Positions 1 through 43,916 of a stretch of DNA of 43,916 nt are shown here, in pieces (the stretch's first letter is position 1; each line of letters opens with the position of its first letter). The stretch is from a virus. Lineage: Duplodnaviria > Caudoviricetes. The notes under the pieces are model-generated. The model had not been told where the DNA came from, made no database searches, and was given only the letters and a program-made list of their open reading frames with translations. The translations under genes were made by a program, and so were the position numbers. The stretch covers positions 1 to 43,916 of IMG/VR virus record IMGVR_UViG_3300017747_001763; one strand, 5' to 3'.

Positions 1-123
1 ATCTGCGAGCGGACGGCGTCGGCGCGCCGGCCGTTCAGCACGCCCATGAAGCTGTTCTCGTAGCCCTGGAGGTTGTTGTCTTTGATGTAGGCGACGGGGT
101 CGAACTGCCCATCGTCTTCGTTG
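1..123. repeat. Terminal direct repeat (assembly overlap), copy 1
   Basis: 1-123 is identical to 43794-43916 and lies inside a continuous ORF, indicating a circular or circularly permuted contig of 43,793 bp. Confidence 0.97.
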
Positions 124-344
124 TCAACACCCGTGTCCTTGCGCGACAGCATGGAGCCAATGGTGTTGTCCTGCCGGAACGCCGCCGCGACCGTCGAGCG
201 CTCGGCGATCTCCTTCGCCTTCACGATGGTCTCGGGCGTGTCGTAGCCCGCCAGCGGCAGGGTGGTCGGCTTCTTGGCGTAGTCCGTGAACAGCCCGGCC
301 GGGCCGGCTTCGGCGTCCAGTTCGTCGAAGGTCTTGAAGGTCAC
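1..344 (-). CDS. 5' part of the large internal virion (ejection) protein; continues across the junction into 39794-43916
   Basis: GTG at 344-342 overlaps the TGA of the upstream gene (GTGA). The frame is open (MTFKTFDELDAEAG...) and in frame with the ATG at 47 (=43840), giving a protein of about 1447 aa. Confidence 0.85.
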   Translation of the reverse strand, partial: MTFKTFDELDAEAGPAGLFTDYAKKPTTLPLAGYDTPETIVKAKEIAERSTVAAAFRQDNTIGSMLSRKDTGVDNEDDGQFDPVAYIKDNNLQGYENSFMGVLNGRRADAVRSQ

Positions 345-3058
345 TTGCCGTTCCTCTGCGCCTGCGCCCGAGCATTAAGCTCGTCGAACTCGTTGAGTAT
401 GACAGGCTTTCTTGACGCGCGCTCCTGTTCTCGCGCATCGCGGAGCCGCTGTTCCGTCTTCGCCTTGGCCGCACGTTCCTGCTGCACGGGGGTCTCAATC
501 GCGCCGCGCTGGTAGGCCGGCACCTCGAACGGAATGCCGAACTGATCATAGCCGGTGAAGGACTGCGCATTCTGCTCGGTGATCGCCTTGTTCTTCTCGC
601 CGATATAGGTATCCACGTCGGGGAAGAACGCCCCGTTCAGGACATGCACATCCTGCTCGGGCGTCTTGGGCACGACCATGATCTGGTAGGGCACGGACTG
701 GTAGCTCGTCTCCTGGCCCGGCTTGCTGTCGCGGCGCTTCACGTCCATCGGCCGACCGTCGAAGCCAGCGCGCGTGCTGACGCCGTCCCGCTCGACCGGG
801 AGCAGCACGATCTGGCTCGGATCGACCACGATGCCGAGGTTGTCCTTGACCGTCTTCGCCGCCTGCTCGTTGATCCAGCCGTAGCCGTCGCCGCCGACGC
901 CCGCGATCTTGGGGAGCCCGGCCTTGCTCGGCGGGTAGCGCGTGATGACGCCGTTCTGCGTGCCGAACTGCTTCTGAAACTGCATGTCCGCGTAGGCCAG
1001 TGCAGCGTCGGGGTCGCGGTGCTTCTCGAAGCCCTCTGTCGCGAAGGTCGCGTAGATCGACGAGATCGCCGTGCGCTGCTGGCCGTTCGGAAGCTGCGCG
1101 CTGCCGCTGAAGGGCACCCAAGACGAGAACGCCGACACGAGCCGCTTGTCGATCTGCTCCTGCGTCAGGCTCTGCTTCTTGAACTGCTGAAGCTGCTCCT
1201 GCTTCACCGGGTTCAGCTTCTCGGGATCGCGGGCGTCCTTCATGATCCGCTCGGCCGCCTGCTCCGAGGACAGCCCGAGCCCTTCGGTCAGCCGGCGGTA
1301 TTCGCCAGCGGACTTCTCCAGGTCGGGGCCGCCCTCGACGCCGGCAAAGGCGTTCGGGTTCTGGCGCGCCATGTTGGCCGCCGTCAGCAGCCCGGCCGCG
1401 ACCTTGGCCTTGTCCTCGGAGATCAGCGCGCCGCGCACCGCCGTAGCGAACGCCTGGGGCACGATGCCGGTCTTGTCGAACGCCTGCGCCGCGAGCGCGG
1501 CCGGGTCGCCGCCAGCCTTCACGGCCCGATCATAGTAGGCGCTGATGCCGTCACGGTGGTCCTTGTTGTAGGGGTTCGACACGCCGCGCCCGCCCTGCAT
1601 CAGGCCGATGCCGGTGTTGAAGCTCTCCTCGTCCTTGAACCGCTGCTTGATGATGTTCTCGGCCTTCGAGATTTGGTCGAAGTCCGTCAGCACGCCGTTG
1701 CGCCGTGCGTCCTGGTAGGCGGCCTGCGGGGCGGTGCCCTCCTTCAGGTCGATGTAGAGCGCGTTGCGCTTGGCCTCCAGCGCCTCCTGCGCCGCCTGCG
1801 TCGCGGCGGCGGCCTGCTGGATCAGCGAGCGCTGCGCCGTCTCGGTGACGGCGGCGTTCTGCTGCGGCGTCAGGTTGCTCGCCGCCGCGCTCGGGGCGGC
1901 CGTCGTGCCGCTCCCGTTGAACTTGCGCGTCAGCATCCCGTAGACTTCGGACACCGTGCGGGGCTCGTTGCGCGCGAAGAAGATGCTTCGGTTTGCCGCC
2001 GCCTCCTTCGGGAACAGCGTGGCGGCCGATGCGCCAGCGTCAGACTGCATGGCGCGCAAGAAGTTCGTGCCGCCCGTCTGCCCCATGAAGTGAAGCATGT
2101 AGAGGTTAGCGTCCGTAACCGGCAGCTTCTCGGCCGTCAGCTTCGCCGTGGACGCGGCGATATACTGGTCCAGCACCTTCTCCTGAAGGTCTGGATTGTT
2201 GCGAGGGTCGCTCGCCGTTCCGTTGTTCTCGGCCGTTACCGGCGGTGCGCCCGCCTTGCCGGCAAAGGCGTTCCAGGTGTCGGTGAGGAACTGATAGCGA
2301 CCACGCGCGCTGCTGGAGGTGTTCTTCGCCGTGTCGTCGCCGCCGCTTTCCTTGCCACGAAGCGCGGCGCGGAAGCCCCCGCCGACCTGTCCAGCGATGA
2401 CGCCAGCCGGGTCTTTCTGCGCCCGCGAACTCTCGGCCACATAGGCGAGCGAGTTCTTCGCCTCGGCCTTCAGGCGCTCCTTCTCGGCCGGCGGCAGCGT
2501 GGACTTGTCGATCAGCCCGATCTGCTGCTCGGCGAACTGCTCGTAGGTCAGCGGGTTGTTCTGGACCTGGATGCCGGCCTTCCTCTGCTCCTCGGTCAGC
2601 ACCTGCTTCGTGTTCGTGTCCTGCTGCTGATACTGGTCCTTGAACGCCGACGCGGTGCGGGCCGCCGTGAACCGGGCGGCCTTGGCCTGATACTCGGCCC
2701 GCGCGTGTTCCGGCAGGTTCTTCGTCCACTCGTCGAAGCGCGTCGCGGTCGTGGTGCGCGCGGTCTGCCACCAGCCCTCGCCCGCGCCCGCCAGGCCCGT
2801 CCGCTGGCGCTGCTCATAGTCGGTGTTGTCGGCCTCCTGGAGCTTGACGAACTGCTCCTCGTAGCCGAACTCCTGGACCTTCTTGGCGTTGGCCTGGATT
2901 TTGGCGGCCAGACCCCCGAGCGCATCACCGAGCCCCCCGAGCGCGGCGGCCTCCTGCCCTCCGAACGACGCCGACGTGGCCTTCTCGACCTGGAACTGAC
3001 CGGACGGCAACTCGTTCCGGTTGCCCATGGACATGATGTCAACAGGGAGACGAACCAT
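341..3058 (-). CDS. Internal virion/ejection protein with a central lytic transglycosylase/lysozyme-like domain
   Basis: 905 aa, helical and Ala/Gln-rich. Motifs ESGG...SSARGRYQF..TW and LYMLHFMG are typical of phage virion muralytic domains; located in the ejection-protein cluster. Confidence 0.8.
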   Translation of the reverse strand: MVRLPVDIMSMGNRNELPSGQFQVEKATSASFGGQEAAALGGLGDALGGLAAKIQANAKKVQEFGYEEQFVKLQEADNTDYEQRQRTGLAGAGEGWWQTARTTTATRFDEWTKNLPEHARAEYQAKAARFTAARTASAFKDQYQQQDTNTKQVLTEEQRKAGIQVQNNPLTYEQFAEQQIGLIDKSTLPPAEKERLKAEAKNSLAYVAESSRAQKDPAGVIAGQVGGGFRAALRGKESGGDDTAKNTSSSARGRYQFLTDTWNAFAGKAGAPPVTAENNGTASDPRNNPDLQEKVLDQYIAASTAKLTAEKLPVTDANLYMLHFMGQTGGTNFLRAMQSDAGASAATLFPKEAAANRSIFFARNEPRTVSEVYGMLTRKFNGSGTTAAPSAAASNLTPQQNAAVTETAQRSLIQQAAAATQAAQEALEAKRNALYIDLKEGTAPQAAYQDARRNGVLTDFDQISKAENIIKQRFKDEESFNTGIGLMQGGRGVSNPYNKDHRDGISAYYDRAVKAGGDPAALAAQAFDKTGIVPQAFATAVRGALISEDKAKVAAGLLTAANMARQNPNAFAGVEGGPDLEKSAGEYRRLTEGLGLSSEQAAERIMKDARDPEKLNPVKQEQLQQFKKQSLTQEQIDKRLVSAFSSWVPFSGSAQLPNGQQRTAISSIYATFATEGFEKHRDPDAALAYADMQFQKQFGTQNGVITRYPPSKAGLPKIAGVGGDGYGWINEQAAKTVKDNLGIVVDPSQIVLLPVERDGVSTRAGFDGRPMDVKRRDSKPGQETSYQSVPYQIMVVPKTPEQDVHVLNGAFFPDVDTYIGEKNKAITEQNAQSFTGYDQFGIPFEVPAYQRGAIETPVQQERAAKAKTEQRLRDAREQERASRKPVILNEFDELNARAQAQRNGK

Positions 3059-3061
3059 GGA

Positions 3062-3625
3062 TCACACCGTGTAGAGTTTGGAGAAGCCGGTGAGCAGCGA
3101 GGAGCCCGCGCCGAGATACCCGGCGGTGACGGCGCTCTTGCCCTTCGATCGCTCTAGTTCCGCGCTGTTGCGCAGCCCCTGCGCGCGGGTCGAGCTATCC
3201 CACAGGGCGGTCATGCTGTCGAGCACGCCCTGCTGGTTCACCGTGTCGAGCACGTCGCTGACGCTGCCGGTCAGTTCCAGGCCGCTCTCCATCGACGCAG
3301 CCCGCGCGCCGGCCAGGCGCTGCTTCGTGCGACCCGCGATCTCCGTGGCTTTCGCCGCGCCCTTCTGCTGCTCCAGCGTGGCCTGCTGCTCCTGGACGGC
3401 GGCGTTGTAGTTGGCCGCCTTCTTCTGCGCCTGCGCTTGGGCGAGCGTCCCGGCGACACCGAGGGCCGCCGAGCCGATGGTCAGGGCCGTGCCAAGCGAG
3501 AAGCCGGTGCCGATGGCAGCGCCGCCCGCCGCAGCAGCCGCACCGCCTACCGCAGCCGCGCCGCCGAACAGACTGCCGGCCGCCCCCGCGATGGCCGCGC
3601 CGATTGGAATAAGGAATGCCATCAC
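3062..3625 (-). CDS. Small internal virion (ejection) protein, T7 gp14-like position
   Basis: Gly/Ala-rich hydrophobic N-terminus followed by a Gln/Ala coiled segment; synteny after the nozzle and GNAT-like gene. Confidence 0.75.
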   Translation of the reverse strand: MMAFLIPIGAAIAGAAGSLFGGAAAVGGAAAAAGGAAIGTGFSLGTALTIGSAALGVAGTLAQAQAQKKAANYNAAVQEQQATLEQQKGAAKATEIAGRTKQRLAGARAASMESGLELTGSVSDVLDTVNQQGVLDSMTALWDSSTRAQGLRNSAELERSKGKSAVTAGYLGAGSSLLTGFSKLYTV

Positions 3626-4050
3626 GTCACCTTTGCGTAGGCCACATAGTCCCGCCCGTTGTAGAACTTGCGCGCGAGCCCTTCGGACTTGAACCCGAGC
3701 AACTTAAGCCACTGGTGCGCGTTGACGTGGTTCCGTTCAGCATAGGCTTCCATGCGCGGGAACTCAACGGTCATATCGGCGATCTGCCGCTTGATCTCTT
3801 TCGTCATCTGGCGAAGCGCCGGGCCGCAGTTCGCTCCGAGGTAGCCCCACAAAATCGTGCGACCTGCCCAGATTGGCGTGTGACCGCCGATGGCGACCAC
3901 ACGTCCGTCTAGTCGGACAGCCCAGGCTGGCCCAGTTCTGATCAGGGCGAACAGGTTGTCCGGTGACAGGGGAGCCTGCGCCGCCTGCCCCTGGTGCGGC
4001 TCCAGTTGAAGCGCCATCGACGGTCGAACGTCACGGGTGAACTCAATCAT
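3622..4050 (-). CDS. GNAT-fold virion assembly protein (T7 gp13-like)
   Basis: Likely start ATG 4050 (MIEFTRDV), overlapping the nozzle stop. C-terminal N..AHQWLKLLGFKSEG is a GNAT-like motif; synteny agrees. Confidence 0.7.
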   Translation of the reverse strand: MIEFTRDVRPSMALQLEPHQGQAAQAPLSPDNLFALIRTGPAWAVRLDGRVVAIGGHTPIWAGRTILWGYLGANCGPALRQMTKEIKRQIADMTVEFPRMEAYAERNHVNAHQWLKLLGFKSEGLARKFYNGRDYVAYAKVT

Positions 4051-6301
4051 TGATCTGGACCCGCAGGATGATCGCGACGAGGGTTGCCGGCAGCGGCATC
4101 GCCTGCTCGTAGCAGACATAGCCGTCCGTATCGAAGCCGTTCGGGAAGGTGATCGAGTAGTCCCCGTTCGTCACGATGGGCGGCGACCCGATGGGCTTGG
4201 CGGGGTCTAGCGTCTTGATCGCATCCATGCGGTCGAAGCTCGGGCCGCAGCGACCGCCGACCGTGGACTGGAGCCGAAGGTGCACCTCCGCAATGGCCTT
4301 GCGCGCGGTCTGCGACGTGCCGCCGCCGCCCTGCACTTCGAGCCGCATAGACTGCATGCGCGAGATGAACTGGTAGCCGACGTGCACCAGCGAGCCAGGG
4401 CGGTCCAGCGTAACCTGCCCGTCTACCACGGTCTTCGGCGGGTGGTTCGACCCGTCAACACAGATGTGGACCGCCTGGCCCTCCATGTGCCCGAGCCCGG
4501 TCATGACCGTCGCGGGCGCGCCACGATAGGTCACGCTGCCGTCCACATGAACCGCCTCGGGCACGCCCTTCTTCACGAGCCGGTAGTCGGTCATATACTC
4601 GACCGAGCGCACCTGCTCGCCGTCAACCGTGCGCGAGACGATGAACCAGGTGTCGTCCGTGCGGCCATCAGGGGACGCGATGCTCTGCACCGCCTCGACC
4701 ACGACATCCGCGCCGCCGATGTAGTGCGGCGTCCAGCCGATGACCCCGCGCTCGCGGTTGAACACCATGCTCGCCAGCGTGCCATCCGACAGGACGCACC
4801 AGACCAGGTTGTCGCGCTGCTGCTGGTAGGTCCAGTCTACGATGTCGCGCTGCTCCTGCTCGGCGTCGCCGATCACCTCCGAGCCGTCGAACAGGTGCTC
4901 CGATAGAACCGTCAAGTCCTCGGCCTTGTAGCGGTCAATCGAGAAGTCATACTTCATGTCGCGGACACGGTGGCCGGCGCGCTCGACGAACAGCACGCTC
5001 TCGCCCACGCGCAGCGGCCGGATCAGCCTGGACCCATATTCCGTCTGCGGCGTGTTCTGGACGTTGGTGGCCGAGTAGACCGATTGCGAGGTCTGCTCGC
5101 CCAGGGACAGTTCGGCGCGGGCCGACCCGATCAGCAGCGTCTTCGACTGCGTGATCCACCGAATGCCGTCGAGCTTGTCGGACGCCAGGGTCAAGGACAT
5201 GGCGGTCTCGGCCGTCACCACCCCGGCGTCGCGGCGGTTGAAGCTGGTGAAGTCGCCCGTGACGGAGTGGAAGACCTGACGGCCGCGCGAGTAGGTCAGG
5301 CGCTCCTTGAAGAACGACAACCCGGTGGGCCAGCCGTAGACCGTCGAGAACTCGCTGAAGGCCCAGCGGCGCGTGTTGGCGCTGACAACCTCGGCCGGCA
5401 GCGGGCGCTCGGTCGGAACGTCGATGACCGCCGTGGTGCCGCCCCCGCCGATGGACACGATCTTGCCCCAGCCGTAGCCGGAATGCAGGTAGCGCCAGTT
5501 GATAATGCCGTCGCTCGCGGTGCCTTCCGCGTGGGTCGGGACGTAGCGCTGGATCGAGTTCGCCGACCAGGTGTAGCTGGTCTGGCTCTCGTAGATGTTG
5601 CCGCCGTTCCGCGTCTGGCTCCCGACGTTGTAGGAGCCCGAGGGGTTCCACGGCGGCACGAGGCCGGGGTTCATGCTGTTCAGGATCAGCAGCGATCCGA
5701 CATGCCCCGGCAGGAACACGGCCGACGAGGCGGTGACGGTCACGGACCCGTTCGTGGCGCTGGCCTGCATGGTCAGCGCGTTGTCGGTGTTCACGTCACG
5801 GAACGGGCCGTCCTTGAACTCCTCGGGCAGAAGCGTCCAGTTCGTGGCCCCGAGCCGCGAGAGCTTGTAGGGCGGATACTTGCCCTCGGCGTGGACGAGC
5901 CACATCACGTCGCCAGACTGAAGCGTGCGCAGCGCGAAGGTGCCTTCGTTCGTGATCAGGTCGGCCTCGATATAGGGCGACACCACCTCGTAGGGCGTCG
6001 GGCCGCTCAGAAGCTGGCCCCGGTTCGTCCAGAACCGCACATAGAGGTGGCCGAACTCCAGCACATAGGACTGGCCGATGGAGAAGACGAAGTCGGCCAG
6101 CCAGGTCCGGCGGGCGCTGTCCTTGACCATGCCGACGTGGCGCGTGCCGCCGCGCCGCCGCGCCGGCCCTTGGACGGTCGGGATGAAGTTCAGGAGCGTC
6201 TTGCAGCCGGTGAAGTATTTGTCCTGGTCCACGCGGCCGTCGAGCAACGGCGACAGTTCGCCACCGTTGAACGAAGTCGTAATCGGGCGAGCGCGCGGCA
6301 T
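4043..6301 (-). CDS. Tail nozzle / tail tubular protein B
   Basis: 752 aa with N-terminal SFNGGELSP...GPARRRGGT and internal GWPTGLSFFKERL, typical of podovirus tubular B. Confidence 0.9.
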   Translation of the reverse strand: MPRARPITTSFNGGELSPLLDGRVDQDKYFTGCKTLLNFIPTVQGPARRRGGTRHVGMVKDSARRTWLADFVFSIGQSYVLEFGHLYVRFWTNRGQLLSGPTPYEVVSPYIEADLITNEGTFALRTLQSGDVMWLVHAEGKYPPYKLSRLGATNWTLLPEEFKDGPFRDVNTDNALTMQASATNGSVTVTASSAVFLPGHVGSLLILNSMNPGLVPPWNPSGSYNVGSQTRNGGNIYESQTSYTWSANSIQRYVPTHAEGTASDGIINWRYLHSGYGWGKIVSIGGGGTTAVIDVPTERPLPAEVVSANTRRWAFSEFSTVYGWPTGLSFFKERLTYSRGRQVFHSVTGDFTSFNRRDAGVVTAETAMSLTLASDKLDGIRWITQSKTLLIGSARAELSLGEQTSQSVYSATNVQNTPQTEYGSRLIRPLRVGESVLFVERAGHRVRDMKYDFSIDRYKAEDLTVLSEHLFDGSEVIGDAEQEQRDIVDWTYQQQRDNLVWCVLSDGTLASMVFNRERGVIGWTPHYIGGADVVVEAVQSIASPDGRTDDTWFIVSRTVDGEQVRSVEYMTDYRLVKKGVPEAVHVDGSVTYRGAPATVMTGLGHMEGQAVHICVDGSNHPPKTVVDGQVTLDRPGSLVHVGYQFISRMQSMRLEVQGGGGTSQTARKAIAEVHLRLQSTVGGRCGPSFDRMDAIKTLDPAKPIGSPPIVTNGDYSITFPNGFDTDGYVCYEQAMPLPATLVAIILRVQIND

Positions 6302-6909
6302 TAGTAGACCCTCGCCGTGATCCAGGAGCCGTCAGGGATTTGCGCGGTGGGCATCTGGATCGCGTTAGACCTTTTCGCCCGCGTCAGTTCACTTCCGTAA
6401 ATCTTGGACGCCAGGCTGACCATGCCCTCTGACTTGGTCAGCGGCATCGCGAGCCGGATTGCGAGCGCGGCCGAGACGCAGTTCGCAAACAGCGGGGTCC
6501 ACAGGGTCGGGTCCGTCACCACGTCGCGCAGGTAGGTGATCCGCAGCGGCGCGGCGAGATCGGTCAGGATCGCGCGGCCGTGCATCTCGTAGGGCGGGAT
6601 CGGGTTAACGTCGATCCCACGGATCACGCTGAACACCCACTTGTCGTCAAGCTCGACGAGCCGGATGAAGTCAGGCGGCAGGTTGTAGGCGCGCTGGAAC
6701 CGGAACAGCGGCGGCTCGCCATTCTGCGGCAGGATCGCCTGCTTCTTGGCGAAGAACCAGGCATGCGCTTCAAGCTCGGAGCGGACGACCTGCTCGTAGA
6801 CACCCTTCGCCTGGCGGGCGCTCTCGGTGTCCTCGTCGGGGTCGGCGATCAGGTTCGCCGAGATGTGACGGAGCCCGTCGTTCGTGACCTGCGTGCGCGA
6901 GAGTGGCAT
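6301..6909 (-). CDS. Tail adaptor / tail tubular protein A
   Basis: 202 aa; H-x-W-x-FA, Y-x-LP-x-D and LA..LA.PLT motifs; directly upstream of the nozzle. Confidence 0.85.
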   Translation of the reverse strand: MPLSRTQVTNDGLRHISANLIADPDEDTESARQAKGVYEQVVRSELEAHAWFFAKKQAILPQNGEPPLFRFQRAYNLPPDFIRLVELDDKWVFSVIRGIDVNPIPPYEMHGRAILTDLAAPLRITYLRDVVTDPTLWTPLFANCVSAALAIRLAMPLTKSEGMVSLASKIYGSELTRAKRSNAIQMPTAQIPDGSWITARVY

Positions 6910-6928
6910 GTCGAGCCTCTGGATGTGG

Positions 6929-6960
6929 AAAGGGCCGGGGCGCTAACCCCGGCCCCGGCC
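6929..6960 (-). terminator. Putative intrinsic terminator after the cement gene
   Basis: GGCCGGGG/CCCCGGCC stem followed by CTTT on the minus strand (short U tract). Confidence 0.5.
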
Positions 6961-6994
6961 GCGTCGTCGGTATAGTCGTCTCAGCCAGTCGATC

Positions 6995-7459
6995 TTAGGG
7001 AGCGACGAACTCCAGGTCAATGACCAGGCGCGCGCCGGCCGTGGTCGGCAGGTTCGCGACCGCGATGGTGGCGATGATCTCCTCGTCCACCTGGGTCTCG
7101 ACCGCAGCCATCGCAGCGGCCGTTCCGAACAGCGTGGGGGTGTCCACCGCCGTGTGGACCGCCGCCGCGCGATACTTGGCGGGGGCCGCCGCAGTGCCGA
7201 TGGCGATGGTCGAGGTGCCCAGCGAGACCGACGAGGTGATCTTGCCGCCGAGGAAGCGGGTGCCCGCCGGGCGGACGCCGAGGGAGATCGTGTCGGCGAT
7301 GGCGATGACCGCGCCGTTGGACGAGGACGACAGCGCGGGAACGTCGAGCGCGACGGTGGCGCGGAAGCAGCGCTCCCGGCCGCCGTAGGCCGCATCGCCG
7401 GCCGGGCGCGCGGGAACGTCGCCCGAGCTACGAGTTTCGGTGGAAAAGAACTTTGCCAT
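6995..7459 (-). CDS. Capsid cement/decoration protein (BPP-1 Bbp16-like position)
   Basis: 154 aa, beta-rich, GGAG RBS, immediately after the major capsid gene. Confidence 0.65.
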   Translation of the reverse strand: MAKFFSTETRSSGDVPARPAGDAAYGGRERCFRATVALDVPALSSSSNGAVIAIADTISLGVRPAGTRFLGGKITSSVSLGTSTIAIGTAAAPAKYRAAAVHTAVDTPTLFGTAAAMAAVETQVDEEIIATIAVANLPTTAGARLVIDLEFVAP

Positions 7460-7490
7460 TGTGGCTCTCCAAAATCAGGTTTTTCAGGGG

Positions 7491-7515
7491 AAGGTGGGGG
7501 CTTTCGCCCCCGCCA
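7491..7515 (-). terminator. GAAA-loop hairpin after the capsid gene (weak terminator or stability element)
   Basis: GGGGGC-GAAA-GCCCCC on the minus strand right after the capsid stop; poor U tract. Confidence 0.45.
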
Positions 7516-8457
7516 TCAGGCGCTGTTGACGGCGATCTGAACGATCTTCTTCTCCTGGGTTCGCGTCGCGCCGACGCTCTCCTCGGACCAGATTTGCCAG
7601 TTGTAGTTCTTGTCGGGCCGTTGATCGACGCGGTTATCCAGGGAGCCCCAGCGGCCGAAGTGCATGCCGCTCTGGACCCAGACCGGCAGGTAACGGGTCG
7701 TCGAGGCAAGGCCGCCCGGCGCGATGTAGGGCAGCGACAGCGGGTAGGTCGGCGACACGCCGTCCGTCTCCGTCGCCTGCCATTCGACGTGCACGAAGTT
7801 GAAGCCCATGAACGTCGTGACACGGCCGTCCACGAGGGTCGGCTTGTCGTTGTAGTCCATGTTCGTGACCTGAAGCTCGCCGAGCAGGTTGTCGTGCTCG
7901 GCGGCCGTGATCCCGATGTAGGCCTGCTCACGCGACAGGTCGAGACCCGACGCCATCAGCAGTCGCTTCGCGGTGCGGAGCTTGGGCACGTTCAGGCCCG
8001 AGTTCGCGCCGCCGACGTTCACGCCGACCTGCTGGCTGGCGGGGAAGGCGATGGTGGACAGGCCCTGCTCGCCGACAGCGGACGGGGCGAAGAACGCCTG
8101 CCCGATTTCGTCGTCCTCGCCGCGCCCGATGGAGTTGGCGATGGCGGTGGCGTAGGCCGACTTCAGGTCGATCAGGACGCGGACCACGTCGAGGTTGTCG
8201 ATCAGCGTCGAGGACGTGATCGAGTTCGGGTAGACCCAGCGCCGGTCGCCAGGCACCGAGAGGTGCGGCGTGTCGGTGTGCCGGGCACGGTTGCGGATGC
8301 GGCCGATGGTGCCGACCTGGTCAACCGGCGAGCCGGCCTTGCCAGTATAGGAACCGCTCTCGACGAACATCGGGAGCTTGCGTGCGCCCTGCTGAAGCAG
8401 GTGCTCGACGTTGCGCGAAAACTGCAACACATGGTGCTGCTGGACGGTGAAGGACAT
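7516..8457 (-). CDS. Major capsid protein (BPP-1/epsilon15-like HK97 fold)
   Basis: Start reassigned to ATG 8457 (MSFTVQQHHVLQFSRNVEHLLQQ; RBS GGGAG). Motifs DTP...RRW and C-terminal GATRTQEKKIVQI; follows the scaffold gene. Confidence 0.88.
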   Translation of the reverse strand: MSFTVQQHHVLQFSRNVEHLLQQGARKLPMFVESGSYTGKAGSPVDQVGTIGRIRNRARHTDTPHLSVPGDRRWVYPNSITSSTLIDNLDVVRVLIDLKSAYATAIANSIGRGEDDEIGQAFFAPSAVGEQGLSTIAFPASQQVGVNVGGANSGLNVPKLRTAKRLLMASGLDLSREQAYIGITAAEHDNLLGELQVTNMDYNDKPTLVDGRVTTFMGFNFVHVEWQATETDGVSPTYPLSLPYIAPGGLASTTRYLPVWVQSGMHFGRWGSLDNRVDQRPDKNYNWQIWSEESVGATRTQEKKIVQIAVNSA

Positions 8458-8591
8458 CGTGAACTCCCGCGAAGGGTTATGGTTTTCCAGGTGTCGCGGT
8501 TGTCCAGCGGAATGCCGGGCCGACAAATTGTCGGGGCTGTCGGGTCATGGGGCTTGTGCCTGTGGCGGCCCGTCAACCCCGACGCTTACGC

Positions 8592-8622
8592 ATGTGTAAC
8601 TCTGAGTTTGCAGTCCTGTCAA
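8592..8622 (-). promoter_or_regulatory. Putative sigma70-type promoter for the capsid operon
   Basis: TTGACA at 8622-8617 then 17-18 nt to TTACAC/TACACA, just downstream of a terminator. Confidence 0.55.
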
Positions 8623-8652
8623 CAAAGAAGCCCCGCCGGTTAGGGCGGGGCT
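8621..8652 (-). terminator. Intrinsic terminator after the scaffolding gene
   Basis: AGCCCCGCC/GGCGGGGCT 9-bp stem followed by TCTTTGTT on the minus strand. Confidence 0.75.
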
Positions 8653-8691
8653 GAGTTTAGGGAGGAAACGCCCAAGGAGGGCATACAGAAG

Positions 8692-9639
8692 TTAGCTCGC
8701 TTTCGCGTTGACCGCAAGCTTCGACAGGGCCTCCATCTCCTCCATCGCCGAGGCTCGGATCTTCGGGTCTTGGTTGTTGTAGCGGGCCATGAAGTTCGGG
8801 TCCTGGTAGAGTTGGTCGATCTTCGCCGACGCCTGCGCCGGGTTCATGTTGGCGAAGCTCGGGGTCGTGCGCTGCTCGTTGCCGGGGGGCGAGCCCTCGA
8901 CATAGTTGCGGCCGAAGAACTCGAACATCTTGGCGGCGCTCGCCGGCCCAAGGGCCTTCTCGATTGCCAGGGTGTGTTCCGTGGTGAGCCCGGCCGCCTT
9001 CACCGCTGCCTTGCCGACCTCGACCTTCTCGTCGAACTTCTGCCCCCACTCCGTCTGAAGCCCCTCGACCTCGGTGGCGTGGCGCTCGGTCATCGCGTTC
9101 ACGGCGTCGAGTTCGGCCGCCTTGTAGAGATCGGTGATGCCCTTCGCCTGCGTCTTGGTCAGGTTGTTCTTGTGGAACCAGTCCTTCGCCGTGTTGATGA
9201 ACGTCGGATCAGCGCCCTCGGGAACCTCGACCTCGTAGTCCTTGGCCTCCTTCGGCTTGCCGAGCTTGTCGTAGATCGCGTCAAGCGCGGCCTTGTCCGT
9301 GTCGTCCTTCGGCAGCAGAACCGTGCGGCCAGCCTTGTCCGCACCGAACAGCTTCTCCAGGTTCCGGTAGCTGTCGGCGACGATGCCGGTGTCCGTGTCC
9401 TTGGTCCAGCCCTTGCTCTCGGCCCAGGTCTTGGCCTCGGGGTCGGCCGTCAGCTTCTCAAACCAGTTGGTGGCCCCGCCCGCGCCACCGGCCGCGCCGC
9501 CGGCACCACCCGCCCCGCCGTCGCCTGCGCCCCCCGTTCCGCCGGCCGCGCCACCGGCACCTCCGTCGCCCGAGCCGCTGCCGCCTTCCGGTGCGCGCAG
9601 GATGCCGGCGCTCAGAAGCATTCGCTGATAGATAGTCAT
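8692..9639 (-). CDS. Capsid scaffolding/assembly protein
   Basis: Gly/Ala-rich N-terminus, SY.NLEK..G, LG.P...Y and L..EWG..FD motifs; upstream of the capsid gene. Confidence 0.8.
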   Translation of the reverse strand: MTIYQRMLLSAGILRAPEGGSGSGDGGAGGAAGGTGGAGDGGAGGAGGAAGGAGGATNWFEKLTADPEAKTWAESKGWTKDTDTGIVADSYRNLEKLFGADKAGRTVLLPKDDTDKAALDAIYDKLGKPKEAKDYEVEVPEGADPTFINTAKDWFHKNNLTKTQAKGITDLYKAAELDAVNAMTERHATEVEGLQTEWGQKFDEKVEVGKAAVKAAGLTTEHTLAIEKALGPASAAKMFEFFGRNYVEGSPPGNEQRTTPSFANMNPAQASAKIDQLYQDPNFMARYNNQDPKIRASAMEEMEALSKLAVNAKAS

Positions 9640-9923
9640 AGGTCTTCCTTCAGGTTGTGGATGGTTCCGAGATCAAGGCTCAACATGCGAGCCAGGATGT
9701 CGAAGACCTGCCGCCTTCCGATTTGGACCCCCACTGCGACCGGGTCGATTGCCCCGGTCTCTCGGGCGAGCGGGGGGCCTTCACGCCCGTCGCCGTTGCA
9801 CTCCTTCCGCAGATACGCTGCGATCAGGCGAGCATTCTTCGTCAGTCCGCCATCCGGTCCATAGCACATCTGGCGCAGCGCCTGCTGGCGGACCTTGGCC
9901 TTGGTTCCCGGTTGAACGCTCAT
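9636..9923 (-). CDS. Small head-module protein (Bbp19-like)
   Basis: 95 aa with DP......GRRQVF motif, coupled to the scaffold gene by ATGA. Confidence 0.65.
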   Translation of the reverse strand: MSVQPGTKAKVRQQALRQMCYGPDGGLTKNARLIAAYLRKECNGDGREGPPLARETGAIDPVAVGVQIGRRQVFDILARMLSLDLGTIHNLKEDL

Positions 9924-9956
9924 GTGGACTTATCTGCCTTGCAATGAGTGGTGGGT

Positions 9957-11237
9957 TCAGACCTTCACGACGCCGATGGGGCCGATGTCGACCGTGTAGT
10001 CATTGGCTTGCCCCGAAACGAGGTCGATCGAGAAGACGAAGGCGCCCGCCGATGGCGCATTGATGACGGTATAGGCCGGCGTCCGGCTTCGGACGCTGTG
10101 AGCGACGGCGCAGAGTTCCGTGGCCGCATTGTTGACCGAGCAGTCGCGGAAGTTCTTGGCCCCGCCATAGCCGCTGTCGGTCGGGGTGAAGCGGATGCCG
10201 GCCTGCCGGAAGCCCGTCATCGCGCCACTGACCTTGTAGTCGCAGAATGCCTCCAGCCGCTCGCCGGCCGCCAGCGATGCGAGGGCACCGCTGATGAAGG
10301 AGCCGGTCAGGAGAATGAAACCGCCGGACGCATCGGTGCCGCTGATGACGAGACGCTGGCGAACCCACCCGGTATCGGCGTCCGTGATCTTGGACGGGGT
10401 CACGGTCATGCCCGAAGGGATGGACCCGAGCGTCCAGTTGTCCGCGATGTTCGATCCGCCCGAGCCGCCTGTGCCCAGCATACCCGGATTGGCGGCGAGA
10501 GAGCCGTAAGGGTTCTCTGCAGACCAAATGTCACCCGGCGAACCGATGGGAGCATAGGAAAGCGTCGGGAACAGGCGGACCAGCACCGATGCGATCAGGA
10601 CACCGGCCCGAAACGCCCCTTCCAGCGACATGTGGATGTTGTCGGCATTGACCAGAGAGGCGGGCGTCACATTGTTGACGGACGCCTTGTCGCTGAGAGC
10701 GGAGGACAGGTCCACGACCTCGACGCCGCCCTGGATGCGCCCGACGCGCCGTGCCCACGAGAACAGCGCCGCCTGGCGTGCCCATGTCGCGGAGCCCACG
10801 GTATAGTCGCGCCGCAAGTGCTGGATCACGAGGATCGGAAGGATGCCGGCCGCCTTCAGCGCGTCGATGATGCCCTGGTAGTAGCCCGTCGTCGCGGTCA
10901 GCCAGTCCGCAAAGGAAAGCTCGCTGGAGAACCCGGCGTCGTTAGAACTGATGCCGACGAGGCACGCGGCAGCACGAGGTGAGGCCCCGGTGATCAGACC
11001 GATATTGGCGAGAAATGTCTGCCCGCCCTCACCGCCATAGCCGAAGATATGCGAGTGGCGGAACTCGACCTGCGGCGACAGGCGATTGGCCCAGGTGACC
11101 CACCCGACTTCGTTCCAGCTCGCCTGCGATGTGTCGTTGCCGGTGGACTTGCCATAGCTCCGTTCGACGCTCGACGAGCCGATGGCGGCGATAATGGGGC
11201 GGCGACCGATCGCGCCCGTGTTGACGAGTTCGACCAT
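9957..11237 (-). CDS. SGNH/GDSL hydrolase-like protein, probably virion (head-spike) associated
   Basis: Block I IGSSS, block II GYGGE, block III SSND, block V DNIH, followed by a beta-rich C-terminal domain. Confidence 0.75.
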   Translation of the reverse strand: MVELVNTGAIGRRPIIAAIGSSSVERSYGKSTGNDTSQASWNEVGWVTWANRLSPQVEFRHSHIFGYGGEGGQTFLANIGLITGASPRAAACLVGISSNDAGFSSELSFADWLTATTGYYQGIIDALKAAGILPILVIQHLRRDYTVGSATWARQAALFSWARRVGRIQGGVEVVDLSSALSDKASVNNVTPASLVNADNIHMSLEGAFRAGVLIASVLVRLFPTLSYAPIGSPGDIWSAENPYGSLAANPGMLGTGGSGGSNIADNWTLGSIPSGMTVTPSKITDADTGWVRQRLVISGTDASGGFILLTGSFISGALASLAAGERLEAFCDYKVSGAMTGFRQAGIRFTPTDSGYGGAKNFRDCSVNNAATELCAVAHSVRSRTPAYTVINAPSAGAFVFSIDLVSGQANDYTVDIGPIGVVKV

Positions 11238-11431
11238 CAGGCGGCCCTCACAAGATGCACGACGGGCTCACCGCTGCGGGTGGCCATGGCGCCGTTGAAG
11301 GTGACGAAATCCCAGCGATAGCCGCTTGGGGCGGGAGACGAAGCCCAGGCGGCGGGGTTACCACCCGTGCCATGGGCGTCACCCGCTACAATAGCGCCGG
11401 TGCCGATGCCGATGGACGCCCCGCTAATCAC
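11237..11431 (-). CDS. Short head-spike fibre/adaptor peptide
   Basis: 64 aa, coupled at both ends (GTGA, TGATG). N-terminal MISGASIGIG resembles the G-x-G-x-G anchor of RcGTA head fibre Rcc01080. Confidence 0.55.
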   Translation of the reverse strand: MISGASIGIGTGAIVAGDAHGTGGNPAAWASSPAPSGYRWDFVTFNGAMATRSGEPVVHLVRAA

Positions 11432-11679
11432 ACGACACCCGTGAGGCCGGTCGCCGACGTGCCGGCGGCGAGCACGCGCTTGATGACGAGCGCGAAGCGC
11501 CCGGCCGGAAGCGTCAGCGTGACGGCAGCGCCGTTGCGCTTCTGCACCGCGAGCGTTCCACCCACGGCGACGATGATCTCGCGGGTCTCGTAGGCAAGAT
11601 CGGTCCCGTCATCCGGCGTGATGGGGAAGTAGTCTTCCGCCGGCCCGGTATCGTGTTTGCCGCGTCCCATGCCAGCCAT
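11428..11679 (-). CDS. Head spike base protein (RcGTA Rcc01079-like)
   Basis: PA..YFPITPDD.TDL...TR.I.V..GG.L.V...LPAG....KRVLAAGT.ATGL matches the recalled family consensus. Confidence 0.75.
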   Translation of the reverse strand: MAGMGRGKHDTGPAEDYFPITPDDGTDLAYETREIIVAVGGTLAVQKRNGAAVTLTLPAGRFALVIKRVLAAGTSATGLTGVV

Positions 11680-11680
11680 G

Positions 11681-11938
11681 TCAGTGCACCTTCTCGTCTG
11701 TGGGGGCCGTAATCATCTGGCCTAGCAATTCCAGAGCACTCTGCGTTCCGCACATCAAGCGCATTAGCACATCAGTGGGTGCGCTGTTCAAGATGTGATA
11801 GCCGAATGTCACGGTGCCGTCAGCCTCGACCGAGACCACGACGACCGCCGGGGTGTGCTTCACCGCGTCAGCGATGGCGCTCTCCAGCGGGCCGTGCTCC
11901 TTCCGAGCCACCGATCCTTCGGGATACAAGGCGTCCAT
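11681..11938 (-). CDS. Hypothetical protein
   Basis: 85 aa, TGATG-coupled to the portal stop. Confidence 0.6.
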   Translation of the reverse strand: MDALYPEGSVARKEHGPLESAIADAVKHTPAVVVVSVEADGTVTFGYHILNSAPTDVLMRLMCGTQSALELLGQMITAPTDEKVH

Positions 11939-13593
11939 CAGATGATCCCTGTCGTCGAGCCGGCCGGGGCCTGCGCCCCGATCTGCCTGGCCTGCGCGAA
12001 GTCCTTAGTCGCCTTGGCGATGTCGGGCAAGGCTTCCGAAAGCTGCTTCGCCTGCATCGCCATCTCGTCTGCCTGGTCCTGCTCGGCGACCTCCTCCTCG
12101 CTGTAGAGGATGTCCGGCGGCGCGCCGTTGATGTCGGTCAGGCGCTCCAGCACGCGGCCCGAGTTGACCCGGCGCGCGATCTTCTGGTCGAACTGCGCAA
12201 GCTGCACCGCGCTCTCCAGCGTGCGCAGGATGCCGACGCCCTCCTCGGCCTTGATCGCGCGGGTGAGCGGGCTGTCGAACTCGATGTCCATGCCGCCGTC
12301 GTCGAGCAGTTCGCGCGGCACGCTCTCGGCCGGGACCGCCCCGGCGTGGAACAGGATGTCCAGTTCGCGCTCGATGATCGCGCCCAGGAACTCGGTGCGC
12401 AGGCGGCCACCGACAGGCCCGAGCAGCGCGCCCTTCTCCTGGACAAGCTGCATCACCTCGGTCGCGGTCTTGCGGTCGCCCTGCTGGTCGATCAGCACCT
12501 GGAACAGGTTGATCAGGAAGGCCCCGTTGATCGCCTGCCGGCGCTGGTTCATGAGTTCCAGCGTGAAGCCGGTCTCGCCCTGCGGACGCAGCGGCTTGAT
12601 CCGGTCCACGCCGTCCGGCGACAGGTAGCCGTAGTTGATCGCGCCTGGCCGCACGGCGAACGGATCGAGGCTGTCGGCATCGACCGCCATCCACGTCGGG
12701 TCGGTCACAAGCTGGCCGTAGCGCAGGCTGGTCTTCGCCATCTCTTGGAGCGTCAGGATGTCCGACAGGGCGTCCTGCGCCGGGCCGCGTGCGTAGATTT
12801 CACGGGGCGCGGTGACGTAGCGGGCGACGGCGAACGGGAAGACGCGGTAGCCGGTCTCCTCGACGATGCAGTCCTCGCCGACGATGAACGTCACCGAGGC
12901 GAACGGCATGTTCTTGTTCTGCTTGCTGCGCGGGTCGCGCTCGGTGCGCGGGTAGACGGCCTTGCAGAACTTGACCTTCTTGTCCGGCGCGCTCTCGGCG
13001 TCCTTGCGCATCTTCTCGGGCAGACCGTTGCCGAAGCGCTGGACCGCCTGGCGCAGGGTATATTCGTGCACCCAAAACGCGGTGTCGATCATCCCGTTGT
13101 GGTCCTCGTCGAACCAGACCTCCGAGAGGTGGATCGAGACGTAGCGGATGCCCGGCTTGGCGTCGTGGATGTAGAGCGCGCCGTTGCCGAAGGCCCCAAG
13201 CCCCATGTAGGTCTCATAGGCCCGGCTGGCGAAGTTGGCGCGGGGCGCGTAGCGCACGCTGAACAGCAGATCGTTCAGCCCCATGCAGAACCGCTGGATG
13301 TTCGGGTTGCGGTTGAGCGCGCGGTTCTTCGGGGTCAGCAGGGACCATTTGCTGGTCTGTGGCGTGATCAGCGTGTCGATGGCTGCGGCGAAGCGCGGGA
13401 GCGCCATCTGCGCCGTGCTGTCGAAGATTTCCTGGTTCAGGTTCGTGCCCGGCGCATAGGACGTGGTGAACCCGATGCTCGTCGGGAGCACGACGCGGGC
13501 GATGCGCTCCCAGGTCGAGTTGAAGTTCACACGATCCGACTGGAGCCGCTTCAGCCGGTCGTTCAGCGTCTTCGCAAGCTCCTCGCCGGCCAT
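11938..13593 (-). CDS. Portal (head-tail connector) protein
   Basis: 551 aa; IFDSTA, AFGNG, FP..V.RY...E.Y.RGP and KTATEV...EK..LLGPV..RL..E motifs of T7/BPP-1-type portals. Confidence 0.93.
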   Translation of the reverse strand: MAGEELAKTLNDRLKRLQSDRVNFNSTWERIARVVLPTSIGFTTSYAPGTNLNQEIFDSTAQMALPRFAAAIDTLITPQTSKWSLLTPKNRALNRNPNIQRFCMGLNDLLFSVRYAPRANFASRAYETYMGLGAFGNGALYIHDAKPGIRYVSIHLSEVWFDEDHNGMIDTAFWVHEYTLRQAVQRFGNGLPEKMRKDAESAPDKKVKFCKAVYPRTERDPRSKQNKNMPFASVTFIVGEDCIVEETGYRVFPFAVARYVTAPREIYARGPAQDALSDILTLQEMAKTSLRYGQLVTDPTWMAVDADSLDPFAVRPGAINYGYLSPDGVDRIKPLRPQGETGFTLELMNQRRQAINGAFLINLFQVLIDQQGDRKTATEVMQLVQEKGALLGPVGGRLRTEFLGAIIERELDILFHAGAVPAESVPRELLDDGGMDIEFDSPLTRAIKAEEGVGILRTLESAVQLAQFDQKIARRVNSGRVLERLTDINGAPPDILYSEEEVAEQDQADEMAMQAKQLSEALPDIAKATKDFAQARQIGAQAPAGSTTGII

Positions 13594-13597
13594 GATC

Positions 13598-13789
13598 TTA
13601 CTGTCCAGTCCTGGTCGTGGTGCCGAGGTTCGGAAGGCCGCTATCGCTCGTCAGGATCGTGGTGCGCCGGCCCTGCTTGCGCGCGGCGGCGTCCTCGGCG
13701 TTGATCTTCGACGTGGCGTCGTCGATCTGCGGAGGCGGTGCGACAGGAGGTGGAGCCTTCGGTCCGCCGCCGCCCATAAGTCCAGCCAT
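13598..13789 (-). CDS. Small virion protein upstream of portal (T7 gp7.3-like position)
   Basis: 63 aa, MAGLMGGGGPKAPPP...GRRTTILT; RBS GAGGAG. Confidence 0.65.
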   Translation of the reverse strand: MAGLMGGGGPKAPPPVAPPPQIDDATSKINAEDAAARKQGRRTTILTSDSGLPNLGTTTRTGQ

Positions 13790-13802
13790 GGTCGTATCTC
13801 CT

Positions 13803-15260
13803 CTAGAGCTTCACTTCGCCTGTGCCAGCGGCTACCATGATAGGGGGCCTGAAGTCACCTCCCCAGGAGACACGACGGTTCATGGTGCGACCAAATCTGC
13901 GGCCCATCATCGCGTAGCGGCTCGCCGATATCAAGTCGTCTGCCAGTTTAACCAGCACGCCGTCCTTGCGGTGGTAGATGTTGAACTCCTCAAACCACAT
14001 CGTGCAGGTGCTGAAGACCTTCCAGCGGCCCTCGTTCATGCGGGTCAGCATGTCCATGATCCCGGCCTCGACGCCGACCGATCCGTCCTCGAAGGTGACG
14101 TGGCTCTCGTGCGTGTTCAGCCCGGCCGCGCGATACTGCTTCGCCAACTGGAGCCCCGAGCCCTTGTCGTGCTGGTTGCCGTCGTGAGGCCACATCCAGG
14201 GCAGGCGAGCGCCCCACTGCTTCAGGGTCGCGCCGTGCACCAACGGGGTCTGCTTGCGCTCGCGATACTCGCGGGTCAGGTAGATCGTGTCGGTGTCGCG
14301 GTCCCAGGCGATCTCGACGGCCGCGAAAGGATGGTCCCAGCCGAAGTCCATTCCACCGAGACGAGCCCAATGGTCGGGAATTTGAATGGGGTCGATCTTG
14401 ATCCGGTCTTCGGAGATGTTGAAGACACGACCTGATCCGAGGACTGGTATGCCTTTCGTGCGGGCGTCACGGGTTGCATCATCGTATGACGCAATAATTC
14501 GAGCCTTCTGCGCATCGCTATAGTGCCCCACGTCTTCGATGGTCATCTGAACCACGACGCGGTCATTGCCGGGGTTCTGGAAGAACTTCATCACGACCTG
14601 GGACATACCCTTCAGCGGCGTGAAGGTGATGTAGACCATGCCATCGGTCGCGTTGGTTCGGGTGACGGCTTCCTCGTAAACGTCATAGGGCGGCTCCTCG
14701 TCGAGCCAGACGCCGTCCACGGTCGAGGCCTGCCACTTCGCGCGGCCCTGGTCGAAGCTCTTGAACTGGAGGATCGACTGGCCGCCCTGGATGTGGTTGA
14801 CCACGACCGCGTCGATGGCGTCCTTGACGCCGGCCCGGCGCTTCGGCTGCTGCGCGATGCACTCGCGCGGGATCAGCCCCGTGCCCCACAGTTCCTCGAT
14901 TGACGGCGGCCCCACGAGCAGGCGCTGCATGCCGTCTCGGGTTAGCTCGCCGCTCTCGGAGCCCGCAAGCCAGGCGGTCGGCCGCGACCACATCCGGCCC
15001 TTCCAGCCGGGCGGATACCGGCCGGTCAGGTGGAAGGCCATCTCCGCTGCGCCCGAGTAGGTCTTGCCTAGCTGGTTGCCGGCCGAGAACAGGCGCTCGC
15101 GATACTTCGCGCCCATCTCGTGGAACAGCACCTGCTTCGGGTAGGGCCGATAGTCGGACAGCTTGGCGAACTTCGCCTGCTCCTGCTTCGCGGCGTTGAC
15201 CCGCTGCACGAGCGCCTGAAGCTCGTCGTCCGACAGGTTGCGGAGGTGTTCGATGCTCAC
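13803..15260 (-). CDS. terL: Terminase large subunit (P22-like)
   Basis: Walker A AGNQLGKT, Walker B VWLDEEPP, TFTPLKG, nuclease GMDFGWDHP and DDLISASRYA. Confidence 0.95.
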   Translation of the reverse strand: MSIEHLRNLSDDELQALVQRVNAAKQEQAKFAKLSDYRPYPKQVLFHEMGAKYRERLFSAGNQLGKTYSGAAEMAFHLTGRYPPGWKGRMWSRPTAWLAGSESGELTRDGMQRLLVGPPSIEELWGTGLIPRECIAQQPKRRAGVKDAIDAVVVNHIQGGQSILQFKSFDQGRAKWQASTVDGVWLDEEPPYDVYEEAVTRTNATDGMVYITFTPLKGMSQVVMKFFQNPGNDRVVVQMTIEDVGHYSDAQKARIIASYDDATRDARTKGIPVLGSGRVFNISEDRIKIDPIQIPDHWARLGGMDFGWDHPFAAVEIAWDRDTDTIYLTREYRERKQTPLVHGATLKQWGARLPWMWPHDGNQHDKGSGLQLAKQYRAAGLNTHESHVTFEDGSVGVEAGIMDMLTRMNEGRWKVFSTCTMWFEEFNIYHRKDGVLVKLADDLISASRYAMMGRRFGRTMNRRVSWGGDFRPPIMVAAGTGEVKL

Positions 15261-15508
15261 GGCAAGTCCTTCGCTACCAGGCTCGCGTAGCCGGCGATGT
15301 CGTCCCAGTGGTCTCTGTGATTTGGATCGCCGGTAGAGATGCGCGCCAGCTTAACCAGTATCTGGTTAACCGCGACACGCTGTTGAGGGTTCAGCTTCGT
15401 GCACCTGTCGTTGTAAAACGCTCTCGTCAGGTCGTCGGCCGTCTGCGCCATCTGCTCGAAGTTGCCGTGCGTGGCACGCCGGCTTTCTGGCTCCCCTGCT
15501 TCAGCCAT
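15257..15508 (-). CDS. DUF6378-like protein
   Basis: True start ATG 15508 (MAEAGEPESRRATHG), 83 aa; KLARI..GDP.H.DHWDDIAGYA motif. Confidence 0.7.
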   Translation of the reverse strand: MAEAGEPESRRATHGNFEQMAQTADDLTRAFYNDRCTKLNPQQRVAVNQILVKLARISTGDPNHRDHWDDIAGYASLVAKDLP

Positions 15509-16029
15509 CAGTTCCACTCGATATGCTCGGGGGTGATGATCCGCGCCGTGTTGTTCGGCACCTCCAGGTCTGCCATGAGCATGATCGGGTGCTCGCGGTG
15601 CGGCTTGTGCACGCCGACCTTCGTGGCCTCGTTGACGGCCGACAGCATGACGTTCCAGGCGCGGGCGAACTCGACCTTGTAGTCCGGCGAGCCTTCCGGC
15701 AGTTCGGGCATGCGGCCATGGCCGACACCCATCCAGCCGACGATCCGGTTCAGGTCTTGGCCTTCCTCGCGCATGTAGGCGATGTTGGCGGCCATGAAGC
15801 GCTCGACCGCTTCCTCCAGCCCGTGCTTGGCCTTCATGTCGGCCGTGACCTTGGCGATGCACGCCGCGATCAGATGCAGGTCGCCGGATCGCAACTCGCG
15901 CACGATCTCGCGCGCCTTGGCGGCGTCGGCCGAGTAGGTGGCCTCCTTGCGATCGGTCGCGTCGAGCTTGCGGGCTTCGGGCCGCCGGGCCGCGACCCCG
16001 GCTTGGACCCGCTTCAGAATGTCGTTCAT
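15508..16029 (-). CDS. Hypothetical protein (ends EWN)
   Basis: 173 aa, phage-typical codons, coupled at both ends. Confidence 0.75.
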   Translation of the reverse strand: MNDILKRVQAGVAARRPEARKLDATDRKEATYSADAAKAREIVRELRSGDLHLIAACIAKVTADMKAKHGLEEAVERFMAANIAYMREEGQDLNRIVGWMGVGHGRMPELPEGSPDYKVEFARAWNVMLSAVNEATKVGVHKPHREHPIMLMADLEVPNNTARIITPEHIEWN

Positions 16030-16148
16030 CTCGTGCTCCGTGCGAACTCGGGCGAGGAACTGATCGTCCTGCCGCCCATGGTGAACATGCCGATGACGGT
16101 CCAGACCGCCAGGCCGTAGATCAGTGCAAACTTGCGAAAGTGTGCCAC
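16026..16148 (-). CDS. Small single-TM membrane protein
   Basis: GTG 16148: (M)AHFRKFALIYGLAVWTVIGMFTMGG..., 40 aa, ATGA-coupled to the next gene. Confidence 0.45.
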   Translation of the reverse strand: MAHFRKFALIYGLAVWTVIGMFTMGGRTISSSPEFARSTR

Positions 16149-16252
16149 AGCTTCACTCCCAGCCAGATCACAACCCCGTAGACCAGCAGCGCCGGGACGA
16201 TGGCCCAGGCCATGCCGCGCCAGATACCCGAACTCACGACAGGTCGCTCCAT
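16121..16252 (-). CDS. Small single-TM membrane protein
   Basis: TGATG-coupled start at 16252: MERPVVSSGIWRGMAWAIVPALLVYGVVIWLGVKLWHTFASLH (43 aa). Confidence 0.55.
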   Translation of the reverse strand: MERPVVSSGIWRGMAWAIVPALLVYGVVIWLGVKLWHTFASLH

Positions 16253-17112
16253 CAATCCCACTCCGTCTCGGAAGGCACGTCGGCCTCCAGGTCCACGACA
16301 CGCTTCAGGCCGTCCGTCAGGTGAACACTGGCGGGCATCCGCAGATCGCCGACGCGCTCGGTCGGGCTCACGACGGTCGCCCGCTCGAAGGCGGTCGCCG
16401 CCCCCTGGATCGCCTCGGCCACGTCGATGTCCTCGTAGTCGAGCACGTTGGTCGTCGCGACCACCTTGGCTTCCTCGGCGCGGCGCTTCAACTCCTCGTT
16501 CAGGGCCGCCAGGATTTGATCGGCGGCTTCTGGGTCGATGACCTCGCCGGGCCGGATCGTCACGTCGCTTTCGATCTTCTTCGGGATGAAGGTCGCCATC
16601 ATGGTCTTGATGTATTGCCCCGGCGCTTTCGCAGCGAAGGCTTCCATCGCGGCCTTGCCTTCCTTGACGAAGGTCTCCCGCGCCACCTTGGACAGGCGGA
16701 ACGCGAGATCGGCCTGCTGCTGCTTGACCGTCATCCGCGCCGGCACCCAGTCGGGATAGTCCGACTTGCCGGCATGGAGCCGCGCCAGCATGTGCACCTC
16801 GGCGACGATGTGCGCGTTGTGCATCTTGGCGCGGATGCCGTTCGCCGCAGCGATCAGCCAACGGGGATGGTCGGGGTAGTCCCGGCAGATCACGACCTTG
16901 CGTTCGCGCTCGTCGAACCAGTCGCGGGTGTCGTCCTGGATGAAGCTCTCGCCCTGCTGCACCGCCTTGGGCACGAACAGCCACATCCGGCTATCGTCCG
17001 GCGGCAGGATGCCGGCCGCGAGCGGCGCGGGCAGCTTGATCTTGCCTTGTGCGCTACCCGGCCGCGACAGCGGACCCGGCAGGGCGTTGGGGAGGCGGGC
17101 GTCGCTTGGCAT
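16252..17112 (-). CDS. Putative terminase small subunit / packaging-region protein (ends EWD)
   Basis: Start reassigned to ATG 17112 (TGATG overlap), 286 aa. F..EG..AM......P.QY.K.....PK segment resembles TerS-like proteins; lies upstream of terL. Confidence 0.5.
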   Translation of the reverse strand: MPSDARLPNALPGPLSRPGSAQGKIKLPAPLAAGILPPDDSRMWLFVPKAVQQGESFIQDDTRDWFDERERKVVICRDYPDHPRWLIAAANGIRAKMHNAHIVAEVHMLARLHAGKSDYPDWVPARMTVKQQQADLAFRLSKVARETFVKEGKAAMEAFAAKAPGQYIKTMMATFIPKKIESDVTIRPGEVIDPEAADQILAALNEELKRRAEEAKVVATTNVLDYEDIDVAEAIQGAATAFERATVVSPTERVGDLRMPASVHLTDGLKRVVDLEADVPSETEWD

Positions 17113-17354
17113 CAGGTTCGCGGCCCCCCGCCGATCCCGAGCCACGGCCCGCCAGAGATGATTTCGCCGTCGAACTCGGCCCCGAGATATTCCGCGTCGG
17201 CCGGCACGCTCAGCATCTCGCCGATGGCGGTCCACGCGGTGAACTGCTCGGAGCCAGCGCCGACCCGGTAGCGGGCGCGCCAGACCGAACGAAGCGGGAC
17301 ACTCGACCGCATGTCGTGCGTCACCTGCTCTGAAGCCTTCGGGTCACCGGGCAT
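17112..17354 (-). CDS. Hypothetical protein, first gene of the late arm
   Basis: ATG 17354 with AGGAG RBS, 80 aa (MPGDPKASEQ...). Confidence 0.65.
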   Translation of the reverse strand: MPGDPKASEQVTHDMRSSVPLRSVWRARYRVGAGSEQFTAWTAIGEMLSVPADAEYLGAEFDGEIISGGPWLGIGGGPRT

Positions 17355-17376
17355 GGCGCTTCTCCTGTTCGGGGGC

Positions 17377-17405
17377 AGATAGCCATCGGGGTTCGGCCTT
17401 GTCAA
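17377..17405 (-). promoter_or_regulatory. Putative leftward promoter for the packaging/late arm
   Basis: TTGACA-N17-CTATCT about 20 nt upstream of the ATG. Confidence 0.6.
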
Positions 17406-18128
17406 GGGCCGGGCGAATGGACGGATCACCGGGTAGCCCGGCGGCCTGGACGCAACTCACGGAACATAAGTTAGCAGTTCAGTGTGTCGGTGCTTCTGCG
17501 AACTGTAGTTCGCTGGCTAGGGCGAGGGCCGGGCGGGCCGGCTGTAACAGTTGTTGCGGGCGTGTAGCTGAAAACAAAAGTTAGCTGGTGCGGATGTCCC
17601 GGAAAATAGCGTGTCTAGCCCCGCGCCGCGCTGTGCAAATCGTTTGGGGGCTCCCCCGGCCCCTAAGTTGGCAGGCTGCAAACTCAAGTTTTCGCATGAG
17701 TTAGCAGTGCGCGCGGTTCGACCGAGCTGCTAAGTCATTGATTTGCCTAGGCATTCAGCGTGCTAACAATAGTTCACTGCTGCAATGAATAGTTAGCACG
17801 GTGAAGCGTTGACTAAGGCCCGGCGATCCACGCAAGGCATCTGTGACGCTGGAGCGCGTGGCAACGCCTACACCTAGCCCTAAGCCTAGCGATCCACCGA
17901 CATAGCCTATCAGTGAACAGCCAAAACCCGCCTTGATCACCCAACCCACAGCGACACCGTAGCGCAAGGCAAGAGCCGGCTAGAGCCGTGCTCTTATCCC
18001 TACACGCTAGGTTGTCGCATAACCCGGCAAATAGCCGGATTTGCCGGCTTGCCTTATACGGGAATTGACTTCCAAACCTGACTAGTAATAACCTGGGTCT
18101 AATACCTAGGCTAACTGGAGTTATCACA
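17406..18128. other. Divergent non-coding control region; probable packaging terminus/origin
   Basis: Largest intergenic gap, lower GC, repeated AGTTAGC(A), inverted repeat 17759-17800, G/C-run block 17646-17663, dense CTAG. Confidence 0.6.
18065..18094 (+). promoter_or_regulatory. Putative early promoter
   Basis: TTGACT-N18-TAACCT upstream of the GGAG RBS of gene 18129. Confidence 0.5.
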
Positions 18129-18671
18129 ATGTATGCGACCAAAGCCGTTATGTCAGACATTCCACCCGATTTGCTCGACCTGTTCGCCATGCGTGACGGT
18201 CGCGTTTGCTGGCAACCCGTCAACACCGTAAGATCGCGCAACGCCAAGCGCGCGCCATGGGGATCACCAGCAGGCGGCAAAGCCGTGATCGGACGCGGCG
18301 CGCTAATAACTGTTTCAGGTTACACGCTCCTGACGGCCGATGTCGCGTTCGCGCTAGAGCACGCTGGAGAATGGGCTTGGCAAATCGACGCCACGCTAGT
18401 CCCCTCACTGCCTCCCGAGCACGACCTTGACCAATGGCGCGCCGTGATCCGCTCGCGCTTCGCTCTAGACGGCGGCGTGCTCGTGTGGGCCACGGATCGC
18501 GGCTTTACTGCCGACCGCACCGCGCGCTACGCGGCCGGCTCGCCAGTCACCGGCCTGCGCTTGTCGGGCTTCCGTGGATCAATCGTCACCACCTCTAGCG
18601 TTGGGCTGCTGTTCAGCGACGTTGTCAGCGTGCTTGAAACCGGCTTGTTTCCCTGGGAAGCGTGGAATTGA
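18129..18671 (+). CDS. Early protein with two tandem HNH-endonuclease N-terminal-like repeats (ends AWN)
   Basis: RBS GGAG; two repeats of F...G...W...GSP..G...G..I.......DV...LE.G.(W/F).W. Confidence 0.7.
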   Translation: MYATKAVMSDIPPDLLDLFAMRDGRVCWQPVNTVRSRNAKRAPWGSPAGGKAVIGRGALITVSGYTLLTADVAFALEHAGEWAWQIDATLVPSLPPEHDLDQWRAVIRSRFALDGGVLVWATDRGFTADRTARYAAGSPVTGLRLSGFRGSIVTTSSVGLLFSDVVSVLETGLFPWEAWN

Positions 18672-18692
18672 TAACTTTTGTTTGCAACACGC

Positions 18693-18721
18693 TTGACAGC
18701 CTGTTTGCCTAGGTTTAGGTA
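18693..18721 (+). promoter_or_regulatory. Putative early promoter
   Basis: TTGACA-N17-TAGGTA with an AT-rich upstream element. Confidence 0.6.
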
Positions 18722-18757
18722 AAGGGCTCGATAGGCTGCTAACTGGGAGATACGGAC

Positions 18758-19267
18758 ATGACCACCCACTACCTTATCACATCGACGAAGCAGGCAATTC
18801 CGGTCACGGCTCGCGACGAAGACGACGCGCTGTCGCAAGCGATGGCGATGGGGATCGGTCAGCAGGTCGTCCGCGTCGATGTCGCGTTAAGCGAAGACGA
18901 GTTCGCCGCGCGCACGACATCCGCCAAGGTCGAGTTCAAGAAGTGGTATTCCGCATGCCGGGCTTGCGTGCGCGACCAGCGCTTGGCGCGGTCGCATCGC
19001 GTCGGCGCGGCATGCGCGGAACAAATGTTTTGGGCCGAGCATAAAGACGCAATCGTTTTCCGGCACGGTTACGCGGCGTCGCCTAACGGGCTCGCGCGCA
19101 TCGCCGGCCCGATGGGCCTCTATCACGCCAAGCGCGAGTATTGGCGTCGCTGGAACTCGCTGCGCTATCGCGGCTTGCGCGGCCGTGAGTGGCACAAACA
19201 GACGCTTGCGTCGCTTGTGGCGCTGCGGGCCGAAATGGCCGTGCTCGTCTCATACGGCCAGCGCTGA
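18758..19267 (+). CDS. Early hypothetical protein
   Basis: 169 aa, RBS GGGAG. Confidence 0.7.
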   Translation: MTTHYLITSTKQAIPVTARDEDDALSQAMAMGIGQQVVRVDVALSEDEFAARTTSAKVEFKKWYSACRACVRDQRLARSHRVGAACAEQMFWAEHKDAIVFRHGYAASPNGLARIAGPMGLYHAKREYWRRWNSLRYRGLRGREWHKQTLASLVALRAEMAVLVSYGQR

Positions 19268-19316
19268 CGTTTCGACCTTGCCGGCTCGCAGCCGGCAATC
19301 CGAAGCGCCCGCTTCA
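19265..19316 (+). ncRNA. Early-region structured element, copy 1
   Basis: TGA-CGTTTCG-ACC-TTGCCGGCT/AGCCGGCAA-TC-CGAAGCG-CCC-GCTTCA. Confidence 0.7.
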
Positions 19317-19335
19317 GCAAACAGGAGTTATCACC

Positions 19336-19725
19336 ATGGCTAAGCTCGACCCCGCCGCTATCTACAATCAATTCGACGCCGCTTTCTCTCACGTCGCGGC
19401 TTATGTCGTCATCAACCCGCGCAACGGCGATTGCGTCGCCAAGGTCGCGATCAAGCGCAGCGCGTCGGGTCTCCGCACTACTGCCTTCGTTCACTGGCTT
19501 GGCGTGCCGATGGTCAAGGGCGTCGCCAACGGGGGCGGATACGACAAAGACAGCGCCAGCGTGGCCAGCGCGGCACGCAAGGCGGACTGGACGCTTTACG
19601 ATAAGGCGGGAGCGGCGACGCGATCCGATCAAGAGGCCTTTCTCAAAGCCGCGTCGATAGATGGTGGCAAGCGTTGGGACGACGCGGTGCGCGACGCTGG
19701 CTTCACGGTCTATCAGGCAGTCTGA
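19336..19725 (+). CDS. Early hypothetical protein
   Basis: Start reassigned to ATG 19336 (AGGAG RBS; MAKLDPAAIYNQF), 129 aa, GGGYDK motif. Confidence 0.75.
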   Translation: MAKLDPAAIYNQFDAAFSHVAAYVVINPRNGDCVAKVAIKRSASGLRTTAFVHWLGVPMVKGVANGGGYDKDSASVASAARKADWTLYDKAGAATRSDQEAFLKAASIDGGKRWDDAVRDAGFTVYQAV

Positions 19726-19776
19726 CGTTTCCACCCTAGGGCCGTCGCTGGCCCTAGTAGGAAGCGCCCCGCTTCA
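19723..19776 (+). ncRNA. Early-region structured element, copy 2
   Basis: TGA-CGTTTCC-ACC-CTAGGGCC/GGCCCTAG-TA-GGAAGCG-CCCC-GCTTCA. Confidence 0.7.
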
Positions 19777-19796
19777 CACTCAAAGGAGCTAGACCC

Positions 19797-20207
19797 ATGG
19801 CCGAGATAAACGTGACCAAGCTTGCGACCGAAGGCGAGATGTTTGATTTTTCCGCGTCGCGCGCCGAGCGCGGCCAGAATGCCGGCCCTGAAACATGGGC
19901 GAACGCCAAGGCCGAAGCGGCCGAGCGGCCTATCCTCTCGGACGACGACCTGGACGTGTTCAGGGACCATGTGCGCGGCTTTGGCGCATGGGAAGCCGGA
20001 GAGATCGCCGCATGGGACGCGACCGAGTGCAACGCGCTATTCGTCCAAATGGTCGCAGGCGACATGCGCGAGTTAGAGGGCCTTTGCCCCGGCGGCGGTG
20101 TGGCGGGGATCGACTGGGACGAAGCGCAGCGCCTCTCCGAAGCTGGAACCGTGTCCGGTCGCATCTACGCCAGCGGCGAAGATGTCTTCTACTACCTAGG
20201 GGACTGA
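19797..20207 (+). CDS. Early acidic hypothetical protein
   Basis: 136 aa, AAGGAG RBS. Confidence 0.75.
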   Translation: MAEINVTKLATEGEMFDFSASRAERGQNAGPETWANAKAEAAERPILSDDDLDVFRDHVRGFGAWEAGEIAAWDATECNALFVQMVAGDMRELEGLCPGGGVAGIDWDEAQRLSEAGTVSGRIYASGEDVFYYLGD

Positions 20208-20212
20208 CCGCG

Positions 20213-20269
20213 TGACGTTCCCGCCTTGCCGGTCCAGATCGGGCCGGCAATGGGGAGCGCCCCGCTCCA
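20213..20269 (+). ncRNA. Early-region structured element, copy 3
   Basis: TGA-CGTTCCC-GCC-TTGCCGGTCC/GGGCCGGCAA-TG-GGGAGCG-CCCC-GCTCCA. Confidence 0.7.
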
Positions 20270-20299
20270 CTACCTCAACCGCAAAAGGGAAAGCGGCTC

Positions 20300-20461
20300 A
20301 TGTTGATCGGACCCGCCAGATTTATCGAATGCGTCATCCTCGCGGCGCTCGTGGCTTGCATCACGCTCGTCGCGGCGCGGATCGACATGCGCGACCAGGC
20401 CATGACGACGTGCCTGGAGCGCCACTCCCACGACACCTGTCACTCTGCCCTCAACCGCTAA
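20300..20461 (+). CDS. Small membrane protein (53 aa, not in the ORF track)
   Basis: MLIGPARFIECVILAALVACITLVAARIDMRDQAMTTCLERHSHDTCHSALNR; RBS AAGGGA; one TM helix plus C-x8-C. Confidence 0.6.
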   Translation: MLIGPARFIECVILAALVACITLVAARIDMRDQAMTTCLERHSHDTCHSALNR

Positions 20462-20472
20462 GGAGCCCCGCC

Positions 20473-20661
20473 ATGATCGATAACACGACCCGGCAACTCG
20501 CGCAGTGCGCCAAGGACGAAGTCGAGACCGTCCTGCGATCACTCCACCGCCACAATGGCGCGCGCTCGCGCCCTACCCTGATGCAGATCGGGGCCATGAT
20601 CGACAGTCTGGAGAACGCAAAGCGGTTCACCGCCGCTGTCCTGTCCAGCGACAAGGCGTGA
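20473..20661 (+). CDS. Early hypothetical protein (62 aa)
   Basis: TAAGGAG RBS, MIDNTTRQLAQ... Confidence 0.65.
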   Translation: MIDNTTRQLAQCAKDEVETVLRSLHRHNGARSRPTLMQIGAMIDSLENAKRFTAAVLSSDKA

Positions 20662-20709
20662 CGCTGACACCCTGCCGCTTTCGGGCGGCAGTAGTGAGCG
20701 CCAGCGCTT
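20659..20709 (+). ncRNA. Early-region structured element, copy 4 (diverged)
   Basis: TGA-CGCTGAC-ACC-CTGCCGCT/GGCGGCAG-TA-GTGAGCG-CCAG-CGCTT. Confidence 0.6.
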
Positions 20710-20744
20710 GACCCGGCCCGATAAAACGCATAACGTTCTATGCG
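20708..20744 (+). promoter_or_regulatory. Promoter with overlapping GCATA-N6-TATGC operator
   Basis: TTGACC-N17-TAACGT; palindrome CGCATA-acgttc-TATGCG at 20727-20744 covers the -10. Confidence 0.7.
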
Positions 20745-20764
20745 AAATCAACGGGAGAATACCG

Positions 20765-21796
20765 ATGCTGAACATCCACGACACCGCCAGCAAGGCGGCT
20801 TCCGAGTTCGGGCTTTCCATGAAGGACGATCCGACCCTCTGGCCCTCTGGTGACGAGATCACGGCCGAAGCCGTGCGCAGGGCCTGCAACGCGACCGCGC
20901 TGGAGAATGCCCGCTCGGCCCTGTCCCGCGCGCTCGGCAGGATCGCCGAGACCGTCGCGACCGAGATGGATGTCGCCATTGCCGAAGACGGCCCGCTGGC
21001 CGATCTGGACGCTGTGCTCGCGCAGCATGTCGAAGACGGTCCCGAGATCGACCTGTCCGGCGTGCTCGCGGCGGCCGACTGGCAAGCCCGGTGCGAAGCC
21101 TTGCGCGAGGCCTTCGGGGTCGCGGTTCAGGGCTACCACATCCAGCCGCTGCCGGTGATCGACCTGATGCACTATGTCGGCACCGACCCGCGCCTCGACG
21201 GCGAGGTGATGCGGACGGTCGCCGCGCTGCGCGGTCCCGAGCACGCCAAGCCCGAAGCCCCCGCCGCGCTGATGCTGAACAACGGCGGCGACGACTGGGA
21301 CGACGAGCTTGACGCCGTGGTCAACCCCGGCGGCGCTGTCGCGGCTCCTGTGGCTCGCCCGCGCGGCAAGCCCGACCCGCTGTCAGGCCGCACGCGCCGG
21401 ACCAAGGCCGAGATCGCCGAGGACGAGGCGGCCGAGCGCTCTGAAGCCATTGCTGACGCGGTCGAGGAAGTTCGCGAGGCCGGCGGCGACGAGTGGGACG
21501 AGAGCGCGGCTGAATACGCGGTCACGTCAACCTGGGATGACGAGCCGGTGGCGACCGCGCCGAACCTGCCGGGGCTCGCGACCGCCGCCGGCATCGCCGA
21601 CACGGACATGGCCGCGATCCTCGCGCTGTCGAAGCCCTACTACTCGCAGATCCGGCACGGCAAGCGCCCGTGGCCCGGCGTGAAGCCGGACCAGGTCAAG
21701 CGCCTGCGCGCCGAGATCGCGGCCCGTCGTGAAGCGCTCGACGCCATCGAACAGGCGCTCGGCACCGACGCCGTCCTGAAGCCCGAGGGCGTGTGA
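20765..21796 (+). CDS. Acidic protein with a C-terminal XRE-like helix-turn-helix
   Basis: Start ATG 20765 (GGGAG RBS), 343 aa. C-terminal AAGIADTDMAAILALSKPYYSQIRHGKR is HTH-like; RRTKAEI motif; three internal WD(D/E) motifs. Confidence 0.7.
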   Translation: MLNIHDTASKAASEFGLSMKDDPTLWPSGDEITAEAVRRACNATALENARSALSRALGRIAETVATEMDVAIAEDGPLADLDAVLAQHVEDGPEIDLSGVLAAADWQARCEALREAFGVAVQGYHIQPLPVIDLMHYVGTDPRLDGEVMRTVAALRGPEHAKPEAPAALMLNNGGDDWDDELDAVVNPGGAVAAPVARPRGKPDPLSGRTRRTKAEIAEDEAAERSEAIADAVEEVREAGGDEWDESAAEYAVTSTWDDEPVATAPNLPGLATAAGIADTDMAAILALSKPYYSQIRHGKRPWPGVKPDQVKRLRAEIAARREALDAIEQALGTDAVLKPEGV

Positions 21797-22011
21797 TGGC
21801 CGCTCGGGTCAGCAAGGAGCGGGACCGCGCCGGCCAGTGGTGGGTCGTCGGCCGGATCAGCCCGAGCGGCGTCATGCGTGTCACTGACGAGCGCGAGGCG
21901 CAGTTCATCGTGGACGCGGTCGAGACGGCCTACCAGCAGGGGCGCGAAGACGCGCTCCAGTCCCTGCGCGACCTGCTCGACGTGCCCAAGCGGCTCGAAG
22001 GGCAGGACTGA
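21796..22011 (+). CDS. Hypothetical protein
   Basis: About 71 aa, coupled at both ends. Confidence 0.6.
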   Translation: MAARVSKERDRAGQWWVVGRISPSGVMRVTDEREAQFIVDAVETAYQQGREDALQSLRDLLDVPKRLEGQD

Positions 22012-22442
22012 TGCGCGAGCGGTCGAGCATCGTTTCGGTGAACCTGCCGACCCCGCCGTCCGTGAACAAAGCGTTCGCGGCTCGGCGGGGTAGCCATCTC
22101 ACGCAGAAGACGGCGAGCTATCGCTTCTGGGAGCGCGAGGTGCTGGAGGAGAACGGGCGCGGTCAATACCTGCCGGTCCTGGAGGCCGGCAGTTATGGAC
22201 TGTGGCTGGACCTGAACCCGAAGATGCGGGGCGACATCGACAACCGGATCAAGCTGGTGTCGGACATCCTGAAGGAGCCGACCAAGACGAGCCCCAACGC
22301 GCTCGGGATCGTGATCGACGACGAGCACATGAAGGGGCTCCATGTCGAGTTCCTGCCGGGCCTCGCGGAACAGAGGTGCATCGTTACGGTCGTGAGCCTG
22401 GCGAACTGGCCCGCCTACGTCTGCATGAGGATCGAACCATGA
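22011..22442 (+). CDS. RusA-like Holliday junction resolvase
   Basis: LP.PPSVN, GDIDNRIK...D.L and IDD motifs. Confidence 0.8.
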   Translation: MRERSSIVSVNLPTPPSVNKAFAARRGSHLTQKTASYRFWEREVLEENGRGQYLPVLEAGSYGLWLDLNPKMRGDIDNRIKLVSDILKEPTKTSPNALGIVIDDEHMKGLHVEFLPGLAEQRCIVTVVSLANWPAYVCMRIEP

Positions 22443-22828
22443 CCCGCCTGCCCCACTGGACCAGCAATCCTGACGGCGGCGACGAGCGCCGTGATCCGGC
22501 CGAGCCGCCCACAGGCTTGAACCTTCAGGACGAGATGGCGCGCCGCAAGCAGCGGGCGCTCGCCGTCGAGGCCGACCTTGCGAGTGGCATGAAGGCGAAG
22601 GACGTGGCCGCCAAATACGGCATGTCCGGCCCCTACGTCTCGAAGCTCGTTCGCCAGTGCGGGGTCGGCCCGCGTCAGTTGAACCGCAAGAAGCACGTCG
22701 AGGTCGCCGAGGCCTATCGTGCCGGTGTGCCCATCGGTGAAATATGCGAACGGTTCGACGTGAAGCGCCGCACCGTCTGGACCGCCGTGAAGGCTTGCGG
22801 CGTCCCGCTGCGCAAAGGTGGCAAATGA
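22439..22828 (+). CDS. Tandem helix-turn-helix DNA-binding protein
   Basis: Start ATG 22439 (ATGA overlap); HTHs GMKAKDVAAKYGMSGPYVSKLV and GVPIGEICERFDVKRRTVWTAV. Confidence 0.7.
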   Translation: MTRLPHWTSNPDGGDERRDPAEPPTGLNLQDEMARRKQRALAVEADLASGMKAKDVAAKYGMSGPYVSKLVRQCGVGPRQLNRKKHVEVAEAYRAGVPIGEICERFDVKRRTVWTAVKACGVPLRKGGK

Positions 22829-23049
22829 TCACGAAGCAGGAAGTCAAGGGCCTGCTGGCCCGCATCCAGGGGCTCGCGAAGGCGCAGGGCCTGACCAGCG
22901 TGCACGCCTACAAGACGTGCTGCCGGCACCTGGAGAACGCGGTCAGGTTCAGTCCGAAGGACCGGGTCACGGGCATCCAGCACGCGCACAACCACTTCCA
23001 AATCCTAAGAGCGGCTGCGGCCGAGAAGGCGACCCGTGGAAAAGCTTGA
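22825..23049 (+). CDS. Hypothetical protein
   Basis: ATGA-coupled start (MITKQEVKGLL...), 74 aa. Confidence 0.55.
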   Translation: MITKQEVKGLLARIQGLAKAQGLTSVHAYKTCCRHLENAVRFSPKDRVTGIQHAHNHFQILRAAAAEKATRGKA

Positions 23050-24409
23050 AGGCTACCAGATCGAAGGCGCTGCGTTCCTGGCCGCCAGCTACCGCGCGTC
23101 GATCTTCGACGAGCCGGGTCTGGGCAAGACGGCGCAGGCGATCCGCGCCTGCGAACTGGTCAAGGCCGAGCGCACCATCGTGATCTGCCCTGCCGGCGTC
23201 CGCCAGGTCTGGCCCTTCCAGTTCAAGCTGTGGGGCCGCAGCAACCCGCGCGTGGTCAAGGCCGACAGCGTGTTCGACCTGGTCGCGTGGCAGAAGGGCC
23301 GCGTGGACGTGCTGGTCATGAGCTTCGAGCAGGCGACCGGATGGTGGCGCGACATCGCGAACGACTTCTTCGACTGCCTGATCATCGACGAGAGCCACTA
23401 CCTGAAGAACCCCGACGCCAAGCGGACCAAGGCCATCGTCGGCGACCACGGCGACGGGATCGGGGCCATCGCCGGCATGGCGAGCTATGTCTGGTGCCTG
23501 ACCGGCACGCCGATCAAGAACGACCCGGCCGATCTGTGGGTTCCGATGCGTCTGTCGATGCAGACCAAGCTGGAGTTCACCGCGTTCCAGAAGCGCTATT
23601 TCAAGCAGCGCATCGGCACGTTCTCGGTGTCCAACACGCCACGCAAGGAAGCCCTGCCCGAGCTTCAGGCGATGATGCGCGACATGTCGCTGATGCGGAC
23701 CTTCGAGGACGTGGGAAGCTCGTTGCCGCCGATCCGGCTGGACGTTCTGCCGGTCGATGGCGACAGCCGCGCCGTGGTCGAATACCTGAAGGACTACCCC
23801 GGCCTGTCCGACCGCATCCTCCAGAGCATCGAAGCCGGTGGCGGGCAGCTATCGTTCGACGACAGCACGCACATCGCGACCCTGCGCGCCATGATCGCCG
23901 AGGCCAAGGCCCCCGGCTATGCGCGGCTGATCACCGAGGAGTTGAAGTCGGGGACCATCGACAAGCTCGTGGTCATGGGCCACCACCGCCGGGGCTTGCA
24001 GATCGTGACCGAGCACCTGAACGCCCACGGCATCCAGGCGTCCATGATCGTCGGCGGAACCTCGGAGCGCCAGCGCGAGGACATCGTGCGCTCGTTCCAG
24101 GACGACCCGAAGGGGGTCCGCGTGATCTGCGGCAACATCACCGCCGCCGGCACCGGCCTGACCCTCACGGCGGCCTGCCGGGTTGATATGCTGGAAAGCT
24201 CCTGGACCCCGGCCGACAACGTCCAGGCCGTTCGGCGCATCCGCCGCAAGGGTCAGACTAGACCGACATTCGCGCGCTTCGTCATGCTCCAGAACAGCTT
24301 TGACGATGCGGTGGCCGGGATCGTGACGCGCAAGGCGAACACGATCATCTCGATCACCGACAAGAACAACCTGCAAGAAGCCATGGCGCACAAGGAGAAC
24401 GCAGCATGA
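23036..24409 (+). CDS. SNF2-family helicase
   Basis: DEPGLGKT, IIDESHYLKN, LTGTPIKN, GTGLTLT and QA..RIRRKGQ motifs. Confidence 0.92.
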   Translation: MEKLEGYQIEGAAFLAASYRASIFDEPGLGKTAQAIRACELVKAERTIVICPAGVRQVWPFQFKLWGRSNPRVVKADSVFDLVAWQKGRVDVLVMSFEQATGWWRDIANDFFDCLIIDESHYLKNPDAKRTKAIVGDHGDGIGAIAGMASYVWCLTGTPIKNDPADLWVPMRLSMQTKLEFTAFQKRYFKQRIGTFSVSNTPRKEALPELQAMMRDMSLMRTFEDVGSSLPPIRLDVLPVDGDSRAVVEYLKDYPGLSDRILQSIEAGGGQLSFDDSTHIATLRAMIAEAKAPGYARLITEELKSGTIDKLVVMGHHRRGLQIVTEHLNAHGIQASMIVGGTSERQREDIVRSFQDDPKGVRVICGNITAAGTGLTLTAACRVDMLESSWTPADNVQAVRRIRRKGQTRPTFARFVMLQNSFDDAVAGIVTRKANTIISITDKNNLQEAMAHKENAA

Positions 24410-25338
24410 AAAAGCAGTTCATTACAAAGGCCTTCGCGCCGGCGTCTCTCGCTGTAATACAAGAAGCGAACAGGATCATAGTTGAATACCAGAGGCAGGG
24501 GTTCACACTTACCTTGCGCCAGCTATACTACCAGTTCGTGTCCCGCAACCTGATCGCCAACAAGCAGAGTGAGTATAAGAGACTTGGCAAGATCATCAGC
24601 AACGGCCGGCTAGCCGGGCTGATCGACTGGGACGCGCTGGAAGACCGCACGCGAAACTTGGAAACGCACGCCTTTTGGTCTTCGCCCGAGAGCATCATCC
24701 AGTCGGCCGCGCAGGGCTACGCCGAGAACCTGTGGGCCTCGCAGGACTTCTACGTCGAGGCGTGGATCGAGAAGGACGCACTCACCGGGGTGATCGCACC
24801 TGTGTGCACCGAGTTCCGCGTGCCCTACTTCTCTTGCCGGGGCTACGCCTCGCAGTCCGAGCTATTCACAGCCGGCGAGCGCCTGAAGCGCCAGCGCGTG
24901 CGCGGCAAGCGCGCCCTGGTTCTGCACCTTGGCGACCATGACCCGAGCGGCATTGACATGACCCGTGACATCGAAGCGCGGCTCAGTATGTTTGCTGACG
25001 GCTGGGACGTAGAGGTGCGCCGGCTCGCGCTCAATTTCGACCAGGTCGAACAATACGACCCGCCGCCAAATCCGCTCAAAGAGAAGGCCGATGGCAGTCT
25101 GAGTGACAGCCGAGGCAACGACTACGCCGAGCAGTTCGGTGACAGCTCGTGGGAGCTTGACGCACTAGAGCCCACGGTAATCTCCGATCTGATCCGCACC
25201 GAGATAGAGGGCGAACTCGACCGCGAGGGGTGGGACGCCGCGCTGGTTCAAGAAAACGACAACCGCTCGGTTCTCGACGACATCGCCTCGCGCTTCGATG
25301 AAGTGCGCGACTTTCTGGCCAGCGAAGGAGACACCTGA
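24406..25338 (+). CDS. Topoisomerase VI-A/Spo11/JetD-like TOPRIM protein
   Basis: TLRQLYY winged-helix motif, WIEKDAL, GDHDPSG (DxD) and WELDAL. Confidence 0.75.
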   Translation: MKKQFITKAFAPASLAVIQEANRIIVEYQRQGFTLTLRQLYYQFVSRNLIANKQSEYKRLGKIISNGRLAGLIDWDALEDRTRNLETHAFWSSPESIIQSAAQGYAENLWASQDFYVEAWIEKDALTGVIAPVCTEFRVPYFSCRGYASQSELFTAGERLKRQRVRGKRALVLHLGDHDPSGIDMTRDIEARLSMFADGWDVEVRRLALNFDQVEQYDPPPNPLKEKADGSLSDSRGNDYAEQFGDSSWELDALEPTVISDLIRTEIEGELDREGWDAALVQENDNRSVLDDIASRFDEVRDFLASEGDT

Positions 25339-25339
25339 C

Positions 25340-25795
25340 ATGAGCCCCATCCAGCCCTTCAACACCGCGCAGCTAGTCTTGCGGGATCGCATCCTCCCCA
25401 AGGCGCTGCCGCCGATCACGCAAGCCCTGCCGCCCGTGACCCTGCTCCAGCGCCTGGCCTGGCGGATCGCCAACTGGGCCGGGCTCCTTGGGAGCTACAC
25501 CCCGATGACCGAGACCATCGAGACCAAGGTCATCACGCTCGAAGGCGAGCCCCAGGACATCATCGGCCGAGCCATCATCGGGTTCATGAACGACGACAAC
25601 AGGCTCAACCCGCAGCGCGATCTCGTGGTCCTGTGGGGCGGGGAGAGCTTCGCCCGGTTCGCCCGCAACGCCGTCGATCTGAAGTCGGACCTTCGGTTCT
25701 GCCGCGACGACGGCCACCGCGAGTTCCGAGGACTGGCCGTCCGCGTCGTGAGCTACCTGAACGGGCCGCTCGTGATCCGCCGTCGCGACCTGTGA
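25340..25795 (+). CDS. Hypothetical protein
   Basis: Start ATG 25340 after AAGGAG, 151 aa. Confidence 0.65.
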   Translation: MSPIQPFNTAQLVLRDRILPKALPPITQALPPVTLLQRLAWRIANWAGLLGSYTPMTETIETKVITLEGEPQDIIGRAIIGFMNDDNRLNPQRDLVVLWGGESFARFARNAVDLKSDLRFCRDDGHREFRGLAVRVVSYLNGPLVIRRRDL

Positions 25796-25804
25796 ATTTC
25801 CGGC

Positions 25805-25840
25805 TTGACGCGCGACGCCGGATTGCATAACTTTCTATGC
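25805..25840 (+). promoter_or_regulatory. Promoter with overlapping GCATA-N6-TATGC operator
   Basis: TTGACG-N17-TAACTT; GCATA-actttc-TATGC at 25825-25840. Confidence 0.7.
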
Positions 25841-25872
25841 GCGAACCACCTAACCTGAAAACCGAGGACGAC

Positions 25873-26325
25873 ATGAAGATCACACTGAACATCGAGACGA
25901 ACGATCCGGCCGACCTGGAGCGCATCGCCGCCGCACTCGCGGGCAAGGAAGTCGCCGTCACCACGGGAAAGCCGGCCACGCCGAAGAAGACCGAGACCGC
26001 TGCTGCCTCGGGCACCGCAGCTTCGTCGGCCGGGGCTTCGCATACGGACGCTGGCACGCAGACCTCCGCCAGTGGCCAGACTGCGACCACCACTGCATCC
26101 CCTTCTGAGGGTGCCGTGCCGTCCGATCAAGACCTCGTCGCCGCCGCGAACGTGGCGACCGGCAAGCTCGGCGCTGGCGGGCCGGACAAGGTCAAGACCT
26201 ACATCGCCGCCAACTTCAAGAAGGCTGACGGCTCGCCCGGCACGCTGAAGACGACGGCCGAGGGCGACCGCGCCCGTCTGCTCGACGCGCTCCAGAAAAT
26301 CGGACGGGGCGAAATCACCCTCTGA
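25873..26325 (+). CDS. DUF2800-cluster associated protein 1
   Basis: GAGG RBS; MKITLNIET N-terminus, low-complexity Ala/Thr/Ser linker, small helical C-terminal domain. Confidence 0.7.
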   Translation: MKITLNIETNDPADLERIAAALAGKEVAVTTGKPATPKKTETAAASGTAASSAGASHTDAGTQTSASGQTATTTASPSEGAVPSDQDLVAAANVATGKLGAGGPDKVKTYIAANFKKADGSPGTLKTTAEGDRARLLDALQKIGRGEITL

Positions 26326-26381
26326 TGCGTTATGGTGCTGACACGGGGGCGATCCTGCCCCCGTGAAACTGGAGCGATCCG

Positions 26382-26816
26382 ATGACCAAGCCAGCCAAGA
26401 AGGGCGCGACCACCGCGCCGAATGACGCAGCCGCGAACTGGGACGACGCCCCGGCTCCCGGCTCGCAGAACCCCGAGCCCAAGACGGAGCCCGGCCCGAA
26501 GCCCGAGAACCAGCCCGCCGAGCCGACCAACGATGTCGCCAAGGACGCCGCTGCCTCGACGCTGAAGGACGCGGCTGCGAAGCTGCCGGCCGACCCCAAG
26601 TCGCCCGAGGTGGCGAAGCGCCTGAAGGAGATCGCCTCCAAGCTTCCGAAAAGCCCGAAGGCCAGCCTGGTCGAGGCGTTCAAGGAAGTGGCGCTCGTCG
26701 TCGGTGCCGATAAGGCCAAGCGTATCCTGGTCGAGCAATACGGCACCGAGGAACCCGAGACCTTGAAGGCGCCCCAGTTGATGGACGCCATCGACGACCT
26801 CTACGGGGCCGCGTGA
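26382..26816 (+). CDS. DUF2800-cluster associated protein 2
   Basis: 144 aa; Pro/Glu linker with NWDD; C-terminal G.DKAK.IL...YG...L helical domain. Confidence 0.7.
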   Translation: MTKPAKKGATTAPNDAAANWDDAPAPGSQNPEPKTEPGPKPENQPAEPTNDVAKDAAASTLKDAAAKLPADPKSPEVAKRLKEIASKLPKSPKASLVEAFKEVALVVGADKAKRILVEQYGTEEPETLKAPQLMDAIDDLYGAA

Positions 26817-28108
26817 TGGGAACGCCGGACGCCAAGACACACCTGACGTTCGGCGGCTCCTCGGCGCACAGATGGCTCGCCTGCCCCGGCAGCGCCCGTC
26901 TGTGCGCCACCCTGCCGCCCCAGGTCGAGAACGAGCACATGGCCGCCGGGACGCGGGCGCACGCCCTTCTGGAACTGGCCGTCCGCGAGCGCCGCGATAG
27001 CGTGCTGGAGTTCGACGGCGTCTCGCTGCAAGCGGGCTGGCCCGAGTTTGAACTGGACGATGTCGAGGCCGTGCAGAAGGCGCTCGACCACGTCAACGGT
27101 ATCCTGGAGCGTCACCCCGACGCGGTGATGTGGGTCGAGCGGCAGTTCACCCTGCCCATGCCGACACCCACGCCGGTCTACGACGAAGACGGGCTGATCA
27201 CCGGCTACGAACCGACCGAGATCGGCGGCACGGCCGACATCGTGATCTACGTCCCGTCGCTGAAGCTCCTGATCGTGATCGACTACAAGCACGGGCGCGG
27301 CAAGTATGTGCCCGAGACCACGCCGCAGATGAAGCTCTACGCCTCCTGCGTCCTGTTCGGCCTGCCGGACTTCGTGGTCGAGCGCGTCGATGCGACGATC
27401 ATCCAGCCACGCTGTCAGGCCGGTGAGCCGATCCGCACCGCCATCTACAGCCCCGGCGACCTGATCGCCTTCAGCGACGACGTGGACGCGGCCGTTGCCC
27501 TGGCTGTCGGGGAGAACCCGCCGCTCGTGGTCGGCCCGCAGTGCGACGAGTGGTGCCCTGTCGCCATGGCCGCTGCCTGCCCCATGCTCAACAAGGGAGC
27601 CCTCGCCGTGCCTGAGCAAGCTGTGTCATGGGTTCACCCCGAGCCGGGGGACGACGTGATCGTGACCCTGCCGTCGCCGGACAGGATGCGCCACAATCCG
27701 ACCGCGCTGTTCGAGACGCTGAAGATGCTGCCGATCCTGCAAGCGTGGATCGACGGCGTCGAGACGGCGGCCGAGGCCTATGCCACTGGCACGGGCTTCT
27801 CGCCGGGCTTCAAGTTCGTTGACAAGGTCGCGCGCCGGAAGTGGCAGGACGAGGAGGCCGCGCGCCGCTGGTTCGCCGAGCACACGATGCTCGACGAGGA
27901 CGAATATGCCCCGCGCAAGACGCTCTCGGTTGCGCAAGCCGAGAAGCTGGTCAAGATGAACGTGGGCAAGGACGGCGTGAAGGCCATGGCCGAGCACGTC
28001 GTCAAACAGAGTTCGGGCATGAAGCTTGTGCCCGAGAGCGCGAAGGGGGACGCGGTCAATCCCCTTGCCGTTGCCGAGGCCGGCTTCGCCTCTGCTGTGA
28101 CGATCTGA
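26816..28108 (+). CDS. DUF2800 Cas4/PD-(D/E)XK exonuclease
   Basis: SSAHRWLACPGS, GT.AH, GGTAD...IDYKHG, QMKLYA, IIQPR and C..WCP...C motifs. Confidence 0.88.
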   Translation: MGTPDAKTHLTFGGSSAHRWLACPGSARLCATLPPQVENEHMAAGTRAHALLELAVRERRDSVLEFDGVSLQAGWPEFELDDVEAVQKALDHVNGILERHPDAVMWVERQFTLPMPTPTPVYDEDGLITGYEPTEIGGTADIVIYVPSLKLLIVIDYKHGRGKYVPETTPQMKLYASCVLFGLPDFVVERVDATIIQPRCQAGEPIRTAIYSPGDLIAFSDDVDAAVALAVGENPPLVVGPQCDEWCPVAMAAACPMLNKGALAVPEQAVSWVHPEPGDDVIVTLPSPDRMRHNPTALFETLKMLPILQAWIDGVETAAEAYATGTGFSPGFKFVDKVARRKWQDEEAARRWFAEHTMLDEDEYAPRKTLSVAQAEKLVKMNVGKDGVKAMAEHVVKQSSGMKLVPESAKGDAVNPLAVAEAGFASAVTI

Positions 28109-28124
28109 TCAACGGAGATACCTG

Positions 28125-28907
28125 ATGACGACCATCGACCCGAAGTTCCAGTCGAACCTCGCGCCCGAACTCCTGGCGCGTCTGCTCCAGGGCAACCCGC
28201 CGCGTATCGGCGAGGGCGGCCTTATCTTCACCGGCGCGACCCGGCTCTCGTGGCCGAGCCTGGCGAAGCCCCAACTCGCCAAGAACCCGAAGCCCGGCGA
28301 CAAGCCGAAGTATCAGGCCTCGGCCCTGTTCGTGCACAAGAACATCGGCGTCATCATGGAAGCGCTGAAGGCTTCCGTGCGGGCCAACTATCCGAACGTC
28401 ACCGATCCGATGGTGCTGCTCGACCCGAAGAACAAGAACTCGGCGATGAAGGACCAGGGCCTGAAGGTCTCGGTCAAGGACGGCGGTCTCGACCCGGTCA
28501 ACAACACGACCGCCGGCTATGTGACGGGCTTCCCCTTCGCCTCGGGCAAGTCCGAGAAGGCGGTGCCCTGCTTCCACCGCAAGGATGGCCGTGTCGTCGC
28601 GATGCTGCCCGAGGAGATCACGACGCTGCTCTATCCCGGCTGCTGGGTGGACATCAAATACGCGCTGATCAAGTCCACCAGTTCCGGCAACCCCGGCGTC
28701 TTCTTCGGGCTCCAGTCCGTGATGAAGCTGGCCGACGACACCTCCTTCGGCAGTGCCGGCGGTGGCGGCTCGCCCGACGACTTCAAGGACGCCGTGTCCA
28801 TCGAAGATCCGAACGCGAACCAGATCATCCAGAACTCGGGCGTCAGCCAGAACGACTGGGACAGCCCGGCCGCCGGGGCCGCCAGCAGCGGCGACGACTG
28901 GGGCTGA
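28125..28907 (+). CDS. DUF2815 single-stranded DNA-binding protein (T7 gp2.5-like)
   Basis: RLSWPSL..P, KY, YPGCW and N.GV.FGL..V.K...D..FG motifs; acidic tail ending DDWG. Confidence 0.85.
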   Translation: MTTIDPKFQSNLAPELLARLLQGNPPRIGEGGLIFTGATRLSWPSLAKPQLAKNPKPGDKPKYQASALFVHKNIGVIMEALKASVRANYPNVTDPMVLLDPKNKNSAMKDQGLKVSVKDGGLDPVNNTTAGYVTGFPFASGKSEKAVPCFHRKDGRVVAMLPEEITTLLYPGCWVDIKYALIKSTSSGNPGVFFGLQSVMKLADDTSFGSAGGGGSPDDFKDAVSIEDPNANQIIQNSGVSQNDWDSPAAGAASSGDDWG

Positions 28908-29021
28908 TACGCCCCTACGACGACCTGTGAACGCGAGCTATCGCGGAAGGACAGAGCCGGTGGGCCGTGGGCTTGACCAGCCGCGACCGGCAACTTGGCA
29001 CTGCAACAATGGGAGATAGCT

Positions 29022-29303
29022 ATGAAGTCCGCACGCAAAGACTACGAGAAGGTGATGAAGAAGATCCCGAAGGACGAGCCGGTGTTCCTGCTGCGCGGGC
29101 AGGACGCGGTGGCCGCCAATGTCGTCCGCTTCTGGGCGGCGGCTGCGGCCACGGCCGGCGCGAGCCCCGAGATCGTGGCGGCTGCTCGCAAGCACGCCGA
29201 CCTGATGGAGGCGTGGCCGACGAAGAAAATCCCCGATATGCCGGACGGCGCGGCCGAGACCGCCGACGAGGACACCCACGACGGCAAAGGCCCGGTGGCC
29301 TGA
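29022..29303 (+). CDS. Conserved phage hypothetical protein
   Basis: ATG 29022 after GGGAG; DEPVFLLRGQD..A...V..WA motif. Confidence 0.7.
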   Translation: MKSARKDYEKVMKKIPKDEPVFLLRGQDAVAANVVRFWAAAAATAGASPEIVAAARKHADLMEAWPTKKIPDMPDGAAETADEDTHDGKGPVA

Positions 29304-29306
29304 CCC

Positions 29307-31469
29307 ATGAAGCTCCACCTCGACTTCGAGACCCGGTCGGCGATCAACCTGAAGACGCACGGGGCCGTGCGCTACGCCATGGACCCGACGACCTCAGTGC
29401 TGTGGGCCTGCTGGTGTATCGAGGACGAGTGGGGCAGGGGAACAGTGAAGCGCTGGCGGCGGGGCGACCCGCCGCCGGTTGAACTGATCGAAGCCGTCGC
29501 CTCGGGCGCGACGGTCGTGGCGCACAACGCCATGTTTGAGTTGGCGATCTGGATTTACGTCTGCGAGCGCATGGGATGGGGCAAGCTCTCCCCGCACCAG
29601 ATGGACTGCACGATGGCGAGGGCGCAGGTCATGTCCCTGCTCGGGTCGCTCGACGGCGTGACCACGCTGCTGCGCCTGAAGAACCGCAAGAACCCAGCCG
29701 GCCGCTCGCTGATCCACCTGTTCTCGGTGCCGCGCAAGCCGACGAAGGACGAAGACCCGCTGAAGCTCTACTGGAACGAGCCCGAGGATCACCCGGCCCG
29801 GTTCCAGGAGTTCGGCGACTACTGCGCCGACGACGTGCTGGCCGAGTGCGACGCTGACGACGCGCTGCCGCAACTGTCGGACAGCGAGCGCGACATCTAT
29901 CACTTCGACCTGGTCGTGAACCTGCGCGGCTTCCGGCTGGACACGGCGACGATGCGCCGGGCCGACGCCTTCCTGGAGGAGGCGAAGAAGCGGGTCGATA
30001 AGGAGATCAACAAGCTGACCGAGGGCGAGGTGCCCAAGGCGACACAGGTTCAGAAGCTGAAGGACTGGCTCAATGGTCGAGGCATCGAAGTCACAAGCAT
30101 CGGCAAGGGTGAAGTCGAAGACATTCTTGCCCACGCACGGCTATTCGATGATGACGTTGCCGAAAACGTCGTTGGGCTACGACGACTTGGAGCTAAGGCG
30201 ACATCTCTTGCAAAGTATGGTTCCGGCCTTAGATGCGCTGGATTTGACGAACGGGCTCGCGGCCTTCTCAACTACCATAAAGCGAGCACCGGACGGTGGG
30301 CTGGAAGTCTATATCAGCCGCATAACTTGGAGCGAATTGATCCTGACGAAGACGGCCCGCTGATCGAACAGATGCTGATGATCCTGCGGGAAGCTGGCAA
30401 CCCGAAGGACGCAGTGGACTGGTGCGAGCTTGTCGGCATGGTGCCGATGCGCGCCATCGGGAAGTGCACGCGCGCCATGATCGTCGCGGCTGACGGCCAT
30501 GAGCTTATCGGCTGCGACTACAGCAACGTCGAAGGGCGCGGCTCGGCTTGGCTCGCGGACGAGACCTGGAAGATCGACGCCTTCAGGGCCTACGACGACG
30601 GCACCGGCCACGATCTCTACAAGCTGGCCTACAGCAAGTCGTTCGGCGAGCCCGTCGAGAGCATCGGCAAGGGTCCGAAGCGCCAGATCGGCAAGGTCCA
30701 GGAGCTATCGCTGGGCTACCAAGGGGCGGTCGGCGCGTTCATGGGCATGGGCGCGAACTACGGCGTCCGCCCCGACAGCCTGCTCGCGGCCGTCAAGCCG
30801 GTCGCCACGGTCGAGGGCTGGGAAGCGGCGGCTGCGAAGTATGAGCGCAGCAACAAGTTCGGCCTGTCGCCTGACCAGTGGACCGCGTTTCGCTACGTCG
30901 TGGACGGCTGGCGATCCGGCCACCCGCGCACGGTCCAAAGCTGGTGGGACTTGCAGGACGCGGTGATCGCGGCCGTGTCCGAACCCGGCCAGATGATCCA
31001 CATGTTCGGCGGCCGTGTCCGCATCTACTGCGCCAGGAACCAGAGCTTCCTCTACATCTATCTGCCCTCGGGTCGGCCGCTCTCCTACTTCCGGCCTCGC
31101 CTGAAGACGGCCACCGAAACCGTCCAGGCCCGCAACGGCGATGTCTACGAGCGCGAGAAGCGGTCGGTCGTGGTCGAGGGCTGGGACAGCCGCCGCAACT
31201 CATGGGGCGATGTCCACCTCTACGGCGGGATCGAGTGGGAGAACATCATCCAGGCCCTGTGCCGCGACCTGCTGGCCCACGGCATGATGGCGTGCGAGCG
31301 CGCCGGCTACCCGGTCGTCCTGCATGTCCACGACGAAGGCGTGTTTGAGGTGCCTATCGGTTCCGGTGACGTGGCCGAGGTGCAGCGTCTGATGGCTATC
31401 CTGCCGCCCTGGGCGCGCGGCTTCCCCCTGACCAGCAGCGCCTGGCGTGACCCGAGGTATGTCAAATGA
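29307..31469 (+). CDS. polA: DNA polymerase family A (APSE-like) with 3'-5' exonuclease
   Basis: Exo I DFETRS, AHNAMFE, TGRW, motif A DYSNVEGR, motif B RQIGKVQELSLGYQG, motif C HVHDE. Confidence 0.95.
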   Translation: MKLHLDFETRSAINLKTHGAVRYAMDPTTSVLWACWCIEDEWGRGTVKRWRRGDPPPVELIEAVASGATVVAHNAMFELAIWIYVCERMGWGKLSPHQMDCTMARAQVMSLLGSLDGVTTLLRLKNRKNPAGRSLIHLFSVPRKPTKDEDPLKLYWNEPEDHPARFQEFGDYCADDVLAECDADDALPQLSDSERDIYHFDLVVNLRGFRLDTATMRRADAFLEEAKKRVDKEINKLTEGEVPKATQVQKLKDWLNGRGIEVTSIGKGEVEDILAHARLFDDDVAENVVGLRRLGAKATSLAKYGSGLRCAGFDERARGLLNYHKASTGRWAGSLYQPHNLERIDPDEDGPLIEQMLMILREAGNPKDAVDWCELVGMVPMRAIGKCTRAMIVAADGHELIGCDYSNVEGRGSAWLADETWKIDAFRAYDDGTGHDLYKLAYSKSFGEPVESIGKGPKRQIGKVQELSLGYQGAVGAFMGMGANYGVRPDSLLAAVKPVATVEGWEAAAAKYERSNKFGLSPDQWTAFRYVVDGWRSGHPRTVQSWWDLQDAVIAAVSEPGQMIHMFGGRVRIYCARNQSFLYIYLPSGRPLSYFRPRLKTATETVQARNGDVYEREKRSVVVEGWDSRRNSWGDVHLYGGIEWENIIQALCRDLLAHGMMACERAGYPVVLHVHDEGVFEVPIGSGDVAEVQRLMAILPPWARGFPLTSSAWRDPRYVK
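30073..30363 (+). CDS. Candidate overprinted gene nested in the DNA polymerase (alternative frame, 96 aa)
   Basis: AAGGA 8 nt before the ATG; polymerase codon usage is abnormal across this span. Confidence 0.5.
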   Translation: MVEASKSQASARVKSKTFLPTHGYSMMTLPKTSLGYDDLELRRHLLQSMVPALDALDLTNGLAAFSTTIKRAPDGGLEVYISRITWSELILTKTAR

Positions 31470-31753
31470 GCAAGCCGATCTACGACAAGCTGTTCCACAA
31501 GGTCGATGGGCTCCAGGTCATCCTGTCCCGAGGCGGCGTCTACAAGCAGGTCGATGTCTACCGCCGGTTCGTCGAGGGCGAGCATCGCCTGTTCGCCAAG
31601 CACGGCGGCGGGTTTATCTCGCTCGGGGCTCTCGTCGGGGGCGTCGGCGGCACGAGCCACTACGGCACGTCGTGGCTGGAGATCGAGGCCGACGACGGCG
31701 CTGTGCTCACGAAGGGCCGGCTCGGGCGTCCCTGCTTCGACCCCACGGCTTGA
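31466..31753 (+). CDS. Hypothetical protein
   Basis: 95 aa, ATGA-coupled to the polymerase. Confidence 0.7.
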   Translation: MSKPIYDKLFHKVDGLQVILSRGGVYKQVDVYRRFVEGEHRLFAKHGGGFISLGALVGGVGGTSHYGTSWLEIEADDGAVLTKGRLGRPCFDPTA

Positions 31754-31778
31754 CGCATAGAAAGCTATGCAATAGGGT
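31750..31778 (+). promoter_or_regulatory. Promoter with GCATA-N6-TATGC operator in the spacer
   Basis: TTGACG-N17-TAGGGT; GCATA-gaaagc-TATGC at 31755-31770. Confidence 0.7.
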
Positions 31779-31809
31779 CCGTCTAGTCGAACACGCTAGG
31801 ACGGACCCT

Positions 31810-32100
31810 ATGGCTCGGAAGTGCTGCAACTGCGGAACGCTTATCAACAAGACGGACTGGCGCGCCAGGTTCTGCGGAACCCGCTGCAAGCGCGAGTTCA
31901 ACAATCGGCAAGCCACCCGAGGCGCGACCGCCTACCCCTTCATCATGGCGATGCGCTACGACCGCGAGGAAGCGGCGAAGCTGAAGGCGTGGGGCACGCT
32001 GTGCCAGCTTGCTTCACAGTGGCGTGACGAGGACAAGGCCGAGCGCGAGGGCCGTCGATCCTGGCATAGGCTTCCGGTTGTCCTTGACCAGCTTCCGTGA
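31810..32100 (+). CDS. Zinc-finger protein
   Basis: Start ATG 31810 (MARKCCNCG...RFCGTRCK), 96 aa; CxxC...CxxxC. Confidence 0.7.
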   Translation: MARKCCNCGTLINKTDWRARFCGTRCKREFNNRQATRGATAYPFIMAMRYDREEAAKLKAWGTLCQLASQWRDEDKAEREGRRSWHRLPVVLDQLP

Positions 32101-32119
32101 AACGCATAGAAATGTATGC
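32084..32119 (+). promoter_or_regulatory. Probable promoter with GCATA-N6-TATGC operator
   Basis: TTGACC-N17-TAGAAA; GCATA-gaaatg-TATGC at 32104-32119. Confidence 0.6.
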
Positions 32120-32135
32120 ACACAAGGAGAACCCT

Positions 32136-32381
32136 ATGCGCCACAAGAGCTACATGGACCTGGCTTCGCAGATGAAGGCCAAGGGTCGCGACTTCACCCT
32201 GGACGAGATTTACCGGATCGTGTGCCGGCCGCCTCATCAGGACGGCCTGTCCACAGACCAGCTTCACAGTCGCTGCTCTCGTGCTATCGGTGAGGCACGG
32301 GCGGCGCTGAAGAAGGAAGGCTACGTCCTCGGCCTTGGCGACAAGCGCCACAGCTACCGGGCCTCCAAGCGCGAGCGGTGA
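32136..32381 (+). CDS. Small basic protein, possible winged-helix DNA-binding protein
   Basis: AAGGAG RBS, ATG 32136, 81 aa; FTLDEIYRIV...SRAIGEARAAL...SYR pattern. Confidence 0.6.
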   Translation: MRHKSYMDLASQMKAKGRDFTLDEIYRIVCRPPHQDGLSTDQLHSRCSRAIGEARAALKKEGYVLGLGDKRHSYRASKRER

Positions 32382-32382
32382 T

Positions 32383-33138
32383 ATGCTGTTTAACGGTGAA
32401 TGTCTAGACGTTATGCGCCGTTTACCAAGTGCGTCTGTAGACGCGGTTCTGTGCGATCTGCCCTACGGCACAACCGCGTGCGCGTGGGACAGTGTTATAG
32501 ACCCTGTGCTCCTTTGGGGCGAGTATAGGCGGCTCTTGACAGAACGCGGAACCGTGGTGCTGACCGCAGCACAGCCGTTTACAACGGCTATAACCTGGCC
32601 TGCTCTCGACCTGTTTAAACACGCATCAGTGTGGGTAAAGAACCGTCCTACTGGGCCGCAGCACGCTAAGAACAGACCTATGAGTAAACACGAAGACGTT
32701 CTCGTTTTCTCCAAGGGAAAGATGGGCCACGCTTCTCAGCTTGGTGAGCGCCGCATGACGTATAACCCGCAAGGTATTTCCGACGCAGGCGAGAAAGTAG
32801 TCACAGCAAGAGGGAGCCATTCTAGGCTCACAGGGGCTAGACCTAATCAGGTAGGGCGCGTTTACCTGGCGCAAACAGGTTTCCCGCACACAGTCTTGTC
32901 GTTCGACAAAGAGGAAACACACGAACACCCAACGCAGAAGCCCGTCGCGCTTATGGACTATCTTGTGAGAACATACACAGACCCCGGCGACACTATCCTT
33001 GACAACGCGATGGGATCTGGAACGTCAGGAGTAGCCGCCGTGCGGGCGGGTCGTCACTTTATCGGTATAGAGCGGGACGTTGAATACTTTAGCATCGCAG
33101 AGCGCCGCATCAACGCAGCCTCGGCCGAGTGGGACTAG
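32383..33138 (+). CDS. Orphan beta-class N6A/N4C DNA methyltransferase (ends EWD)
   Basis: Start ATG 32383; motif IV DLPYG, HPTQKPVAL, motif I DNAMGSGT; atypically AT-rich codons. Confidence 0.9.
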   Translation: MLFNGECLDVMRRLPSASVDAVLCDLPYGTTACAWDSVIDPVLLWGEYRRLLTERGTVVLTAAQPFTTAITWPALDLFKHASVWVKNRPTGPQHAKNRPMSKHEDVLVFSKGKMGHASQLGERRMTYNPQGISDAGEKVVTARGSHSRLTGARPNQVGRVYLAQTGFPHTVLSFDKEETHEHPTQKPVALMDYLVRTYTDPGDTILDNAMGSGTSGVAAVRAGRHFIGIERDVEYFSIAERRINAASAEWD

Positions 33139-33141
33139 CCT

Positions 33142-35190
33142 ATGACAATCCTTGAAGCGGCGTTGTCATGGGCAGCGCGGGGGTTCCGCGTCTTCCCGAT
33201 CCTACCAGGCGACAAGGTTCCGCCAAAGGACTTGCGCTGGAAGGAGGAGGCTACCTCGGACCCCGCTAAGATCGGGGCGTGGTGGGCCTTCGAGCCGCGC
33301 TACAACTATGGCGTGGCGGCCGGTGAGGGCACGCTGATCCTCGACGTGGATGCCGGCAAGAACGGCTACGCCGCGCTGCTCGACATCGACCTACCCGTGA
33401 CGCTCACGGTCAAGACGCCAGGGGGCGGTGAGCACCAGTATTTCAGCGGCCCTGATGTCGCGAACTCTGTCGATCGCATTGCGCCCGGCTTGGACATCCG
33501 CTCGGCCGGCGGCTACGTCATCGGACCTGGCTCGTTCTTCGCCGACCCCGGTGGCAAGAAGGGCTACACCGGCACCTATCACATCATCAATGACGTGGCG
33601 CTCGCCCCCGCGCCCGAGCACTTCATCCTCGTCGCCGGCACGCCCAAGGAGCGCGAGACCGGCGCGGCCGTCAGCATCGACGATCCCGACGACATCGTGT
33701 TCGCGATCCACTACCTCCAGAAGGACGCGCCTATCGCTGTCGAGGGACGCGGCGGCGACAACACCACCTATGCGGTCGCGGCGCGCGTCGTCGAGATCGG
33801 CGTCTCGGCCGAGCGCGCGGCCGACCTGATGGCCGAGCACTGGAACGAGCGCTGCCTGCCGCCGTGGACCAAGGAAGAACTGCTGGTCAAGGCAACGAAC
33901 GCGCAGAACTATCTCCAGACCCGCCAGGGGTCAGGCGGCGTGGCCGCTGCGGCGGCAGACTGGGGGGCGGCCGTCACGCTTGCGCCCGAGCCGCCCCCGA
34001 CATCGGCCGGGAAGTATGACAAGATATTCTCCCGCCGCACCCTGACGCCGCTGGAGGAGATCCCCCCTCGCGACTGGATCATGCACAGGCTGCTCATGCG
34101 GGGCGAGGGCTCGGTCCTCGCTGGCCCCGGCGGTGTGGGCAAGTCCGGCTTCTCGCTGGCGCTGGCGGCCCACGGGGCGGCCGGCAGGAGCTTCGCCGGG
34201 TTCATCGTGCCCCGGCCGTTCAAGACCATCGTCTACAACCTGGAGGACAACCGGCACGAGATGGAAGCCCGGCTCTATGCCGCGTGCGCCACCTACGACC
34301 TAGACCCCCGCGAGGTGGAGAAGCACGTCCTGCTCTGGCCCGGCCGCGAGCAGCGGTTCCGGCTGATGAACCGGGACCACACCTTCGCCATGGCCGACAT
34401 CCAGGAGATCGCCCGCCTGATGCGCAGCGAGAGCTTCGACGCCGTCGTGCTCGACCCGCTGATCTCGCTGCACCACGAGGAGGAGAATGACAACGCGGCG
34501 ATGGGCGACGTGATGGACGCCTTCAACGGGCTGTGCCGCCTCGCCAACGCCGCCGGCCTCGCGCTCCAGCACACACCCAAGGGCGTCCGGCAAGCGGGCT
34601 CCAGCGACGCCGTGCGCGGCGCGGGCAACATCGTCAACGCCGTCCGCATCGCCAGCACGATTTACGCGGCCGACGAGGCGGACGCCGCGCTCTACGGTTT
34701 CGGCGACGGCTACAAGGGCCGCTATGTCAGGATCGACGACGCCAAGCAGAACCACGCCGCACTGGAGACGAAGCCGCTGTGGCTGGAGAAACAGAGCTTC
34801 CCCCTGCCCAACGGCGACACGAGCTATTCGATGCGGATGATGGAACCCTCGGCGACCATGGCCGGCGAGGCCAAGTTCATCGCGACGATCCTGGCGGATC
34901 ACATGAACCGGGCCGGGTCGATCCACCTCGCGACCTACGACGCGGCGCGCGTGCTCACCTCGGCCGACAACTACTTCAGGGATAAGGTGCCGGCGTCCGG
35001 CGACCTGCGGCAGATCAAGTCGCTGATCGAACTGCGGCTGTCGCAGGCGGTGCAGACCGATGCCGGCGAGATCGTGCGGGCTGTGCCGAAGACCGAACCA
35101 GGTGCGGCCACGTCGCGGATGTTCATCGAGTTGAGCGACGGCCCGAGGCCGCCGCAAGAGAGCACTGTCGTGGACGAGTGGGGCGGCTAG
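33142..35190 (+). CDS. Bifunctional Prim-Pol primase with AAA_25 (RepA-like) helicase (ends EWGG)
   Basis: G..VFP, LDVD, TPGGGEH.YF, DIRS.GGYV.GPGS; Walker A GPGGVGKS, Walker B VVLDP, H-T-P-K, RGAG. Confidence 0.9.
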   Translation: MTILEAALSWAARGFRVFPILPGDKVPPKDLRWKEEATSDPAKIGAWWAFEPRYNYGVAAGEGTLILDVDAGKNGYAALLDIDLPVTLTVKTPGGGEHQYFSGPDVANSVDRIAPGLDIRSAGGYVIGPGSFFADPGGKKGYTGTYHIINDVALAPAPEHFILVAGTPKERETGAAVSIDDPDDIVFAIHYLQKDAPIAVEGRGGDNTTYAVAARVVEIGVSAERAADLMAEHWNERCLPPWTKEELLVKATNAQNYLQTRQGSGGVAAAAADWGAAVTLAPEPPPTSAGKYDKIFSRRTLTPLEEIPPRDWIMHRLLMRGEGSVLAGPGGVGKSGFSLALAAHGAAGRSFAGFIVPRPFKTIVYNLEDNRHEMEARLYAACATYDLDPREVEKHVLLWPGREQRFRLMNRDHTFAMADIQEIARLMRSESFDAVVLDPLISLHHEEENDNAAMGDVMDAFNGLCRLANAAGLALQHTPKGVRQAGSSDAVRGAGNIVNAVRIASTIYAADEADAALYGFGDGYKGRYVRIDDAKQNHAALETKPLWLEKQSFPLPNGDTSYSMRMMEPSATMAGEAKFIATILADHMNRAGSIHLATYDAARVLTSADNYFRDKVPASGDLRQIKSLIELRLSQAVQTDAGEIVRAVPKTEPGAATSRMFIELSDGPRPPQESTVVDEWGG

Positions 35191-35525
35191 GCCTGCTTCA
35201 CCCAGACCTGCGTGCCTGGCCCATACTCCAGGTCGATGTCGAGCACCGCGAGCGGGGTGCCGCCGAACCGCTCCATCAGGACGCCGTTGTCATCGGGCGG
35301 GTTGTCGCCGGCAGCAGCGTCGCCAGAGGACAGGGGCGGGACGACGGCAAGGCGGAACCGCTCGGCGTCGGACGACGCCTTCAGCAGGCAACCGCCCACG
35401 GGCACGGGCTCGACAGCCGTCACCCTGGTCCAGGACGCGGGCGCGGCAAGCGACGTGGTGAGGATGGTCACGCCCGCACCCGAGCCGGGGCCGGTCGTCT
35501 TCAGTGTCGTGACGGTGATGGTCAT
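35187..35525 (-). CDS. Hypothetical protein, last gene of the late arm
   Basis: 112 aa, beta-rich; its stop shares the CTAG at 35187-35190 with the convergent primase stop. Confidence 0.65.
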   Translation of the reverse strand: MTITVTTLKTTGPGSGAGVTILTTSLAAPASWTRVTAVEPVPVGGCLLKASSDAERFRLAVVPPLSSGDAAAGDNPPDDNGVLMERFGGTPLAVLDIDLEYGPGTQVWVKQA

Positions 35526-35932
35526 GGTGCCCCCTGCTGGCGTGGCTGGCGCGGCGCGCCGTTGTTCTCCAGCGTAGCACGGAACCAGGCCAGGGTCTCG
35601 CGGATCGCGGACAACTGCGCCAGCACTTCGCCGTTGGTCTTGGACTGGATGATCGCCTGCTCATTCGATACGCGCCGAACTTCCTGGAGCCCGTCAACCG
35701 TGTTGTTGAGCCGGGTCGTGAAGTTCGCGTCGTTCAGGATGAACTGGTTCGCCATCTTCTCGGTGTCGCTGACCGACACCTTGATCCTGGCGAGCTCGCG
35801 CTCGTTCGCCTCGACACGATACGACATGACGGCGTAGTTCATCAGCGTCGCGGCGATGACGGTGATGATCGTGTAGGCGTTGAAGTCCCAGCGGATGGTG
35901 GGGAGGTGCACGGCCGGCTCCTTCTCGCTCAT
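35522..35932 (-). CDS. Single-TM coiled-coil protein, possible holin
   Basis: Likely start 35932 (MSEKEPAV); TM AYTIITVIAATLMNYAVM then heptads; within the lysis cassette. Confidence 0.5.
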   Translation of the reverse strand: MSEKEPAVHLPTIRWDFNAYTIITVIAATLMNYAVMSYRVEANERELARIKVSVSDTEKMANQFILNDANFTTRLNNTVDGLQEVRRVSNEQAIIQSKTNGEVLAQLSAIRETLAWFRATLENNGAPRQPRQQGAP

Positions 35933-35942
35933 AGCGATAGCC

Positions 35943-36137
35943 CTAGCTCCTACACCACGCGCCACGGCGCGCATTGTTCCCCTTCGCCCCGTCTACGGTG
36001 CGGGGATCGTCGGTCGAAGCCCACGGGGTCGGCCGCCAGACGGCGCACACTTCAGTCGAGCCGGTATCCGTCGTTTGACAGGCGGCAAGAAGCATCGGCG
36101 AGGCAACGAGTAGCAGCACTGTCAGCAAGCGTCGCAT
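35943..36137 (-). CDS. Rz1: o-spanin lipoprotein
   Basis: Signal peptide with lipobox LLAAC, two further Cys; overlaps the i-spanin 3' end in another frame. Confidence 0.8.
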   Translation of the reverse strand: MRRLLTVLLLVASPMLLAACQTTDTGSTEVCAVWRPTPWASTDDPRTVDGAKGNNARRGAWCRS

Positions 36138-36276
36138 CGTTCAGCCTCTTTCGCACTTCAGCGGCGCGCTCGACGCGCTCCTGCTGGCGGCCCATGTCCT
36201 TGACCGTGTGATACGCGACGCCAAGAACGAGCGCAACCGCGACCGCTGCGGCGATCCTGATGTAGATACCAATCAT
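36052..36276 (-). CDS. Rz: i-spanin
   Basis: N-terminal TM, periplasmic helix, C-terminal Cys pair; follows the endolysin. Confidence 0.75.
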   Translation of the reverse strand: MIGIYIRIAAAVAVALVLGVAYHTVKDMGRQQERVERAAEVRKRLNDATLADSAATRCLADASCRLSNDGYRLD

Positions 36277-37124
36277 GGCGTGGTGGCCTTGCTGCGGTTG
36301 ATCGTGAGCCGCCCCGAGAGCACGAGCCAGGCACCGACGCCCCCGGCTACGAGGATCAGGCCGAACGCTACCAACGCCCAGGGGTTCTGGACTGCGGCGA
36401 GCAGCGACGTGGCGAGGGCACCGCCCGTCGTCAGGGCGATGGTCCCGACACTGCCGCTCTGCGCGGGCGGCACGTCGTCCGGCTTGGCGTCTTCCTTCTT
36501 CACGTCAACCGGCTGCGGTGTTGCGGTGTCGGCCGCCTCCAGCGCGTCGAGGAACGCCCGGTGGTAGGTCGCGATCAGCTTGGCCTTGTCCTTGCCGTTG
36601 ACGATCCGGCGCGCCTCGATAGCGTCGTTCACGAACTGGTTGAAGTAGTCGGCCAGCTTCTTGCCAGTGAACATGCCCTCATACATGCCGATCACACACG
36701 CCTTCGCAGCGGGCACGACCTCCAGCATGAGGCTCGGGTTCTTCACCAGATCGAGCCCGAGGCGCGCGCCCATCTTGACGTAGTTGGCGAGGAAGGTCAG
36801 TTGCACGAAGCCTCGCCCGAACCAGCCGTCCCGCCAGTAGGGCTTGCTCACCTGCTTCAGCTTGCCGGCGGCCCACGCCTTGTCGAGCCGGGCGATGGTG
36901 TCCGCGTCGCTCTTGCCGAACGCCTCGCGCACAGGCTGCATCGTGCCGCCGGTCTCGTGAAAGGCGGTCGCGAGGATGTAGGCGACCCAGCGCAGGTCGA
37001 TGACCGCGTAGAGCGTGCAAGCGTCCAGGAGGGCTTCGACGCCCTGCACCTGTGCCGTGGACAGCCGACCCCCGAACGGGGCCTTGCGGGCGTAGGCGAA
37101 GAAGGTGGTTCGGTTGATAGCCAC
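36273..37124 (-). CDS. Endolysin, GH19 chitinase/lysozyme-like, with C-terminal transmembrane segments
   Basis: AYILATAFHET, P.RE, GRGFVQLT..NY and ARRIVNG.D motifs; hydrophobic C-terminal tail. Confidence 0.88.
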   Translation of the reverse strand: MAINRTTFFAYARKAPFGGRLSTAQVQGVEALLDACTLYAVIDLRWVAYILATAFHETGGTMQPVREAFGKSDADTIARLDKAWAAGKLKQVSKPYWRDGWFGRGFVQLTFLANYVKMGARLGLDLVKNPSLMLEVVPAAKACVIGMYEGMFTGKKLADYFNQFVNDAIEARRIVNGKDKAKLIATYHRAFLDALEAADTATPQPVDVKKEDAKPDDVPPAQSGSVGTIALTTGGALATSLLAAVQNPWALVAFGLILVAGGVGAWLVLSGRLTINRSKATTP

Positions 37125-37133
37125 GGCCGTCTC

Positions 37134-37802
37134 CTAGTTGAGCTTGATCGCGGTGAGACCGCCCTGGCCCGCGTTGACGATCATCGCCTGGTTCCCCGAG
37201 CCGTCGATGGCCGGGTCCGACGAACGGCACCGCAGGTTGTTGTGCAAGCGCACCTGCGAGTAGTTCGACCCGAACGTGATAGCAGCATGCCGGTTCCAGG
37301 CAAAGTAGTGCTCGCGGGTCTGGCGCACGTTGTTGCCGGCGATGTAGAAGCCGACCGAGAAGTGGCCCGTTGCGTCATGGGCGAGCGCCGAATAGCTCGC
37401 GGTCCAGGTCAGCCACGGGGCCTGCTCGACGTTGAAGTCCCAGTCCGACCGGACCTGGCCCTGTGAGATGATCAGATACTTGTCGCCGGCCTTCACGTTC
37501 GCCAAGTCGATGTGGTGCAGCGAACGCCAGAATGACTGAAGCGGCTGACCAATCGGCACGTTCGTGAAGTTGTCCACGAAGTTCTGGAGGATCGTCGGGC
37601 GGGCAGCGGCGGCGTTCGCGGTGGTCTGCGCAGTTCCGGCCAGCGTGGCGGCAGCAGCGGCAGCGGCCACGGCCGCGTCGATGTCGCTATCCAGCGAGAT
37701 AAGCTGCCCATCCACGGTGGTGCTGTGGGCCTCCAGCGCGTCGATGCGCGGGATCAGAGTTCCGCCAGCGGCAGTCGCTGCGAGGTCACGAGCGCGGCCC
37801 AT
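37134..37802 (-). CDS. Tail-associated/structural protein
   Basis: 222 aa; coiled N-terminus and beta-rich C-terminus; follows the tail fibre. Confidence 0.6.
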   Translation of the reverse strand: MGRARDLAATAAGGTLIPRIDALEAHSTTVDGQLISLDSDIDAAVAAAAAAATLAGTAQTTANAAAARPTILQNFVDNFTNVPIGQPLQSFWRSLHHIDLANVKAGDKYLIISQGQVRSDWDFNVEQAPWLTWTASYSALAHDATGHFSVGFYIAGNNVRQTREHYFAWNRHAAITFGSNYSQVRLHNNLRCRSSDPAIDGSGNQAMIVNAGQGGLTAIKLN

Positions 37803-37803
37803 A

Positions 37804-39792
37804 TCAAGCTCCTAGGAAGACGACGTGGTTCGTCGTGATGGACGGCTGCACGTTCTGGTGAGCGTTGCCACTGCCGTTGTTGCTGATCGTGATGCCCGTA
37901 ACCGCAGCGGTCATGTTCCCCAGGAGGAAGGCGTTGGCGCTCTGACCCGCCGCCGCGACCGTGCCGGTGCCCGCCGCGTTGCCGCCGCCCGCGTAGGTAT
38001 GGGCATGGCCGGGGTCCACGGTGCCGTGGTTATGCACGGCCGTCTCGGCAAGCGTCGTGGCGTGACGATCCACGCCGCCAGCCGCCCCGAGGCGAGCCGC
38101 GTTCAGGCCGGGGTTGCCGGTGCCCGAGTTCGTGACCCGGCTCGCCGCCGTGCCGCCCATGTTGTCGCGGCCGATGGCTGCTCGACCGCGCCGATCCGGC
38201 TTGTTGAAGGTCGTCGCCCCGTCGCCCCGGCCGTGCGGCAGGATGCGCAGCGACACCGCGCCGGACGCGGCGGCATTGCCCGAGAGCGTGATGCTGTTCG
38301 ACGTGAGCGAACTGATGGTCAGGCCCGACACAGACCCGGCCGAGCCCTCGACGATGGCCCCTTCGAGCCCGAGCCCGGTCAGGTCTTCCGAGACGGCCGT
38401 GATCGTGGCGTTGCCATTGGTCAGTGTCCCCGAGACCACGACGGTCAGCGCCTCGAAGGCGAGCGCGAAGGTGGCGCGCGAGACCGCCGCACCGTCCGCC
38501 CAGCCGTGCAGTGCCGGCAGCTTGGGTCCAGCGAAGTCCTTCACCTCGCCGGGCGCAGCGCCAACGACGGGCTGCGCGAAGCTCCACTTGCTGACGCCGT
38601 CCGACACCAGGCGGATCGCCGAGCGCGGCGTGGTGAGCACGGCCGCCGTCGCGCCGTTGATCGTGTCCGCCCCGGCCCGCTGGAGCGTCAGGGTGTTCAC
38701 CGTCGTGACGCCGCCCGCGCTGTCGAACACCTCGATTGCTTCGCCGGGGTTGACGGCGCTTGCCGCCGGCAAGGTGTAGACCCGCGCCGCCGTCAGCGCC
38801 GTTGCGACGTGGACGACGCGCGTGTCAGCCGAGACCGCCGAGTTGGCGTTCGGCCCGGTCATGACCTTCGTGATCTCCAGGTTCTGCCGGCCGTTCTTCT
38901 TGTTGCTCACGTCGGCCAGATCGTTGTCCGCGATCAGCGCGTTCGTGATGTTGACCGCCTTGAACTCGACGACATCAATGTGCGCCTGGTCAGCCGCGCC
39001 AGCGGTCAGCGTGATCAGCGGGGACACCGCCGTGTATTCGGTCAGCGGGTCGAGGAGCAAGCCGTCGTAGTAGACGAACAGCGCGTTCGTGGTGAACGGG
39101 CCGACCGCGATCACGGTCTGGCCGGCGGTCATCGTGTATTCCCGGCGCGAGGCCGAGTTCACGCCGTTCAGCAGAAGCTGGATGTCGGACAGGGCCTGCG
39201 CCGCCGCGAGCGCGGAACTCTCGGCGCTGCCTTCCGCCGTCTCGGCTGCGTTGGCCGCCGCGACCGCGATAGCAGCCGCTGCCACGGCGTCGGCCATCGC
39301 CTGCTCGAAGGCCGCTCGGTCGAGCAGTTCGATCTTGCCGTCATTGTCGAAGGCGAACAGCTTGGCGACGCGGTCGCTGGCCTTGGGAAGCTCCAGCAGC
39401 CCGGCCGTCTCGGTCGTGTAGATCGCGTCGCCGACACGGACGGATCGCCGCGCCGAGCGCAGCAGGTATTGCGCGATCATCGTCAGCTTGTCGAGCGCGT
39501 TGTCCAGCGTTCCTTCGAGCACGGTCTGGCCGTTCTCGAAGTCGATCAACTGGGACGGCGACGGGTTGCGCACGAGCATGACCCGCACCAGGTTCCCCGG
39601 CGGAACGGTGAACGTCACCTCGCCGCCAGCGTCGTCCCCCGCCCCCGTGACCGTGAAGCCCGCGACCTGCACCACCCCGTTCAGTGCGACGAATAGATCG
39701 CTGTCCGACAAGAAGCGGGACGGGAACCCGAAGACGGTGCTGACCCCGTCGCCAAGGTAGGAGTATTCAACAGTTTGAGCTTCAACCGGCAT
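37804..39792 (-). CDS. Tail fibre protein
   Basis: T7 gp17-like N-terminus (Y.GDG..T.F.FP...LDKLTMIAQ), collar domain (PG.V..FAG...W.DG.AVSR...TTFNKPDRRGR) and H-x-H tip motifs. Confidence 0.88.
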   Translation of the reverse strand: MPVEAQTVEYSYLGDGVSTVFGFPSRFLSDSDLFVALNGVVQVAGFTVTGAGDDAGGEVTFTVPPGNLVRVMLVRNPSPSQLIDFENGQTVLEGTLDNALDKLTMIAQYLLRSARRSVRVGDAIYTTETAGLLELPKASDRVAKLFAFDNDGKIELLDRAAFEQAMADAVAAAAIAVAAANAAETAEGSAESSALAAAQALSDIQLLLNGVNSASRREYTMTAGQTVIAVGPFTTNALFVYYDGLLLDPLTEYTAVSPLITLTAGAADQAHIDVVEFKAVNITNALIADNDLADVSNKKNGRQNLEITKVMTGPNANSAVSADTRVVHVATALTAARVYTLPAASAVNPGEAIEVFDSAGGVTTVNTLTLQRAGADTINGATAAVLTTPRSAIRLVSDGVSKWSFAQPVVGAAPGEVKDFAGPKLPALHGWADGAAVSRATFALAFEALTVVVSGTLTNGNATITAVSEDLTGLGLEGAIVEGSAGSVSGLTISSLTSNSITLSGNAAASGAVSLRILPHGRGDGATTFNKPDRRGRAAIGRDNMGGTAASRVTNSGTGNPGLNAARLGAAGGVDRHATTLAETAVHNHGTVDPGHAHTYAGGGNAAGTGTVAAAGQSANAFLLGNMTAAVTGITISNNGSGNAHQNVQPSITTNHVVFLGA

Positions 39793-39793
39793 G

Positions 39794-42700
39794 TCACCGC
39801 CTCGTGTAGTTGGAATTGCCGGTCAGCACCTGCAAAGTCTCGCGCATCCCGTAATAGCTTTGTCCAGGCAAGATCGCAATCGCCTGGTTCACGTCTCGCT
39901 TCGGCGGGGTTTTCCCGCTGGCCTTGTCCCCGACGACGCGCCCGACCGCGATGGCGCTGTCGATCATACCGGCCGAGGGGCCGAGGACAGCGCCGAAGGC
40001 CGCCGCGCTGTCGGACGCCCTGGTCGAGGTGATGCCGACGCCGCCCTTGCCGCCGAGCATGGCGATGGGCGACTTGACCGGGTTGAACCTGTAGTCGTAG
40101 CCGGCCGCGCCCGAGACGCGCTCCGTCCGGTTCGCGAGGTCAAACAGGATCGGGAAGAAGCCCGAGCGGTCCAGCCCCTCGCCGACCAGCAGCATCGGGT
40201 TCTTCGCCGTCTCCTCGGTATACTTCTTCCAGCGCTCCGCGCCGCCCCGCCAGGCCGCCAGGTAGGAGGTCATGCCCCCCAGCATGGTCAGGGCCGTGAG
40301 CCCGCCGATCAGCCGCGCATGGCTCTCCTGGAGCCCACGGATCATGACGCGGCTGTGCGCGCCCATGGCGTAGCCCGAGAACTGCGTGATCATCTTGCCG
40401 ACCGGGTGGTTCGCGAACAGCGGCGCATCGCCGATGCCGCGCCGCGACACGATGCTGTTCACGTCGGTGTTGATGGCCGCCCGGTAGGTCCGCACGGCGT
40501 TCTCGTTGCGCGCGATCTCGGCGGGCGTGCCGCCCTCGGTCAGCCAGCGCTCGGTGTTCGCCACGCGGATGTCGTCCACCGTCTCGCCGTATTTGGCGAA
40601 CAGCCGCGCGATGTCGCCCTGCGTCCTCTCGTCCACCCCGAGCATGCGCAGGAGCCGGGTGCCGTCGCCCTTGACGAACGATCCGTCCTTGCCGCCGTTG
40701 CCGATGATCGCTTCGAGCACGCGGTGCTGCGACACGCTGGAGGCGATGGCCTGCTGCGCGTCGGTGAACACGTTCATGAAGTTCCAGCGAGACGCCAGGC
40801 CCGTCGCCTTCTGCAAGAAGCGCTCGACCTGCGTGGTCTTGTTCAGGAACGGATCGGCGATGTCCCCGTTCGCCGCCATCAGCGAGTGCGTGACCCGCTC
40901 GCTGATCAGGCCCGCCAGCTTCGCCTCCTTGATCGACGCCTTGAACCCGCCGCTGCCGGCGTCGAAGGCCTGCGCCAGCGCCTGGGGCATGGTGCGCAGA
41001 TACGGCCCGATCCCGTGGACCATGGCCGGGCGGTAGAAGTCCGTGATGTTCGCCAGCAGGACGCCGCCCATCTGCCGGATGTAGTTGAAGTGCATCAGCG
41101 AGCGCGTGACGCTGGCGAAGTTTGAGTTGTTCACGCCCTGGCCGTAGGTGCCTCGGATCAGATCGCGGCCTGCCTTCGTGTCGGTGATCGCCGAGCTTTC
41201 GTCCTGCGCCAGCACCTGCTGCGCGTCGAGCTTCGACTTGGCGAGGTCGGCGCGCTTGCCATACTTGTCCCGGCCGAGCACGGAGTTCAGGTCGGCGATG
41301 GTCGCGGCCTTGTCCACGGCCACGCGCAGATCGGAGTATTCCTGCGCGATCTCCGCAAGCTGGTCCGACATGTCGGCCTTGCCGAAGCGGCGGGTCAGTT
41401 CGATCTCGCCAGCCATCGACCGGGCGTAGCGGTTCGCCACCTCGCGCACGTCGTCCTTCAGCCAGCCCTTGCCCTGGAGCAGTTCGTCGGGGACCATGAA
41501 GGTCCGGTCCTTCAGCGGGCCGCTGGTGATCTTCGTGATGAAGCTCGGGATGTCGTCGCGCTGCTGCACCTTGCCGGTGATCTTGTCGTAAATCTCCTTC
41601 GCCGTGGACCGGCCCGCTGCCTCGAAGTCGAACGCCTCGTTCTTCTCCAGCCCGAGCGCGCGGCGCGGCCCCCACTTCCCGTCGAAGCGGTTCTCGATAG
41701 CCTCCAGGACGCGGGCGAACTGGCTGCTCTGCGCCTCGGCGCGGGCCTTCACCTCGTCCGGCGTGAGCTTCGCGGCGCGCTCCTTCATCTTGCCCACGGC
41801 CTCGCCGCGCCGGATGCTGCGCTCGCCCGCCTGCCCAGCCAGGTCGTCGAGGAGCTTGGTCAGCGTGCCGACAAGCTCCTCGGCGTCGATCACCCCGAAC
41901 TGCGTCTGGTCAACCTTCGTGCCCTGCTCCAGCAGCTTGCTCTCGCGCCGCCCCTTCCGCTTGGCCGCGCCTGCCACCGGGTCGCCGGCCTTGCCCGCCT
42001 TCGGGGCGAGCGCCTGACGCAGTTCATCGACGTTGATGCCCTGGACCGACAGGCGCTCCAGTTCATCGACCAGCGACTGCGCCGTGGCGCGGGCGGCCTC
42101 CTGCTCGGCGCGGCGCGCCTGCCAGAACTGCGCCAGGCCCTCGGGCTGGTCGCCCCCTTCGCCGGCCTTCTCCAGCGCGGCGAGCCGGCGGTCTGACGCG
42201 GCGAGCGCCTTCTGGATCTTGTCGGCCTCCTTCAGCGCGTCGCCAAGGGCGCTCTCGGCCTGGCCGACCGGGTCGGCGGCAAGCTTGTTCATGATGTTGC
42301 GCAAGCGCTTCGCCGACGACACGACGGCGCGCTTGGCGGTCTCCTGCGCGTCGTCGATGCGCTGGCTGATCTTCTCATAGCGGCTGGCCTGCGCATCGGG
42401 GTTGCGCTCGGTCAGGTTCCTCATGCGGGCTCGCAGGTTCGCGCGCTCCGTCAGGTAGTTCTTCAGGTCGTCGCCGCCCTTGTCCATCAGGCGCTTCACC
42501 TCGGCGCGAGCCGTCGTCTTGGCCTGCTCGTCCACGGCGTCACGCACGCGGCCACGGGCTTCGGACAGGTCGTCGATCAGGTCTTCGAGGTGGCTGTTCT
42601 TGGCGTCGAGCGCCTTGCCCTCGGCACCGATCTGGTCGATGCGGGAGGAGCGCTCGGGGCCGGACAGGTTCATGTCCTCGGTGCGCAGACGATACTTGGC

Positions 42701-43916
42701 GCGGGCCGAGACCACCTCGGCGCTCTCGCCCTCGTAGGCCCGCGCCATCCGCTCGGCGAAGTGCCGGCCGATGGTTTCGAGGAAGTCGGGCTCGGACGCC
42801 AGGAGCTTGTCGCGGTCGTAGACGCGGCTGAAGTAGCTCGCGGCCGTCTTCACGTCCAGGTCGTCCTCCTTCAGGAGCCCGAGCTTCAGGGCGTCGTTCG
42901 TGAAGTCATCGAACAGCTTGCGGTAGCCCTGCGCGGCGCGGGACACGAACTCGTTGGCGTCCTCGTCGCCGTTCCGCATGGCGCGGCCGACAGCGCTGTA
43001 GAAGTCGTCCTCGCCCATCTTCACGCCGCTGGACCGCATCTCCTTGTAGGACGCCTGCGCCGCGCTCATAGCCTCGGCCTGGAGCCCGGTCACGCGCGTG
43101 CGGATCGCCGCCTCGACGGACACGCCGGTCGTGTCGCCAGCCGAGTGCATGGCCCGGTAGATCGTGTTCTCGTAGAGCACGTTTCCTGCCTGCCGCGCCG
43201 ACGCCGCATAGCGCTGCGTCGCCCGCAGCACGGGGTTGAACCAGGCCGTCTTGTCGGCAACGAACCCCGCCGCAGTTCCTTCCACCGCCAGTTCCTCGCG
43301 GGTGCGGGCCTTCTGGATCGGGTCCACATAGAAGGCCCCATCAGAGACATCAGCGCCAGCGCCAGCGGGCGAGCGCTCGTTGAGGATTTGCGCGGGCACG
43401 AACTCATTCGGCTTGGCTCCCGATTGAATGTCAGCGATCTTCTCCAGCGCCTTCGACGCGGCAATGCTCTCGTTCTTCCCGAGCACGGCCGCGACGCCGC
43501 CGCCGAGCAGCGAGCCGAGGACGGCCGCAGCCCCGACGTTCACCAGGCTTTCGGCCCCGGTGCGGGTCTGCTGCGTGGACTGCAAGAAGCCCTCGGTGGC
43601 GGCCTGCGTGGCGGCGGCCGACGCGCCGGCCATGAGCATCGACCGGCCCACTGACCAGGAGCCCGCAGCCCCGCGAGCGACGACAACGCCGGGGATCAGC
43701 GTCGGGGCGTCGAACACGCCGGCCGCGATCTGCGCTAGCGTGCCGGTCCAGCCGGACGCCTCCAGCGTCTCGCGGTCCCGCTTCTCCATCTCGATCTGCG
43801 AGCGGACGGCGTCGGCGCGCCGGCCGTTCAGCACGCCCATGAAGCTGTTCTCGTAGCCCTGGAGGTTGTTGTCTTTGATGTAGGCGACGGGGTCGAACTG
43901 CCCATCGTCTTCGTTG
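39794..43916 (-). CDS. Large internal virion (ejection) protein, 3' part; begins at 344 across the junction
   Basis: 1348-aa ORF extended to about 1447 aa; helical; SYFSRVYD and QFSGY motifs; T7 gp16-like position between the ejection proteins and tail fibre. Confidence 0.85.
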   Translation of the reverse strand, partial: NEDDGQFDPVAYIKDNNLQGYENSFMGVLNGRRADAVRSQIEMEKRDRETLEASGWTGTLAQIAAGVFDAPTLIPGVVVARGAAGSWSVGRSMLMAGASAAATQAATEGFLQSTQQTRTGAESLVNVGAAAVLGSLLGGGVAAVLGKNESIAASKALEKIADIQSGAKPNEFVPAQILNERSPAGAGADVSDGAFYVDPIQKARTREELAVEGTAAGFVADKTAWFNPVLRATQRYAASARQAGNVLYENTIYRAMHSAGDTTGVSVEAAIRTRVTGLQAEAMSAAQASYKEMRSSGVKMGEDDFYSAVGRAMRNGDEDANEFVSRAAQGYRKLFDDFTNDALKLGLLKEDDLDVKTAASYFSRVYDRDKLLASEPDFLETIGRHFAERMARAYEGESAEVVSARAKYRLRTEDMNLSGPERSSRIDQIGAEGKALDAKNSHLEDLIDDLSEARGRVRDAVDEQAKTTARAEVKRLMDKGGDDLKNYLTERANLRARMRNLTERNPDAQASRYEKISQRIDDAQETAKRAVVSSAKRLRNIMNKLAADPVGQAESALGDALKEADKIQKALAASDRRLAALEKAGEGGDQPEGLAQFWQARRAEQEAARATAQSLVDELERLSVQGINVDELRQALAPKAGKAGDPVAGAAKRKGRRESKLLEQGTKVDQTQFGVIDAEELVGTLTKLLDDLAGQAGERSIRRGEAVGKMKERAAKLTPDEVKARAEAQSSQFARVLEAIENRFDGKWGPRRALGLEKNEAFDFEAAGRSTAKEIYDKITGKVQQRDDIPSFITKITSGPLKDRTFMVPDELLQGKGWLKDDVREVANRYARSMAGEIELTRRFGKADMSDQLAEIAQEYSDLRVAVDKAATIADLNSVLGRDKYGKRADLAKSKLDAQQVLAQDESSAITDTKAGRDLIRGTYGQGVNNSNFASVTRSLMHFNYIRQMGGVLLANITDFYRPAMVHGIGPYLRTMPQALAQAFDAGSGGFKASIKEAKLAGLISERVTHSLMAANGDIADPFLNKTTQVERFLQKATGLASRWNFMNVFTDAQQAIASSVSQHRVLEAIIGNGGKDGSFVKGDGTRLLRMLGVDERTQGDIARLFAKYGETVDDIRVANTERWLTEGGTPAEIARNENAVRTYRAAINTDVNSIVSRRGIGDAPLFANHPVGKMITQFSGYAMGAHSRVMIRGLQESHARLIGGLTALTMLGGMTSYLAAWRGGAERWKKYTEETAKNPMLLVGEGLDRSGFFPILFDLANRTERVSGAAGYDYRFNPVKSPIAMLGGKGGVGITSTRASDSAAAFGAVLGPSAGMIDSAIAVGRVVGDKASGKTPPKRDVNQAIAILPGQSYYGMRETLQVLTGNSNYTRR
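43794..43916. repeat. Terminal direct repeat (assembly overlap), copy 2
   Basis: Identical to 1-123. Confidence 0.97.

Follow-up and report, generated by a model that had tools for sequence, protein, structure and literature searches.

A candidate young overprinted gene within the DNA polymerase gene of a GC-rich tailed phage

Does a patch of rare codons in the middle of a phage DNA polymerase gene mark a second gene that is read in another frame? The patch lies in a phage record of 43,916 bases (66% G+C) that was analysed as a whole and is termed the window. Profile annotation assigns podovirus-type structural genes to the minus strand, and a block encoding a helicase, an exonuclease-like protein, an SSB, the polymerase and a primase to the plus strand; an endolysin gene is annotated as well. 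The reading frame at 18129-18671, guessed to encode an HNH nuclease, matches no family in Pfam or PHROG. The best named match to the polymerase is from Rhizobium phage RHph_N65 (37% identity), and an Rfam suhB/mmgR match is found at 8614-8689; from these two matches we infer an alphaproteobacterial host. The features of the polymerase locus are as follows.

29307..31469, plus strand: intact gene for a family A DNA polymerase of 720 aa (Pfam DNA_pol_A weak, PHROG 17 strong), the host gene
30060..30064, plus strand: Shine-Dalgarno-like AAGGA, 8 nt 5′ of the nested ATG (AAGGAG in relative L001; non-carriers have AAGGA too)
30072..30350, plus strand: patch of low GC3 and high divergence, maximum-likelihood limits from a changepoint fit
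30073..30363, plus strand: nested +1-frame ORF of 96 aa (88 aa in L001, 96 aa in L002), from the ORF list and the alignment of relatives

The original prediction held that the polymerase codons end almost throughout in G or C except at about 30070-30345, and the counts bear this out. Specifically, GC3 is 0.45 over 91 codons (30072-30344) and 0.90 over the other 629, and A/T-ending codons make up 38/68 within codons 275-343 versus 60/578 outside (p = 4.5e-17). A maximum-likelihood changepoint for A/T-ending codons, fitted to the window and its relatives L001 and L002 pooled, places the patch at codons 255-348 (support range 252-270 for the start and 337-356 for the end). The nested ATG is at codon 255 and the nested stop at codon 351, and both ends of the patch match the ORF. 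At four-fold sites, G falls from 377/921 outside to 26/153 in the patch, and C from 455/921 to 49/153. This larger drop of third-position G lowers the Arg content of the nested product from the 11-20% of shadow translations to 2-6%. The patch columns are ungapped (91/91) in 15 of 17 aligned rows, with one partial row and one row with 2 gaps, and this alignment of carriers with non-carriers rules out inserted DNA. The polymerase patch is the strongest but not the only one of its kind: the gene for the terminase large subunit (TerL) has a second and a virion gene a third.

The nested ORF is complete and wholly contained in the polymerase gene, on the same strand and in another frame. The 96-aa ORF and the AAGGA 8 nt upstream of it were recovered at 30073-30363 and 30060-30064, and the peptide and rare codons quoted in the prediction proved correct on checking. 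In the window, each of the four other alternative frames (+2 and the three on the minus strand) is interrupted by stops within the patch. The energy of the Shine-Dalgarno-like site is -5.7 kcal/mol in the window and -9.3 in L001, compared with medians of -6.5 for 31 starts chosen by hand from the ORF list and -2.9 for 107 internal alternative-frame ATGs. AAGGA is equally present in four non-carriers because the Lys-Asp codons of the polymerase spell it, and the site is thus usable but in itself no sign of selection. The region around the nested start is weakly folded, at the 5th percentile of the 107 internal ATGs. At the other end of the ORF, an Ile to Val replacement in the L002 polymerase removes the TGA that ends the nested ORF of the window, and a rare CTA codon (background 0.019) that precedes this Val yields TAG at that position instead.

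Scans of viral and metagenome contigs provided 12 distinct relatives that span the whole patch, plus one partial relative, and the polymerases of the full-length relatives are 52-93% identical to that of the window. The counts omit L028 (equal to the window), L030 and L033-L038 (repeats of L001-L006), and L007 and L008 (which stop short of the patch); L029 was merged with L005, and L042 and L044 with L041, so that each is counted once. The window, L001, L002 and the partial L032 have a significant patch and L043 a more weakly significant one, whereas the other 12 of 17 rows have none. An ATG at the nested start occurs in the window, L001 and L002, whose patches are the strongest among the full-length rows, and in 0/10 other distinct full-length relatives; these three full-length carriers are mutually related, so that counts are not independent and P values cannot be multiplied. 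All three have an open +1 frame, as does L032 over the stretch that it covers. The frame is also open over the same 96 codons in the non-carriers L003, L006 and L031, where it reads as an Arg/Ser/Gly-rich shadow that lacks a start. Eight distant polymerases (35-38% identity) have no such patch. The host frame is the older and more widespread of the two, with the polymerase matched in 1705 phage records versus this ATG in three genomes. Contigs of relatives in four public sequencing runs diverge most within the patch (three joints of the type 'same length, diverged'), and the T that makes the ATG is not among the 40 rows listed from these contigs, beyond which there are 151 further rows. The data sets listed as containing relatives come from 14 studies, with wastewater and freshwater assemblies, and no RNA data set is among those listed.

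A polymerase tree built without the patch columns places the window, L001, L002 and L032 in one clade (95/96) together with L031, which has neither the ATG nor the patch. A clade of carriers that leaves out L031 is not rejected (p-AU 0.37). In contrast, a single-origin clade of the carriers and L043 is rejected by the patch-free tree (p-AU 0.0004). L043 has a polymerase that is 74% identical and low in GC3 overall. It carries its own 68-aa ORF, which begins with ATG in the same frame, has GAGGA upstream and ends at the same TAG as that of L001. Because grouping with the carriers is rejected, the L043 ORF would represent either a parallel birth or the remnant of an older gene that was lost several times.

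An open +1 frame at this place in the polymerase is unremarkable by itself. With the four-fold base make-up of the patch itself, however, 4.1-4.7 stops are expected in the +1 frame of each genome and 0 are observed (P(open) 0.003-0.006 per genome); in this null, Leu, Val and Ile codons are given third bases like those of the other four-fold codons of the patch. Shuffling synonymous codons within the patch gives weaker support (P(open) 0.065, 0.114 and 0.29) because the shuffle keeps the observed scarcity of stop-making codons. That scarcity depends on context: xTA codons occur in the polymerase patch at 0/21 sites before A or G versus 3/12 before C or T (distinct states), and over the three patches at 0/63 versus 10/43, whereas no such bias is seen outside the patches (42/1407 versus 31/909). 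The start can be viewed against the rest of the genome as well. Of the 28 Asn sites outside the patches at which at least one of the three genomes has T, only 3 have it in every genome. Alternative-frame ATGs common to the three genomes number 23 (in 15 genes); four of these open at least 70 codons in all three genomes, and three of the four head the three low-GC3 patches. The start and the open frame are therefore kept beyond chance, with weaker support under the codon-shuffle null. The frame is uninterrupted in the close carriers, and the patch shows no import from the low-GC relative compared, L043.

A selected nested gene had been expected to leave constrained synonymous sites in the polymerase, and the opposite is found. 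Between the window and L001, polymerase-synonymous differences affect 42/85 sites in the patch versus 83/542 outside (0.49 versus 0.15). Corrected synonymous distances inside and outside the patch are 1.02/0.18, 1.35/0.27 and 0.69/0.28, a 2.5- to 5.5-fold excess within it. Among carriers, polymerase residues differ no more often in the patch than elsewhere (5/94 versus 49/626), and this argues against an older imported allele and against hypermutation. Serine codons switch between TCN and AGY at 3/5 sites in the patch versus 6/327 elsewhere. The nested products are 44-52% identical over polymerases that are 92-94% identical, and their replacements are non-conservative (mean BLOSUM score -1.27 versus -1.17 in the null, P = 0.87). 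Conservation within the nested product is uneven, and two segments are of particular concern.

30144..30272, plus strand: hypervariable middle (nested residues about 25-67), in which identity among carriers is no higher than the codon-shuffled null and into which the predicted helix 38-57 falls
30288..30314, plus strand: kept rare-codon block encoding nested PDGG[LQ]E[VIA], a predicted beta-hairpin turn

The first 24 and last 22 nested residues are more identical than the shuffled null, although at the C-terminus this applies to some pairs only (P = 0.015-0.06 among carriers). The window, L001, L002, L032, L039 and L043 all use the rare GGA for both glycines of the polymerase TGRWAG motif. Under a mutation-selection model based on eleven core genes, the excess of polymerase differences is modest (33/76 versus 22-28 expected, p = 0.006-0.13), and across models and pairs its p value ranges from 0.006 to 0.17. 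For TerL, the window-G001 pair shows an excess with p < 2e-6 in all six model settings. These data indicate that the polymerase-nested ORF is at least unconstrained and possibly driven. What had been proposed as a selected nested gene thus stands in part: the carriers retain the start, the open frame and the length and avoid stops, but synonymous sites are unconstrained and replacements non-conservative.

The nested product was also said to look like a protein, and its composition is indeed ordinary: Arg is 6% and ILVFM 29%, compared with 6% and 25% for ordinary genes and 11-20% and 5-19% for shadows. However, this composition follows largely from the drop in GC3. The best 19-residue hydropathy is 0.85-0.88, which gives no transmembrane stretch, and no lipoprotein-like N-terminus was seen; the product thus shows neither the transmembrane segment nor the lipoprotein signal that would mark an embedded lysis gene of the Sgl, E or Rz1 type. 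AlphaFold2 predicts, with low confidence (pLDDT 53), a disordered N-terminus, a helix at residues 38-57 and a hairpin at 63-85, and it predicts coil for non-carrier shadows (pLDDT 44.5). A fold search with the pLDDT-53 model returned 0 matches at E 0.001. Pfam gave no match to the window ORF at E 0.001 or to the ORFs of L001, L002 and L043 at E 0.5, and PHROGs gave none to the nested ORF. The ESM Atlas had no match, and its recognition scores (1794 and 1703) fall short of those seen for known families. No relative was found among 56 candidates of 48-168 aa in a protein collection or by searching viral contigs with the nested peptides, a search for which the carriers themselves are too diverged. 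A scan of genome contigs gave no relative. Known anti-defence families showed no sequence match, and the fold search, which used the low-confidence model, was blank for them as well. These blank homologue searches show neither novelty nor absence.

When the polymerase and 18 other genes were compared with five related records, two further genes proved to carry the same arrangement.

13803..15260, minus strand: TerL gene (profile match), host of the second nested ORF
14276..14515, minus strand: nested +1-frame ORF of 79 aa in TerL, with ATG and low-GC3 patch in the window, G001 and G002
39794..43840, minus strand: gene for an internal virion protein of 1348 aa (annotation), host of the third nested ORF
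43090..43407, minus strand: nested +1-frame ORF in the virion gene, with ATG in 9/9 rows, followed in 8/9 by 73 codons and then TAG

The lowest 40-codon GC3 of TerL is 0.525 in the window. Its patch begins two codons before the shared +1 ATG (14515) and occurs in the same three genomes as the polymerase patch. Among 19 aligned TerL loci, of which only three were taken in from below 58% identity, it is confined to these three carriers and one copy that equals that of the window; in L052 the ATG is present, but the patch is not and a stop comes earlier. Stop avoidance in TerL is weak (P = 0.16-0.20) and the nested replacements are not conservative (P = 0.44). The ATG in the virion gene is kept down to 60% identity, and the TAG is made through rare ATA or GTA codons in 8/9 rows. 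The window copy has lost this stop and now runs to 105 aa; its patch is the weakest, and the copy looks decayed. Replacements in this nested frame are conservative (0/2000 null runs reach the observed value), and the product has a hydrophobic N-terminus; its best 19-residue hydropathy reaches 1.6-1.9 in 3/8 rows. That patch and start coincide three times in one clade is the strongest argument for genes of different ages.

Several explanations other than a gene with a functional product were weighed. The ORF might be translated and held open while selection acts only on translation and a harmless composition, making the peptide a targetless proto-gene or a tuner of polymerase output. The randomized middle and non-conservative replacements would fit, as would the finding that relaxed codon bias can explain the divergence under some model settings (p up to 0.17). 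This explanation does not account for the rare codons that give PDGGxEV being kept in six genomes or for C-terminal identity above the shuffled null in some pairs; moreover, the Ser switches suggest more than drift, and the position of the nested stop relative to in-frame Met codons varies among carriers, so there is no fixed re-initiation layout. We consider it unlikely. We give still less weight to the absence of any gene, with the ORF a by-product of change at the DNA or RNA level, for instance evasion of a homing endonuclease or of CRISPR targeting, or an A/T-rich cis element. Polymerase and terminase genes are classic homing sites, the public-run contigs of relatives are most diverged exactly in the patch, and an open +1 frame is common at this place in any case. 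Yet such a change predicts neither limits at a start and a stop, nor stop avoidance in one frame, nor the same layout in three genes, and the changes extend across 280 nt instead of being limited to short target sites. Furthermore, Rfam has no family in the patch, a promoter and terminator scan of 29600-30600 found 0 sites, and Pfam and PHROG recognize no endonuclease family in the genes adjoining the polymerase.

Import of the patch by recombination from a lower-GC relative appears highly improbable, even though the low-GC3 L043 has the same GGA..GGA AGT..TAT block and its own +1 ORF. Codon identity to L043 is equal inside and outside the patch (0.40 versus 0.41), and there is no excess codon sharing with L043, L039, L040 or others, although donors outside the collections are possible. 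An older allele would also be expected to raise polymerase residue differences, which it does not here, and the same three genomes have the second patch in TerL, 15 kb away. Equally slight is the chance of local A/T-biased hypermutation, for example by deamination of exposed single-stranded DNA. It would account for increased synonymous divergence and decreased GC3, but transversions account for 42/75 of the four-fold differences in the patch, the loss of G exceeds that of C, and polymerase residue changes again are not raised; the substitution pattern rejects a cytosine-deamination spectrum. Random A/T changes would, in addition, make about four stops per genome.

We therefore return to a gene. 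The polymerase +1 ORF is quite probably translated and selected, and the odds lean, less strongly, towards a product that is itself functional and most likely host-facing. Taken together, the polymerase +1 ORF is probably a young overprinted gene that is likely translated and whose small, soluble product likely acts on the host in the replication phase. The three nested ORFs are best read as young overprinted genes under weak or diversifying selection with likely host-interacting products. The proposed course begins from the state seen in GC-rich non-carriers, in which the +1 frame is often already open behind AAGGA and reads as an Arg/Ser/Gly-rich shadow without a start. In the carriers, a polymerase-silent AAT codon makes the nested ATG, and polymerase-silent third positions, which are nested second positions, have shifted towards the composition of an ordinary protein with stops avoided. 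The nested residues turn over at least as fast as expected of unconstrained sites, and fastest in the middle, while polymerase residues stay. Internal initiation on the polymerase mRNA would cause the product to appear with the polymerase, and the fast turnover around a kept C-terminal motif may reflect weak or diversifying selection, as for a binder of a variable host target. The TerL and virion-gene ORFs may have arisen in the same way.

Small same-strand, frame-shifted ORFs that lie wholly within larger genes are known from tailed phages, as in T4 30.3′, T7 4.1/4.2 and 19.2/19.3, and lambda Rz1, and the T7 cases include a terminase gene. The present ORFs share this arrangement but no sequence relation to these genes was found, and the polymerase-nested product lacks the lipoprotein-like N-terminus of Rz1, which is the lipoprotein partner of its host gene. 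Out-of-frame HNH endonuclease genes reportedly lie in phage polymerase and methylase genes, within inteins or in-frame insertions (the ShiLan type). There too a second gene in a shifted frame sits within a phage polymerase whose own frame stays open, but a hidden element of this type was rejected here, because there is no insertion at the patch and no match to a nuclease family. In the partial literature searched, no report describes a gene nested within the terminase or polymerase gene of a phage of this kind.

The closest parallels are with young overprinted viral genes. According to Sabath, Wagner and Karlin (2012, PMC3494269), these evolve rapidly under weak or positive selection without reduced synonymous variability in the host frame. 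As in the cases described there and in PMC8227390, the ORF occupies an alternative frame of an older gene, is restricted to one lineage, has atypical codon usage and evolves quickly over a conserved host frame. Unlike the 12 experimentally validated genes of that set, the phage case is known from sequence; it also differs in that it is embedded in the conserved core of the polymerase of a tailed dsDNA phage, that three cases occur in one genome, and that relatives display the open, unstarted 'before' state. The sgl genes in the replicase of ssRNA phages, whose orthologues are 38-47% identical, were recognized by their kept Shine-Dalgarno site, start, stop and length (Chamakura et al., 2020, PMC7693330). 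They are likewise small, embedded in a replicase, and gained or lost among close relatives; many Sgls are membrane lysis proteins (PMC7693330), whereas the polymerase-nested product has no hydrophobic segment and the phage has an endolysin. We conclude that the feature is real, that a gene is likely, and that it would fit the description of a young overprinted gene.

If the ORF is translated, comparison of close relatives has caught the birth of a de novo gene where a tailed-phage polymerase is most conserved. Its signature for searches (low GC3, raised synonymous divergence, a shared +1 ATG at the edge and stop avoidance) is the opposite of what scans of the Synplot2 or FRESCo type target, and a class of small phage genes may therefore be missed. 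A more speculative and rather doubtful extension is that this clade repeatedly grows counter-defence genes within the genes that betray the phage to its host, namely those for the polymerase, the terminase and an ejected virion protein. The nested products are candidates for this role because polymerase and terminase are among the phage proteins reported (PMC10286901) to be sensed by defences or mutated to escape them. Antidote and trigger would then be inseparable on one mRNA, the arms race would run through silent sites and produce accelerated synonymous patches, and the L043 ORF would have been born in parallel in this already open frame. If this extension is true, such genes would be invisible to gene callers and to scans for synonymous constraint, yet the above signature would make them easily found in GC-rich phages.

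Among the three nested +1 ORFs, located in the polymerase, TerL and internal virion protein genes, the last is the best supported.

43090-43407, minus strand: third nested +1 ORF, in the 1348-aa virion protein gene; relatives L126-L132 and L025
14276-14515, minus strand: nested +1 ORF in TerL (host gene 13803-15260), 79 aa

The virion-gene ORF has its ATG in 9/9 rows and its TAG in 8/9. Its product begins with a hydrophobic N-terminus, and the replacements within it are conservative. The window copy is apparently decaying. The TerL ORF lies in a second patch of low GC3 and high divergence, with a +1 ATG at its head that is common to the window and two related phages, G001 and G002.

In a distant relative, L043, the polymerase gene has a nested ORF of its own in this +1 frame.

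L043 4089-4295, plus strand: nested ORF with an ATG start, 68 aa

Its stop is identical to that of L001, a patch carrier, and A/T-ending codons number 41/68 versus 241/573. In L041 and L045, relatives that lack the patch and the ATG, a rare ATA or GTA at polymerase codon 343 creates the +1 TAG that L001 and L043 also have. Separately, codon 326 of the L032 polymerase, within the patch, replaces Ser with Arg in the KASTGRW motif, which is kept elsewhere.

Two further +1 ATG ORFs overlap the 905-aa gene (341-3058).

124-570, minus strand: +1 ORF
2236-2442, minus strand: +1 ORF

A/T-ending codons are slightly raised here, and the ATG of the latter also occurs in G001 and G002 (68, 52 and 52 aa). 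A patch specific to one lineage may lie in the first 40 codons of the G002 helicase (L022 near 6981-7100): 9-11 of 20 codons there are A/T-ending, whereas the window and G001 have 2-5.

Other window features are as follows.

8614-8689, minus strand: suhB/mmgR small RNA match (Rfam, 59.9 bits; gathering 41)
9957-11237, minus strand: lipase-like gene
18129-18671, plus strand: 180-aa ORF, GC3 0.69
24406-25338, plus strand: topoisomerase-like gene
32335-33138, plus strand: DNA methylase gene

The RNA match falls between the capsid gene and its upstream neighbour. The 180-aa ORF, with zero matches in Pfam or PHROG, is 67% identical in G001 and 55% in G002. Neither G001 nor G002 has a match to the lipase-like, topoisomerase-like or methylase gene. 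GC3 in the methylase is 0.58 along its whole length, as expected of a recent arrival.
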